Of a DNA stretch of 64,000 nt, positions 1-64,000 are shown in pieces (position 1 is the first letter of the stretch; each line of letters opens with the position of its first letter). Both the position numbers and the translations under genes were made by a program. Location: the sequence record OL960581, one strand, 5' to 3'. The DNA comes from Escherichia phage vB_EcoM_SA20RB. The notes beneath the pieces are model-generated. The model had not been told where the DNA came from. It made no database searches and worked only from the letters and a program-made list of their open reading frames with translations.

Positions 1-1
1 T

Positions 2-511
2 CCAGCTGGTTATAATCGTGGTCAGATTTTGAACGTTATTAAACTTGCTATTGAAACTCGCCAGGCGCAGCGCGACCGTTTATACCAAGAAGCTATCAAC
101 CCGGTAACCGGTACAGGTGGTGATGGTTACGTATTGTATGGTGATAAAACAGCTACTTCTGTTCCTTCTCCATTTGATCGTATTAACGTTCGTCGTCTGT
201 TTAATATGTTGAAAACGAATATCGGACGTAGTTCAAAATATCGTTTGTTCGAATTAAACAACGCGTTTACTCGTTCATCGTTCCGCACAGAAACTTCCCA
301 GTACTTACAGGGAATTAAAGCTCTCGGTGGAATTTATGAATATCGTGTAGTTTGCGATACAACAAATAACACTCCGTCAGTAATTGATAGAAATGAGTTT
401 GTTGCAACATTCTACATTCAACCGGCGCGCAGTATAAATTATATTACTTTGAATTTCGTCGCAACTGCTACTGGTGCAGATTTCGATGAGTTAACTGGTC
501 TTGCAGGTTAA
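2..511 (+). CDS. 18: Tail sheath protein gp18, C-terminal fragment (5' end lies outside window)
   Basis: Frame open from window edge to TAA at 509-511; sits immediately upstream of tail tube gene 19 as in T-even phages. Confidence 0.8.
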   Translation, partial: PAGYNRGQILNVIKLAIETRQAQRDRLYQEAINPVTGTGGDGYVLYGDKTATSVPSPFDRINVRRLFNMLKTNIGRSSKYRLFELNNAFTRSSFRTETSQYLQGIKALGGIYEYRVVCDTTNNTPSVIDRNEFVATFYIQPARSINYITLNFVATATGADFDELTGLAG

Positions 512-527
512 TACGGTGCATTCTAAA

Positions 528-545
528 GGCCTGTTTCGGCAGGCC
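528..545 (+). terminator. GC hairpin GGCCTG-TTTCGG-CAGGCC after gene 18
   Basis: Perfect 6-bp inverted repeat 17 nt after stop codon. Confidence 0.4.
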
Positions 546-546
546 A

Positions 547-554
547 TATAAATA
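547..554 (+). promoter_or_regulatory. T4-type late promoter box TATAAATA
   Basis: Exact TATAAATA about 75 nt upstream of gene 19 start. Confidence 0.55.
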
Positions 555-605
555 CACTATATCCTTAATTCTTTAATTCTATATGCCCTAGGTTAAACAT
601 AGGGA

Positions 606-613
606 TATAAATA
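606..613 (+). promoter_or_regulatory. T4-type late promoter box TATAAATA (second copy before gene 19)
   Basis: Exact TATAAATA 15 nt upstream of gene 19 ATG. Confidence 0.6.
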
Positions 614-627
614 CTACAGAGGCTAAT

Positions 628-1119
628 ATGTTTGTAGATGATGTAACACGAGCGTTTGAATCTGGTGATTTTGCTCGACCTAACTTATTCCAAGTAGAAA
701 TTTCTTATCTTGGACAAAATTTTACGTTTCAATGTAAAGCCACTGCTTTACCAGCTGGTATTGTAGAAAAAATTCCAGTCGGATTCATGAACCGTAAAAT
801 TAACGTAGCAGGCGATCGTACATTCGATGACTGGACTGTTACAGTAATGAACGATGAGGCACATGATGCTCGCCAGAAGTTTGTTGATTGGCAAAGCATT
901 GCTGCTGGGCAAGGGAACGAAATTACTGGTGGAAAACCAGCAGAGTATAAAAAGAGCGCTGTTGTTCGCCAATATGCTCGTGACGCTAAAACTGTAACAA
1001 AAGAAGTCGAAATTAAAGGTCTGTGGCCTACTAACGTGGGTGAACTTCAATTAGATTGGGATTCAAACAATGAAATCCAAACCTTTGAAGTAACTCTCGC
1101 TCTCGATTATTGGGAATAA
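628..1119 (+). CDS. 19: Tail tube protein gp19
   Basis: 163-aa ORF, ATG with GAGG RBS; length and sequence match T4 gp19; position between 18 and 20. Confidence 0.93.
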   Translation: MFVDDVTRAFESGDFARPNLFQVEISYLGQNFTFQCKATALPAGIVEKIPVGFMNRKINVAGDRTFDDWTVTVMNDEAHDARQKFVDWQSIAAGQGNEITGGKPAEYKKSAVVRQYARDAKTVTKEVEIKGLWPTNVGELQLDWDSNNEIQTFEVTLALDYWE

Positions 1120-1125
1120 AATGAA

Positions 1126-1141
1126 TGGGGAGAAATCCCCA
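1126..1141 (+). terminator. Hairpin TGGGGA-GAAA-TCCCCA after gene 19
   Basis: 6-bp perfect stem 7 nt after stop codon. Confidence 0.5.
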
Positions 1142-1151
1142 TCCTGCTTAA

Positions 1152-2776
<1,625 letters not shown>

Positions 2777-2777
<1 letters not shown>

Positions 2778-3019
2778 TGGAAGGTTTAATTGAAGCTATT
2801 AAATCAAACGACCTCGTAGCCGCTCGTAAATTATTTGCTGAAGCCATGGCTGCAAGAACGATTGATTTAATTAAAGAAGAAAAAATCGCTATCGCTCGTA
2901 ATTTCTTAATCGAAGGTGAAGAACCTGAAGACGAGGATGATGACGAAGATGGTGATGATAAAGACGACAAAAAAGACAAAGACTCTGACGAAGATGACGA
3001 AGACGAGGATGATGAATAA
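2777..3019 (+). CDS. 67: Prohead core protein gp67 with poly-acidic C-terminus
   Basis: 80-aa ORF, TAATG overlap with gene 20 stop; Asp/Glu-rich tail typical of T4 gp67. Confidence 0.85.
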
Positions 3020-3444
3020 TGCTTCTGATCCCTGAAACTCATGAATTAGTTCTCGAGAATGTCGAAGCACTTATTCCTGAAGCACAGGGTCGCTTTGACG
3101 AATTGTCTTCTGCTTTAAATAAAGACGATATAAATACAATTATCGAGAATATGCTTGATGATGAAACTGATTTAGCAGTTGCATTAGCTTCTATTAATGA
3201 AAATATGCCGTTAAATGAATTCATTGTTAAGCATGTTTCAGCTCGTGGTGAAATTACACGTACTAAAGACCGCAAAACGCGCGAACGTAATGCATTTCAA
3301 ACCACTGGGCTGTCTAAAGCAAAACGTAGACAAATTGCTCGCAAAGCTACCAAAACGAAGATTGCCAATCCAGCAGGTCAATCTCGTGCTCAGCGTAAGC
3401 GTAAAAAAGCTCTTAAACGCCGTAAAGCATTAGGATTAAGCTAA
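3019..3444 (+). CDS. 68: Prohead core protein gp68
   Basis: 141-aa ORF, TAATG overlap with gene 67; basic C-terminus; T4 position. Confidence 0.85.
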
Positions 3445-4082
3445 TGAATGAACCCCAATTACTAATTGAAACTTGGGGTCAACCTGGCGAAATTATTGAT
3501 GGTGTGCCAATGCTTGAATCCCACGATGGAAAAGACTTAGGTTTAAAACCGGGTTTATACATCGAAGGAATATTCATGCAAGCAGAAGTCGTCAATAGAA
3601 ATAAACGTCTTTATCCAAAACGCATATTAGAAAAAGCGGTAAAAGACTATATTAATGAGCAAGTTTTAACTAAACAAGCTCTCGGAGAATTAAATCATCC
3701 TCCACGCGCTAATGTTGACCCGATGCAAGCCGCTATCATTATAGAAGATATGTGGTGGAAAGGAAATGACGTATACGGACGAGCTCGTGTTATTGAAGGT
3801 GACCACGGTCCTGGAGATAAATTAGCAGCTAATATTCGTGCCGGATGGATTCCAGGAGTTTCTTCTCGTGGATTAGGTTCATTGACTGACACAAATAAAG
3901 GTTATCGTATCGTAAACGAAGGATTCAAATTAACTGTAGGTGTTGATGCAGTATGGGGTCCAAGTGCTCCAGATGCATGGGTAACTCCTAAGGAAATTAC
4001 CGAATCACAGACGGCGGAAGCCGATACAAGTGCCGATGACGCCTATATGGCTCTCGCAGAGGCCATGAAAAAAGCGTTATAA
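3444..4082 (+). CDS. 21: Prohead core protease gp21
   Basis: 212-aa ORF, ATG overlapping gene 68 stop; length and position as T4 gp21. Confidence 0.92.
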   Translation: MNEPQLLIETWGQPGEIIDGVPMLESHDGKDLGLKPGLYIEGIFMQAEVVNRNKRLYPKRILEKAVKDYINEQVLTKQALGELNHPPRANVDPMQAAIIIEDMWWKGNDVYGRARVIEGDHGPGDKLAANIRAGWIPGVSSRGLGSLTDTNKGYRIVNEGFKLTVGVDAVWGPSAPDAWVTPKEITESQTAEADTSADDAYMALAEAMKKAL

Positions 4083-4085
4083 ATA
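4078..4085 (+). promoter_or_regulatory. T4-type late promoter TATAAATA before gene 22
   Basis: Exact TATAAATA overlapping gene 21 stop, 28 nt upstream of gene 22 ATG. Confidence 0.55.
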
Positions 4086-4112
4086 TTATTATCTAAACAA
4101 CAGGACTACAAA

Positions 4113-4922
4113 ATGCTTAAAGAACAACTGATTGCTGAAGCGCAAAAAATTGATGCTTCCGTTGCTCTTGATAGTATTTTCGAATCAGTTAATATTTCTC
4201 CGGAAGCAAAAGAAACTTTCGGCACTGTATTCGAAGCTACCGTCAAGCAGCACGCCGTTAAATTAGCTGAATCTCATATCGCTAAAATTGCTGAAAAAGC
4301 AGAAGAAGAAGTAGAAAAAAATAAAGAAGAAGCCGAAGAAAAAGCTGAGAAGAAAATCGCTGAGCAAGCTTCTAAATTCATCGACCATCTTGCGAAAGAA
4401 TGGCTCGCTGAAAATAAATTAGCAGTTGATAAAGGCATCAAAGCCGAACTGTTTGAATCCATGCTTGGTGGATTAAAAGAGCTCTTTGTTGAACACAACG
4501 TTGTTGTTCCAGAAGAATCAGTTGATGTTGTAGCTGAAATGGAAGAAGAGCTGCAAGAACATAAAGAAGAATCAGCTCGTCTGTTCGAAGAACTTAATAA
4601 GCGTGACGCATATATCAATTATGTGCAGCGTGAAGTGGCATTGAGCGAAAGTACTAAAGATCTGACTGAGTCTCAAAAAGAAAAAGTCTCTGCTCTGGTC
4701 GAAGGTATGGATTATTCAGATGAATTCTCAAGTAAATTGAGTGCCATCGTAGAAATGGTGAAGAAGTCTAATAAAGATGAAAGCACTATTACTGAGGGTA
4801 TAAATACTCCTGATACTGAAGCAGCCGGACTGAATTTCGTCACTGAAGCTGTAGAAGATAAAGCTGCACCTGGTGCAGAAGATATTGTAAGTGTATATGC
4901 GAAAGTCGCATCTCGTTTCTAA
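4113..4922 (+). CDS. 22: Prohead core scaffold protein gp22
   Basis: 269-aa highly acidic, coiled-coil-like ORF between 21 and 23. Confidence 0.9.
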   Translation: MLKEQLIAEAQKIDASVALDSIFESVNISPEAKETFGTVFEATVKQHAVKLAESHIAKIAEKAEEEVEKNKEEAEEKAEKKIAEQASKFIDHLAKEWLAENKLAVDKGIKAELFESMLGGLKELFVEHNVVVPEESVDVVAEMEEELQEHKEESARLFEELNKRDAYINYVQREVALSESTKDLTESQKEKVSALVEGMDYSDEFSSKLSAIVEMVKKSNKDESTITEGINTPDTEAAGLNFVTEAVEDKAAPGAEDIVSVYAKVASRF

Positions 4923-4940
4923 TTTTAAAGGTTAACACAA

Positions 4941-6506
4941 ATGACTATCAAAACTAAAGCTGAACTTTTGAACAAATGGAAGCCATTACTGGAAGGTGAA
5001 GGTTTACCGGAAATTGCTAATAGCAAACAAGCGATTATCGCTAAAATCTTTGAAAACCAGGAAAAAGATTTCCAGACAGCTCCAGAGTACAAAGACGAAA
5101 AAATCGCTCAGGCGTTCGGTTCTTTCTTAACAGAAGCTGAAATCGGTGGTGACCACGGTTACAATGCTACTAACATCGCTGCAGGTCAGACTTCTGGCGC
5201 AGTAACTCAGATTGGCCCAGCTGTTATGGGTATGGTACGTCGTGCTATTCCTAACCTGATTGCTTTCGATATTTGCGGTGTTCAGCCGATGAATAGCCCG
5301 ACCGGTCAGGTATTCGCACTGCGTGCTGTATACGGTAAAGACCCAATTGCTGCCGGCGCTAAAGAAGCATTCCACCCAATGTATGGTCCAGATGCAATGT
5401 TCTCTGGTCAGGGTGCTGCTAAGAAATTCCCGGCTCTGGCTGCTAGCACAGAAACCACAGTAGGTGATATCTATACTCACTTCTTCCAGGACACTGGTAC
5501 TGTGTATCTGCAGGCTTCTGCTCAAGTAACAATTAGTGCAAGCGCAACTGATGCAGCTAAATTAGATGCTGAAATTAAGAAACAAATGGAAGCTGGTGCA
5601 TTGGTAGAAATCGCTGAAGGTATGGCTACTTCTATCGCTGAACTCCAGGAAGGTTTCAACGGTTCTACCGATAACCCATGGAATGAAATGGGCTTCCGTA
5701 TCGATAAACAAGTTATCGAAGCTAAATCTCGCCAGCTGAAAGCTGCTTACTCTATCGAATTAGCACAAGACCTCCGCGCTGTTCACGGTATGGATGCTGA
5801 TGCTGAACTGTCTGGTATTCTGGCTACCGAAATCATGCTGGAAATCAACCGCGAAGTTGTTGATTGGATTAACTACTCAGCTCAGGTTGGTAAATCTGGT
5901 ATGACCCTGACTCCAGGTTCTAAAGCTGGTGTATTTGACTTCCAGGATCCGATTGATATTCGTGGTGCTCGCTGGGCGGGTGAATCCTTTAAAGCTCTGT
6001 TGTTCCAGATTGACAAAGAAGCAGTTGAAATTGCTCGTCAGACCGGTCGTGGTGAAGGTAACTTCATTATCGCTTCCCGTAACGTAGTTAACGTTCTGGC
6101 TTCAGTTGATACTGGCATTTCTTATGCTGCACAGGGTCTGGCTACCGGCTTTAACACTGATACTACCAAGTCAGTATTTGCTGGTGTTCTGGGTGGTAAA
6201 TACCGTGTATATATCGACCAGTATGCTAAACAGGATTATTTCACTGTAGGTTATAAAGGTCCGAACGAAATGGATGCTGGTATTTACTATGCTCCATATG
6301 TAGCTCTGACTCCGCTGCGTGGTTCCGATCCGAAGAACTTCCAACCAGTAATGGGATTCAAAACTCGTTACGGTATCGGTATCAACCCATTTGCAGAATC
6401 CGCTGCTCAGGCTCCGGCTTCTCGCATCCAGAGCGGTATGCCTTCTATTCTGAATAGCCTTGGTAAAAACGCTTACTTCCGCCGTGTATATGTTAAAGGT
6501 ATCTAA
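4941..6506 (+). CDS. 23: Major capsid protein gp23
   Basis: 521-aa ORF, ATG start; T4 gp23 length and sequence. Confidence 0.97.
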   Translation: MTIKTKAELLNKWKPLLEGEGLPEIANSKQAIIAKIFENQEKDFQTAPEYKDEKIAQAFGSFLTEAEIGGDHGYNATNIAAGQTSGAVTQIGPAVMGMVRRAIPNLIAFDICGVQPMNSPTGQVFALRAVYGKDPIAAGAKEAFHPMYGPDAMFSGQGAAKKFPALAASTETTVGDIYTHFFQDTGTVYLQASAQVTISASATDAAKLDAEIKKQMEAGALVEIAEGMATSIAELQEGFNGSTDNPWNEMGFRIDKQVIEAKSRQLKAAYSIELAQDLRAVHGMDADAELSGILATEIMLEINREVVDWINYSAQVGKSGMTLTPGSKAGVFDFQDPIDIRGARWAGESFKALLFQIDKEAVEIARQTGRGEGNFIIASRNVVNVLASVDTGISYAAQGLATGFNTDTTKSVFAGVLGGKYRVYIDQYAKQDYFTVGYKGPNEMDAGIYYAPYVALTPLRGSDPKNFQPVMGFKTRYGIGINPFAESAAQAPASRIQSGMPSILNSLGKNAYFRRVYVKGI

Positions 6507-6519
6507 TCTTTGACGATTT

Positions 6520-6539
6520 AAGGGACCTTCGGGTCCCTT
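6520..6539 (+). terminator. Intrinsic terminator hairpin AAGGGACC-TTCG-GGTCCCTT after gene 23
   Basis: 8-bp perfect stem, TTCG loop, followed by T-run. Confidence 0.6.
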
Positions 6540-6554
6540 TAGTTGTTTTTATGG

Positions 6555-6562
6555 TATAAATA
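6555..6562 (+). promoter_or_regulatory. T4-type late promoter TATAAATA for gene 24
   Basis: Exact TATAAATA 28 nt upstream of gene 24 ATG. Confidence 0.6.
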
Positions 6563-6589
6563 AATCATATAAACCAAAAGGAAAGCGCA

Positions 6590-7873
6590 ATGGCTAAAAT
6601 CAACGAACTTCTGCGCGAATCAACCACAACGAATAGCAACTCAATCGGTCGCCCAAATCTCGTTGCTTTGACTCGCGCTACCACTAAATTAATATATTCT
6701 GACATTGTAGCAACGCAAAGAACTAATCAACCTGTTGCTGCTTTTTATGGTATCAAATACCTTAACCCAGACAATGAATTTACATTTAAAACTGGTGCTA
6801 CTTACGCTGGCGAAGCTGGATATGTAGACCGAGAACAAATCACAGAATTAACAGAAGAGTCTAAATTAACTCTCAATAAAGGCGATTTATTCAAATATAA
6901 TAATATCGTTTATAAAGTATTAGAAGATACACCATTTGCTACCATTGAAGAAAGCGATTTAGAACTAGCTCTTCAGATTGCAATTGTTCTTTTAAAGGTT
7001 CGTCTATTTTCTGACGCAGCGTCAACGAGCAAATTTGAAAGCTCTGATAGCGAAATTGCTGATGCTAGATTCCAGATTAATAAATGGCAAACCGCAGTTA
7101 AATCTCGTAAACTTAAAACTGGCATTACAGTTGAATTAGCACAAGATTTAGAAGCAAATGGATTCGATGCTCCTAATTTCTTGGAAGATTTGCTTGCAAC
7201 TGAAATGGCGGATGAAATCAATAAAGATATTCTACAGTCTTTGATTACAGTGTCAAAACGCTATAAAGTTACAGGAATTACTGATACTGGATTCATTGAT
7301 TTGAGTTATGCATCTGCACCTGAAGCTGGTCGTTCATTATACCGAATGGTGTGTGAAATGGTTTCGCATATCCAAAAAGAATCAACTTATACTGCAACGT
7401 TCTGTGTTGCTTCAGCTCGTGCCGCTGCGATTCTTGCTGCATCAGGTTGGTTAAAACATAAACCAGAAGATGATAAATATCTTTCACAAAATGCCTATGG
7501 GTTCTTAGCTAATGGTTTACCGCTTTATTGCGATACTAACAGCCCATTAGATTATGTAATCGTTGGCGTAGTAGAAAATATTGGTGAAAAAGAAATTGTC
7601 GGATCAATTTTCTATGCTCCGTATACAGAAGGTCTTGACTTAGATGACCCTGAACATGTAGGTGCATTTAAAGTTGTAGTTGATCCAGAAAGTTTGCAGC
7701 CATCTATCGGTTTATTGGTTAGATATGCTTTATCTGCAAATCCTTACACTGTAGCAAAAGACGAAAAAGAAGCAAGAATAATTGATGGTGGAGACATGGA
7801 TAAAATGGCGGGTCGTTCAGATTTGTCTGTTTTATTAGGTGTTAAGCTACCAAAAATTATCGTCGATGAATAA
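6590..7873 (+). CDS. 24: Capsid vertex protein gp24
   Basis: 427-aa ORF, gp23 paralogue, T4 length. Confidence 0.93.
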   Translation: MAKINELLRESTTTNSNSIGRPNLVALTRATTKLIYSDIVATQRTNQPVAAFYGIKYLNPDNEFTFKTGATYAGEAGYVDREQITELTEESKLTLNKGDLFKYNNIVYKVLEDTPFATIEESDLELALQIAIVLLKVRLFSDAASTSKFESSDSEIADARFQINKWQTAVKSRKLKTGITVELAQDLEANGFDAPNFLEDLLATEMADEINKDILQSLITVSKRYKVTGITDTGFIDLSYASAPEAGRSLYRMVCEMVSHIQKESTYTATFCVASARAAAILAASGWLKHKPEDDKYLSQNAYGFLANGLPLYCDTNSPLDYVIVGVVENIGEKEIVGSIFYAPYTEGLDLDDPEHVGAFKVVVDPESLQPSIGLLVRYALSANPYTVAKDEKEARIIDGGDMDKMAGRSDLSVLLGVKLPKIIVDE

Positions 7874-7877
7874 AACA

Positions 7878-7897
7878 AAGGGACCTTTCGGTCCCTT
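7878..7897. terminator. Bidirectional terminator hairpin AAGGGACC-TTTC-GGTCCCTT between convergent genes 24 and rnlB
   Basis: 8-bp stem flanked by A-run and T-run, so usable on both strands. Confidence 0.6.
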
Positions 7898-7902
7898 TTT
7901 AT

Positions 7903-8907
7903 TTAACTTACCAATTCAATCCAAGCCGGGCGAAGTACATCTTGTACCATTTTAACTAATTCCTTTTTAATCAAAGAAGGATTATCCGCTTGAGTTAAAG
8001 TAATACCTTCACGAGAAGTTTCTTCCAAAATATCTTGAACAGTTAGTCCCATCACCTTTCCAAAATCCTTCGGACCAATTTCGCCAATTTTAGAAATAAC
8101 GTTATTTACCCGGTTCAGTGTAACGTAACAAGCTAAAATTCCCACCAATTTGTTATCAGCTTCTGACAGTTCAACTTTAGCTTTAATAGGCTTATCAGAC
8201 TTTTTCTTTTCGCTAAATTTAGAGTTCTTGCATTTAATAGCTACACGATTGCCATTAGGCATCCAAGAAGGATAACAAGGTTTCAATACATAACCTTCAG
8301 CGGTAAATACTTCGCCTTTTGCTTCGGCATTCCAAACGCATTTATTTGCATCAACTAATCCAGCATGGTCTACTGTAAAATTATAATCTTGAACGACAGA
8401 ATCTAAATCGTTTGGCAATTTAATAAGCTCTTCAAATTTACCGCGACCTAAAAGTGGAGCCATTTTAAATTTAAATGTATTACAGAATGATTCCATCATA
8501 TAATCATCGACATAAGTCACATCACCACTTTCGGTAGTAACAATAATGTCAAATACATAAAAATCTTTATCGCCATAATCGACATTCTTCTGAATGCCAG
8601 GTCCAGCGAATTCGCCAAAGACTTGATAAGATACAACCGCTGAAGTTTCCATAATATCTTGTACTGCTTTAATGGAATCAGCATAATTCTTTAGAATAAT
8701 TTCATACCCAAAGAAATCTTCAGCAGGAAGAATCGGTCCAGTACGTTTAGCACAAGTTGCTTTATCGCGCTCAATAATCAACGAGAAATTTGTACCATGA
8801 ATCTTTTCACGAGCTACCCATTCGCCGCCAGTCAATCCTAGACTGTAAAGTTTTTCAATGAATTTAGAGTTGTAATGATTTTCAAGACTGCTATACTTTT
8901 TAAACAT
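7903..8907 (-). CDS. rnlB: RNA ligase 2 (Rnl2)
   Basis: 334-aa ORF with nucleotidyltransferase KxHG motif (EKIHGTN); T4 24.1 position. Confidence 0.9.
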
Positions 8908-8916
8908 AATTAATCC

Positions 8917-9195
8917 TCAAAATGTAATTTCTAACCAATCACCATCACGCTGATCACTATTGACTTTAAAGCTAAATCCTTCTTTTCTCAGCCAATCACC
9001 AATTTCTTCAGTAATCAATTTATCGCGAGCGGTACAATAATAACTAAAATATGTTTTACCTTGTTCAGCTGCTTTATTAGCAAGTTCTGAAAAATCTTTA
9101 ATAAAACACTCTAGCTTAAACTGTTTACTTTTAAGTGCTTTTTCGCGTAATTGATTAGCAAAAGATTCATTTTCATAAAGATCATACTGTTCCAT
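8917..9195 (-). CDS. Hypothetical protein (T4 24.2 position)
   Basis: 92-aa ORF with ATG start, tightly packed in operon. Confidence 0.6.
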   Translation of the reverse strand: MEQYDLYENESFANQLREKALKSKQFKLECFIKDFSELANKAAEQGKTYFSYYCTARDKLITEEIGDWLRKEGFSFKVNSDQRDGDWLEITF

Positions 9196-9397
9196 TTTTC
9201 ACCTTTTTATTAATATGTCTTTTTCTATAGACAACTTTTTCTCGAGTCTCAAATTTATTCTTAGCAGTCATAGCTCGAGCCCATAATACAGCCACTTCTT
9301 TCGCCTGTAAGTTCAATTCACGAGCAATTTCAATGAATGACTTTCCAGACTCATGGAGTGTAAACACCACAACCTCAGTTCTCATAATCAATCTCAT
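9182..9397 (-). CDS. Hypothetical small protein with helix-turn-helix-like segment (T4 24.3 position)
   Basis: 71-aa ORF; segment SGKSFIEIARELNLQAKEV resembles an HTH. Confidence 0.55.
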   Translation of the reverse strand: MRLIMRTEVVVFTLHESGKSFIEIARELNLQAKEVAVLWARAMTAKNKFETREKVVYRKRHINKKVKNGTV

Positions 9398-9466
9398 GTT
9401 ATCGAGTTGGTGCCATTATATACATCGTTTTCCGATTGTGTTTTGTGTGCTTTCAAAATGAAGAAA

Positions 9467-9480
9467 GGGGCCGAAGCCCC
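9467..9480 (-). terminator. Hairpin GGGGC-CGAA-GCCCC downstream of hoc
   Basis: 5-bp GC stem just 3' of hoc stop on minus strand. Confidence 0.45.
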
Positions 9481-9485
9481 TGAGA

Positions 9486-10904
9486 TTATGGATAGGTATA
9501 GATGATACCAGTTTCTAAAGCAGTTTTATGAATGATGTATCCATTACGTGATTCTTGAACATCAACTTCTGGATAGTCTTTCATCATCTTCTGAAGAGTG
9601 TAACGATGCAAGTAGTATTTACTATCTGGATCTTCAGTTTTCCAATCTTTACCTTCTTCAGTCATTTTTTGGATTTCATCCATAACCCACCAACCGCACC
9701 AGATATAAGCTGAAGTACGATGTGGAAGAGGATGAACATAAGGTAATTCACCTTCTGGTTCCGGAGCAACTTTATCAGTTACCTGAACTTGACCTTCTGC
9801 TGTGATAGTTTTGCTATCATAATCAGTGGCAGTAACAGTTGCAGTAACTTCAATAGTTTGACTTCCAATAGATGATGTATCAACGGTGTATACATTAGTT
9901 GACCCTTCTACAGGAGAAGAATCTTTCTTCCATGAATACGTAATTTGTGCTTCTTCCGGAGCATCCGTAACATTAGCAGTAAATGTAGCCGAAGCATCTT
10001 GCTGAACATTAATAGAAGGAGGAGTCAATGTAACCTGTGGATTCATTGTCTTCTTATTAACTGTCAATGATACTTCATTAGAAGTAACTTCCTTTTCATT
10101 ATAATTTTCTGCAGTTACTTGGGCTACGCATTTAATTCTTTTTACTCCACTTGTAGTTGGAGTATAGTTAAATGTAGAGTTAGTTTCTCCACCAACTTGT
10201 GAATCATCTACATACCACTGATACGTGGCAGACGCTCCATCAGGTTGAGAAGCTAAGGCAGCAGTAAATTGAACCGGGGTTCCAATTACTCCAGCAGCAG
10301 GACTAGCAGGAGTTACTGCCAAGGTAGTTGTCTGCGTCTTTTTATTAACAGTCAGTGACACTTCATTAGAAGTAACTTCCTTTGTATCATAATCTGCCGC
10401 GGTTACTTGAGCTACACACTTAATTGTTTTAACTCCGCTTGTGGAAGGAGTGTAATTGAATGTAGCAGAAGTTGCTTCGCCTACAGGAGAACCGTCAACG
10501 TACCATTGATACGTAGCAGTTGCGCCAGATGGCTGTGAAGCTAAGGCAGCAGTAAATTCAACGGCTGTTCCGATTACTCCTTCTGGAGGACTATTAGGAG
10601 TTACAGCTAAGGTAGTTGTTTGTGTCTTATTTTGAACTGTGATAGTTATAGTAGCTTCTGCTGTTTCAGCATCAGTATCTGGAACTGGGTTTGTTGCAAC
10701 TACTTTAATAGTTTTTTGACCGGCAGGTCCTTTTAGTACATAACTAAAAGTTGCTTCAGTTCCATCTTGTGGAACATCGTCTACAGTCCAAGCATATGTA
10801 ATAGGTCCATCTCCAGTTTGACCACTGGGTGTAGCAGTAAACTGCTGAGTCTGATCTATAACTCCAGTAGGTGTTTTAGGAGTTATATCAACTGTAAAAG
10901 CCAT
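9486..10904 (-). CDS. hoc: Hoc, highly immunogenic outer capsid protein, with four Ig-like repeats
   Basis: 472-aa ORF; MAFTVDITPKTPTG N-terminus and conserved capsid-binding C-terminus (YVHPLP...IYTYP); internal 96-aa tandem duplication. Confidence 0.9.
   Translation of the reverse strand: MAFTVDITPKTPTGVIDQTQQFTATPSGQTGDGPITYAWTVDDVPQDGTEATFSYVLKGPAGQKTIKVVATNPVPDTDAETAEATITITVQNKTQTTTLAVTPNSPPEGVIGTAVEFTAALASQPSGATATYQWYVDGSPVGEATSATFNYTPSTSGVKTIKCVAQVTAADYDTKEVTSNEVSLTVNKKTQTTTLAVTPASPAAGVIGTPVQFTAALASQPDGASATYQWYVDDSQVGGETNSTFNYTPTTSGVKRIKCVAQVTAENYNEKEVTSNEVSLTVNKKTMNPQVTLTPPSINVQQDASATFTANVTDAPEEAQITYSWKKDSSPVEGSTNVYTVDTSSIGSQTIEVTATVTATDYDSKTITAEGQVQVTDKVAPEPEGELPYVHPLPHRTSAYIWCGWWVMDEIQKMTEEGKDWKTEDPDSKYYLHRYTLQKMMKDYPEVDVQESRNGYIIHKTALETGIIYTYP
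10053..10628 (-). repeat. Tandem duplication of a 288-bp Ig-like domain unit inside hoc
   Basis: Residues 93-188 and 189-284 are near-identical (KTQTTTLAVTP...SNEVSLTVNK). Confidence 0.7.
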
Positions 10905-10913
10905 AAGTTATCC

Positions 10914-11594
10914 TTATTTTAATGTTACGAAAGAAGAATTGCGTGTTTCACGAATTAGAACTGATCCGTCGCGATTAATGTAATAAATTAAGCTAAATAA
11001 AGTTTGGTGTGCCAACGCATGTTCAAAACTAGTTGGGTGAGATTTCCAATCCGGAGTTTCAGCAATCCACTGGTAAATCCACCAAGGAACAGTGCAGAAT
11101 CCTGGATTTTTTCCAATTAGCTGAAGATTCGGACTAAAGTTTTCCGGAAGAGTAAATACAGACGGCTTTTCAGATTCAATAATCTCAGCTACAGCCTGTT
11201 CGAATTTTTCTTCAACAAAAGGAGTATCTTCAATCAAAACATCGGTATTTTCAGGAATTTTATCCGTTTCTACTACTTCAATTTTAATGTCAGATTTAAC
11301 CGGAGAATCAATCAGAAGTGCTGCTTCTGGATTGACTTCTTCATCGTCATATTTTAACCCCTCTGCAGCATCAGCAGCATTGATTAAGTCTTTAATAGAT
11401 AACCCATCAGTCTCTGGCATAGGTTCACTAGCGAGCTTCTGGAGGGCTTCTTCAATATCAACAACGATATTATCAAAAGATTTATTCTTTTTGACCTTTA
11501 TACCAAACTGTTCAGCATATTCAGCTAATTTAGCCTTAGCTTCTTTATTATCATCAAGAGCCTTCAGCTCTGCAATATAATCTTTATCTATCAT
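10914..11594 (-). CDS. inh: Inh, inhibitor of prohead protease
   Basis: 226-aa ORF convergent with hoc, T4 position and length. Confidence 0.8.
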   Translation of the reverse strand: MIDKDYIAELKALDDNKEAKAKLAEYAEQFGIKVKKNKSFDNIVVDIEEALQKLASEPMPETDGLSIKDLINAADAAEGLKYDDEEVNPEAALLIDSPVKSDIKIEVVETDKIPENTDVLIEDTPFVEEKFEQAVAEIIESEKPSVFTLPENFSPNLQLIGKNPGFCTVPWWIYQWIAETPDWKSHPTSFEHALAHQTLFSLIYYINRDGSVLIRETRNSSFVTLK

Positions 11595-11607
11595 AATATT
11601 TCCTCAG

Positions 11608-11615
11608 TATAAATA
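11608..11615 (+). promoter_or_regulatory. T4-type late promoter TATAAATA before uvsW
   Basis: Exact TATAAATA 30 nt upstream of uvsW ATG. Confidence 0.55.
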
Positions 11616-11644
11616 TAGATATATTTATTACATGGTATTTAGAC

Positions 11645-13156
11645 ATGACTGACATTAAAGTACATTTTTATGATTTTAGTCACGTGAGAATTGATTGTGA
11701 AGAAAGTACATTTCATGAACTCCGTGATTTCTTTAGCTTTGAAGCTGATGGGTATCGTTTTAATCCGAAGTACAAATATGGCCACTGGGATGGACGAATC
11801 CGTCTTTTAGATTATAATCGTCTTCTTCCATTCGGCTTAGTCGGACAAATTAAAAAGTTCTGCGATAACTTTGGCTATAAAGCTTGGATTGACCCACAGA
11901 TTAACGAAAAAGAAGAATTATCAAGAAAAGATTTTGATGAATGGCTTTCTAAGTTAGAAATCTATTCAGGAAATAAAAGAATTGAACCACACTGGTATCA
12001 AAAAGATGCAGTGTTCGAAGGATTAGTTAATCGTCGTAGAATTCTTAATCTTCCAACATCCGCAGGTAAATCTTTAATTCAAGCTTTGCTTGCACGTTAT
12101 TATTTGGAAAATTATGAAGGTAAAATTCTTATCATTGTTCCAACAACTGCTCTGACAACTCAGATGGCTGATGACTTTGTTGACTATCGTTTATTCAGTC
12201 ATGCAATGATAAAGAAAATCGGCGGTGGAGCATCAAAAGATGATAAATATAAAAATGATGCACCGGTAATTGTTGGTACATGGCAAACTGTAGTAAAACA
12301 ACCAAAAGAATGGTTCTCACAGTTTGGAATGATGATGAATGATGAATGCCATCTTGCCACAGGAAAAAGTATTTCATCTATCATATCAGGTTTAAATAAC
12401 TGCATGTTCAAATTCGGTTTGTCTGGTTCATTACGTGATGGCAAAGCCAATATCATGCAGTATGTTGGAATGTTTGGTGAAATATTTAAGCCAGTAACGA
12501 CTTCTAAATTAATGGAAGATGGACAAGTAACTGAGCTAAAAATTAATAGTATTTTTCTTCGTTATCCTGATGAGTTCACTACTAAATTAAAGGGAAAAAC
12601 TTACCAAGAAGAAATAAAAATTATTACTGGGCTCAGTAAAAGAAATAAATGGATCGCTAAATTAGCTATTAAACTTGCGCAAAAAGATGAAAACGCTTTT
12701 GTCATGTTTAAGCATGTATCACATGGTAAAGCTATTTTCGATTTAATTAAAAATGAATACGATAAAGTTTATTACGTATCAGGGGAAGTTGATACCGAAA
12801 CACGCAACGTAATGAAAACCCTAGCTGAAAACGGTAAAGGAATAATTATAGTAGCTAGTTATGGTGTATTTTCTACTGGTATTTCAGTTAAAAATCTGCA
12901 TCACGTTGTTTTAGCACACGGTGTTAAATCTAAAATTATTGTATTGCAAACAATAGGTCGCGTATTACGTAAGCATGGTTCTAAAACAATCGCAACGGTC
13001 TGGGACCTCATAGATGATTGCGGTGTTAAGCCAAAATCTGCTAATACGAAAAAGAAATATGTTCATTTGAACTATCTTTTAAAACACGGCATTGATCGTA
13101 TTCAGCGATACGCAGATGAAAAATTTAATTACGTAATGAAAACAGTTAATTTATAA
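11645..13156 (+). CDS. uvsW: UvsW DNA/RNA helicase (SF2)
   Basis: 503-aa ORF; Walker A PTSAGKS and DECH box (MMNDECH). Confidence 0.93.
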   Translation: MTDIKVHFYDFSHVRIDCEESTFHELRDFFSFEADGYRFNPKYKYGHWDGRIRLLDYNRLLPFGLVGQIKKFCDNFGYKAWIDPQINEKEELSRKDFDEWLSKLEIYSGNKRIEPHWYQKDAVFEGLVNRRRILNLPTSAGKSLIQALLARYYLENYEGKILIIVPTTALTTQMADDFVDYRLFSHAMIKKIGGGASKDDKYKNDAPVIVGTWQTVVKQPKEWFSQFGMMMNDECHLATGKSISSIISGLNNCMFKFGLSGSLRDGKANIMQYVGMFGEIFKPVTTSKLMEDGQVTELKINSIFLRYPDEFTTKLKGKTYQEEIKIITGLSKRNKWIAKLAIKLAQKDENAFVMFKHVSHGKAIFDLIKNEYDKVYYVSGEVDTETRNVMKTLAENGKGIIIVASYGVFSTGISVKNLHHVVLAHGVKSKIIVLQTIGRVLRKHGSKTIATVWDLIDDCGVKPKSANTKKKYVHLNYLLKHGIDRIQRYADEKFNYVMKTVNL

Positions 13157-13181
13157 GGGCTTTGGCCCTTTGGAGAAAAAG

Positions 13182-13412
13182 ATGTTACTAGAATTTAAAC
13201 AATTTCTTTATGAAGCTTCTATTGATGAATTTATGGGTAAAATTGCCTCTTGTCAAACATTAGAAGGTCTAGAAGAACTTGAAGCTTATTACAAGAAAAG
13301 AGTTAAAGAAACTGAATTAAAAGATACTGATGACATCTCTGTGAGAGATGCTTTGGCAGGAAAAAGAGCTGAATTAGAAGATTCAGACGATGAAGTAGAA
13401 GAAAGCTTTTAA
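13182..13412 (+). CDS. uvsW.1: UvsW.1 small acidic protein
   Basis: Track ORF starts at TTG 13170; ATG at 13182 with GGAG RBS gives 76 aa. Confidence 0.7.
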   Translation: MLLEFKQFLYEASIDEFMGKIASCQTLEGLEELEAYYKKRVKETELKDTDDISVRDALAGKRAELEDSDDEVEESF

Positions 13413-13467
13413 ATTAAAAAAGGCCCAACCAAAAAGGAAGGGCCAAAACTATAGACTAAAGGTCACA

Positions 13468-13635
13468 CTATAGCAAAAGTTGTGTTTCATTTAATTGTTC
13501 TTCCGAACTTTCTGAAACTGGTAGTTCTTTAATGTAATTATAACAAGGCCCAGGATGTACAGGACCTTTGTCTGTTTCAACAACCAATGCAGAATCGATT
13601 GGAGTTTTACAGACAACACAAATCTTATCTGACAT
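13468..13635 (-). CDS. Small Cys-containing protein (T4 uvsY.-2 position), 55 aa
   Basis: ATG-to-TAG ORF below the track length cutoff, translated by hand: MSDKICVVCKTPIDS...HPGPCYNY; RBS GGAG upstream. Confidence 0.55.
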   Translation of the reverse strand: MSDKICVVCKTPIDSALVVETDKGPVHPGPCYNYIKELPVSESSEEQLNETQLLL

Positions 13636-13663
13636 GATTGTCTCCTCTAAATTATATATCTAT

Positions 13664-13888
13664 TTATATAACTCTCATATGCATATCAATGCCCATATCT
13701 TTAGAATAAAAATATTCATCAAGATATCCGGCAAATTTTCCTTTAATATAAAGTACATCTTCACCGCATGGATGGTCGGCCAGGATACGAATATCCTGAC
13801 GCTTGAGATTATACTTTTTCATTAAGAATTGAATTTCCGTTTCAAATTCTTCTTCATAATTAAAAGCATCATCAATGCTATATTTCAT
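13664..13888 (-). CDS. Hypothetical protein (T4 uvsY.-1 position)
   Basis: 74-aa ORF, start codon overlaps uvsY stop. Confidence 0.6.
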   Translation of the reverse strand: MKYSIDDAFNYEEEFETEIQFLMKKYNLKRQDIRILADHPCGEDVLYIKGKFAGYLDEYFYSKDMGIDMHMRVI

Positions 13889-14301
13889 TATTTTCCAGCC
13901 TCAAATGCTCGCATGTCTTGAATATGCTTAATAGCAAATCCACGTGATTTAATAGCATCAAGAGCTCCGCTACAGAAATCCAATAAAATTCCCCAATATT
14001 GTAATGAAGTATCAACTTTTAAAACATCCTTATCAGCTGATAGAACTGTCTTCATTTCTGATTTCTCATAACGGTCCATACTAAATTCATCACCATCTCC
14101 TCGTCCCGAGTAGTAGTCTAATTTAGCTTTAAGAGCAACTTTTTTCTGTGCGTCAATTCTAAGCATTTCCTTTTTAATACTTGAATGCTTATTGAGCCAT
14201 TTACTATATAACATCACATTATTAGCTGCTTCATACTGTAATTTAGTCGAATCTATAAACACATCTTTCTTCAATTCTTCTTGAAGATCTTCTAATTTCA
14301 T
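13888..14301 (-). CDS. uvsY: UvsY recombination mediator
   Basis: 137-aa ORF, T4 UvsY length and position. Confidence 0.9.
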   Translation of the reverse strand: MKLEDLQEELKKDVFIDSTKLQYEAANNVMLYSKWLNKHSSIKKEMLRIDAQKKVALKAKLDYYSGRGDGDEFSMDRYEKSEMKTVLSADKDVLKVDTSLQYWGILLDFCSGALDAIKSRGFAIKHIQDMRAFEAGK

Positions 14302-14341
14302 ATTGTTCTCTATTCAATTGTTATTGGATGGACTTAGATTC

Positions 14342-14369
14342 ATTATACCACGTTTATACGTGAAGCATT
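14342..14369 (-). promoter_or_regulatory. MotA-dependent middle promoter before uvsY (MotA box TGCTTCA, 13-nt spacer, TATAAT)
   Basis: Minus strand reads aaTGCTTCAcgtataaacgtggTATAATg ending about 40 nt upstream of uvsY ATG. Confidence 0.55.
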
Positions 14370-14766
14370 ATACTCTGTTACTGGAAGCCAGTTGTAGTTT
14401 TATCTGCTCAATATCATCAGGGTTATCGATGACCGAAAAGCGTATTTCTACTATCAGAGTATAATCATCATAAACTGGTATTACATTAACTGCTAATTTA
14501 TCAATACGTGGCTCGTAGTTTCTTACTGCGCTTTCAATGTTACGCTCAACAGTATCAGCAGTAAGAGGAGTCATATTCTCAAAAAGCTGATCAGATAAAT
14601 CGCATCCAAATTCTGGGTCAAATGGCCTTGACCCTTTCCTGGTTGTAATAATTCCTAAAAGACTATTTTTAATTGACCTTAATCCAAGAGATCTGGAAAC
14701 GTCTTTGTCCCAATCCATTTTCATTTCTGGGTCAATGTCAGAATAAAGCTTATTAATATTTGCCAT
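14368..14766 (-). CDS. 25: Baseplate wedge protein gp25
   Basis: 132-aa ORF, T4 length and position. Confidence 0.9.
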   Translation of the reverse strand: MANINKLYSDIDPEMKMDWDKDVSRSLGLRSIKNSLLGIITTRKGSRPFDPEFGCDLSDQLFENMTPLTADTVERNIESAVRNYEPRIDKLAVNVIPVYDDYTLIVEIRFSVIDNPDDIEQIKLQLASSNRV

Positions 14767-15392
14767 TACAATAGCTCAAAGAATTCTTTGAGTCCTCTTA
14801 TTACATGAGCGTGAGATTTTCCACACTCTGGACACTTAATTGGAACAGCCAAATAAACAGTAGGCTTTAAAAGCATATCTTTTATAGCTACAATATCTGA
14901 CTCTGTGATGATAGAATATAAATCTTCCAACTCTTTTTCATTTAAGTCTTCAATTGGAATGCTTTCACCGTTAGCATGAATCGTTTCTATACATGATACT
15001 ATCATGTGGGCTATATTTTTATCATCAAAAATTTTAGGGTAATGGAACTTAATTTTAATGTCACCCAGTGTATACCAGAGGTCTTCTGGTGCATCTATTT
15101 GTGTATGTAATAGATTTATATGGGTTGGTATTTCAGTTCCGCAGGTGCACTTCCAGGAGTTTTCGTGATTAACTTCTCCAAGAGAATGTGCCCATAAATG
15201 AATCAATAGTAGTTCTGATTCTTGGCGGTTTAAATCTTTTGCATTTGTGCATTCTTTGATTAGCTTTTTAACGATCTCTTCTACTGAACCGTTCTTTTTA
15301 GCAGTAATAAGTTCTAGATATTCTTTAAGAGTAAATGCGCGACAGTTGATTATTTTAGAACCAACTCTCACATCAAATTTGTATTCATACAT
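14766..15392 (-). CDS. 26: Baseplate hub protein gp26
   Basis: 208-aa ORF, stop overlaps gene 25 start. Confidence 0.88.
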
Positions 15393-15413
15393 ATTTAGCT
15401 CCTTTATTTATCA

Positions 15414-15425
15414 TATTTATAAATA
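15414..15425. promoter_or_regulatory. Back-to-back divergent late promoters in palindrome TATTTATAAATA (genes 26 and 51)
   Basis: TATAAATA on plus 15418-15425 and on minus 15414-15421 in the 50-bp divergent intergenic region. Confidence 0.55.
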
Positions 15426-15442
15426 GAATAAAAGGAGCATCT

Positions 15443-16192
15443 ATGGCAAACATTATTCGTTGTAAATTACCAGATGGTGTTCATCGTTTTAAACCATTTA
15501 CGGTAGAAGATTATCGAGATTTTTTGTTAGTTCGAAACGATATAGAACATCGGTCACCACAAGAACAAAAAGAAATAATTGCTGATTTAATTGCTGATTA
15601 TTTTGGAGACTATCCGAAGACTTGGCAACCATTTATATTTTTGCAGGTATTTGTAGGGTCAATAGGTAAAACTAAAGTACCGGTCACATTTGTATGTCCA
15701 AAATGTAAAAAAGAAAAGACAGTTCCATTTGAAATATATCAAAAAGAATTAAAGGAACCTGTTTTTGATGTAGCTAATGTTAAAATTAAATTAAAGTTTC
15801 CTTCTGAGTTTTATGAAAATAAAGCAAAGATGATTACTGAAAATATTCATTCTGTTCAAGTAGATGAAACATGGTATGATTGGAAGGAAATTAGTGAATC
15901 AAGTCAAATAGAACTTGTTGATGCCATCGAGATAGAAACATTAGAAAAAATTCTCGATGCAATGAATCCTATTAATTTAACGCTACACATGTCCTGCTGT
16001 GATAAGTATGTAAAAAAATACACTGATATAGTAGATGTGTTTAAGCTATTAGTTAACCCAGATGAGATATTTACTTTTTATCAAATTAATCACACACTCG
16101 TAAAAAGTAATTATAGCTTAAATTCAATAATGAAAATGATTCCTGCCGAGCGCGGATTCGTATTAAAACTGATTGAGAAGGATAAACAATAA
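15443..16192 (+). CDS. 51: Baseplate hub assembly catalyst gp51
   Basis: 249-aa ORF, T4 position and length. Confidence 0.88.
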
Positions 16193-17367
16193 TGAGTATG
16201 TTGCAACGCCCAGGATATCCAAATCTCAGCGTTAAATTATTTGATAGCTACGACGCTTGGAGTAATAATAGATTTGTTGAATTAGCTGCTACTATTACCA
16301 CATTAACTATGCGGGATTCTCTTTATGGCCGAAATGAAGGAATGCTGCAGTTTTATGATTCTAAAAATATCCATACAAAAATGGATGGAAATGAAATAAT
16401 TCAGATTTCTGTAGCTAATGCAAACGATATTAATAATGTTAAAACACGAATTTATGGATGTAAGCATTTTTCCGTGTCAGTAGATTCAAAGGGTGATAAC
16501 ATCATTGCTATTGAATTGGGAACTATTCATTCTATAGAAAATCTTAAATTTGGCAGACCGTTTTTCCCTGATGCAGGTGAATCTATAAAGGAAATGCTTG
16601 GCGTCATTTATCAAGATCGCACATTATTAACTCCAGCGATAAATGCTATAAATGCTTATGTTCCTGATATTCCGTGGACTAGCACATTTGAAAACTATTT
16701 GTCGTATGTCAGAGAAGTTGCTCTAGCTGTAGGAAGTGACAAATTTGTGTTTGTGTGGCAAGACATCATGGGAGTTAACATGATGGACTATGATATGATG
16801 ATAAATCAAGAACCGTATCCAATGATTGTCGGTGAGCCATCTTTAATAGGCCAATTCATCCAAGAATTAAAATATCCATTAGCATATGATTTCGTTTGGT
16901 TGACTAAATCGAATCCTCACAAACGTGACCCAATGAAAAACGCTACTATCTATGCGCATTCATTTTTAGATTCTTCATTGCCAATGATTACTACAGGAAA
17001 GGGCGAAAACTCTATTGTAGTGTCAAGGTCAGGTGCTTATTCTGAAATGACTTATAGGAATGGATATGAAGAAGCTATTCGTCTTCAAACTATGGCACAA
17101 TACGATGGCTATGCTAAATGTTCTACTGTCGGTAATTTTAACTTGACTCCTGGCGTTAAAATTATTTTTAATGATAGTAAAAACCAATTTAAAACAGAAT
17201 TTTACGTTGATGAAGTTATCCATGAATTATCTAATAATAATTCAGTAACTCATTTATATATGTTCACTAATGCAACGAAACTGGAAACAATAGACCCAGT
17301 TAAGGTTAAAAATGAATTTAAATCTGATACTACCACTGAAGAAAGTAGTTCTTCCAATAAGCAATAA
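16192..17367 (+). CDS. 27: Baseplate hub protein gp27
   Basis: 391-aa ORF. Confidence 0.92.
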
Positions 17368-17845
17368 AGAAGTTTCTATTCCTAAAATGGGTCTTAAACA
17401 TTATAACATTTTAAAAGATGTTAAAGGTCCTGATGAAAATTTAAAACTTCTTATTGATTCTATTTGCCCGAATTTATCACCAGCAGAAGTTGATTTCGTT
17501 TCCATTCATTTATTGGAATTTAATGGAAAGATTAAATCTCGTAAAGAAATAGATGGTTATACTTATGACATTAATGATGTTTATGTATGCCAAAGATTAG
17601 AATTTCAATACCAAGGAAATACATTTTATTTTAGACCTCCTGGAAAATTTGAACAATTTTTAACGGTGAGCGATATGTTATCCAAATGCTTGCTTAAGGT
17701 CAATGATGAAGTTAAAGAAATTAATTTTCTTGAGATGCCAGCATTCGTTTTAAAATGGGCAAATGATATTTTTACAACTTTAGCAATTCCTGGCCCTAAT
17801 GGTCCAATAACCGGAATTGGCAATATTATTGGATTATTTGAATGA
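17312..17845 (+). CDS. 28: Baseplate hub distal protein gp28
   Basis: 177-aa ORF overlapping 3' end of gene 27. Confidence 0.85.
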
Positions 17846-19614
17846 AAAAGCCACAAGAAATGCAAACGATGCGTAGAAAAGTTATTTCAGATAATAAACC
17901 AACACAGGAAGCAGCTAAATCCGCTTCTAACACTTTATCTGGACTTAACGATATATCTACGAAATTGGATGATGCTCAAGCTGCTTCTGAATTAATTGCT
18001 CAAACTGTCGAAGAAAAATCGAATGAAATAATTGGAGCAATTGACAATGTAGAAAGCGCAGTGAGTGATACTACTGCTGGTTCTGAGTTAATTGCTGAAA
18101 CTGTCGAAATTGGCAATAATATTAATAAAGAAATCGGTGAATCGCTCGGAAGTAAATTAGATAAATTAACAAGTTTACTCGAGCAAAAAATCCAGACAGC
18201 CGGAATTCAACAAACAGGAACTAGTTTAGCTACGGTTGAAAGCGCTATTCCTGTTAAAGTTGTTGAGGACGATACAGCTGAATCTGTGGGTCCTTTATTA
18301 CCGGCTCCTGAAGCAGTTAATAATGATCCTGATGCTGATTTTTTCCCTACCCCTCAGCCAGTTGAACCTAAACAAGAATCGCCAGAAGAAAAACAGAAAA
18401 AAGACGCATTTAACTTAAAATTATCTCAAGCTTTAGATAAATTAACAAAGACTGTTGATTTTGGATTTAAGAAATCTATTTCAATTACTGATAAAATATC
18501 AAGCATGTTATTTAAGTATACCGTCAGTGCTGCTATTGAAGCCGCTAAAATGACTGCAATGATATTGGCTGTTGTTGTTGGAATAGATCTGCTGATGGTT
18601 CATTTCAAATATTGGTCAGATAAATTTTCGCAGGCTTGGGATTTGTTTAGTTCAAACTTTACTAAATTCTCTAGCGAAACCGGAACATGGGGTCCTTTAT
18701 TACAGAGCATCTTTAGTTCTATTGATGAAATTAAAAAATTCTGGGAAGAGGGAGATTGGGGCGGTTTGACGGTAGCTATTGTAGAAGGGCTTGGAAAGGT
18801 TCTTTATAATTTAGGAGAACTTATTCAGCTTGGAATGGCTAAATTATCTGCTGCAATTCTTCGAGTCATTCCTGGCATGAAGGATACCGCTGATGAAGTA
18901 GAAGGAAGAGCACTAGAAAATTTCCAAAATTCTACTGGAGCATCTCTCAATAAAGAAGACCAGGAAAAAGTTGCAAATTATCAAGATAAACGAATGAACG
19001 GAGACCTTGGTCCGATAGCAAAAGGATTAGATAAAATTGCTAATTGGAAAACTCGTGCATCTAACTGGATTCGTGGCGTTGATAATAAAGAAGCACTAAC
19101 TACCGACGAAGAACGCGCAGCAGAAGAAGAAAAATTAAAGCAACTTTCACCAGAAGAAAGAAAAAATGCTTTAATGAAGGCTAATGAAGCCCGGGCCGCG
19201 ATGATTCGTTTTGAAAAATATGCTGATTCAGCTGATATGAGTAAAGACTCAACGGTTAAATCAGTTGAAGCTGCCTATGAAGACCTTAAAAAACGGATGG
19301 ATGACCCGGATTTAAATAATTCACCGGCAGTTAAAAAAGAACTTGCTGCTAGATTTTCTAAAATTGATGCTACTTATCAAGAGCTCAAGAAAAATCAGCC
19401 TAATGCCAAACCTGAAACTTCTGCTAAATCGCCAGAAGCAAAACAAGTCCAGGTAATAGAAAAGAACAAAGCACAGCAAGCTCCTGTTCAACAAGCATCT
19501 CCTTCAATCAATAATACTAATAATGTTATTAAGAAAAATACTGTCGTTCATAATATGACACCCGTAACGAGCACGACTGCTCCTGGTGTATTTGATGCGA
19601 CCGGAGTTAATTAA
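17842..19614 (+). CDS. 29: Baseplate hub / tail length determinator gp29
   Basis: 590-aa ORF. Confidence 0.9.
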   Translation: MKKPQEMQTMRRKVISDNKPTQEAAKSASNTLSGLNDISTKLDDAQAASELIAQTVEEKSNEIIGAIDNVESAVSDTTAGSELIAETVEIGNNINKEIGESLGSKLDKLTSLLEQKIQTAGIQQTGTSLATVESAIPVKVVEDDTAESVGPLLPAPEAVNNDPDADFFPTPQPVEPKQESPEEKQKKDAFNLKLSQALDKLTKTVDFGFKKSISITDKISSMLFKYTVSAAIEAAKMTAMILAVVVGIDLLMVHFKYWSDKFSQAWDLFSSNFTKFSSETGTWGPLLQSIFSSIDEIKKFWEEGDWGGLTVAIVEGLGKVLYNLGELIQLGMAKLSAAILRVIPGMKDTADEVEGRALENFQNSTGASLNKEDQEKVANYQDKRMNGDLGPIAKGLDKIANWKTRASNWIRGVDNKEALTTDEERAAEEEKLKQLSPEERKNALMKANEARAAMIRFEKYADSADMSKDSTVKSVEAAYEDLKKRMDDPDLNNSPAVKKELAARFSKIDATYQELKKNQPNAKPETSAKSPEAKQVQVIEKNKAQQAPVQQASPSINNTNNVIKKNTVVHNMTPVTSTTAPGVFDATGVN

Positions 19615-19622
19615 GGAATAAT

Positions 19623-20717
19623 ATGGCAATTGTTAAAGAAATAACTGCTGATTTAATTAAAAAGTCCGGTGAGAAAATTTCAGCCGGACAGAGTACTAAA
19701 TCAGAAGTAGCAACTAAAACATACACTGCCCAGTTTCCAACTGGGCGTGCTAGTGGTAATGACACTACAGGGGACTTCCAGGTAACAGATCTATATAAGA
19801 ATGGATTATTATTTACTGCATACAATATGTCATCTAGGGATTCTGGAAGTCTTAGATCGATGAGATCTAACTACTCTTCTTCATCTTCGAGTATTTTAAG
19901 TACAGCTAGAAACACTATTAGTAGTACAGTATCAAAACTATCAAATGGATTAATATCAAACAATAATTCAGGAACAATAAGTAAAGCTCCTGTGGCAAAT
20001 ATTCTTTTGCCGAGATCTAAATCTGATGTTGATACATCATCACACCGATTTAATGATGTTCAAGAAAGTCTTATCAGCAGAGGCGGAGGTACTGCTACTG
20101 GCGTGTTAAGTAATATTGCTTCAACTGCAGTATTTGGTGCGCTAGAAAGTATAACACAAGGTATAATGGCTGATAATAATGAACAGATTTATACGACAGC
20201 CAGAAGTATGTATGGCGGTGCTGAGAATAGAACTAAAGTGTTTACATGGGATTTGACTCCACGTTCAACAGAAGATTTAATGGCTATTATTAATATCTAT
20301 CAATATTTTAACTATTTTTCTTATGGTGAAACGGGCAAATCTCAATATGCTGCTGAAATAAAGGGGTATTTGGATGATTGGTATCGTTCTACGTTAATTG
20401 AACCTTTATCTCCGGAAGACGCAGCTAAAAATAAAACGCTATTTGAGAAAATGACATCGAGTTTAACTAACGTTCTAGTAGTTTCAAACCCGACAATTTG
20501 GATGGTGAAAAACTTTGGTGCAACATCTAAGTTTGATGGAAAAACGGAAATATTTGGCCCATGCCAAATACAGAGCATCAGATTTGATAAAACACCTAAT
20601 GGTAACTTTAACGGATTAGCTATTGCTCCAAACCTCCCTAGTACATTTACTCTTGAGATTACTATGAGAGAAATTATCACGTTAAACCGTGCTTCTTTAT
20701 ATGCGGGGACTTTTTAA
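19623..20717 (+). CDS. 48: Baseplate tail tube cap gp48
   Basis: 364-aa ORF. Confidence 0.9.
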   Translation: MAIVKEITADLIKKSGEKISAGQSTKSEVATKTYTAQFPTGRASGNDTTGDFQVTDLYKNGLLFTAYNMSSRDSGSLRSMRSNYSSSSSSILSTARNTISSTVSKLSNGLISNNNSGTISKAPVANILLPRSKSDVDTSSHRFNDVQESLISRGGGTATGVLSNIASTAVFGALESITQGIMADNNEQIYTTARSMYGGAENRTKVFTWDLTPRSTEDLMAIINIYQYFNYFSYGETGKSQYAAEIKGYLDDWYRSTLIEPLSPEDAAKNKTLFEKMTSSLTNVLVVSNPTIWMVKNFGATSKFDGKTEIFGPCQIQSIRFDKTPNGNFNGLAIAPNLPSTFTLEITMREIITLNRASLYAGTF

Positions 20718-21682
20718 TGTATTCTTTAGAGGAATTTAATAATCAAGCAATAAACGCAGATTTCCAACGTAATAATATGTTTAGCTGCGTTTTTGCGACA
20801 ACTCCATCAACTAAAAGCTCTTCGTTGATAAGTTCAATTAGCAACTTTTCTTATAATAACTTGGGTCTAAATTCAGATTGGTTAGGATTGACTCAAGGCG
20901 ATATTAATCAGGGAATTACCACGCTAATTACTGCTGGCACACAAAAACTGATAAGAAAATCAGGGGTTAGTAAATATCTTATTGGTGCCATGAGTCAACG
21001 CACAGTTCAAAGTTTATTGGGCTCATTTACAGTTGGTACATATTTAATTGACTTCTTTAACATGGCATATAACTCATCTGGATTGATGATATATTCTGTA
21101 AAAATGCCAGAGAATAGATTATCCTATGAAACTGACTGGAACTATAATTCTCCTAATATTCGTATAACTGGGAGAGAATTAGACCCTTTGGTTATTTCAT
21201 TTAGAATGGATTCAGAAGCTTGTAACTATCGTGCAATGCAAGACTGGGTTAACGCTGTTCAAGACCCAGTAACTGGATTGCGTGCTTTGCCACAAGATGT
21301 CGAGGCAGATATTCAGGTTAATCTTCATGCTCGTAATGGATTACCTCATACTGCGGTGATGTTCACTGGATGCATTCCAGTGTCAGTGAGCGCTCCTGAG
21401 TTATCATATGATGGAGATAACCAAATAACTACATTTGATGTTACTTTTGCGTATAGAGTCATGCAGGCTGGGTCGGTTGATAGACAAGCTGCGCTTGAAT
21501 GGCTTGAATCTGCTGCTATAAACGGTATTCAAAGCGTTCTTGGAAATAGTGGAGGTGTTACTGGACTATCTAATTCGCTTTCACGACTTAGTAGATTAGG
21601 AGGAACTGCTGGAAGCATTTCAAACATTAATACTATGACGGGAATTGTCAACTCGCAAAGTAAAATATTAGGAGCAATATAA
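20717..21682 (+). CDS. 54: Baseplate tail tube initiator gp54
   Basis: 321-aa ORF, gp19/gp48 paralogue. Confidence 0.9.
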   Translation: MYSLEEFNNQAINADFQRNNMFSCVFATTPSTKSSSLISSISNFSYNNLGLNSDWLGLTQGDINQGITTLITAGTQKLIRKSGVSKYLIGAMSQRTVQSLLGSFTVGTYLIDFFNMAYNSSGLMIYSVKMPENRLSYETDWNYNSPNIRITGRELDPLVISFRMDSEACNYRAMQDWVNAVQDPVTGLRALPQDVEADIQVNLHARNGLPHTAVMFTGCIPVSVSAPELSYDGDNQITTFDVTFAYRVMQAGSVDRQAALEWLESAAINGIQSVLGNSGGVTGLSNSLSRLSRLGGTAGSISNINTMTGIVNSQSKILGAI

Positions 21683-21685
21683 CAA

Positions 21686-21705
21686 TGGGGACCTTTCGGT
21701 CCCCA
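21686..21705. terminator. Bidirectional terminator hairpin TGGGGACC-TTTC-GGTCCCCA between 54 and the alt block
   Basis: 8-bp perfect stem, T-run on plus side. Confidence 0.6.
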
Positions 21706-21710
21706 TATTT

Positions 21711-22001
21711 TTATTTACGGAATGAAATAAAAGCAGCAACTGAAGCAACTAAACTGTCTTCAATATAAACTTCAATTTTTACCGGAGCTTCTGACTCAAA
21801 TTTACCTGTTACTACACCTTGGAAAATGCTTTCAGTCTGTTCTGGCTTTGAAAAATTTTCAGAAGGAAAAATTCCGAACTTTTTATCTGTTCCAAAAATT
21901 TTGATAAATTCATCGTAAACCGCTTCATTAAAAGCATTATCAGCAGGAATAACGCCTTCAACTACGAGTTCTTGACCTAAAAAGCGCAAAGAAGATTTCA
22001 T
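21711..22001 (-). CDS. Hypothetical protein (T4 alt.-3 position)
   Basis: 96-aa ORF with ATG start. Confidence 0.6.
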   Translation of the reverse strand: MKSSLRFLGQELVVEGVIPADNAFNEAVYDEFIKIFGTDKKFGIFPSENFSKPEQTESIFQGVVTGKFESEAPVKIEVYIEDSLVASVAAFISFRK

Positions 22002-22032
22002 TTTGTGTTCCTCATGTTATATCAGTAAGTCT

Positions 22033-22062
22033 ACTATAACACAACATGAGGGACTTGTAAAC
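22033..22062 (-). promoter_or_regulatory. T4 early-type promoter (GTTTAC -35, TATAGT -10)
   Basis: Minus strand reads GTTTACaagtccctcatgttgtgtTATAGT; near-identical element recurs at 37812-37841. Confidence 0.45.
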
Positions 22063-24119
22063 TACATCTTGAACTTTTTAGACATTCCGTTGATGTTAAC
22101 CAAAGAAGCTAAGATTTGAGAAACTTCGTTTTCCTCTTCTTTTGATTCTTCTACAAGGAATTGGTTAAATCCAGTCATTGGACGAACTTCACCAGTTTCC
22201 ATCAGATGATCGCCATCATATACCGATTCTTCTAATTGTTCAGAAGGAGGAACGATTGTGCCTTCGATTAGATACTTGTTATAAGCAGTTTCTTTCATCA
22301 TGTACGTGCTTACTTTATTAATCTTCAACAAAATTCCACGCGGTAAAATAACTTCAGCTTCTGATGGAAATCCTGATAAATGACCTGGAACGATAACTTT
22401 AATTCGCTCAGCTCCTTTTATTACCATACCTACGCTAGTTTCAGCATCTTCATTAGCATATGCAGAATGACTACCCATATGCATTAAATCTTCAGCATCA
22501 ACGGAACCTTCTCCTTCACCAGAAAATACTGCACCGGAATCATCTAGAGCCATATAGTTTTTACCATGCTCACCGAAGATATTTGGTTTAAGCGATGTTG
22601 ATACGAAGTTCTTGAAATAGAACATTTTATTTTCAATATTATGACGTAAAGTTTTAAAGGTAACTTCTTGTCCACGGTAAAGTGTAGTTCCTGGAGGAAG
22701 AACTGATCCTTTGGCAAAGGCAGAATCCATTGTCTCGATGTGTTTAATAGCTCGTTCCATGTATTCTTCACGGGTAGAATCTGGTTTACCCAAGAGGAAC
22801 GAGTTCATTTCAACATATGAATCTGCACAATAATCTTCAATTACATCAGACTCAGCCTGAGTCAGTCCTTTTGGAGTTACTTCGGTGCTTGCGTATTCAT
22901 ATGCCTGAGCAGCAGATTCATTAATCAATTTATAAATGCTATTCATGACAAATTGAATAATAGCTACTTTTTCGTCTGGCGTGGCTTTAGAACCTTTAAC
23001 TAAATCATTGATAATTTTCTTAATAACATCAAAGCTATTAGAAATATTAATGTCAGCGAGATCGCTTAAAATTTTATCAGTTTTATAATCAAAAAATTCT
23101 TTATTCTTTAAATATTCTTTAGAACCTTGATATGTTATATCGCTCTGCAGCTTGATAGATGGATCACGTAAACGTGCATGGGCCAATGCAATATGATTTC
23201 GGAAGCTTTCTAGTTCATAATCGTTAGATTTAAAACGAGAAGCACTTCTCATACCACCGATAGCTCCTTTGCCGAAGTTTGAACCAATCTGAATAACACC
23301 AGAGTTCATTGGTCCTTCTGCTTTATATACCGGAACTTTAGATTCAAACTCTTGATATTTCTTGGCAGCGAAGCTATCACCCTGAAGTGAAGCATCGACA
23401 GTAGAATATTGAGCTTGTGCTGCTAATCGACGACTAATTTTAGTTTTCTGAATAACAGCTTGATCCGTGCGCTTATCATTTTCTAAAGCAATAGAAGCAG
23501 CAACAGCAACAGCTTTAGGAACAGCATTACCTGTTTTAACATCTACATAAACATCACCAACCTTTGATTCAACTTTTGTGAATAACTCAGTTGAAATAGG
23601 AGGTACACCTGGAATGTCTTCTAAATTGGCATTTTTACGGTAAACCATAATATATGCATACTTTTTATCATAATCCCAAATTTCCTTTAAAAGAACATAT
23701 CGACCTGCTCCTTTAGTACGTACTAAACGGTCAGCAATAACTTGCATTTGACGAGCAGCGCCATTTGTTTTACTTTTTAGTACGCGGAATAGGCATGCGT
23801 CAATTTTATACTGTTTCATTGTTTGAAGAGCAGTATCAAAAACCGCATTAATGACACCAATTGGATTTCCACCCAAGTTTTTAAGTTTAACGAGCGATAG
23901 TTTCTCATTGACACCTATCATTACGATATGCATCATTTTATCGCCTGGCTTAACGTTTTTATTTGTATCACCGCCAGAGGTGTATGTACAAAATCTAAAT
24001 CCAGGAAGCACACTTTCTTCGCCGGCTTGAATAGCAAAAATTTGAGGTATTTTATGCTTAGGATTTAAGTTAACAACCGGCGCCGAAGCGCCGTCAAATA
24101 ATTCTGTAATAAGTTCCAT
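22062..24119 (-). CDS. Alt-family ADP-ribosyltransferase paralogue (second copy)
   Basis: 685-aa ORF; N-terminal ~230 aa near-identical to adjacent Alt; C-terminal R-S-E triad (LYRGQ, FVSTSL, SEAEVILPRG). Confidence 0.85.
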   Translation of the reverse strand: MELITELFDGASAPVVNLNPKHKIPQIFAIQAGEESVLPGFRFCTYTSGGDTNKNVKPGDKMMHIVMIGVNEKLSLVKLKNLGGNPIGVINAVFDTALQTMKQYKIDACLFRVLKSKTNGAARQMQVIADRLVRTKGAGRYVLLKEIWDYDKKYAYIMVYRKNANLEDIPGVPPISTELFTKVESKVGDVYVDVKTGNAVPKAVAVAASIALENDKRTDQAVIQKTKISRRLAAQAQYSTVDASLQGDSFAAKKYQEFESKVPVYKAEGPMNSGVIQIGSNFGKGAIGGMRSASRFKSNDYELESFRNHIALAHARLRDPSIKLQSDITYQGSKEYLKNKEFFDYKTDKILSDLADINISNSFDVIKKIINDLVKGSKATPDEKVAIIQFVMNSIYKLINESAAQAYEYASTEVTPKGLTQAESDVIEDYCADSYVEMNSFLLGKPDSTREEYMERAIKHIETMDSAFAKGSVLPPGTTLYRGQEVTFKTLRHNIENKMFYFKNFVSTSLKPNIFGEHGKNYMALDDSGAVFSGEGEGSVDAEDLMHMGSHSAYANEDAETSVGMVIKGAERIKVIVPGHLSGFPSEAEVILPRGILLKINKVSTYMMKETAYNKYLIEGTIVPPSEQLEESVYDGDHLMETGEVRPMTGFNQFLVEESKEEENEVSQILASLVNINGMSKKFKM

Positions 24120-24122
24120 GAT

Positions 24123-26219
24123 TTATCCTTGAACGAACTTGTAAGGCATGTTTGCAATATCTATGCAAGATGCAATAATTCCAAGAGATGATTCTACTTT
24201 TTGTTTAACATTTGATGAAACAAATGATGCAAAGTCAACTCTGTCTTCTATTTCAATATCACCTGTCATTGCAACTACTTCACCAGTTTCCATTAGACGG
24301 TCACCGTCATAAATTACTGATTCGGTGAGTTCTTCCGTAGTCATAACTTCAGCTTGAATGAGTTTTGTATTATTAGATGTTGTTCCGTCATTATTAGAAG
24401 CATCAGTTATTTTATTAACTTTGACCATCAATCCGCGTGGTAGAATTACTTCAGCTTCTGTTGCTATTCCTAGACTTCCTGGATATACAACATTAACTTT
24501 ATGAGCTCCATCAATTGCCCATCCTATTTGAACTTTAACGTATTCAGGATTTTCTTTATACGCTCTTATTTCGTTTGGATTAATAGTTATTCCTTCTTCA
24601 TTTTTATCAACTGTCAATTCATTACGAGCTTCTGGTTCTAAAAGACCAATACCAGCATGTGTAATTCCAAAACGTCCAAAAATGATAGGAGTTAAAGAAG
24701 TAGATACAAAATTTCTGAAATAGAACACTTTATTTTTAACTAGTGCTTCGTATATAGGAGCAGTCATGCTTTGAGCACGATAAACTGTAATGCCTTCTGG
24801 TATACGATCACCATTTTCAAAAGCTGAATCTAAGTTATTTATAGCAGATTCAATTTCTTTTTCACTCATTACATCATATCGTTCTGGATTGTAACGACCC
24901 AAAAGAAGATTATTGATGTCAGTATATCCTGAACCACAATACTCTCTAATGCCGCGCTTTTGTGATGGAGTATATTTAGAACCATCACGGGCAATAGTAA
25001 TATCAATCATTGGACCTGCACCAATTCCAGAAAAGCTATAAATCATTCTTTTAAGGAATTTAGTTTTTGCTGCGTTCCAGGAATTTTTAGTTATTTCTTC
25101 CCAGACTTCATCTGGCTGCCCTTTACGAGTTTTATTATGTTTATCAAGCCAATTATCTTTATATTCTTCAAAGAATTGATTAACAGCTGCTGCGTATTTC
25201 TCTAAACATTTTATTGAAGTAGTTGGTTCATTTTTAATCGCATTAAGAATTACATCTTTAATTTTTTCAGAAACTTCATTAACCTCACTTTTTGAAAAGA
25301 ATTTATAATCATAGTGAAGTTCATTTGCAGTTCCTTCAGCAATAATTTTTGCTGTCTTTGTTTTAGAAGCTAATGAATTAATTCCAAGCTTCATTTCTTC
25401 TGCTTCGGGAATTAAAGGAGCGGTAGCAGGTTTATTGAAATTAGCTGCGGTAGATTCATACTTCTGGAATAATTCACTTTCAAATCTAGAAGATTCTAAT
25501 GATTGACTTTGCGCAATTGCTCTACGGGAAATTTTAACTTTAACGATTACAGCTTGGTCAGAACGTTTATCATTTTCTTGCGCAATAGATGCAGCAATTG
25601 CCTCATTTTTAGTTACTTGAGCTCCAGTATCTTTATTGATATAAACATCACCAACCTTCGATTCAACTTTAGTAAAGAGCTCGGTACTAATTTCCGGAAC
25701 TCCTGGAATGTCTTCTAGTGATACATTTTTGCGATGTATAAGAATATATGCATACTTTTTATCGTAATCCCAAAGTTCCTTAAGAAGGACGTATCTGCCG
25801 CCTGAGCGACTACGGATAAGTCTATCAGCAATAAGTTGAATTTGACGAGCTTGACCAGCAGTTTTAGACTTAAGAATACGGAGCATGCAGGCATCAATTT
25901 TATACTGACGCATCGTCTGCATCGCAACAGTAAAAACTGAATTGATGTAATTAATTGGGCTTGGACCGAGACCTTTTAATTTAGCAATTGAACCTTTAGC
26001 AGTTAATGTAAAAGGAACAATATGCATCATTTTATCGCCCATTTTTAAATCGCGATTAGTATCACCTCCAGATGTATAGGTACATAAACGAAAGCCTGGT
26101 TGTTCAATTGCGTCATCAACATGAACTGAAAAAATTTGCGGTATTTTCTTCTTTGGATTTAAGTTTGTAATCGGAAGAGTAGTATCTTCGTCAAATAATT
26201 CTGTAATGAGTTCCATCAT
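24123..26219 (-). CDS. alt: Alt ADP-ribosyltransferase
   Basis: 698-aa ORF starting ATGATG; R-S-E triad (VYRAQ, FVSTSL, TEAEVILPRG); late promoter upstream. Confidence 0.88.
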   Translation of the reverse strand: MMELITELFDEDTTLPITNLNPKKKIPQIFSVHVDDAIEQPGFRLCTYTSGGDTNRDLKMGDKMMHIVPFTLTAKGSIAKLKGLGPSPINYINSVFTVAMQTMRQYKIDACMLRILKSKTAGQARQIQLIADRLIRSRSGGRYVLLKELWDYDKKYAYILIHRKNVSLEDIPGVPEISTELFTKVESKVGDVYINKDTGAQVTKNEAIAASIAQENDKRSDQAVIVKVKISRRAIAQSQSLESSRFESELFQKYESTAANFNKPATAPLIPEAEEMKLGINSLASKTKTAKIIAEGTANELHYDYKFFSKSEVNEVSEKIKDVILNAIKNEPTTSIKCLEKYAAAVNQFFEEYKDNWLDKHNKTRKGQPDEVWEEITKNSWNAAKTKFLKRMIYSFSGIGAGPMIDITIARDGSKYTPSQKRGIREYCGSGYTDINNLLLGRYNPERYDVMSEKEIESAINNLDSAFENGDRIPEGITVYRAQSMTAPIYEALVKNKVFYFRNFVSTSLTPIIFGRFGITHAGIGLLEPEARNELTVDKNEEGITINPNEIRAYKENPEYVKVQIGWAIDGAHKVNVVYPGSLGIATEAEVILPRGLMVKVNKITDASNNDGTTSNNTKLIQAEVMTTEELTESVIYDGDRLMETGEVVAMTGDIEIEDRVDFASFVSSNVKQKVESSLGIIASCIDIANMPYKFVQG

Positions 26220-26239
26220 ATCCTCTCTAGTGTTTATTC

Positions 26240-26247
26240 TATTTATA
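26240..26247 (-). promoter_or_regulatory. T4-type late promoter TATAAATA before alt
   Basis: Exact reverse-complement box about 20 nt upstream of alt start. Confidence 0.55.
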
Positions 26248-26252
26248 AAATT

Positions 26253-26270
26253 AAAGGCCCGAAGGCCTTT
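26253..26270 (-). terminator. Hairpin AAAGGCC-CGAA-GGCCTTT
   Basis: 7-bp stem at 3' end of the small ORF upstream of alt. Confidence 0.45.
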
Positions 26271-26457
26271 AATAATCTATTGGTAAGAGAGTACGATATA
26301 TTTCAAACTTTGGACCTTTTTCGTAGGCATCAAATGTTTCTGTAAATTTATTATAAGCATATGCATCTATAAATTCAATCATAATTTGTGATACAGAAGT
26401 AGAAACATCTCCACCTTCTTTTTGAGCAACGACAATTGTTTCTAAGTAAGCTTTCAT
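26269..26457 (-). CDS. Hypothetical small protein between gene 30 and alt
   Basis: 62-aa ORF with ATG start, overlaps ligase stop. Confidence 0.5.
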   Translation of the reverse strand: MKAYLETIVVAQKEGGDVSTSVSQIMIEFIDAYAYNKFTETFDAYEKGPKFEIYRTLLPIDY

Positions 26458-27917
26458 AGACCAGTTACCTCATGAAAATCACCAAATACATCCTCGAATG
26501 TATTAGCTTTAGTTTTATCTTCACGTAAACGAATCGCAATCGGAAGAAATAATTTAACGTAATCAGTGCGGCCATCAGATTTTAGCCAACCGTTGCATTC
26601 GCACTCTAGAATTTTTCCAATATAATAATTTTGGTTTTCCATAATGCGAGTACGGTCAAGTTCATGTGATTTTACACCGGCTTTATCTTTTAAGCCTGAA
26701 CCAGCATTTACTTTAATTTTTCCACACTCTGATTCAAGAATAAATCCACCTGCTTTAGTAGGGTCTTTACGGTGAGGATAAATTCCTACAATTTTTAAAT
26801 CAACATCAATTACTTCTTTAAATTTATAGAGATTTTTTGAACGAGCATTTTCCCACAATCCATCGGTATTTTTGAGAATAATACCTTCAAGACCTTGGTC
26901 AATATATTTTTTATAAATTACCTTAGCTTCATCTAGGTTATTTACTACCTGGTTTTCAATTAAAATTACTTTATCATATCCTGATGTCATTTGTTCTAGT
27001 TTAGAAAAACGTACATCATATTTTAAACGAAACGCCGGAAGACCGTATATTTCTACCAACGGGACATAATCCCAGACCTGAAACTTCATGCATTTGGCTT
27101 CTTTTTCGGAAATGGTTCCTTTTAAGGATTTATTGGCGATTCCATTAGAAGTAGTACGAGATTCCGCTACTTCGGCGAATTCTTTAGCTTTACTAATTTC
27201 AGGATAAGCATCAAAAAGAAAATCTAGGCCTTCTGGTTCCTTTTTAACTTGCTCATGGTATACCAATTCGCCATCAATTAACACACCTTCTGGATGAATC
27301 TGGCGGGCTTCAGCAGTCATTTTGATTAACTCTTCCTTAAGAAGATCTAATCCTAGATATTCATTACCAGCTCGTGATAAAAGACGAACATCATCTAATT
27401 CATCACCTCGAACTTCAGCAAAACACCGAGCTCCATCTGCTTTTAGCTGTGCAAAAGCTGGAAACTTGATATTCTTACTAATGCCTTTTTCATCATAAGA
27501 ACTTGCCAGCATTTGAGGTTGTTCAGGAATTAAACCTGGCCAAACTTTGTTTGCAATAGATACTGAAGCACCGCATTCAAGGTCTCGCATCATAACTCGA
27601 CGCAAAACTTCAACATCATCCTTTTTACCATCAGTGATATATCCAGTTAATTCCTCAATTGCAGCATTTCCAGTCAATTTCCGAGTAGCTAACGTGAATT
27701 CAATGAAGTCAAGCATATCGGTAATAGTCAGCATTCCAAAACTCTGGGTAGCAATACCAGGTTTAGGCCATTTCTTTATATAATACTGTAACCCACGAGA
27801 ATAAGTCAGACGATATACCCGTTTAAGCAATTCATTATCTTTATTCTTTTCAAGAATTGCTTGCTTCTGCTTAGTTGATCCAATAGATGCTATTTCATTC
27901 AGAATTTTAAGAATCAT
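26454..27917 (-). CDS. 30: ATP-dependent DNA ligase gp30
   Basis: 487-aa ORF; adenylation motif KADG (FAQLKADGARCF). Confidence 0.95.
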   Translation of the reverse strand: MILKILNEIASIGSTKQKQAILEKNKDNELLKRVYRLTYSRGLQYYIKKWPKPGIATQSFGMLTITDMLDFIEFTLATRKLTGNAAIEELTGYITDGKKDDVEVLRRVMMRDLECGASVSIANKVWPGLIPEQPQMLASSYDEKGISKNIKFPAFAQLKADGARCFAEVRGDELDDVRLLSRAGNEYLGLDLLKEELIKMTAEARQIHPEGVLIDGELVYHEQVKKEPEGLDFLFDAYPEISKAKEFAEVAESRTTSNGIANKSLKGTISEKEAKCMKFQVWDYVPLVEIYGLPAFRLKYDVRFSKLEQMTSGYDKVILIENQVVNNLDEAKVIYKKYIDQGLEGIILKNTDGLWENARSKNLYKFKEVIDVDLKIVGIYPHRKDPTKAGGFILESECGKIKVNAGSGLKDKAGVKSHELDRTRIMENQNYYIGKILECECNGWLKSDGRTDYVKLFLPIAIRLREDKTKANTFEDVFGDFHEVTGL

Positions 27918-28183
27918 TGTTCATCCTTCAGAGTTTGATTTACAGCTCTATTATAAATCAATTCATCATTAAGCTCAGGCAAAGACTTATGATATGTAGT
28001 TCTAACTTTATTTCCTTGCATCCAGTGCTTGACATAAATGAAACCTTGCTCTACACATTTTTTAAAAATTCGTTCGTCTTTTTGAGCTCGGAATTCTGGA
28101 TTGCATCTAAAAAATTGATTTACGTGACCGTAATCACGTGTAGTATTACCTTCATTTTCATAAATAGTGTGAACGACAAACAT
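27914..28183 (-). CDS. Hypothetical protein (T4 30.1 position)
   Basis: 89-aa ORF, start/stop overlaps with neighbours. Confidence 0.6.
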   Translation of the reverse strand: MFVVHTIYENEGNTTRDYGHVNQFFRCNPEFRAQKDERIFKKCVEQGFIYVKHWMQGNKVRTTYHKSLPELNDELIYNRAVNQTLKDEQ

Positions 28184-29046
28184 TAGAATGCTCCTTGGAA
28201 AATATTATCACCACTAGTAAATCTATTAAAATACCCTGCATCGCCAGGCTTGGTATAACTCCACGTATGGAATGGATTCATATGATATGGGTGTGTATAA
28301 TATGGATTATATGGATGTGTATAATATGGATTATACGGATTAAATCCAGGAGTTCTCCAGGTAGTGTTCCAACGAAAAGAATCGTTTTTAACCATCTTCT
28401 CAATTACATCTTTTATAGCTTTTTCACTATCAAAACTTTCTTTATTTTCCTTTGGTGAAAAAAGCTTATTTTCTATATCATTCCATGTATAAACTCGCTG
28501 TGCAGTTTTTGGAATTTTATCACGCTCTCCTCGAGCCATCCAATAAACCGGAACATTTAATATTTCACTCGCATGGTCGCAGTGGTGAGCGAGATCGTCA
28601 ATATAACAAATTACGTTATATTTCTCTTTTGCCTTTTTGAATAACTCTTCTTTTGAAGAATCATGACCACACATCATTACTTCTGAGAAGGCACCAGGAA
28701 AAAGAGCATTCAAATTAAATTGACGATTCAACAGAGCGTCAATAGAATCACCCAATGCTGTAACAGCTACAAAATTATAATCTTCTTTTAATTTGTTAAT
28801 TACACACAGGGCATCTTTATACGGAGACAAATAACGAATAAAATCTGAACGATTGTATTTTTCAATTAACTTGACACCAAGTTCTTCATCACAATTAAAG
28901 AGTTTACCTGGAGAAATAAATTTCTCATCTTGGATCATTTTTAAAATATGTTCTAACGGAAGATTATATTTCTGAGCAAAATAAGGAAGGCCTGATTGCC
29001 AGCTTAAACATACTCCATCAATATCAGTCAAAATAGTTGGCTTCAT
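28183..29046 (-). CDS. HAD-like phosphatase-fold protein with C-terminal YNPYYTHP tandem repeat (T4 30.2 position)
   Basis: 287-aa ORF; N-terminal DxDG motif (ILTDIDGV) and later YIDD; perfect tandem repeat near C-terminus. Confidence 0.6.
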   Translation of the reverse strand: MKPTILTDIDGVCLSWQSGLPYFAQKYNLPLEHILKMIQDEKFISPGKLFNCDEELGVKLIEKYNRSDFIRYLSPYKDALCVINKLKEDYNFVAVTALGDSIDALLNRQFNLNALFPGAFSEVMMCGHDSSKEELFKKAKEKYNVICYIDDLAHHCDHASEILNVPVYWMARGERDKIPKTAQRVYTWNDIENKLFSPKENKESFDSEKAIKDVIEKMVKNDSFRWNTTWRTPGFNPYNPYYTHPYNPYYTHPYHMNPFHTWSYTKPGDAGYFNRFTSGDNIFQGAF

Positions 29047-29501
29047 AGAGAGTCTCTTAATAGGTTTAACACATCAATAAATTCAGCTTCGGTTAGTATT
29101 GTATCATCTTTTGTTAGACCACTAGCCATGCTATGCTTCAAAACTTTTCCTTTCGAGGCTTGTAATGCATTGCGAAATCCCTTGTTTTGGATCGCTGCTT
29201 CAAAATATGCATTTGTGTATAATTCTTTCCATGCTTCGGAATATCTTGAAAACGGAGTTCCAAGCCAGAACAACGTGCCACGGTCCTGAGCTCTTGCATA
29301 AGACCTTCCAGCTTGTTGGGCGGCAAGCCCGGATAACCCAAATATACGACGCTGTTGTTCAACATTTTTCACCTTGCACCCTTGGAGGAATCCTTCAAGA
29401 CCTCCAAATTGAATACCATCCATAACGAAAGGCCATTTGGCGAAATTACTTAATGCACATGATGGCCACCTAAAATTGCTTCTAATCTCTAACTCAGACA
29501 T
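29043..29501 (-). CDS. NADAR (YbiA/DUF1768)-family protein (T4 30.3 position)
   Basis: Track ORF starts at TTG 29507; ATG at 29501 gives 152 aa; motif LSNFAKWPF..DG..F...E.F.Q..K resembles the NADAR signature. Confidence 0.7.
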   Translation of the reverse strand: MSELEIRSNFRWPSCALSNFAKWPFVMDGIQFGGLEGFLQGCKVKNVEQQRRIFGLSGLAAQQAGRSYARAQDRGTLFWLGTPFSRYSEAWKELYTNAYFEAAIQNKGFRNALQASKGKVLKHSMASGLTKDDTILTEAEFIDVLNLLRDSL

Positions 29502-29700
29502 TTTCAATGCTTATAATTTCAACATCAGCCCAATGACCATAGCAAGGAAGACGAAATTCAACTGGCCAGTTAGGGTCCTTTTCTAATATAATAGACTTAA
29601 CTTGTGGTTCTTCATGTTCATCTGTATACGGATTTTTATCTGTTACTTTATATGTGACCTTAATGTACTGAATTCCAAAAATCTTATTAATTATATTCAT
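29494..29700 (-). CDS. Hypothetical small protein
   Basis: 68-aa ORF, ATG start, operon packing. Confidence 0.5.
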   Translation of the reverse strand: MNIINKIFGIQYIKVTYKVTDKNPYTDEHEEPQVKSIILEKDPNWPVEFRLPCYGHWADVEIISIENV

Positions 29701-29894
29701 ACTAATTCCTTTAATCCATAGATAGGAGATAATTCATCACCCATACGAAGGTCTTCATTTCCATCTACCCAGGAAACAATATAAGCATCTTTTACTTGAA
29801 CATCTCCCAATTTAAATGCAGGTAAAACCTTAGAAATTAATCCAGGTATACCAATTCCCTTTAATTCAACAGTTTGACCTAAAAAGAATTTCAT
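29697..29894 (-). CDS. Hypothetical small protein
   Basis: 65-aa ORF, ATG start, overlapping stop/start. Confidence 0.5.
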   Translation of the reverse strand: MKFFLGQTVELKGIGIPGLISKVLPAFKLGDVQVKDAYIVSWVDGNEDLRMGDELSPIYGLKELV

Positions 29895-30181
29895 TAGAAC
29901 CTCATCTGAAAACCATGCGATTTAACATTACCACCACCAATATCAGAGATATTAATTTCGCGCGCAATTGAAGGGTCAATGTCAATTTCGCGATTGAGTT
30001 TAGTGATAGCTAAAGTATCACGCCCATTTACAGTACGGAACTCTAAAGGGCAGACTACATTAACGTAGTTTTTAATTGATTCACTGGTAGGTTGCAAATG
30101 AGCAGGAAGGTCTTTAGGTGCCTTAGAGAAAACCACTTCACAGAAATTTTTGCGGGTATCAAAATAAGTAGTCATAAACAT
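29894..30181 (-). CDS. Hypothetical protein
   Basis: 95-aa ORF, ATG start. Confidence 0.55.
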   Translation of the reverse strand: MFMTTYFDTRKNFCEVVFSKAPKDLPAHLQPTSESIKNYVNVVCPLEFRTVNGRDTLAITKLNREIDIDPSIAREINISDIGGGNVKSHGFQMRF

Positions 30182-30223
30182 AGTATTTTCCTCAGTAAGG
30201 GGCCGAAGCCCCTCATTTTTATT

Positions 30224-30589
30224 TTAAATATCAAATTCGTTAAGAACTACATCAAAGATCGCTTCAAGATGCTCAGGTTTAGCTCTGTTACTCAGAATAT
30301 GACGAATCCAAGTTTTAACCAGAAGCTTACGATTGACGCCATTCCAGCAAGGATGAGTACCTAAATCGCGTTGACGGAAATCATCATCTAATGCGATTTT
30401 AAAAGAAGAACCTTCTTTCGTGATTGAAACCGTGATGCCATTTTCAAATCGCATATAAACGTAGTTAGGAGTCATATACTGTTCAATTTCGCATACTGAT
30501 CCATTTTGATGTTTCCAAAGGCAGATAGTATCAATAGAACCTGCAATACCATTAGAAACATATTTACGTTCAAAGTTGATGTAGTTCAT
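30224..30589 (-). CDS. Hypothetical protein (30.6-like position)
   Basis: 121-aa ORF; early-type promoter element upstream at about 30600-30650. Confidence 0.6.
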   Translation of the reverse strand: MNYINFERKYVSNGIAGSIDTICLWKHQNGSVCEIEQYMTPNYVYMRFENGITVSITKEGSSFKIALDDDFRQRDLGTHPCWNGVNRKLLVKTWIRHILSNRAKPEHLEAIFDVVLNEFDI

Positions 30590-30657
30590 TTTTATTCTCC
30601 GAGATGTTTAATTGCGGTACAGGTATATAATATCATATCCTGTACCAAAGTAAACAA

Positions 30658-30990
30658 TTATTTTACTACTTTCCAATGTTGCATGTCAAGTTTACCAACT
30701 TTTTTCATCTTCTCAATTAAGCGTTCGGCACGTTGGCGGGCTGTAACATAATACCATTCACCCAATTCATTTTGTTCAATTTTTCCAACGATTACTGTAT
30801 TCAATTCATAAATCCAACCAGTAAAGAAATTATGAACTTGAATTGTAAAGGTGAAATCTGTTCCCATACCTTCTGTTGTTTCTACTTCAATAATATCACC
30901 TTCAACTGCCATTAAGAACCACATAGTTTCATCATATTTACCATTGAAGCATTTAGTTTTAACTGTAGCGTTCAGATTAATCGTTTTCAT
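30658..30990 (-). CDS. Hypothetical protein (30.7-like position)
   Basis: 110-aa ORF; early-type promoter element upstream at about 31000-31050. Confidence 0.6.
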   Translation of the reverse strand: MKTINLNATVKTKCFNGKYDETMWFLMAVEGDIIEVETTEGMGTDFTFTIQVHNFFTGWIYELNTVIVGKIEQNELGEWYYVTARQRAERLIEKMKKVGKLDMQHWKVVK

Positions 30991-31070
30991 TTTATTCTCC
31001 TTTGTTTGTGTAAGATAATACTATCACAAAGGAACTATACTGTAAACAACTTTATGCAATCTTTGGAAAA

Positions 31071-31096
31071 TAAAAAAGGACTCCCGAAGGAGTCCT
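31071..31096 (-). terminator. Intrinsic terminator hairpin AGGACTCC-CGAA-GGAGTCCT with U-run
   Basis: 8-bp perfect stem; A6 on plus gives U-run on minus transcript. Confidence 0.5.
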
Positions 31097-31100
31097 CAAC

Positions 31101-31319
31101 TTATGCTTTCTGCTTACCAAAACGAGAAGCATCATCTCGAAGAACCGCACGTGCTCGGCGCATGATCTTCTCAACAGTTTGATTGATACGAGAGTTCGAC
31201 CCACGCTTGTAACCAGCGCGTTTAGAATCACCAACTTTCTTTTCAACTGCTTTCTTTGCTTTAGCTTGTTTTGCCATTATAAATTCTCTTTTAAATGAAA
31301 ATGCAGGACTTATTGGCAT
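31101..31319 (-). CDS. Small highly basic protein (start may be internal ATG at 31277, giving 58 aa MAKQAKAKK...)
   Basis: ORF rich in K/R; two candidate ATG starts. Confidence 0.5.
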   Translation of the reverse strand: MPISPAFSFKREFIMAKQAKAKKAVEKKVGDSKRAGYKRGSNSRINQTVEKIMRRARAVLRDDASRFGKQKA

Positions 31320-31471
31320 TGCCTGCGAAAGCCCTCAAGGGGTACTTAGGTTTTGAATATTTACCGACAGGATAACCATAAACCTCGTCAACATTCAAGA
31401 GGTACACCGTAAAACAAAGTTCGACGGCTCCTCGTTTTAACTTCACACTAAGGCAGTGACTCTCCAATAAA

Positions 31472-31720
31472 TTACTTCAGTGTTACCACAAAGTGACGAA
31501 CTGCTTTTCGTGCAGCAGAAGCCAGAGGCTTAGCATACTTAAGTTCATCTTTTTCCTGAAGCTCAGCGGCTAATGCAGTTTGAGCAGGATTCAGATGTTT
31601 GAAATAACGCAGGATTTCAAGAGCTTCGGCTTCAACATCAATAGATGCGCCATAGTTTTCGTGACCATTATTCCATGCGTTTCGTTGCAGTTCAAGAGCG
31701 TGTTGTAATTGTTTAATCAT
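31472..31720 (-). CDS. rIII: rIII lysis inhibition accessory protein
   Basis: 82-aa ORF immediately before gene 31 in map order, as in T4. Confidence 0.7.
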   Translation of the reverse strand: MIKQLQHALELQRNAWNNGHENYGASIDVEAEALEILRYFKHLNPAQTALAAELQEKDELKYAKPLASAARKAVRHFVVTLK

Positions 31721-31867
31721 TTAAAAATTCTCGTTAGAGATTAAAACTCGGTAGTCACGTTCTTCTGAATTTCATCTTCTTTCGACAGATCTCTCAGTTG
31801 TAGACTACCACATAGAATTGTTCGGTTAACTTATTATTCCGACACCCAATTCATATTATTATTTATA

Positions 31868-32203
31868 TCACTTATAAAGACACGGAATAGCTTTATAGTG
31901 ACAGGTTACGAATTTTTGTTTAATTTCTTTTGGCTGCTTAAGACCCAGAGCTACAAAAGGATGAGGAACGTTTCGAATTTGACCAACTGGAAGAGAAGTC
32001 AAATCACCAACTTCGCAGAAACCTTCAGGAACATCAGGACCAACAGAGTGAACTACACACAGTTCAGGAACTTCACCTTGGACACGTTTACCAATAATAA
32101 GTCCTGATTCTGTAACTTCTTCATCACCGGCTTGTGCAGGTTCAGAAACTAAAATAACATATTCACCGACAGCACGAATTGGTAGCTGTTGTACTTCAGA
32201 CAT
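31868..32203 (-). CDS. 31: Co-chaperonin gp31 (GroES analogue)
   Basis: 111-aa [22 protein letters not shown]... Confidence 0.93.
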
Positions 32204-32259
32204 CGTTTTTCCTTTTTGTTAACAGATGAATTAATAATAACAAATAATTCTTAAAGCAT

Positions 32260-32568
32260 TTATTTACCAATAAATTGAAGCAAATGCTCAACTTTCATGC
32301 CATTAACGGAAATCAATTTGTCAATAGAAAAACCTCGCCATGCACCGAGCTCAACATCAAATACCGGAATCATATCAGTAGATTCTTTCCGAGTAGATTC
32401 AGTCAATTTACCAGTTTGCATGGTTGGCATAAAGTCTGCATCACGAGTGCCTTTCATGGTACGAATAGTACCATCAGACTTTTCAAAAACCACGTTTGAA
32501 ATACCCATGGACAATTTAGTTTTCAAAATTTCACGAATTGCTACTTTCTGTTCAGTTGTCAATTTCAT
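32260..32568 (-). CDS. Hypothetical protein (31.1 position)
   Basis: 102-aa ORF. Confidence 0.6.
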   Translation of the reverse strand: MKLTTEQKVAIREILKTKLSMGISNVVFEKSDGTIRTMKGTRDADFMPTMQTGKLTESTRKESTDMIPVFDVELGAWRGFSIDKLISVNGMKVEHLLQFIGK

Positions 32569-32805
32569 TTATTTACCTATTACAGTTTTAATATGGGTTG
32601 TTCCACGTTCTTTAAGAGTGGAAAGCAACTTTTGGCATTTTTCTAAATCAGATTTCCAACTATACGGCCTATCAATACAAACCCATTCTGACTTATAATA
32701 CTGTTTCCATTTAGAGAAAAAATACTTCTTATACTCTACAGCAAATGAAATGTTCTCGTTAGAATAAGAACTAATTGCTGTGAGCTGTACCAAACGAAAT
32801 TTCAT
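32569..32805 (-). CDS. Hypothetical protein (31.2 position)
   Basis: 78-aa ORF. Confidence 0.55.
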   Translation of the reverse strand: MKFRLVQLTAISSYSNENISFAVEYKKYFFSKWKQYYKSEWVCIDRPYSWKSDLEKCQKLLSTLKERGTTHIKTVIGK

Positions 32806-33386
32806 TATTCACCACAGAATTCGTTGATATTTTCCCAATTTAACTTATTCAAGTTTTTCTTAGGAACATTAAACACTTCAATACCTGCATTTCGCAGAAT
32901 ATCATCCCAGCCAGGTTTATTCTTATCGTATGTTTCGCAATAAACCAGTTTTTTAATTCCAGATTGAGCTATGGCTTTTGCACAATCCGGACAAGGAGAA
33001 AGTGTTACATACATAGTAGCACCTTCAATTGAAGAACCATTTCGCGCAGCAAACAAAATCGCATTTAGTTCAGCATGAATTTCATTTTTAGACGACCACT
33101 CAGAGTGAGCACTACGATGTTCTTTCGCCAAGACAAAACGATCAGTTGAACCAAATGATACACATTCAGGCTTATGACCTTGAATAATAGTATGTTTAGG
33201 CTTATTTAGCAACCAACCTTGCTCAACAGCATAATCGCAGCAATTCACACCCCCGGCAGGTGAACCATTATATCCGGTAGAAATAATACGTCCATTCTTT
33301 TCAATTACCGCTCCTACCTTCCAGGAGCAACATTTTGATTCTTGTGATACTAAATATGCAATTTGAAGTACTGTACTCGCTTTCAT
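32805..33386 (-). CDS. cd: dCMP deaminase
   Basis: 193-aa ORF with zinc-binding deaminase motifs HAE...PCxxC (HAELNAI, SPCPDCAKAI). Confidence 0.93.
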   Translation of the reverse strand: MKASTVLQIAYLVSQESKCCSWKVGAVIEKNGRIISTGYNGSPAGGVNCCDYAVEQGWLLNKPKHTIIQGHKPECVSFGSTDRFVLAKEHRSAHSEWSSKNEIHAELNAILFAARNGSSIEGATMYVTLSPCPDCAKAIAQSGIKKLVYCETYDKNKPGWDDILRNAGIEVFNVPKKNLNKLNWENINEFCGE

Positions 33387-33721
33387 TTCATAATCACCAG
33401 ATAAGCAGATTTAGCAGTTTCAACACGATAAATTTCGTGACGAAGTTTAGTTATACTTTTAATAACAGAACTAATTATATTCTGCCCATCTTTAAAGCGG
33501 TTTTTCTTATCAATAAAAATTGCACCAACCATCTTTTTGTGAAGCTCAACAGGATACTTCGTCACAATAATAGCATCATACACAGAAGGATGAATACTGT
33601 TCACCAGAGTATCGTTCATTAAAGTTATTCTAATGAACTGTGCTGTTTCAGAATCAAGCGCTCTATGATCGCCAGTATCATTTTCAAGACAATTATCAAT
33701 TATATCAGTTAAATTCATCAT
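33383..33721 (-). CDS. Hypothetical protein (cd.1 position)
   Basis: 112-aa ORF. Confidence 0.55.
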   Translation of the reverse strand: MMNLTDIIDNCLENDTGDHRALDSETAQFIRITLMNDTLVNSIHPSVYDAIIVTKYPVELHKKMVGAIFIDKKNRFKDGQNIISSVIKSITKLRHEIYRVETAKSAYLVIMK

Positions 33722-33954
33722 AGTACGCCATACACCCTTTGTGCTTCAACTAATCCATCAAAATCCAGTTTAAGATGTGTTATTTGGTCACCATCACCTG
33801 GATTCACAATTACTAATACTGAACGAGGAGTTTCGGTAATAACACGAACCGATGTTTCAGGAAATCGTTCAGAAACCTTATTTACCAATTCCTGAGCAAA
33901 TAGTTTAACTTTTTCTTGGAATTCTTTAGTAGTAATTGGTTTTTCACTTAGCAT
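33718..33954 (-). CDS. Hypothetical protein (cd.2 position)
   Basis: 78-aa ORF. Confidence 0.55.
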   Translation of the reverse strand: MLSEKPITTKEFQEKVKLFAQELVNKVSERFPETSVRVITETPRSVLVIVNPGDGDQITHLKLDFDGLVEAQRVYGVL

Positions 33955-34475
33955 GTTGATCCCAGCTCCTTACTTTCAACGTTTTTAACTAATTTGACAG
34001 AAACTAATTCGGCATCTTGGGTAATCATTACCGGGCCTTCTTCATACTCTTCAAGATATTCTAGAGCTTTCTTTTTAGCTTCTTCCTTCGTATCAGTTTG
34101 AGCATAGATATAAAACATACAACCAGTAATACCTACTACTTTCCACTTAATTTCTTTATCAGTTTTAATTTCAAATTTACTGATAGAGTCATCTTTTTGA
34201 ACTTCTTCGAAAAAATAATATTCTGACATATAAGTAATTGAAAATAGCGGGCTTTCTTTATAAGATTCGCCCATTACATCAACAGCTTTATACCAGCAAT
34301 CGTCAATTTCGCGTTTAATGCTAATAACATTTTTCGCAGGATCTATTTTTACTTTAAATGAATTTTCCCCAATAAACTGAGCAATTCGTTTATTAGCCCC
34401 ACAAGTTTCATTAAAAATATCTTTATATCCAGCTTTAAAGCGATAAACCTTATCTTCTTCAAACCATTCGCTCAT
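33948..34475 (-). CDS. Hypothetical protein (cd.3 position)
   Basis: 175-aa ORF; early-type promoter element upstream. Confidence 0.6.
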   Translation of the reverse strand: MSEWFEEDKVYRFKAGYKDIFNETCGANKRIAQFIGENSFKVKIDPAKNVISIKREIDDCWYKAVDVMGESYKESPLFSITYMSEYYFFEEVQKDDSISKFEIKTDKEIKWKVVGITGCMFYIYAQTDTKEEAKKKALEYLEEYEEGPVMITQDAELVSVKLVKNVESKELGSTC

Positions 34476-34537
34476 TTCAATTTCCTCATTTGTTTTGGTA
34501 GAGCTATAATATCACAACTCTACCGTAAAGTAAACTA

Positions 34538-34813
34538 TTAAATTGCTTTGAATTCTGATGTCTGTGATTCAAAGCGAATATCGCCTTTGATGACTAGCTC
34601 AGCATCAAGACCGAATACGACAATAATATGAGCAGAACCTGGATACAGAGTAATTGCAATAGAATCCACCTGGTCTGGAAGCAAAGTATTCAATACATGA
34701 GTCACTTGAGCATGAATTCGAAGCTCAGCTGCATTATCAAGCTTTTCAAACATATTATTAGCAATAATTTGGCTAAACACTACTTCTACGATTTTAGAAT
34801 AAGTTGGAAACAT
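34538..34813 (-). CDS. Hypothetical protein (cd.4 position)
   Basis: 91-aa ORF. Confidence 0.55.
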   Translation of the reverse strand: MFPTYSKIVEVVFSQIIANNMFEKLDNAAELRIHAQVTHVLNTLLPDQVDSIAITLYPGSAHIIVVFGLDAELVIKGDIRFESQTSEFKAI

Positions 34814-34815
34814 AT

Positions 34816-35016
34816 TTACCTCACATAATTTTCTTCAAGCCAATCAATAACATCCAACGCATTATCAAAAGTTGAACCATCTACTTTATCTTCTGTTTCA
34901 TAATCAAGAACATCTAAGCCTACTCTTCCATCAACAATAGGCCATAAACAAAATAGATATTTCTTTTCTTTTTCAATTTTATCACAAAGTCGATAAATCT
35001 TTTCTATGTTATTCAT
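34816..35016 (-). CDS. Hypothetical small protein (cd.5 position)
   Basis: 66-aa ORF. Confidence 0.5.
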   Translation of the reverse strand: MNNIEKIYRLCDKIEKEKKYLFCLWPIVDGRVGLDVLDYETEDKVDGSTFDNALDVIDWLEENYVR

Positions 35017-35205
35017 AAGTTTTCCATGGTAAAGGCAGTTTAGTTTTCTTTACTGTTAGTTCAACATCAGGATTCTTTTCTCTTAATTTAAGGCATTCCT
35101 CCCAAGCTCTGATTTCACTAGTGAATACACAAAATTGTCCATTACTAGTACCAACTAAACCACTATTTACAATAACAATAGACCAAGTTTCATGATGCCA
35201 CGCCA

Positions 35206-35206
<1 letters not shown>
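35009..35206 (-). CDS. Hypothetical small protein
   Basis: 65-aa ORF overlapping neighbours. Confidence 0.5.
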
Positions 35207-36409
<1,203 letters not shown>

Positions 36410-36413
<4 letters not shown>

Positions 36414-36646
36414 TTATTTTTCTCAACTAATGATTGAATATAATCATGCAGGTCTTTAGATGCTTTACCCCACTTATTTTGATATTCATTTTTAAGATTA
36501 GCACGTGATTGAGCTAATAAAACATCATTGGTTGGAGGTAAAGATTCTAATCGTTGAATCTGGCGTCCATAAATCATTGCAGCCATCTCGGATTCATAAA
36601 TCAATCCTTTGAGATGTTCAAATTGATGCCATGAAATCATTTGCAT
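36410..36646 (-). CDS. Hypothetical small protein
   Basis: 78-aa ORF. Confidence 0.5.
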
Positions 36647-36936
36647 TTATCCTCTTTTAACTCTTGGCGATAATAACATATCATAGTTTTTTGGTCATGT
36701 ACATATCGTTTTACATCATTAAGCCAAATACGAAATTCCTGGGAATCTTCGAATGGCATACCGACCCAAGCTTTACCATCAATAACTTTAACTTGCCAGG
36801 ATAGTTTAGCTTCATCATATGACTTTATCTGCACAGGCCAATTAGGATGAACTGTTTCTTTCTTTACTTCTAGAGGCTTTGTCGAACAACCAACTAGAAG
36901 ACCAATAGATAATATTACTGCTGATAGTTTAATCAT
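36637..36936 (-). CDS. Outer-membrane spanin (lipoprotein; T4 PseT.2-like)
   Basis: 99-aa ORF with signal peptide and lipobox LLVGC; directly downstream of i-spanin-like gene. Confidence 0.65.
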   Translation of the reverse strand: MIKLSAVILSIGLLVGCSTKPLEVKKETVHPNWPVQIKSYDEAKLSWQVKVIDGKAWVGMPFEDSQEFRIWLNDVKRYVHDQKTMICYYRQELKEDKCK

Positions 36937-37286
36937 TTAGAAAGGTCCTGGATGTCTTCTGCGAACTTGTTGAAGGAGTTGTTGATTTGTTTTTCAACCA
37001 ATCCTGGCTTATGAGCCACCACATCCGCCTTCTTTGCGTCTTTGCGCAGTTTTTCATTTTCACGCTCAATAGCAGCAATTGCCTCACGATTTTTATTATT
37101 CATCGCATCAATATAATTATACTGAATTCGCAAATTATCTAATGCTAAAGCGTTTTCATTGGCCGTTTTTGTAATTTCTACAACAGACGTTTCTAATCTT
37201 TCAATTTTACTTTTTAAAATTAAAGAAGTTCCGCCCAATGCAATTACAATTAATAGCAAGCCTGCTGTCGTATTACTTAATTGCAT
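36933..37286 (-). CDS. Inner-membrane spanin (T4 PseT.3-like)
   Basis: 117-aa ORF with N-terminal TM helix (AGLLLIVIALGGTSLIL) and coiled-coil periplasmic part. Confidence 0.65.
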   Translation of the reverse strand: MQLSNTTAGLLLIVIALGGTSLILKSKIERLETSVVEITKTANENALALDNLRIQYNYIDAMNNKNREAIAAIERENEKLRKDAKKADVVAHKPGLVEKQINNSFNKFAEDIQDLSK

Positions 37287-37783
37287 AAAGTTTTAATAAC
37301 CTCTATAATATCGTCTTGAGAAAGACCGTTAATTAAAATATGATGTTCAGCAGGAGATTTAGAAATTTTAAAGCATGCCTCAACATCTTCTGCCATATCC
37401 GATGCGCTACGATTTGGATTACTGATTCCAAGACGATGTTTTCCCGTCAAAGGATTAACGATGATGTAGCATTTACAATTATTGATATGAACATTAGGTT
37501 GAGTCTGATTAATGAACACATCACAATCATATTTCGCAAGCTGATTTTCTAAAAAGACTTTCATCTCCTCAACTGCATCAGGAAGCATATCACGGGCTTG
37601 CTCAAGACGACGATTTCGATATTCTTTAATGGTCGTTTTCCGCTTGACTTGCTTAGCTAAATCTTTCTTAAGATCGGTGATATATCCAACTCGACGATTT
37701 CCTTTAAATACAGAAATCCCATCTGTAGTATCACCGTATGCTTCAACGACCATCTCAGTAGTAATAAGCTGCAAATCCATCAT
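37277..37783 (-). CDS. alc: Alc, inhibitor of host transcription
   Basis: 167/168-aa ORF (two adjacent ATGs) at T4 alc position. Confidence 0.75.
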   Translation of the reverse strand: MMDLQLITTEMVVEAYGDTTDGISVFKGNRRVGYITDLKKDLAKQVKRKTTIKEYRNRRLEQARDMLPDAVEEMKVFLENQLAKYDCDVFINQTQPNVHINNCKCYIIVNPLTGKHRLGISNPNRSASDMAEDVEACFKISKSPAEHHILINGLSQDDIIEVIKTLCN

Positions 37784-37811
37784 AAAGTCCTCATGTTATG
37801 TCAGTAAAATT

Positions 37812-37841
37812 ACTATAACACAACACGAGGGACTTGTAAAC
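37812..37841 (-). promoter_or_regulatory. T4 early-type promoter before alc
   Basis: Minus strand GTTTACaagtccctcgtgttgtgtTATAGT; near-identical to element at 22033-22062. Confidence 0.45.
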
Positions 37842-37844
37842 AGC

Positions 37845-39432
<1,588 letters not shown>

Positions 39433-39440
39433 AATAAAAT

Positions 39441-39454
39441 GGGCCTTGCGGCCC
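39441..39454 (-). terminator. Hairpin GGGCC-TTGC-GGCCC after nrdB
   Basis: 5-bp GC stem 6 nt after nrdB stop. Confidence 0.4.
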
Positions 39455-39459
39455 ACTCC

Positions 39460-40629
39460 TTAAAAATATTTTTTAAAACTCATCATAACTTTATCATCAA
39501 CATCATTATCAATCTGTGCTACAAGGTAAGATGACAGTTCTACTTCTTGTGGCGCGGATTGAACATTATCAGAATTAAGATATTCACGAATCCAAGGATA
39601 CGGGTGTTTAACCGGAGCATCGGTAATTGGGCATGGAAGACCGCACTGTTTCATACGAGATACAGTTAAGTAATCAATAAAGCTCCACATGCTATTTGTA
39701 TTTAATCCAGGAACATCACCATCTTTAAATAAATGAACTGCCCAGTCTTTTTCTTGACGGTTAACTTCCATGAAAATATCAACTGCTTCTTGTTCACACT
39801 CTTGGGTGATTTTAACCCATTCATCACCATCAGTGCCAAGTTGAAGTTGACGAATAATATATTGGGTGCCTTTAAGGTGAAGCTGCTCATCACGTGCAAT
39901 GAACTTCATAATCTTGGCATTACCTTCCATGATTTCCATGTTCTTATGGAAGTTAAAGGTACATGCGAAAGATACATAAAAACGAATAGCTTCCAATGCG
40001 TTGATTACGTGCAGGCAGAGGTAAAGAGATTTCATTAGTGCTCGTTTAGTACATTCAACAACTTTGCCTAACTCTTCTTTACGAAATCCTTCTGATAAAA
40101 TTCCTTCATAATCTTCAACCGCATTCTGATATTCACGAGTCTTAACTAGAACATCATCATAATAGCGACCGATAGATTCAGCACGTTTCATGATAGCTTC
40201 ATCTAGTACAATCTCATCAAATACCTTCGATGGATCAGTATAAAGATTTCGCATGATATGAGTATATGAACGACTGTGAATAGTTTCACTAAAAGTCCAT
40301 GTAGCAACCCATGTATCAAGACTTGGGTCTGAAATTAATGACATAAGTACAGCAGACGGTGCACGACCCTGAATGCTATCTAGAAGTGATTGATACTTCA
40401 AGTTATTAGTAAAAATATCTTGCTGATACTGAGGAAGCTTGTTAAATTGTGCAGCATCCATCATCAAGTTTACTTCTTCAGGACGCCAGAAAAATGATAA
40501 TTGCTTTTCGGTTAAATCTTCAAAAACTTTATGGCGTTGAATATCATAACGCGCAATACCAAGACCTGAACCGAAGAACATAGGTTCTTTTAAAACATCA
40601 ACTGGATTTGTATTAAAAACTGTGCTCAT
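39460..40629 (-). CDS. nrdB: Ribonucleotide reductase small subunit, uninterrupted
   Basis: 389-aa continuous ORF, no intron-sized break. Confidence 0.95.
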   Translation of the reverse strand: MSTVFNTNPVDVLKEPMFFGSGLGIARYDIQRHKVFEDLTEKQLSFFWRPEEVNLMMDAAQFNKLPQYQQDIFTNNLKYQSLLDSIQGRAPSAVLMSLISDPSLDTWVATWTFSETIHSRSYTHIMRNLYTDPSKVFDEIVLDEAIMKRAESIGRYYDDVLVKTREYQNAVEDYEGILSEGFRKEELGKVVECTKRALMKSLYLCLHVINALEAIRFYVSFACTFNFHKNMEIMEGNAKIMKFIARDEQLHLKGTQYIIRQLQLGTDGDEWVKITQECEQEAVDIFMEVNRQEKDWAVHLFKDGDVPGLNTNSMWSFIDYLTVSRMKQCGLPCPITDAPVKHPYPWIREYLNSDNVQSAPQEVELSSYLVAQIDNDVDDKVMMSFKKYF

Positions 40630-40680
40630 AAATTTTCCGCTTAGTTAATAGATAGTGACTCGTCCGTGAGTCAAATTATA

Positions 40681-42945
40681 TCATAATTTACAGGATGAAC
40701 AATCTTCAGCTTTTGGAGTTTCTATTTCATAATCATCAGTACCAGAACCGTCGCGAGTATTATGATAATAGAAATTTTTTCCGCCAAAATACCAAAAGTA
40801 CAAAAGGTCATCAATCATTATTGACATTGGAACCTTTCCTTTTGGAAAAATCTGCGGGTCATAATATGTATTCGCTGAAGCTGATTGACATACCCATTTC
40901 AGCATAATAGCTACCTGCGTAAGATAAGGTTTATTACCTTTCTTAGCTAATTTCCATGTATAATCATATAGGTCTATGTTATGTTCAATATTGGGCACGA
41001 CTTGATTAAAGGAACCCTCTTTTGATTCTTTAACAGAGACTGGTCCACGTGGAGGCTCGATACCGTTTGTACTGTTAGAAACTTGGGAAGATGACTCACA
41101 TGGCATAAGTGCTGATAATGTGCTATTACGGATGCCAAAGAGCTTAAGGTCTTCCCGCAGCGACGACCAGTCACAAACGTATTTTGGAGCTGCGATTTGG
41201 TCAATCTTTTTATTGTACCAGTCGATAGGTAATTCGCCTCGAGACCAACGAGTGTCTGAATAATATTCGCAAGGTCCTTTTTCTTTGGCGAGCTTAATGG
41301 ATGCTTTAATGAGTCCATACTGTAATCTCTCAAATAGTTCATGTGTTAAATCGTTAGCATCTTCATAAGAAGCAAAGTTACTTGCCAACCAAGCTGCATA
41401 GTTAGTAACACCTACACCAAGATTTCGACGCTTTTTAGCCTTTTCTGCTTCAGGAACTGGATATCCTTGGTAATCCAAAAGATTATCAAGAGCACGAACT
41501 TGGACTTCTGCTAATTCATTAATTTTATCTTGGTCTTGCCAATCGAAGTTATCTAACACAAATGCAGATAACGTGCACAATCCAATTTCAGCATCAGGAC
41601 TATTCACATCATTTGTTGGAATAGCAATTTCACAGCACAAGTTACTCTGACGAATAGGTGCCTTTTCACGAATAAATGGAGTATAGTTATTCGTATTATC
41701 AATGAACTGTACATAAATCCTTGCTGTTCCTGATCGTTCAGTCATGAGCAATTCAAACAGTTCACGGGCTTTAATACGCTTTTTGCGAATATTAGGGTCT
41801 TTTTCTGCGGCTTCATACAATTCACGGAAACGGTCTTGGTCTTTAAAATAAGAATAATAAAGCTCGCCACCCATTTCGTGTGGACTGAACAAAGTAATGT
41901 AGTCGTTCTTTCCGAATCGTTCCATCATCAAATCATTCAGTTGAACGCCATAATCCATATGACGGATACGGTTTTCTTCTACGCCTTTGTTATTTTTCAA
42001 AACGAGAAGATTTTCAACTTCCAAATGCCAAATAGGATAATAAGCAGTAGCAGCGCCGCCACGAATTCCGCCTTGTGAACATGATTTAACAGCAGTCTGA
42101 AAATGTTTCCAAAAAGGAATAACGCCAGTATGACGCACTTCACCTGTGCCAATCTTAGAACCTTCAGCACGAATCATACCAACGTTAATGCCAATTCCAG
42201 CTCGTTTAGAAATATACTCAACAATTGAAGCAGAAGCCTTATTGATAGACTTCAGCGAATCACCTGCTTCAATAACAACGCATGAACTAAACTGTCGAGT
42301 TGGAGTACGACAACCAGCCATAATAGGAGTTGGCAATGAAATCTGTCGAGTAGATACTGCTTCATAAAAACGGATAACGTGTTTTAATCTATCAACAGGT
42401 TCATCTTGATGCAATGCCATTCCAATAGTCATAAATGCAAACTGTGGAGTTTCATAAATTTGACCAGTGGTTTTATCTTTAACTAGATATTTTTCTTTTA
42501 ATTGCATCGCCCCGGAATAAGTAAATTCCATATCCCGCTCATGCTTAATTTTTGATTCTAAAAATGTAATTTCTTCGGCAGAATATTTTGACAACAATTC
42601 AGGGTCGTATTTACCTTCATTTACACAGTAAGAAATATGATCAATAAATGAACGTGGTTCATACTGCCCATAAACATGCTTACGAAGAGCGAACATTAAA
42701 CAGCGTGCAGCTACATATTGATAATCAGGCTCTTCAACTGAAATAGAATTCGCAGCAGCCTTAATGACAATGGTTTGAATGTCATCAGTTGTCATTCCAT
42801 CACGGAGATATGATTTAATATTTTCATATAATTCATAAGGATCTACAGATGTTCCTTCAGCTGCCCAAGATAAAACTTTAATAATTTTTTGCGGGTCAAA
42901 GCTCTGAGAAACACCACTACTTTTGATAACATTAATTAATTGCAT
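40681..42945 (-). CDS. nrdA: Ribonucleotide reductase large subunit
   Basis: 754-aa ORF; active site NLCCEI and C-terminal CSSCKL redox pair. Confidence 0.95.
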   Translation of the reverse strand: MQLINVIKSSGVSQSFDPQKIIKVLSWAAEGTSVDPYELYENIKSYLRDGMTTDDIQTIVIKAAANSISVEEPDYQYVAARCLMFALRKHVYGQYEPRSFIDHISYCVNEGKYDPELLSKYSAEEITFLESKIKHERDMEFTYSGAMQLKEKYLVKDKTTGQIYETPQFAFMTIGMALHQDEPVDRLKHVIRFYEAVSTRQISLPTPIMAGCRTPTRQFSSCVVIEAGDSLKSINKASASIVEYISKRAGIGINVGMIRAEGSKIGTGEVRHTGVIPFWKHFQTAVKSCSQGGIRGGAATAYYPIWHLEVENLLVLKNNKGVEENRIRHMDYGVQLNDLMMERFGKNDYITLFSPHEMGGELYYSYFKDQDRFRELYEAAEKDPNIRKKRIKARELFELLMTERSGTARIYVQFIDNTNNYTPFIREKAPIRQSNLCCEIAIPTNDVNSPDAEIGLCTLSAFVLDNFDWQDQDKINELAEVQVRALDNLLDYQGYPVPEAEKAKKRRNLGVGVTNYAAWLASNFASYEDANDLTHELFERLQYGLIKASIKLAKEKGPCEYYSDTRWSRGELPIDWYNKKIDQIAAPKYVCDWSSLREDLKLFGIRNSTLSALMPCESSSQVSNSTNGIEPPRGPVSVKESKEGSFNQVVPNIEHNIDLYDYTWKLAKKGNKPYLTQVAIMLKWVCQSASANTYYDPQIFPKGKVPMSIMIDDLLYFWYFGGKNFYYHNTRDGSGTDDYEIETPKAEDCSSCKL

Positions 42946-43262
42946 AAGTCCTCAACTTGAAAATCGTCTTTAAACAATCGGTTAACTATATGAGCTATTA
43001 TATCACCATGACACGGCTTTGGTTTACATGTGCATCCTAGCCTCATTCCACGTAAAGGCTCTAAATGTGCTTTAGTTATTTCTCCGGATTTAATTCGACG
43101 TATAAAATCTTTTTTGAATAATTCAATGGCAGCCTCCCGGCTGCCAGCATCTTTACCGACGTAATTTCCCCAAAATGTACCACGGTGAATATTAACATCA
43201 AAGTCGGATTTATATTTATTCACTACCCGGCATAGACGGCCCGCGCGGTAATAGTTCGTCAT
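42936..43262 (-). CDS. Hypothetical protein (nrdA.1 position)
   Basis: 108-aa ORF, Cys/His-containing. Confidence 0.5.
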
Positions 43263-43491
43263 ATTGTTTTTCCGTTAAAACAGTAATATCATAATAACAA
43301 TCTGAAGAAGTTTTAACTGTAGAAATTTTATTGTCAAAATACTCACGAGTCATTTTATGAGTATAATATTTTTTGCCATAAATGATAATAGGCTGTTCTG
43401 GTCCTGGAACTTCTAACTCGCTTGGATTAGGAAGTGTAAAAAGAACGACACCAGAAGTATCCTTAAATCGTAAAATCATATATCCTCTCAA
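43216..43491 (-). CDS. Hypothetical protein (nrdA.2 position)
   Basis: 91-aa ORF overlapping downstream gene. Confidence 0.5.
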
Positions 43492-43502
43492 TTAAATTAA
43501 AA

Positions 43503-44363
43503 TTACACCGCCATCTTTCCTTTCAAGACACCATGGGACTGATAATCTTTGAGAACGAAATCTCGTGCTGTCATATATTCAGTTAACCAATACATTTGAG
43601 TTTCAGTATCGCATTGACTGAATCCATTAGGCCAATTAATACTAAGTTTGCATAGATCCATAGGAGTTCTATTTAATATCTCTTTGCATTGCTCAATATG
43701 GTTAGAATAAATGTGTGTATTACCACCCGAGAATACCAAATCGCCCGGAACTAGTTCACACATGTCAGCAACAATATGTAAAAGAGCAGCATAACTCGCG
43801 ATGTTAAATGGAAGACCGAGGAAAACATCTACCGAACGTTGATACCATTGTAGGTCAAGGTATCCGTTACGCACATTAAACTGATAGAACATATGACAAG
43901 GTGGTAATGCCATCTGCTTGAGTTCAGCTGGATTCCATGCCGACACAATTTGACGTCTATCATTGGGAAATGTTTTAATACGATTAACAACTTCTACAAT
44001 TTGATCTACACCACCAAAATCACGCCACTGTTTTCCGTAAATTGGACCAAGTTCACCGCTATGATAACCTAAGTCTTTGGCCTGGTTTTCGTAGTTTTCA
44101 TCCCAAATTGTTTTTCCTGCAATTAAAGATCCATGAGTACGTTGACGTAAATCATTTACGTTAGTACTTCCTGATAAGAACCACAATAACTCAGAAATAC
44201 ATGCATTCCAGGCGAGCTTCTTAGTTGTTACTGCAGGAAAACCTTTAGTTAAATCCCAGCGTAATTTAGTACCGAACAAAGCAATTGTTCCTGTGCCTGT
44301 TCGGTCATCAGTTTCATAGCCGTTTTCAAAAATGTCTTTAATTAAATCTTGGTATTGTTTCAT
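43503..44363 (-). CDS. td: Thymidylate synthase, uninterrupted
   Basis: 286-aa continuous ORF; catalytic Cys in LPPCH. Confidence 0.95.
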   Translation of the reverse strand: MKQYQDLIKDIFENGYETDDRTGTGTIALFGTKLRWDLTKGFPAVTTKKLAWNACISELLWFLSGSTNVNDLRQRTHGSLIAGKTIWDENYENQAKDLGYHSGELGPIYGKQWRDFGGVDQIVEVVNRIKTFPNDRRQIVSAWNPAELKQMALPPCHMFYQFNVRNGYLDLQWYQRSVDVFLGLPFNIASYAALLHIVADMCELVPGDLVFSGGNTHIYSNHIEQCKEILNRTPMDLCKLSINWPNGFSQCDTETQMYWLTEYMTARDFVLKDYQSHGVLKGKMAV

Positions 44364-44407
44364 TTAGTACCTTATATAAATTATAATACATTTTATGAAG
44401 CTAATAA

Positions 44408-44755
44408 TTAATACGGTTTAGCATCAAATTTTCTTTCAATTTCAGGCGTAAAATACAATTCTTTACCACGCTTGGAAAAGCGACCAATAATATGATAATT
44501 ATTCTCATCAAACGTGATATTGCCGATATCCATAGCTTTCAACCAAATATCGATATTTCTGTCAAGCTTTATATCAAAATTCCAATACGGAGAACTATTA
44601 CCGAAAATACTACAAGCGGATTCAGTGAAACAACTGCTATAAATCTTGTCTTTAGGAACTACTAATTGATAGACGCCTTTAATAAACTGAGGACCCTGCC
44701 AATTTGGTTGTTTCGCGTCTTTTTCTAATAGAATAGGGTAATAATTAAAATTCAT
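44408..44755 (-). CDS. Hypothetical protein between frd and td
   Basis: 115-aa ORF with ATG start; no recognisable motif. Confidence 0.55.
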   Translation of the reverse strand: MNFNYYPILLEKDAKQPNWQGPQFIKGVYQLVVPKDKIYSSCFTESACSIFGNSSPYWNFDIKLDRNIDIWLKAMDIGNITFDENNYHIIGRFSKRGKELYFTPEIERKFDAKPY

Positions 44756-44774
44756 ATTTTCCGCCAGTGTTATT

Positions 44775-45597
<823 letters not shown>

Positions 45598-45601
<4 letters not shown>

Positions 45602-45840
45602 TTTAATTCCTCAATATAAAATATGTCAGACGGTTCAATATAATTGTTAGAGCGTTGGCCATGATAATTATAAATGCAAAAGTAAAATTTATTTTTAAAT
45701 TTATTTCGCACTAAAGAAACCGTATAGTAATCACCATTTAAGGTTTGAACGACAAATAAATTATCATAATAAGTTAGATTTTTGTAGATATCAGCAATAT
45801 CTATGTCTTCCCCAACCTTAAGCAAATTTAGTGTTTTCAC
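45598..45840 (-). CDS. Hypothetical protein (frd.2 position)
   Basis: 80-aa ORF. Confidence 0.55.
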
Positions 45841-45849
45841 TATATTTCC

Positions 45850-46092
45850 TCAGACAGACTTTTTCACAATTTTCCAATCAGCTTTAAACTGATCAACGTC
45901 AGAATGGTAAATCCAGAATCCTGCGCTTTCTCCATCCTCATAAAGAGGGCATCCATCGCATTCATCTTCCCATCCCATATCACGCAAAAGACGTTCAGCT
46001 TTTTCAACAAGTTCAGAATCTTTACCGATGATATTAAAATACCATTTACCCCTAACTTCTGAATCTTTAATGCTCTGACGTTGTAATCTCAT
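45850..46092 (-). CDS. Hypothetical protein (frd.3 position)
   Basis: 80-aa ORF; early-type promoter element upstream. Confidence 0.55.
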   Translation of the reverse strand: MRLQRQSIKDSEVRGKWYFNIIGKDSELVEKAERLLRDMGWEDECDGCPLYEDGESAGFWIYHSDVDQFKADWKIVKKSV

Positions 46093-46146
46093 TTTATTCT
46101 CCTTAGTTGATAGGGTAATAGTATCACACTACTACCCTTCTGTAAA

Positions 46147-46524
46147 CTACTTTTTGAAAGTTTTTCGCAAAAGTTCAATGATTTCATCTACATTGTTTTC
46201 GTCAACAATGCAATGAATTTTTGTTACGCCAGAAACCTTGTCTTCGACTTCATCTTCAGAAGTCGGTTCTTTATACTCACGAAAACAATGAAATTCATCT
46301 TCGCAAATTTCTAAAAGTCTATCTTTGAGATAAAAATGCTTTCCATTTGCACATTCAATGTGTTTTACTGCTTTGTATCCATTGGCGACGGAAACTTCTT
46401 TAACTTCAAACCATCCGCCATTATCTCGAATAGCTTTAACTATTGATGAATTAGAACGTGGGCTATAATTAATAAATGTATCAATAAGTCTTGGAACAAG
46501 TTCATACTTTTTGCCAATATACAT
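46147..46524 (-). CDS. Hypothetical protein
   Basis: 125-aa ORF with several Cys/His; own early-type promoter element upstream. Confidence 0.55.
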   Translation of the reverse strand: MYIGKKYELVPRLIDTFINYSPRSNSSIVKAIRDNGGWFEVKEVSVANGYKAVKHIECANGKHFYLKDRLLEICEDEFHCFREYKEPTSEDEVEDKVSGVTKIHCIVDENNVDEIIELLRKTFKK

Positions 46525-46568
46525 TACGTTTTCCTCATTTTAACGGGGCTGTAATAGCCCCCTGATAA

Positions 46569-46820
46569 TTATTGTTCAATCAATCCCATGTAAAATTCTG
46601 CGTCTTCAGAATCCATGCCGTCACAATACTCATTAGCCATAAAGCGGGTGAGGTCTTCAAGAGGACCTTCAATGACAATAGAAAAATTGCAATAATTGGG
46701 ATCATCGTGAATACTTGTGATACTAAGTTCAGGATAACGATTACGAATAATTTCTTCAATATATTCAAAATCAACGATGTCAATATCAACTTTAGCCATA
46801 TTATTTTCCTCTTTAATCAT
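46569..46820 (-). CDS. Hypothetical acidic small protein
   Basis: 83-aa ORF; early-type promoter GTTTAC...TACTAT upstream. Confidence 0.5.
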
Positions 46821-46903
46821 CAGCAGTATTGCCGATAGTTGTATAGTACCACGGAAGAACAGGGATGTAAACAGTTTTGTGAAAAAATTTTTGAAATAAA
46901 AAA

Positions 46904-46922
46904 GGGGACCTCTAGGGTCCCC
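46904..46922 (-). terminator. Gene 32 transcription terminator hairpin GGGGACC-TCTAG-GGTCCCC
   Basis: 7-bp stem 20 nt after gene 32 stop; A-run on plus gives U-run on transcript. Confidence 0.6.
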
Positions 46923-46944
46923 AATTAATTAGTAATATAATCTA

Positions 46945-47853
46945 TTAAAGGTCATTCAAAAGGTCATCCAGGTCCGTGTCATCAGCACTAGATGAACTGC
47001 CAGAGCTTGAGCTCATAAAATCATCTTCAGTTTTTGTTTTGAAGTCATCAACATTAAATGCATCCAAATCATCAGCAACTTTATCAGCTTTCTTAGCGGC
47101 AGTCGCTGCGGCACCACCCATAGCAGCAGTTCCCATAACTTGACTGAACTTAGTGCTCAGTTCTTCAAACGATTTGAATTTATCTTTAGAAGTCATTTCA
47201 GAAAGGTCAACCATTTGTTCGAACAGTTCTTTCTGGAAAGATTCATCATCAATGTTTGGAATCGCAGATTGATTCAGGAATTTAGATTCGTCGTAGTTAC
47301 TAAAACCAGAAACTTGTTTAACTTTCAGTACAAAGTTAGCACCTTCCCACGGACAAGTTACATCAACCGGAGTTTCACCCATTTCAACATCAACTGCAAT
47401 CATTGCATTGATTTTATCCCAGATTTTCTTACCGAAACGGTATTTAAATACTTTACCTTCATTTTCTGGAGCAGCTGGGTCTTTTACAACAAGAATGTTA
47501 GCCCAGTAAGAAGTTTTACGTTTAACAAGACCGTACTCTTTATTGTCAGTGTTATACAAATCATTTTTACTGATGTACTGACATACTGGACAAGAATCGT
47601 AATCACCGTAGGTAGATGAGCATGTTTCGATATACCATTTACCATTTTTCTTGAAACCGTGATTTACAAGAAGTGCAAATGGTGCTTGTTCATCATTTTT
47701 AGACGGAAGAAAACGAATTACTGCTTGACCGTTACCCGCATTATCGAGTTTCAGTTTCCACTCGCCTTTATCTTCAGAAGAAAAACCACCTTTATTTCCA
47801 GCCAGTTTAGCCATTTGTGCAGCGAGTTCAGCAGTAGATTTACGTTTAAACAT
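46945..47853 (-). CDS. 32: Single-stranded DNA-binding protein gp32
   Basis: 302-aa ORF; zinc site H..C...C..C and acidic C-terminal tail. Confidence 0.95.
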
Positions 47854-47920
47854 TTTTATTTCCTTTTTAATTTAATTTAATTTAATTAACAGTTGGTGCT
47901 ATGACACTTTACCTCATAGC
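47854..47920 (-). promoter_or_regulatory. Gene 32 autoregulatory translational operator (pseudoknot plus UUAAA-repeat leader)
   Basis: Minus strand reads GCUAUGAGGUAAAGUGUCAUAGCACCAACUGUUAAUUAAAUUAAAUUAAAUUAAAAAGGAAAUAAAA then AUG. Confidence 0.7.
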
Positions 47921-48546
47921 TGGCATAATTCGCAATACTCTGGGTCTTCGAGAGGTATCCAACCTGAGTTGAAATACTTTACCATCGATTTAGCAGTTGT
48001 ATCAGTTATATTTATATTACCTTTAACTCTTCGCCATCCAGGAGTTTTACCGTACAGATTAGAGGATAATAATAACACATAATTCTCGTAAGCAATATGA
48101 GATAATTTCCAAGACTCTATATTAGCTCGTGATGTTTTCCAAGGTCTAAAATCGTCACGGTTCATATAATTAGCCAATCTCATATGCTCTCTAACTTCCG
48201 GGTCTTTGGCTGGATGAGTTTCACCACTCACACCAAATCCACCACCAGCATATACCAGATTAAAATAGTCTGGATTATCTCTGGCATTTACTTCAAGTTG
48301 GTATTTTCGTTCTGCTTCAATAACATCCAAGTCATCATCAATTTGAATTATTTTAACGCTCGGTTTTTGAAGCATTAGCGCATTCAAAAATCTTTTTTGT
48401 TTACATGAGCTCCAGTATTCCTTTCCGGAAGAGTCATATATTATTCCGTTCTCAAATGAGCAATTTAATTTACTACCGATATAGTAGTATGGCGGAGTCT
48501 TATTTTTGACACGGTCTTCAAATGTAAACCAATATACTATATTCAT
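47914..48546 (-). CDS. GIY-YIG homing endonuclease (seg-like, T4 segG position)
   Basis: 210-aa ORF with N-terminal GIY-YIG-like motif (IVYWF...PYYYIGSK); sits between 32 and 59. Confidence 0.7.
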   Translation of the reverse strand: MNIVYWFTFEDRVKNKTPPYYYIGSKLNCSFENGIIYDSSGKEYWSSCKQKRFLNALMLQKPSVKIIQIDDDLDVIEAERKYQLEVNARDNPDYFNLVYAGGGFGVSGETHPAKDPEVREHMRLANYMNRDDFRPWKTSRANIESWKLSHIAYENYVLLLSSNLYGKTPGWRRVKGNINITDTTAKSMVKYFNSGWIPLEDPEYCELCQL

Positions 48547-48547
48547 A

Positions 48548-49201
48548 TTAATACTTGCAAGATTTCACAGTTTCAATGAAAACACTTTTGGCTTTCTGTG
48601 AATCAATATTTAAAATTTTTCTATAAGCTTTTAACTTTATAGAATAATTATTCCAGACTAAATTATCAGTCTGTTCATCATGTTTATCGATTATATTTAA
48701 AAACGAATCAAGCAAGATAAACGTCTCAAACGAAATTATATTCGATTGAAGTAGTTTAAAAATATAACTTGATTGAACTTTTGGATTATATTCAAAAATT
48801 TCTTTAAAAGCAGAAACTTCAACTTTTTTACTAAAATAATAAATGTTGCGAATATCTTCTTCAAACTTAAATTTAATTTGCTTTAAGCGTCCGATATATT
48901 CACGATAAAACACAAGTGCATCAGCGTCAGAGATGTCACCAATCCAAGCATCTTGGTTAGCAACAAGATTGCTTATAAAGATTAAAGCAAGTTCCTTTAA
49001 TTTATATTTTTCTGATAACTTCTGGAAAAAATACTTATCCCTTCGCTTTTGATAAGCGGCATCAGACACCCGCATGCACCAATTATACTTAATTACATCA
49101 TACTTTCCATTCATATGTTGTTTTATCATTAAGTATAATTTATAAACTGATTTACCATCAATGTATCTTTCACCACCAGCAGGCATGCGGAGTTTAATCA
49201 T
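48548..49201 (-). CDS. 59: Helicase loader gp59
   Basis: 217-aa ORF. Confidence 0.92.
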   Translation of the reverse strand: MIKLRMPAGGERYIDGKSVYKLYLMIKQHMNGKYDVIKYNWCMRVSDAAYQKRRDKYFFQKLSEKYKLKELALIFISNLVANQDAWIGDISDADALVFYREYIGRLKQIKFKFEEDIRNIYYFSKKVEVSAFKEIFEYNPKVQSSYIFKLLQSNIISFETFILLDSFLNIIDKHDEQTDNLVWNNYSIKLKAYRKILNIDSQKAKSVFIETVKSCKY

Positions 49202-49536
49202 AGTAGAAAATCTAATGTATTAGTTTTTTCACAACGAACAACAGAAGGACGTAAAAGATTTTCGTCGATAGCTTCTGACTGAATTTTTTCAATTATACCC
49301 GAAGGAATAAATTTAGCAAATTGAGTTTCAGGAATAGAATTTTCTTCTAAGAATGCTGTTGTAGCTTCAAGATAACTCATTCCAAACTCTTCTACCATTT
49401 TTTCAATAATAAATCCATTTTCTTGACGGTCAAGAAGCTTTGCTATTTCATCCTTTTCTTTCTTAATTGAAAGTTCTTTTTCTGAAAGACCGGTCTCATC
49501 GACCGGACGAATATCATTTAGAGAAAACTGTGTCAT
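49198..49536 (-). CDS. 33: Late transcription co-activator gp33
   Basis: Track ORF starts at TTG 49545; ATG at 49536 gives 112 aa (MTQFSLNDIRP...). Confidence 0.88.
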   Translation of the reverse strand: MTQFSLNDIRPVDETGLSEKELSIKKEKDEIAKLLDRQENGFIIEKMVEEFGMSYLEATTAFLEENSIPETQFAKFIPSGIIEKIQSEAIDENLLRPSVVRCEKTNTLDFLL

Positions 49537-49783
49537 AAAGTTCAACTACCTCTTCAGTTTCAGCTTCAAACACATCACGGTTATCTTTATGATACAAAGC
49601 TAATAGACGATTAAACATCTTACCATCAACGCCAAGTTCATCTTTGGCACGAATTCGAATATCTTTAATCAATTCATTATAACCAGAAATTTTCAGTTTA
49701 TGGTCAGATGCTTCTTTAATAAATTTAGCTAAGTCTTCGCCATGGATAGCTTCATCAAATTCAACCATTTCTTTTTTAGCCAT
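49514..49783 (-). CDS. dsbA: dsDNA-binding protein DsbA
   Basis: 89-aa ORF overlapping gene 33 start. Confidence 0.85.
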   Translation of the reverse strand: MAKKEMVEFDEAIHGEDLAKFIKEASDHKLKISGYNELIKDIRIRAKDELGVDGKMFNRLLALYHKDNRDVFEAETEEVVELYDTVFSK

Positions 49784-49791
49784 TATTCACC

Positions 49792-50709
49792 TCAAAATTC
49801 ATTAATGCTATTAGTTAATTTAGAAAGACCCGCTTTTACAAAATATGAATAAATTTTGCCGCGCGGTGGTAATTTATATGAATTATAGTAATTCACAATG
49901 TTTGAAGCAATATTATCAGGAATATAATCAAAATCAATTAGAACTAAATTTTCTTTATACCGATTATATTCAGATTCAGTGAGAAGCACCTTAGCTTGCT
50001 CACGGTCATTAGCAATAGCTTCAACAATAGAGGTTTTCATTGAAGGAGTTCGTTCACCTTCAACTCTGGTAAACCAAAAGTCAGATCGTACTTTAACTGA
50101 AGCAACGTTATCCTTTTTGTCACCTTTAAGGATTTTAGTCATACAGTCAATTTCAGCAGAACCGCTTTTAATTTTAACCCATTTCTTGTGCATCGGTGAC
50201 CATTGCTTAACATTTGGGTATTTGTGAAGTTGAGTAAAGTCACCATCCGATGAAATGATTAAAATCTTATGTCCTTCTAAAGAGAACTTTTTAACAAGAA
50301 CAGCAATATGGTCATCTGCTTCATACTTATCAATATCCATAACAATGTATGGCATATAAGCTTTCAATTCATCTATAACTTTATGACTGGATTCAAAATA
50401 ACCTTCCCAGTCCCAAGTAGATTCTTCTCGTGCTTTTCCACGGTTTTTCTTATAATAATAAGCAAAATCACGACGCCAGTATCCAGATTTCGCGTTATCA
50501 ATACACAGTACAATTTTAGTGTATCCAAGAGTTTTTGCTTTTTTGACATTAAACTTAATTGAGTTCAATATCAAATGACGAACCATTGATAAATTAATTT
50601 TTTCTTTATCTGGGAAGTTTACCAAAGCAGTTGAAAGCGCAATTTGACTAAAGTCAATTAAGCAGATTCCTTCTTTGTAATCTTCATCCAGCATCATTTC
50701 TAAATCCAT
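49792..50709 (-). CDS. rnh: RNase H (5'-3' exonuclease / flap endonuclease)
   Basis: Track ORF starts at TTG 50724; ATG at 50709 gives 305 aa (MDLEMMLDEDY...). Confidence 0.92.
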   Translation of the reverse strand: MDLEMMLDEDYKEGICLIDFSQIALSTALVNFPDKEKINLSMVRHLILNSIKFNVKKAKTLGYTKIVLCIDNAKSGYWRRDFAYYYKKNRGKAREESTWDWEGYFESSHKVIDELKAYMPYIVMDIDKYEADDHIAVLVKKFSLEGHKILIISSDGDFTQLHKYPNVKQWSPMHKKWVKIKSGSAEIDCMTKILKGDKKDNVASVKVRSDFWFTRVEGERTPSMKTSIVEAIANDREQAKVLLTESEYNRYKENLVLIDFDYIPDNIASNIVNYYNSYKLPPRGKIYSYFVKAGLSKLTNSINEF

Positions 50710-50771
50710 ATGAACCTCGTTCAATTAGTGAGATTTCTATTATATACCATCCGAATCTTAAAGTAAACAAG

Positions 50772-50779
50772 TATAAATA
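50772..50779 (+). promoter_or_regulatory. T4-type late promoter TATAAATA for gene 34
   Basis: Exact box 35 nt upstream of gene 34 ATG. Confidence 0.6.
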
Positions 50780-50813
50780 CTTATTATTGAAAACACAATA
50801 GGAGCCCGGGAGA

Positions 50814-53800
50814 ATGGCCGAGATTAAAAGAAAGTTCAGAGCAGAAGACGGTCTGGACGCAGGTGGCGATAAAATAATCAACGTAGCTTTAGCTGATCGT
50901 ACCGTAGGAACTGACGGTGTTAACGTTGATTACCTAATTCAAGAAAACACAGTTCAACAATATGATCCAACTCGTGGATATTTAAAAGATTTTGTAATCA
51001 TTTATGATAACCGCTTTTGGGCTGCTATAAATGATATTCCAAAACCAGCAGGAACTTTTAATAGTGGACGCTGGAGAGCATTGCGTACTGATGCTAACTG
51101 GATTACAGTTTCATATGGTTCATATCAATTAAAATCCGGTGAAGCTATTTCGGTTAACACTGCAGCTGGTAATGATATTACGTTTACTTTACCATCTTCC
51201 CCAATTGACGGTGATACTATCGTTCTCCAAGATATTGGAGGAAAACCTGGAGTTAACCAAGTTTTAATTGTAGCTCCAGTGCAAAGTATTGTAAACTTCA
51301 GAGGTGAACAAGTACGTTCAGTACTAATGACTCATCCAAAGTCACAGCTAGTTTTAATTTTTAGTAATCGTCTGTGGCAAATGTATGTAGCTGATTATAG
51401 TAGAGAAGCTGTAGTTGTAACACCAGCGAATACTTATCAAGCACAATCCAACGATTTTATCGTACGTAGATTTACTTCTGCTGCACCGATAAATATTAAA
51501 CTTCCGAGATTTGCTAATCACGGCGATATTATTAATTTCGTCGATTTGGATAAATTAAACCCTCTTTATCATACAATTGTTACTACATATGATGAAACGA
51601 CATCAGTACAAGAAGATGGAACTCATTCCATTGAAGGCCGTACATCGATTGACGGTTTCTTGATGTTTGATGATAATGAGAAATTATGGAGATTGTTTGA
51701 CGGGGACAGTAAAGCACGTTTACGTATCATAACAACTAATTCAAACATTCGTCCAAATGAAGAAGTTATGGTATTTGGTGCGAATAATGGAACAACTCAA
51801 ACGATTGAGCTTCAGCTTCCAACTAATATTTCTGTTGGTGATACTGTTAAAATTTCCATGAATTACATGAGAAAAGGACAAACGGTTAAAATCAAAGCTG
51901 CCGGTGAAGATAAAATTGCTTCTTCAGTTCAATTGCTGCAATTCCCAAAACGTTCAGAATATCCACCTGAAGCTGAATGGGTGACTGTCCAAGAATTAGT
52001 TTTTAACGGTGAAACTAATTATGTTCCAGTTTTACAACTTGCTTATATAGAAGATTCTGATGGAAAATACTGGGTTGTACAGCAAAACGTTCCAACTGTA
52101 GAAAGAGTTGATTCTTTAAATGATTCTACTAGAGCAAGATTAGGCGTGATTGCTTTAGCTACACAAGCGCAAGCTAATGTCGATTTAGAAAATTCTCCGC
52201 AAAAAGAATTAGCAATTACTCCAGAAACATTAGCTAACCGTACTGCTACAGAAACTCGTAGAGGTATCGCAAGAATAGCAACCACTGCTCAAGTAAATCA
52301 GAACACCACATTCTCTTTTGCTGATGATATTATCATCACTCCTAAAAAGCTGAATGAAAGAACTGCTACAGAAACTCGTAGAGGTGTTGCTGAAATTGCT
52401 ACGCAACAGGAAACTAATGCAGGTACTGATGATACTGCAATCATCACTCCTAAAAAGCTTCAAGCTCGTCAGGGTTCTGAATCATTATCTGGTATTGTAA
52501 CCTTTGTATCTACCGCAGGAGCTACTCCAGCTTCTAGTCGTGAATTAAATGGTACAAACGTTTATAATAAAAACACTAATAATTTAGTTGTTTCGCCTAA
52601 AGCTCTGGATCAGTATAAAGCTACTCCAACACAGCAAGGTGCAGTAATTTTAGCAGTTGAAAGCGAAGTAATTGCTGGACAGAGTCAAGAAGGATGGGCA
52701 AATGCGGTTGTAACACCAGAAACGTTACATAAAAAGACATCAACTGATGGAAGAATTGGTTTAATTGAAATTGCTACGCAAAGTGAAGTTAATACAGGAA
52801 CTGATTATACTCGTGCAGTCACTCCTAAAACTTTAAATGACCGTAAAGCAACTGAAAGTTTAAGTGGTATAGCTGAAATTGCTACGCAAGTTGAATTCGA
52901 CGCAGGCGTCGACGATACTCGTATCTCTACACCATTAAAAATTAAAACTAGATTTAATAGTACTGATCGTACTTCTGTTGTTGCTCTATCTGGATTAGTT
53001 GAATCAGGAACTCTCTGGGACCATTATACCCTTAATATTCTTGAAGCAAATGAGACACAGCGTGGTACACTTCGTGTAGCTACACAAGTTGAAGCTGCTG
53101 CAGGAACATTAGATAATGTTTTAATAACTCCTAAAAAGCTTTTAGGTACTAAATCTACCGAATCGCAGGAAGGTGTTATTAAAGTTGCAACTCAGTCTGA
53201 AACTGTAACTGGAACGTCAGCAAATACTGCTGTATCTCCAAAAAATTTAAAATGGATTGTACAGAGTGAACCTACTTGGGCAGCTACTACTGCGATAAGA
53301 GGCTTTGTTAAAACTTCATCTGGCTCAATTACATTCGTTGGTAATGATACAGCTGGTTCAACGCAGGACTTAGAGTTATATGAGAAAAATAGCTATGCAG
53401 TATCACCATATGAATTAAACCGTGTATTAGCAAATTATTTGCCATTAAAAGCAAAAGCTGCTGACGCAAATTTATTGGATGGTCTAGATTCATCCCAGTT
53501 CATTCGTAGGGATATTGCACAGACTGTTAATGGTTCACTAACCTTAACCCAACAAACGAATCTGAGTGCCCCTCTTGTATCATCTAGTACTGCTACGTTT
53601 GGCGGATCAGTTTCGGCAAACAGCACATTAACTATTTCTAATACTGGAACGGCAACTCGTCTGATTTTTGAGAAAGGACCTCAAACTGGAACTAACCCAG
53701 TACAGACGATGACTATCAGAGTTTGGGGAAATCAGTTTGGTGGCGGTTCAGATACAACACGTTCTACTGTATTTGAAGTTGGTGATGAAACGTCTAATCA

Positions 53801-54683
53801 CTTTTATTCTCAACGCAATAAAGCTGGGAATATAACGTTTAGTATCAATGGTACTGTAATGCCAATAAATGTTAATGCTTCGGGTTCTTTGAATGCGAAC
53901 GGCGTTGCAACATTTGGTAGCTCAGTTACAGCAAATGGTGAATTCATCAGCAAGTCTGCAAATGCTTTCAGAGCAATAAACGGTGATTATGGATTCTTTA
54001 TTCGTAATGATGCTGCTAACACCTATTTTATGCTTACTGCATCGGGTGATCAGACTGGCGGATTTAATGGATTACGTCCTTTAGCTATTAATAATGCATC
54101 TGGTCAAGTAACGATTGGTGAAAGCTTAATCATTGCCAAAGGTGCTACTATAAATTCAGGTGGTTTAACTGTTAACTCGAGAATTCGTTCTCAAGGTACT
54201 AAAACATCTGACCTATACACCCGTGCGCCAACATCTGATACTGTAGGATTCTGGTCAATTGACATTAATGATTCAGCTACTTATAACCAGTTCCCGGGTT
54301 ATTTTAAAATGGTTGAAAAAACTAATGAAGTGACTGGACTTCCATACTTAGAACGTGGCGAAGAAGTTAAATCTCCTGGTACATTAACTCAGTTTGGTAA
54401 CACACTTGATTCGCTTTACCAAGATTGGATTACTTATCCAACGACTCCAGAAGCGCGCACCACTCGCTGGACACGCACATGGCAGAAAACCAAAAACTCC
54501 TGGTCAAGTTTTGTTCAGGTATTTGATGGAGGTAACCCTCCTCAACCATCTGATATTGGTGCTTTACCATCTGATAATGCTACAATGGGGAATCTTACTA
54601 TTCGTGATTTCTTACGAATTGGTAATGTTCGCATTATTCCTGACCCAGTGAATAAAACGGTTAAATTTGAATGGGTTGAATAA
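50814..54683 (+). CDS. 34: Long tail fibre proximal subunit gp34
   Basis: 1289-aa ORF. Confidence 0.95.
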   Translation: MAEIKRKFRAEDGLDAGGDKIINVALADRTVGTDGVNVDYLIQENTVQQYDPTRGYLKDFVIIYDNRFWAAINDIPKPAGTFNSGRWRALRTDANWITVSYGSYQLKSGEAISVNTAAGNDITFTLPSSPIDGDTIVLQDIGGKPGVNQVLIVAPVQSIVNFRGEQVRSVLMTHPKSQLVLIFSNRLWQMYVADYSREAVVVTPANTYQAQSNDFIVRRFTSAAPINIKLPRFANHGDIINFVDLDKLNPLYHTIVTTYDETTSVQEDGTHSIEGRTSIDGFLMFDDNEKLWRLFDGDSKARLRIITTNSNIRPNEEVMVFGANNGTTQTIELQLPTNISVGDTVKISMNYMRKGQTVKIKAAGEDKIASSVQLLQFPKRSEYPPEAEWVTVQELVFNGETNYVPVLQLAYIEDSDGKYWVVQQNVPTVERVDSLNDSTRARLGVIALATQAQANVDLENSPQKELAITPETLANRTATETRRGIARIATTAQVNQNTTFSFADDIIITPKKLNERTATETRRGVAEIATQQETNAGTDDTAIITPKKLQARQGSESLSGIVTFVSTAGATPASSRELNGTNVYNKNTNNLVVSPKALDQYKATPTQQGAVILAVESEVIAGQSQEGWANAVVTPETLHKKTSTDGRIGLIEIATQSEVNTGTDYTRAVTPKTLNDRKATESLSGIAEIATQVEFDAGVDDTRISTPLKIKTRFNSTDRTSVVALSGLVESGTLWDHYTLNILEANETQRGTLRVATQVEAAAGTLDNVLITPKKLLGTKSTESQEGVIKVATQSETVTGTSANTAVSPKNLKWIVQSEPTWAATTAIRGFVKTSSGSITFVGNDTAGSTQDLELYEKNSYAVSPYELNRVLANYLPLKAKAADANLLDGLDSSQFIRRDIAQTVNGSLTLTQQTNLSAPLVSSSTATFGGSVSANSTLTISNTGTATRLIFEKGPQTGTNPVQTMTIRVWGNQFGGGSDTTRSTVFEVGDETSNHFYSQRNKAGNITFSINGTVMPINVNASGSLNANGVATFGSSVTANGEFISKSANAFRAINGDYGFFIRNDAANTYFMLTASGDQTGGFNGLRPLAINNASGQVTIGESLIIAKGATINSGGLTVNSRIRSQGTKTSDLYTRAPTSDTVGFWSIDINDSATYNQFPGYFKMVEKTNEVTGLPYLERGEEVKSPGTLTQFGNTLDSLYQDWITYPTTPEARTTRWTRTWQKTKNSWSSFVQVFDGGNPPQPSDIGALPSDNATMGNLTIRDFLRIGNVRIIPDPVNKTVKFEWVE

Positions 54684-54691
54684 GAGGTATT

Positions 54692-55807
54692 ATGGAAAAA
54701 TTTATGGCAGAGTTTGGACAAGGATATGTCCAAACGCCATTTTTATCGGAAAGTAATTCAGTAAGATACAAAATAAGTATAGCGGGTTCTTGCCCGCTTT
54801 CTACAGCAGGACCATACGTTAAATTTCAGGATAATCCTGTCGGAAATCAAACATTTAGCGCAGGTCTTCATTTAAGAGTTTTTGATCCTTCCACCGGAGC
54901 ATTAGTTGATAGTAAGTCATATGCTTTTTCGACTTCAAATGATACTACATCAGCTGCTTTTGTTAGTTTCATGAATTCTTTGACGAATAATAGACTTGTT
55001 GCTATATTAACTAACGGAAAGGTTAATTTTCCTCCTGAAGTAGTATCTTGGCTAAGAGCCGCAGGAACGTCTGCTTTTCCATCTGATTCTATATTGTCAA
55101 GATTCGACGTATCATATGCTGCTTTTTACACTTCTTCTAAAAGAGCTATTGCATTAGAGCATGTTAAATTAAGTAATAGAAAAAGCACAGATGATTATCA
55201 AACTATTTTAGATGTTGTATTTGACAGTTTAGAAGACGTTGGAGCTACCGGATTTCCAAGAAGAACGTATGAAAGCGTTGATCAATTTATGTCGGCAGTT
55301 GGCGGAACTAATAATGAAATTGCGCGATTGCCAACTTCAGCTGCCATAAGTAAATTATCTGACTATAATTTAATTCCTGGTGATGTTCTTTATCTTAAAG
55401 CTCAGTTATATGCTGATGCCGATTTACTTGCGCTTGGAACTACAAATATATCTATCCGTTTTTATAATGCATCGAATGGATATATTTCTTCAACACAAGC
55501 TGAGTTTACCGGACAAGCTGGGTCTTGGGAATTAAAGGAAGATTATGTAGTTGTTCCAGAAAATGCAGTAGGATTTACGATATACGCACAAAGAACTGCA
55601 CAAGCCGGTCAAGGTGGCATGAGAAATTTAAGCTTTTCTGAAGTGTCAAGAAATGGAGGTATTTCGAAACCTGCTGAATTTGGCGTCAATGGTATTCGTG
55701 TTAATTATATCTGTGAATCTGCTTCACCTCCGGATATAATGGTACTTCCTACGCAAGCATCGTCTAAAACTGGTAAAGTGTTTGGGCAAGAATTTAGAGA
55801 AGTATAA
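54692..55807 (+). CDS. 35: Long tail fibre hinge protein gp35
   Basis: 371-aa ORF. Confidence 0.9.
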   Translation: MEKFMAEFGQGYVQTPFLSESNSVRYKISIAGSCPLSTAGPYVKFQDNPVGNQTFSAGLHLRVFDPSTGALVDSKSYAFSTSNDTTSAAFVSFMNSLTNNRLVAILTNGKVNFPPEVVSWLRAAGTSAFPSDSILSRFDVSYAAFYTSSKRAIALEHVKLSNRKSTDDYQTILDVVFDSLEDVGATGFPRRTYESVDQFMSAVGGTNNEIARLPTSAAISKLSDYNLIPGDVLYLKAQLYADADLLALGTTNISIRFYNASNGYISSTQAEFTGQAGSWELKEDYVVVPENAVGFTIYAQRTAQAGQGGMRNLSFSEVSRNGGISKPAEFGVNGIRVNYICESASPPDIMVLPTQASSKTGKVFGQEFREV

Positions 55808-55812
55808 ATTGA

Positions 55813-55830
55813 GGGAGCCTTCGGGTTCCC
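55813..55830 (+). terminator. Hairpin GGGAGCC-TTCG-GGTTCCC with T-run after gene 35
   Basis: 7-bp stem (one G-U pair), TTCG loop, T5 run. Confidence 0.5.
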
Positions 55831-55838
55831 TTTTTCTT

Positions 55839-55846
55839 TATAAATA
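55839..55846 (+). promoter_or_regulatory. T4-type late promoter TATAAATA for gene 36
   Basis: Exact box 24 nt upstream of gene 36 ATG. Confidence 0.6.
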
Positions 55847-55869
55847 CTATTAAAATAAAGGGGCATACA

Positions 55870-56529
55870 ATGGCTGATTTAAAAGTAGGTTCAACAACCG
55901 GAGGCTCTGTCATTTGGCATCAAGGAAATTTTCCATTGAATCCAGCCGGTGACGATGTACTCTATAAATCATTTAAAATATATTCAGAATATAATAAACC
56001 ACAAGCTGCTGATAACGATTTCGTTTCTAAAGCTAATGGCGGTATTTATCTAAACCGAGTTACCTTTAACCAGGGTATTCAAGTCCCGGGAGCTGGCAAT
56101 GGTCTGACCGGGATGTTTGTTGGGCCAGGTGATGGAGCAACTTATGATAATGTTAACCTTGATATAATATCTTGGTATGGTATCGGATTTAAATCATCTC
56201 AAGGAACAGGACCTAGGACAATTGTTTTTAACGTTCGTGACGGTGAAATTTCGGCCCGTGGTAATATAAATTCACAGCGTCAGGTGCGAGCCGAAGCCGC
56301 AGCGCCCATTGCCGCAAATGACCTTACTAGAAAGGACTATGTTGATGGAGCAATAAATACTGTTACGGCAAATGCGAACTCTAGAGTGTTACGATCTGGC
56401 GATACTATGACGGGTAACTTAACCGCACCAAACTTTTTCTCGCAGAATCCTGCATCTCAACCTTCACACGTTCCGCGATTTGACCAAATCGTAATTAAGG
56501 ATTCTGTTCAAGATTTCGGCTATTATTAA
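55870..56529 (+). CDS. 36: Long tail fibre distal connector gp36
   Basis: 219-aa ORF. Confidence 0.9.
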   Translation: MADLKVGSTTGGSVIWHQGNFPLNPAGDDVLYKSFKIYSEYNKPQAADNDFVSKANGGIYLNRVTFNQGIQVPGAGNGLTGMFVGPGDGATYDNVNLDIISWYGIGFKSSQGTGPRTIVFNVRDGEISARGNINSQRQVRAEAAAPIAANDLTRKDYVDGAINTVTANANSRVLRSGDTMTGNLTAPNFFSQNPASQPSHVPRFDQIVIKDSVQDFGYY

Positions 56530-56537
56530 GAGGACTT

Positions 56538-59500
56538 ATGGCTACTTTAAAACAAATACAATTTAAAAGAAGCAAAACCGCAGGTGCACGTCCTGCTGCT
56601 TCAGTATTAGCCGAAGGTGAATTGGCTATAAACTTAAAAGATAGAACACTTTTTACTAAAGATGATTCAGGAAATATCATTGATTTAAGCATTTCCACTG
56701 GCGGTAATATCAGTGGAAATATCACTCAAACTGGTGATTATTTACAAAATGGAACATATAATCTTAATGGAAACCAGTTTGTTTATGCAGGAAAATATAT
56801 TGAATTTTTACCTAAAACTGCTGGTAATGGTGCTTGGGCAAACCAACATAAAAATAAAGCTCCTATCTTTACCGATTTGAGTTCAACTACTTCTACTTCA
56901 GAATACCATCCGCTAATTAAACAACGCTATAAAGATGGAACTTTTTCTGTTGGTACGTTAGTAAATGAAGGAAGTTTTAAAATTCAATATATCAATGAAT
57001 CTGGTGATTCAAAATATTGGACTTTTAATCGAAACGGTAGTTTTATTGTAGATAATGGCAGTATTGAAGTCCGTGCAGGTAATATTTCGGCTTCAGGTAA
57101 TATTAACTCGGCAACTGGATTTGTTTCTGCACCGCGCGTCAATACAAAAAATATTAACCTGAGTTCTAAAACCTTTATACCGAATAATGACACGGGTTAT
57201 GACATTGTTTCTTTACCTACTTGGATTTATAATCCACCAGCAGATGGTTCTGACCGTGATACAAACGGATTGAACTACATGCGTAAAATGCGGGCTTCAA
57301 ATACTTCTAGCATTTTCCATGAAATAGTTGACTGTCGTTCGGGAAAGCCGCAAGAAATTTCTTGGTGGACCGGCGTAGGACCTTCGTCTTTCCAGTGGGC
57401 GTTTGATACCTCTGGACGTATTACCGCAGGTAAATCTATTTCAGTAGGTCTTCCTGATAATGGTACAAATGGGCGTTATCCTTTAGAGTCTGCCATTTCC
57501 ATTGGTATTGCAATTGGCGATAACGATACTGGTATTAAATGGGTCCGTGATGGCGTTTATGACCTGATGGCTAACGGTATTTCATCCGCTACCATTTTGA
57601 ATAATGGTATTAATAGTACTAAAAAATTGATGGTTGGTTATAGCCGTGATTCCGGCTCTACTTGGGATTTCCCAAATAACAACCAGGCAATGTTTACTGC
57701 GCGTACCGATGTTGATGGTAATAATAACGGCGATGGTCAGACTCATATCGGTTATAGCAGCAATTCTAAAATGTATCACTATTTCCGTGGCACAGGTCGT
57801 ATGTCTGTTAGCATGGGCGATGGACTTCTTGTTGAGCCAGGTATTTTAGATATTAAAACTGGGTCTAATAGAGTTGCTATTAGAGCAGATGGTACATTTG
57901 ACTCAACCCAACGTATTTCAATGCGCACTGGGTTATTTTTATCAGGTGATGACAATACCAATGCTCTGTCATTTAAAGCGCCTACAGGTGTTGACGGGAC
58001 AAAAACCATTAACTGGGATGCAGGTACTCGTAATGGTCAGAATAAAAATACTGTAACCATTAAAGCGTGGGGTAACTCATTTAACTCAAATCCGGGTAAT
58101 AGAGAAACTGTATTCGAAGTTTCAGATTCACAAGGTTATTATTTCTACGCTCAACGTACTAATCCTGCGCCAGGTCAAACAGTAGGTCCGGTTAACTTTA
58201 AATTTAACGGAACTGTCGAAACAGGCCATATCATAGGCCTTGGTAATATAAGTGCCTCTGGTACAGGTTCTTTTGGTGGCAATGTTACCATGTCTAATGG
58301 TTTGTTTGTTCAAGGTGGTTCTTCTATTACTGGACAGGTAAAAATTGGTGGAACAGCTGATGCATTAAGAATTTGGAATGCTGAATATGGTGCTATTTTC
58401 CGCCGTTCGGAAAGTAATCTTTATATTATCCCGACTCCTAAAGGTGCCGGAGAATCAGGCGGTATAAGTAATCTTAGACCATTGATAATAGAACTGAACA
58501 CCGGCACAGTTAAAATGTCGCATGATGTTCATTTAGGAGATTCTGGATCTGGTACAGGATTATTACAAGTAAGTAATAGTCTTAAAACTATTAAAATGAT
58601 ATGTCCAGTAACTATTAATGAACGTAATGCAGCGCTTACTTTAGATTCTCCTTCATCTTCTTCTGCTAATTATTTGCAGGGTTCTAAAGCTGGAACTAGA
58701 TCGTGGTATGTTGGTCTTGGTGGTGCTGGAAATGATTTATCACTTTATAGCCAATCTTATGGACATGGTCTTGTTATAAGTGATAATTTCACGTCAATCA
58801 CTAAACCTCTTAAAGTCGGAAATGCCCAACTAGGAACTGACGGTAATATTACCAACGGTTCAGGAAACTTTGCCAACTTAAATACCACGTTAAATCGTAA
58901 AGTTAATTCTGGATTTATTACTTACGGTTCAACTGCTGGATGGTATAAGTTTGCAACAGTAACAATGCCACAATCTACTTCGACAGTCTTCTTTAAAATA
59001 GTTGGAGGTTCTGGATTTAATAGCGGATTATTCACCCAATGTAATATTGCTGAAATTGTTTTACGTACTAGTAATGAAAGACCTGCTGACTTAAATGCTG
59101 TATTATACACAAGAACATCTGGAATGTATAGCGCAGCATTTAGAAATATTTCAGTTAACAATGTCTCTGGAAATACATATGACATTTATGTTTATGCTGG
59201 AACATATTGTAATCAACTAGTTTGTGAGTGGTCATGTACCGAAAATGCTACTGTTAGTGTTATTGGTATTAACTCATCTACCCAATCACCGGTGGATGCT
59301 CTTCCAGATACAGCAGTCGATGGGCAAGTTGCTAATGTTCTTAATAATTTAGTTGATCGTGGCAAAGTTAAGCGCTTCGAAGCTGATTCTGAAATAGCTA
59401 TTAATAATCAAACCGGTATTCGTATCAGAAGCAACAGCGATAAAACTGGTTCTGTTGCTACAATGCTACGAAATGATGGCGGTAGTTTTTATATTCTATT

Positions 59501-60347
59501 TACAGATAAAAATGCCACCGATGGCGCAGCAACCGTTAATGGTGATTGGAATAGTAAACGTCCTTTTGCAATTAACTTAACAACCGGCGAAGTGCTAATG
59601 AATAACGGCATAGCTGTTCGCAGCGCTGCTTTATTCTATAATAGTATAAATGTCAAAGATAACGGTTCTATTAACTTTGATAAGTCTGGTGCTAACCCAA
59701 GAAATATGAGAATATTTCATGCTGGCGATGCTTCTCGTGGTAACCGTATTGAAATTGCAGATGAAACTAACTATATTGCTTACTTTGAAAAAGCTCCAGG
59801 TGGAGCTAACCGCTTTGTAGTAAATAATGCTACTGTAGCTGGTGTTAATCAAATGAATTCATTTGGTATTAACATCAATAACGCACTTGGTGGAAATAGT
59901 ATAGCATTTGGTGATAATGATACTGGAATTAAACAATCCGGCGACGGACTTCTTGATATTATTACTAACGCCGCACGCCGAATGAGATTCCAGACGGGTG
60001 ACACTTATTCTGACATGAATATAAATGCCCCAAACGTTTATATTCGTTCTGATATTCGTTTGAAATCTAATTTCAGACCTATTGAAAATGCTCTTGAAAA
60101 GGTTGAACAGCTTGATGGTTTAATCTATGATAAAGCTGACTATATAGGTGGTGAAATTGTTCAGACTGAAGCGGGTATTGTGGCTCAAACACTGCAAGAC
60201 GTTTTACCAGAAGCAGTTCGTGAAGTTGAAGACATTAAGGGTAATAAAATACTCACTGTTTCTTCTCAATCCCAGATTGCTCTTCTAGTTGAAGCTGTGA
60301 AAACACTTTCTTCTCGTGTAAAAGAACTTGAATCTAAACTTATGTAA
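56538..60347 (+). CDS. 37: Long tail fibre distal subunit gp37 with C-terminal intramolecular-chaperone-like domain
   Basis: 1269-aa ORF; last ~99 aa (SDIRLKSNFRPIENALEKVEQLDGLIYDK...) resemble self-cleaving fibre chaperone domains. Confidence 0.92.
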   Translation: MATLKQIQFKRSKTAGARPAASVLAEGELAINLKDRTLFTKDDSGNIIDLSISTGGNISGNITQTGDYLQNGTYNLNGNQFVYAGKYIEFLPKTAGNGAWANQHKNKAPIFTDLSSTTSTSEYHPLIKQRYKDGTFSVGTLVNEGSFKIQYINESGDSKYWTFNRNGSFIVDNGSIEVRAGNISASGNINSATGFVSAPRVNTKNINLSSKTFIPNNDTGYDIVSLPTWIYNPPADGSDRDTNGLNYMRKMRASNTSSIFHEIVDCRSGKPQEISWWTGVGPSSFQWAFDTSGRITAGKSISVGLPDNGTNGRYPLESAISIGIAIGDNDTGIKWVRDGVYDLMANGISSATILNNGINSTKKLMVGYSRDSGSTWDFPNNNQAMFTARTDVDGNNNGDGQTHIGYSSNSKMYHYFRGTGRMSVSMGDGLLVEPGILDIKTGSNRVAIRADGTFDSTQRISMRTGLFLSGDDNTNALSFKAPTGVDGTKTINWDAGTRNGQNKNTVTIKAWGNSFNSNPGNRETVFEVSDSQGYYFYAQRTNPAPGQTVGPVNFKFNGTVETGHIIGLGNISASGTGSFGGNVTMSNGLFVQGGSSITGQVKIGGTADALRIWNAEYGAIFRRSESNLYIIPTPKGAGESGGISNLRPLIIELNTGTVKMSHDVHLGDSGSGTGLLQVSNSLKTIKMICPVTINERNAALTLDSPSSSSANYLQGSKAGTRSWYVGLGGAGNDLSLYSQSYGHGLVISDNFTSITKPLKVGNAQLGTDGNITNGSGNFANLNTTLNRKVNSGFITYGSTAGWYKFATVTMPQSTSTVFFKIVGGSGFNSGLFTQCNIAEIVLRTSNERPADLNAVLYTRTSGMYSAAFRNISVNNVSGNTYDIYVYAGTYCNQLVCEWSCTENATVSVIGINSSTQSPVDALPDTAVDGQVANVLNNLVDRGKVKRFEADSEIAINNQTGIRIRSNSDKTGSVATMLRNDGGSFYILFTDKNATDGAATVNGDWNSKRPFAINLTTGEVLMNNGIAVRSAALFYNSINVKDNGSINFDKSGANPRNMRIFHAGDASRGNRIEIADETNYIAYFEKAPGGANRFVVNNATVAGVNQMNSFGININNALGGNSIAFGDNDTGIKQSGDGLLDIITNAARRMRFQTGDTYSDMNINAPNVYIRSDIRLKSNFRPIENALEKVEQLDGLIYDKADYIGGEIVQTEAGIVAQTLQDVLPEAVREVEDIKGNKILTVSSQSQIALLVEAVKTLSSRVKELESKLM

Positions 60348-60349
60348 AA

Positions 60350-60365
60350 GAGGGCTTCGGCCCTC
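60350..60365 (+). terminator. Hairpin GAGGGC-TTCG-GCCCTC after gene 37
   Basis: 6-bp stem, TTCG loop, 3 nt after stop. Confidence 0.5.
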
Positions 60366-60377
60366 TAAGGATTTTTA

Positions 60378-61169
60378 ATGGCAATTGTAGGTGTTCCTGG
60401 CTGGATTGGTGAATCTGCCGTAAATGAAACTGGACAACGCTGGATGGATGCTGCGATGAAAGCAGTTCGTGTTTCAGTTCCTGGTTGGATGAGCTCAATG
60501 GCTGGACAATCTAAAGAAGTATATTACAGTATTGGTGCTAGCAATTCTTATAATAAAGACACACTAATAAATTGGATAAAAGCCCAAGGAAGTACTCCTG
60601 TTGTTATTACAATTACAGGCAATATCGTTTCTTCATCGACAGGTCAACCATGCTTAGATTTTCCTAGCTCATTAACTAATGCATACGTTACCTTAAATAT
60701 TAATAGCGGGGTTCATGTATTAGGTCGGGGAGGAAATGGCGGAAGTAACTCTGCCGGTGGAGCAGGCGGAACTGCAATAAATAACGGAATTGGAACTCGT
60801 TTAAGAATAAACAATAATGGTATTATCGGTGGTGGTGGTGGCGGGGGCGCTGGTGCTAGATATCATCCTTTCCCCCAAATGGATATGATATTTGGTGGCG
60901 GCGGCGGTCGTCCATTTGGTGCAGCAGGTGCAGCAGGCGGCGGCGCAGCGGCAGCATCTGCCGCTACAATTTCTGCTCCTGGTAAAGGCACTGTTTCTGG
61001 GGTTCACCATGGAGGAGATGGTGGAGATTTGGGGGCTGCGGGCAAATCTTCATATATTCAAGGTGGTACTGGAGGAACTGTTCACTCGGGTGGCGCAGCA
61101 GGTAAAGCTGTTACTGGTAATGCTCCAACTTGGACTAAAGTTGGTACAATATATGGTGCAAGAGTATAA
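60378..61169 (+). CDS. 38: Receptor-binding adhesin gp38 (T2/T6 type, glycine-rich motifs)
   Basis: 263-aa ORF; conserved MAIVGVPGWIG N-terminus and GKAVTGNAPTWTKVGTIYG C-terminus bracket poly-Gly blocks. Confidence 0.88.
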   Translation: MAIVGVPGWIGESAVNETGQRWMDAAMKAVRVSVPGWMSSMAGQSKEVYYSIGASNSYNKDTLINWIKAQGSTPVVITITGNIVSSSTGQPCLDFPSSLTNAYVTLNINSGVHVLGRGGNGGSNSAGGAGGTAINNGIGTRLRINNNGIIGGGGGGGAGARYHPFPQMDMIFGGGGGRPFGAAGAAGGGAAAASAATISAPGKGTVSGVHHGGDGGDLGAAGKSSYIQGGTGGTVHSGGAAGKAVTGNAPTWTKVGTIYGARV

Positions 61170-61200
61170 TTTTGAATAAATATCCTTAAAAGGAGGGTCT

Positions 61201-61857
61201 ATGGCAGCACCTAGAATATCATTTTCGCCCTCTGATATTCTGTTTGGTGTTCTAGATCGCTTGTTCAAAGATAACGCTACCGGGAAAGTTCTTGCTTCCC
61301 GGGTAGCTGTCGTAATTCTTTTGTTTATAATGGCGATTGTTTGGTATAGGGGAGATAGTTTCTTTGAGTACTATAAGCAATCAAAGTATGAAACATACAG
61401 TGAAATTATTGAAAAGGAAAGAAATGCACGCTTTGAATCTGTCGCCCTGGAACAACTCCAGATAGTTCATATATCATCTGAGGCAGACTTTAGTGCGGTG
61501 TATTCTTTCCGCCCTAAAAACTTAAACTATTTTGTTGATATTATAGCATATGAAGGAAAATTACCTTCAACAATAAGTGAAAAATCACTTGGAGGATATC
61601 CTGTTGATAAAACTATGGATGAATATGCAGTTCATTTAAATGGACGTCATTATTATTCCAACTCAAAATTTGCTTTTTTACCAACCAAAAAGCCTACTCC
61701 CGAAATAAATTACATGTACAGTTGTCCATATTTCAATTTGGATAATATCTATGCTGGAACAATAACCATGTACTGGTATAGAAATGATCATATAAGTAAT
61801 GACCGCCTTGAATCAATATGTGCTCAGGCGGCCAGAATATTAGGAAGGGCTAAATAA
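61201..61857 (+). CDS. t: Holin T
   Basis: 218-aa ORF, single TM (VAVVILLFIMAIVWY) and large C-terminal periplasmic domain. Confidence 0.93.
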   Translation: MAAPRISFSPSDILFGVLDRLFKDNATGKVLASRVAVVILLFIMAIVWYRGDSFFEYYKQSKYETYSEIIEKERNARFESVALEQLQIVHISSEADFSAVYSFRPKNLNYFVDIIAYEGKLPSTISEKSLGGYPVDKTMDEYAVHLNGRHYYSNSKFAFLPTKKPTPEINYMYSCPYFNLDNIYAGTITMYWYRNDHISNDRLESICAQAARILGRAK

Positions 61858-62130
61858 TTATTTGTTCGTATACATCTCTAGATATCGATATACACCCTCA
61901 AAACCCTCGTTGAATTCGTCGATGAGGGTTTTCTTATCTTCTTGAGTTAATTCAGAAACAATTTTACGGAATGAATTCTGATTTAATTTTCTACCTTCAT
62001 GCGTTACTCCAATCTCATTCAGAAATGCAATAAAATTAGCACGATTCTCAACAATATCTTCTCTGGAAAATTTAATCAAAATAGACGCAACAGTAATAAT
62101 TTCACGAACTGTATCAATATTTTTATTCAT
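61858..62130 (-). CDS. asiA: Anti-sigma70 factor AsiA
   Basis: 90-aa ORF MNKNIDTVREIITVASILIKF... Confidence 0.93.
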   Translation of the reverse strand: MNKNIDTVREIITVASILIKFSREDIVENRANFIAFLNEIGVTHEGRKLNQNSFRKIVSELTQEDKKTLIDEFNEGFEGVYRYLEMYTNK

Positions 62131-62139
62131 TAACTATAC

Positions 62140-62295
62140 CACTCAATTAGTTGACTTTATTATAATATCATCAGACGCTTGATTTGTAAACTGGTCTGTG
62201 TTATTTTCTTCAAAAATTTTTTCTACGAATTCCTTGAACGACTCACGTTCCTGAGCTACATTATGCTCGATTACTTTTTCAAGATTATGACTCAT
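62140..62295 (-). CDS. Candidate 51-aa small ORF between arn and asiA
   Basis: Hand-translated (MSHNLEKVIEHNVAQERESF...); ATG overlaps arn stop (ATGA); below track cutoff; contains the asiA early promoter region. Confidence 0.35.
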
Positions 62296-62570
62296 TCGAA
62301 ATAATCTTCAATTTCATAATCAAGGACATAAATCATTATAGTTTTTAATACATCATCAATACTTTTTCCTGGAGCTGGAATTACGTAAAAATATCCCGCC
62401 TTTGAGGTATCTTTATAAGTTCCAACCAAGAAATCATTATTCTCGAGATGTAGTTCTTCAACTAATTCATTAACAATTGAGTGGTATAAATTTGGTAGAA
62501 ACTTATATAGCTTTTCTAGAATATCAATTTTGATTGTGTATTGAACCACAGATTGAGAATCAATAATCAT
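62292..62570 (-). CDS. arn: Arn, anti-restriction nuclease (McrBC inhibitor)
   Basis: 92-aa acidic ORF at T4 arn position. Confidence 0.65.
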   Translation of the reverse strand: MIIDSQSVVQYTIKIDILEKLYKFLPNLYHSIVNELVEELHLENNDFLVGTYKDTSKAGYFYVIPAPGKSIDDVLKTIMIYVLDYEIEDYFE

Positions 62571-62653
62571 AGACCTTCCCCTTATGTTTCTGTTTGCGAT
62601 TAGATTCTTTAAACGCTTTCTTCTTATCCTTATGAACAGAAGCTTTATTAAAA

Positions 62654-62872
62654 TTATGTTTTGCGACTAAATTGTTCATAGTGCTGAATTACCTCTCTCA
62701 AACATTTGCATGTGAATGAAAACTTTTTAGCTACACCACATTCAAATATATGTTCTCTTAAATCACGTGTGTCAGTATATCCCATCTCAACAATAAAATG
62801 TCGTATTAGATTTTTATCTTTATCATTGAGAGAATTAAAATAATCGGATTTTGAATTAATTTCCCTGGCCAA
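62654..62872 (-). CDS. Hypothetical small protein (arn.1 position)
   Basis: 72-aa ORF. Confidence 0.5.
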   Translation of the reverse strand: MAREINSKSDYFNSLNDKDKNLIRHFIVEMGYTDTRDLREHIFECGVAKKFSFTCKCLREVIQHYEQFSRKT

Positions 62873-63152
62873 ATTGAATAACCTTTAGTTGACGTTTTAG
62901 TTCTTTTATCATTTCTTCGTTCATCGCAATATAAAGATCGCGTAAAGCAGGTTTTAACATGTCATTTATTATAGAACTAAATGGACATACATAATCTTTT
63001 CCTACAAGCTTTTTAGTGAATTCCATATCGCAGAACTTAAATCCCGGTTCATTGGCATAAATTCCCCAATTAGTTGACATCATTTTATTAGCATATTCCA
63101 GTGCCTGGATTTGATTCATAATTCCATCAATTTGAAACTTTTTAATATTCAT
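62856..63152 (-). CDS. Hypothetical protein (arn.2 position)
   Basis: 98-aa ORF. Confidence 0.5.
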   Translation of the reverse strand: MNIKKFQIDGIMNQIQALEYANKMMSTNWGIYANEPGFKFCDMEFTKKLVGKDYVCPFSSIINDMLKPALRDLYIAMNEEMIKELKRQLKVIQFGQGN

Positions 63153-63613
63153 TAGTAAAGGTCCTCAGAGTAAAGTTCTTTTTCACTACCACCGCGTTCA
63201 ATACGTACTTGTCCGGCGTAAGTTGCAATAATCATTGCTTCTTCACGTGTCCAATAATTACTATATTGGTCAATAAACCCTTGGTCATCATCACAAACTT
63301 GCTGAGTAACTAATTGAGGTTTAACTACATCTAAAACTTCTGCCATATCTTTAGAATAATGACGAGCACCTGGAATAACAAGAGTTCGTCCATCTTTTAA
63401 TTTAAAACGGTTGGCTGCGCAAACAATTCGTCGTTGATACTTTTGGTTTTCGTCCCAATATGCGGTTTGCCAACAGATTTCAGGAACTTCTGCAAGAATA
63501 TCTTCTTCTGTGCATTTATAACCATGTGCTTTAAATTTTTCAACAAGACTTTCTGGAGTTTCACGAGATAAAGGCACATTCAGCATTTTTAAACGATTAA
63601 TAAATGGGTTCAT
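63152..63613 (-). CDS. Hypothetical protein (arn.3 position)
   Basis: 153-aa ORF. Confidence 0.55.
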
Positions 63614-63939
63614 TTAAACCATCCTTTAATACGCTGCCACAAAGTTTTCTGTTGAGCTTTGTTAACACCAATTGAGCGAATAACTGGTTGAGATTCCTGG
63701 AATTCTTTATAATCAGCAAGGTAAATTTCGTAAGCTGAATCCGTAAAGGAACTTATCGCTGCCATGAAATTATTGCGAATACCTACTGGAGCATCTTTAC
63801 TTTCACGAATAATCATGTATTTACCAGTCTTAATCTTTACAATAGTTCCAAGATAAGCTCCGTGGTACCAGATGTCCCACCCCTCTTGAGTGGGTTCTGC
63901 ACAACGACGAAGTTCATTGATAATTTCTAACTTGTTCAT
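63610..63939 (-). CDS. Hypothetical protein (arn.4 position)
   Basis: 109-aa ORF. Confidence 0.5.
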
Positions 63940-64000
63940 TATTTATTCCTCACAGTTCAGATGCTACGGTGATTACTGCTTCAATGTTTTCTGCCGAGCG

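Follow-up and report, generated by a model that had tools for sequence, protein, structure and literature searches.

This locus raises the question of which kind of receptor-recognising end is carried by the long tail fibre of Escherichia phage vB_EcoM_SA20RB (sequence record OL960581), that of T4 or that of T2 and T6, and which receptor it would recognise. Within the window, meaning the whole 64,000-nucleotide stretch of DNA that was analysed, the genes run gp34-gp35-gp36-gp37-gp38-t-asiA, as in a Tequatrovirus, with gp38 between gene 37 and the holin gene t, an order common to T2, T6, S16, ADUt, Kelasse, AV114 and Bas43 (Table 1). We consider it highly probable that the locus encodes the distal end of the long tail fibre of a T2/T6-type rather than a T4-type Tequatrovirus, in which a self-cleaving gp37 is capped by gp38, with Tsx as the most probable receptor. 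The biology of such modules is already established, and this one is an ordinary, well-studied T2/T6-like receptor end; what is new here is the receptor call, probably the nucleoside channel Tsx as primary receptor.

Table 1 Features of the gp37-gp38 locus (positions refer to the window)
Feature	Coordinates	Strand	Description
gp37 ORF	56538-60347	+	1269 aa; stop codon 60345-60347
Predicted mature gp37, residues 1-1170	56538-60047	+	long tail fibre distal subunit, 125.2 kDa
gp37 shaft distal tip, residues 1101-1170	59838-60047	+	ends NINAPNVYIR; predicted gp38 docking face, by S16 homology
gp37 Peptidase_S74 / intramolecular chaperone (IMC) domain, residues 1171-1269	60048-60344	+	99 aa, 10.9 kDa, pI 4.7
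Hairpin AGAGGGC-UUCG-GCCCUCU	60349-60366	+	between gp37 stop and gp38 Shine-Dalgarno
gp38 Shine-Dalgarno AAGGA	60367-60371	+	ATG at 60378
gp38 ORF	60378-61169	+	263 aa, 25.5 kDa
gp38 N-terminal attachment domain, residues 1-45	60378-60512	+	Gp38_N; three short helices
gp38 residues 46-115, N-terminal part of central beta-helix domain	60513-60722	+	aligned to 6F45_D; beta strands pLDDT 95-97
gp38 specificity region, residues 116-247	60723-61118	+	five glycine-rich motifs (GRM) alternating with hypervariable segments (HVS)
GRM1	60723-60743	+	entropy profile, 67 homologues
HVS1	60744-60827	+	entropy profile, 67 homologues
GRM2	60828-60851	+	entropy profile, 67 homologues
HVS2	60852-60893	+	entropy profile, 67 homologues
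GRM3	60894-60929	+	entropy profile, 67 homologues
HVS3	60930-61013	+	entropy profile, 67 homologues
GRM4	61014-61043	+	entropy profile, 67 homologues
HVS4	61044-61088	+	entropy profile, 67 homologues
GRM5	61089-61118	+	entropy profile, 67 homologues
Conserved gp38 C terminus NAPTWTKVGTIYGARV and stop codon	61119-61169	+	closes beta-helix (predicted)

gp37 is a T2-type distal subunit ending in a Peptidase_S74 domain

gp37 was assigned to PHROG 1699, 'long tail fiber protein distal subunit' (E = 5e-293), and carries the Pfam domains Gp34_trimer and gp37_trimer besides Peptidase_S74. A preliminary description of this DNA had given its length as 1269 amino acids, against about 1026 for T4, and both figures were right, the first by the exact coordinates of the open reading frame and the second by the T4 record. 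Residues 1-785 are homologous to T4 gp37 (41% identity, BLASTP), but the alignment stops at about residue 785, and the distal ~385 residues are of the T2 type, not the T4 type. The protein is a mosaic of NR1-like segments (93.5% at the amino-acid level) and REP4-like segments (91.5%), and a look-up of the exact gp37 sequence returned no match. T2 gp37 (1341 aa) is 52% identical overall, T6 gp37 (994 aa, with a chaperone domain of 113 aa) is 19% identical over the residues of the window's gp37, and S16 gp37 has 749 aa.

The last 99 amino acids of gp37 (SDIRLKSNFRPIENA...) occupy the extreme C terminus of the distal subunit of the long tail fibre, the position characteristic of the S74 family, and Pfam Peptidase_S74 (PF13884) matched residues 1171-1228 over its full length (model 1-58/58; E = 8e-14; 52.1 bits, with a Pfam cut-off of 22 bits). 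The match begins at the equivalent serine in T2, T6 and S16 gp37, the three relatives scanned. The SDxRxK-type motif that had been placed at the start of these 99 residues is there and intact, as SDIRLK, with nucleotide 60048 the first base of the Ser1171 codon; the tripeptide YIR, quoted earlier as part of the same segment, lies upstream of it at residues 1168-1170 and is therefore the predicted new C terminus of mature gp37, not part of the released domain. Ser1171 (60048-60050) is the predicted nucleophile, Lys1176 (60063-60065) the predicted general base and Arg1170^Ser1171 the predicted scissile bond.

SD.R.K occurred once per sequence in 8/8 gp37 homologues, each time opening the C-terminal domain, and its S, D, R and K were invariant in six homologues, including T2, T6, S16, ADUt and NR1. 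Both the motif and this domain layout are shared by T2, T6, S16, ADUt, Kelasse, AV114 and Bas43. Because the S74 match covers the full model and the motif is single and fixed in position among homologues, SDIRLK is not a chance occurrence. The domain is 87-89% identical to the IMC domains of T2, NR1 and ADUt (87% for T2, whose S74 domain also has 99 aa and starts SDIRLK) and is homologous to the S16 gp37 IMC in the chain A sequence of 6F45 (profile E = 9e-41). Profile matches in the PDB comprised 6F45_A, MYRF (7DC3), a tail fibre (8JOV) and the GA-1 neck-appendage chaperone (3GUD), with SDIRLK aligned to SDERHK in 3GUD, whose chain begins at the homologous serine, and to SDERLK in 8JOV. The S74 domains of K1F endosialidase, GA-1 and MYRF share the full PF13884 model, the S-D-x-R-x-K motif and a C-terminal place in a trimeric fibre, but their sequence similarity to it is low (profile E = 1e-2 to 3e-8). 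The full-length match, the intact Ser/Lys dyad and the high identity to T2, NR1 and ADUt bear out the chaperone-like identity proposed for this domain.

Self-cleavage of the gp37 C terminus is predicted here by homology. T2 and T6 gp37 are cut C-terminally by proteolysis, and the gp38 cap follows (PMC3157838); for T2, the processing is credited to Drexler 1986, as cited in PMC3157838. S16 gp37 autocleaves its IMC just ahead of the serine of SDRRIK, which exposes the gp38 docking face, and for the fPS phages the predicted cut is DVYIR^SDGRLK (both PMC7917993). The predicted cleavage context here, NVYIR^SDIRLK, differs from that of S16, DLNVS^SDRRIK. Among S74-bearing systems, in T2/S16-type fibres alone cleavage also makes a docking site for a separate adhesin (PMC7917993).

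gp38 is a full-length homologue of T2/T6-type adhesins

The gp38 frame matched Pfam Gp38_N (PF21721; model 1-40/40; 64.7 bits; E = 7e-18) and GP38 (PF05268; residues 47-263; model 1-218/218; 231.5 bits; E = 1e-68), was assigned to PHROG 2056 (E = 9e-101) and aligned with the S16 gp38 crystal chain 6F45_D over residues 8-261 (E = 3e-47); 173 homologues were found at E <= 1e-5. An AlphaFold (AF2) model (pLDDT 92, pTM 0.85) predicts a beta-helix with a polyglycine-II sandwich, and the only significant Foldseek matches of this model in the PDB were 6F45_D and 9V85 (E = 1e-22 to 3e-18; TM 0.73-0.89; TM pairs 0.79/0.84 and 0.75/0.89, respectively). T2 gp38 is 63% identical and shares the Pfam domains and the GRM scaffold; identity is 54% overall to T6 gp38, 48% to S16 gp38 and ~40% to PP01 gp38 (RBD, 9V85), the last two of which bind OmpC. 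By full-length sequence, predicted fold and gene order, this is the T2/T6-type gp38 adhesin that had been proposed.

In the N-terminal domain, the model places helices at residues 10-18, 23-29 and 38-41, preceded by Trp9, Trp22 and Trp37. All three tryptophans were invariant in an 8-sequence gp38 alignment (including T2, T6 and S16), and Trp9 and Trp22 were at least 90% conserved among 67 gp38 sequences. The role of these three residues in docking to the gp37 trimer has been described (PMC6851490), and by homology Trp9, Trp22 and Trp37 would plug into the gp37 trimer here. S16 has in common with this locus the full-length gp38 homology, the three docking tryptophans, the GRM lattice positions and a homologous gp37 IMC, which in S16 is cut at the equivalent serine. 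From residue ~1113 on, gp37 aligns to 6F45 chain A, the S16 gp37 tip (phmmer), and NINAPNVYIR directly before the serine is kept in T2, ADUt, Kelasse, AV114 and Bas43. Because gp37 residues ~1101-1160 are unlike their counterparts in T2, Bas43 and AV114, whose gp38 N termini are nearly identical, the conserved last strand and S16 are the sole guides to the docking geometry. At the other end of gp38, P250, W252, G256 and G260 were invariant and mean entropy was 0.80 bits.

Glycine-rich motifs alternate with hypervariable segments

Glycine makes up 33% of gp38 residues 116-263 versus 10% of residues 1-115, with runs of G7, G5 and G3, and the specificity region has a GC content of 0.54 versus 0.36 for the whole window because of its GGN codons. 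In the 67-sequence gp38 alignment, column entropy was 0.25-0.77 bits in the GRMs, 2.05-2.65 bits in HVS2-4 and ~0.8-1.0 bits in the termini, whereas variability in HVS1 (0.94 bits) was confined to particular places, with indels concentrated after residues 122 and 128. This contrast confirms the conserved termini and the poly-Gly blocks separating variable segments that the preliminary description had seen in the 263-aa protein, and the alignment with T2, T6 and related adhesins that it had proposed mapped HVS1-4 and GRM1-5. The specificity region is predicted to form a polyglycine-II sandwich, the distal loops of which would contact the receptor. The suggestion that host range is set by the gp38 loops agrees with swap and point-mutant experiments in relatives (PMC3157838; bioRxiv 10.64898/2026.04.02.716166).

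Near-identity to Tsx-dependent adhesins points to the receptor

The hypervariable alleles place this gp38 nearer to T6 than to T2 in HVS2 and HVS3. T6, the classical Tsx-dependent phage, whose gp38 is said to bind Tsx (Trojet et al. 2011), has the same module, with the HVS2 motif Y-x-PFPQM and much of HVS3, including the core TIS(A/S)PG-G-V-G, in common with the window; it differs in HVS4 (GRCNIRGQGSEYD versus KSSYIQGGTGGTVHS). T2 gp38, reportedly a FadL/OmpF-binding adhesin (Riede et al. 1987), has other HVS2-4 alleles (T2 HVS2 is SLKNSYPTNGSC), and because these differ, its receptor FadL differs from the Tsx predicted here.

Much closer are the gp38 proteins of Bas43, AV114/AV115, Kelasse, ADUt and the slur07 type, at 96-99.6% protein identity, and in these relatives the adhesin sits on unlike gp37 shafts (46-71% identity, 1243-1327 aa). 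The window's gp38 is 97% identical to those of Bas43 TadeuszReichstein and AV114. Tsx is listed as the primary receptor of Bas43 TadeuszReichstein (PMC8594841, supplementary file 5), the AV114 adhesin was shown to recognise Tsx and AV115 is also Tsx-dependent (PMC10844046), and gp38 phylogenies indicate that closely related gp38s recognise the same receptor (PMC12032242). Codon changes relative to ADUt and L010 were 18 synonymous and 0-1 nonsynonymous, and relative to Bas43, AV114 and Kelasse 41-43 synonymous and 8 nonsynonymous, a pattern that indicates purifying selection on gp38 with its function apparently maintained. Because of the 97% identity to Tsx-dependent adhesins and the mostly synonymous differences, Tsx is the likely receptor. 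Compared with the Tsx-verified alleles, HVS2 shows no change and HVS3 and HVS4 differ at only 2-3 positions; in the specificity region the differences are A196G, H211Y and D214N, plus Q228K relative to Bas43. We caution against treating the assignment as certain, because of these 3-4 differences and because a single HVS3 change, Q206L, is reported to switch the gp38 of RB51/RB68 between OmpF and OmpW (bioRxiv 10.64898/2026.04.02.716166).

As to the distribution of this allele, the identical gp38 protein was found on two public contigs, one of which differs by 1 nt across gp37 and gp38, equivalent to one gp37 residue. Low-complexity filtering hides the glycine-rich half of gp38, so that tblastn searches of a phage collection reached only the first ~43% of the protein in most records, and blastn with the C-terminal 470 nt of gp38 was used in its place.

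A hairpin separates the two genes

The hairpin between gp37 and gp38 was terminator-like in a scan and folds at -14.3 kcal/mol in a 61-nt context, which is unexceptional relative to shuffled sequences (z = -1.4). Similar hairpins with a UUCG loop are common between genes in T4. The hairpin sequence is identical in T2, T6 and S16 have a hairpin of different sequence at the equivalent place, and in phage NR1 the equivalent site is annotated as a terminator. Rfam (gathering thresholds) and ARAGORN returned no matches across the whole 64-kb window.

Alternative interpretations

A T4-type arrangement was rejected: T4 shares the syntenic position and the homology over gp37 residues 1-785, but T4 gp37, with Collar and Phage_fiber domains and without an S74 domain, is itself the receptor-binding protein, and T4 gp38 (183 aa) is not a virion adhesin and is unrelated to the gp38 studied here (E = 13, BLASTP). 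A related interpretation is that the S74-like domain is a non-cleaving relic, that gp37 keeps its full C terminus and that gp38 is a transient assembly factor, as in T4, or is bound elsewhere. The labels 'distal long tail fiber assembly catalyst' and 'tail assembly protein' do persist for gp38 homologues in several database records, but by the T4 record's own note these labels are a carry-over from T4 annotation, and we consider this reading very improbable because the Ser/Lys dyad is complete here and, like the D and R beside it, does not vary among the homologues, because the IMC is so similar to that of T2, whose processing was shown according to the citation of Drexler 1986 in PMC3157838, and because gp38, besides being unrelated to the T4 chaperone, has the sequence relationship and the predicted fold of the S16 and PP01 adhesins, whose crystal structures are those of receptor binders at the fibre tip. 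We give almost no credence to the view that the glycine-rich frame is a compositional artefact or pseudogene and that an overlapping frame is the real gene (60892-61179 on the plus strand, or 60801-61010 or 61050-61268 on the minus strand). Long alternative frames do stay open on both strands in such GGN-rich sequence, but homology to Pfam, PHROG and PDB entries runs the full length of the 263-aa frame, which also has numerous homologues, its own Shine-Dalgarno and ATG, and substitutions that are codon-position-specific and mostly synonymous, whereas the alternative frames are mechanical listings and were rejected as products of that composition.

A third interpretation accepts the module as described but not the receptor: the substitutions in HVS3, GRM4 and HVS4 would retarget it to OmpA, OmpF, OmpC, FadL, OmpW or a Tsx loop variant. 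The 3-4 differences from Tsx-verified alleles do sit in the specificity region, the switch reported for RB51/RB68 takes one residue, Q206L, and AV108 uses OmpA although its adhesin is said to resemble those of AV109, AV114 and AV115, a difference that the authors credit to HVS3/HVS4 (PMC10844046). We nevertheless regard a receptor other than Tsx as unlikely, given the shared HVS2 and the few differing positions in HVS3 and HVS4, the overwhelmingly synonymous differences, which argue for maintained function, the recurrence of the identical gp38 protein on three different gp37 backgrounds, and the receptor sharing of close relatives in published phylogenies. Slightly less likely again is that A196, H211, D214 and Q228 are adaptive and have retargeted the fibre to another porin or a Tsx loop variant; if true, these residues would constitute a natural minimal receptor switch like that reported for RB51/RB68.

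Proposed mechanism and implications

In the preferred reading, a self-cleaving gp37 capped by a Tsx-directed gp38, the 136-kDa gp37 precursor would carry in its last 99 residues (Ser1171-Met1269) a chaperone that starts the distal beta-helical shaft trimerising and folding and then removes itself by Ser1171/Lys1176 autoproteolysis at Arg1170^Ser1171, leaving a mature chain of 125 kDa that ends ...NVYIR. By homology, the exposed trimeric face would then take one copy of gp38 (25.5 kDa) as a cap, so that gp37 and gp38 would be present in the virion at 3:1. Attachment would be through the N-terminal three-helix domain of gp38, with Trp9, Trp22 and Trp37 inserted into three equivalent pockets; the C-terminal part would form a beta-helix from which the polyglycine-II sandwich of GRM1-5 projects, and the hypervariable loops between the glycine motifs would be the surface that binds Tsx.

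Riede 1987 and Trojet 2011 are credited with showing the adhesin role of gp38, and Dunne 2018 reportedly with the S16 tip structure (6F45). The practical value of the present analysis is limited to annotation and host-range prediction, and no new mechanistic question is opened. gp37 can be named as a self-processing precursor with a predicted cut at R1170^S1171, and gp38 as an adhesin, not a 'tail assembly protein' or 'assembly catalyst'; the predicted Tsx receptor helps in composing phage cocktails with non-overlapping receptors. The locus also adds another case in which gp38 alleles have moved among unlike gp37 shafts.

A T2/T6-type receptor module at the distal fibre locus

The preliminary description had read gp37, the long tail fibre distal subunit, and the gene next to it as a T2/T6-type receptor module, a cleavable chaperone-like domain followed by a glycine-rich adhesin; both the observation and its interpretation are correct. 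An alternative is an arrangement of the T4 kind, but T4 gp37 (1026 aa, the length given there) has Collar and Phage_fiber domains and lacks the S74 chaperone domain, T4 gp38 (183 aa) lacks a Pfam GP38 match and shows no similarity to the window gp38 (E = 13), and the window gp37 aligns with T4 gp37 over residues 1–785 only; thus, the locus is of T2/T6 type. In several GenBank records (L001, L004 and L006), the T2-type gp38 adhesin bears the label ‘tail assembly protein’ or ‘distal long tail fiber assembly catalyst’, names that stem from T4 gp38, an unrelated chaperone, and are wrong for the T2-type family.

The window comes from a T-even (Tequatrovirus) genome; an upstream stretch of 24 kb shares 95–98% identity with hundreds of T4-like phages of Escherichia and Shigella. 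Neither Rfam families (gathering thresholds) nor tRNA genes were found in the whole window (1–64000), which leaves no sign of a group I intron or a known small RNA, the nrdA/nrdB region included.

Genes and other features around the fibre locus.
Feature	Position	Strand	Remark
gp34	50814–54683
gp35	54692–55807		long tail fibre hinge protein
Hairpin 3′ of gp35	55811–55832		GC-rich, UUCG tetraloop
Late-promoter motif TATAAATA	55839		sole such motif in 54–64 kb
gp36	55870–56529
gp37	56538–60347		1269 aa
gp37 residues 651–750	58488–58787		block differing in REP4
gp37–gp38 hairpin	60349–60366		GC-rich, UUCG tetraloop
gp38	60378–61169		263 aa
gp38 glycine-rich region	60723–61118		GC 0.54
holin t	61201–61857
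asiA	61858–62130	−	opposite strand to fibre genes, convergent with holin t
Terminator-like hairpin	61900–61932	+	14 pairs, then T-rich tail

Three hairpins were observed in this region. The one separating the gp37 stop codon from the gp38 Shine-Dalgarno sequence has a conserved sequence in T2, ADUt and AV114, and in T6 and S16 a hairpin with another sequence takes its place; the second intercistronic one lies just upstream of the late-promoter motif. The third is strong and ~40 nt past the holin t stop codon, and therefore lies within the coding region of asiA. The equivalent positions of all three are annotated as terminators in phage NR1. Separately, gp35 residues 58–123 match Pfam ILEI, the interleukin-like EMT inducer/FAM3 fold (E = 3e-8, 34.5 bits; cut-off 27 bits), and gp35 of two related contigs has a precomputed ILEI match, flagged weak.

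Predicted self-cleavage of gp37

The last 99 residues of gp37 start SDIRLKSNFRPIENA, and the Ser1171 codon opens exactly at nucleotide 60048, where the module had been said to begin. The whole Pfam Peptidase_S74 model (‘chaperone of endosialidase’) matches residues 1171–1228 with 52 bits (E = 8e-14; cut-off 22 bits). The Ser/Lys dyad of this family of self-cleaving domains lies in the motif S-D-x-R-x-K, which is present once per gp37 in T2 (S1243), T6 (S882), S16 (S638), ADUt, Kelasse, AV114 and Bas43; the S, D, R and K of the motif do not vary among the aligned chaperone domains, and the S74 match starts at the motif serine in the three relatives scanned (T2, T6 and S16). A PDB profile search with these domains returned the S16 gp37 chain of 6F45 (E = 9e-41), the self-cleaving domain of MYRF (7DC3), a tail fibre (8JOV) and the neck-appendage chaperone of GA-1 (3GUD). 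The chain deposited as 3GUD begins at the homologous serine, which fits a cut directly before it. In T2 and T6, gp37 undergoes proteolysis at its C-terminus before gp38 caps it (PMC3157838). S16 gp37 autocleaves after trimerisation between two serines (DLNVS^SDRRIKK), exposing the gp38 docking surface, and a homologous cut (DVYIR^SDGRLK) has been predicted in Yersinia fPS phages (PMC7917993); the matching site in the window gp37 is NVYIR^SDIRLK. The YIR quoted in the preliminary description (residues 1168–1170) lies directly upstream of the 99-aa segment and so would form the new C-terminus of mature gp37. The precursor has a predicted mass of 136.1 kDa, of which 125.2 kDa would remain in the mature chain and 10.9 kDa would leave with the chaperone domain.

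The gp38 adhesin and its variable segments

The 263-aa protein matches Pfam GP38 over the full model (E = 1e-68), Gp38_N (E = 7e-18), PHROG 2056 (‘tail fiber protein; host specificity’), the PP01 gp38 receptor-binding domain (9V85) and, through residues 8–261, crystallised S16 gp38 (6F45_D; E = 3e-47). Trp9, Trp22 and Trp37 are invariant in the alignment with T2, T6 and S16 and correspond to the three docking tryptophans of S16, with which one gp38 molecule inserts into three equivalent pockets on the gp37 trimer (PMC6851490). In the AlphaFold model (pLDDT 92, pTM 0.85), each lies directly before one of the three short helices at the N-terminus. Foldseek against the PDB gave significant matches to 6F45_D and 9V85 only (TM 0.73–0.89), all others having E > 3, as expected for a rare polyglycine-II sandwich.

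The earlier claim that poly-Gly blocks separate variable segments holds quantitatively in the specificity region (residues 116–247): across 67 homologues, mean column entropy is 0.25–0.77 bits in the five glycine-rich motifs, against 2.05–2.65 bits in hypervariable segments HVS2, HVS3 and HVS4 and about 0.8–1.0 bits in the termini. HVS1 is variable only locally, and HVS sequences group in discrete allele classes. The high GC of the glycine-rich region (0.54, against 0.36 in the whole window) comes entirely from GGN/GCN codons, which also account for long spurious ORFs in other frames or on the opposite strand (60892–61179, +; 60801–61010, −; 61050–61268, −).

Probable receptor and modularity

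Identity to the window gp38 is 99.6% in ADUt, 97% each in Kelasse, Bas43 (TadeuszReichstein) and AV114, 63% in T2, 54% in T6 and 48% in S16. Tsx is listed as the primary receptor of Bas43, with LPS deep core as terminal receptor (PMC8594841, supplementary file 5), and Tsx recognition by AV114 and AV115 was shown by experiment (PMC10844046). Gp38 adhesins of close kinship have the same receptor (PMC12032242), and T6, the classical Tsx phage, has the same HVS2 motif (Y-x-PFPQM) as the window gp38 and most of its HVS3. Codon changes are overwhelmingly synonymous (18 synonymous and 1 nonsynonymous against ADUt, 18 and 0 against metagenomic contig L010, 41–43 and 8 against Bas43, AV114 and Kelasse), so function appears maintained. 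Tsx is probably the primary receptor. Some doubt persists: three to four replacements (A196G, H211Y, D214N, Q228K) fall in the specificity region, and in RB51/RB68 a single substitution in HVS3 reportedly switches use between OmpF and OmpW (bioRxiv 10.64898/2026.04.02.716166).

The window gp37 is a mosaic, with 93.5% identity to gp37 of NR1 and 91.5% to that of REP4, the latter being 100% identical over residues 1101–1250 and 90–100% identical outside residues 651–750; within that block NR1 is 96–100% identical but REP4 only about 30%. The boundaries are sharp, and a Gp34_trimer-type domain (residues 518–651) lies directly ahead of the block; this shared repeat may be a recombination substrate. 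The phages closest in gp38 (ADUt, Kelasse and Bas43) have gp37 only 46–49% identical to the window's, and an identical gp38 protein adjoins a 1243-aa gp37 of 68% identity on an ENA contig and, on Logan DRR684600, a 1269-aa gp37 with one residue different (1 nt of 4632 differs). Such varied gp37 backgrounds match what is known of T-even phages, among which the adhesin module is shuffled (PMC3157838).

The sequence departs nowhere from the known family, and the system is already known. The T2-type receptor module is textbook material, from T2 processing (1986) and the gp38 adhesin (1987–2011) to the S16 and PP01 structures (2018 and 2026); what is added here is only the exact predicted scissile bond, a domain map in window coordinates and the probable assignment to Tsx.
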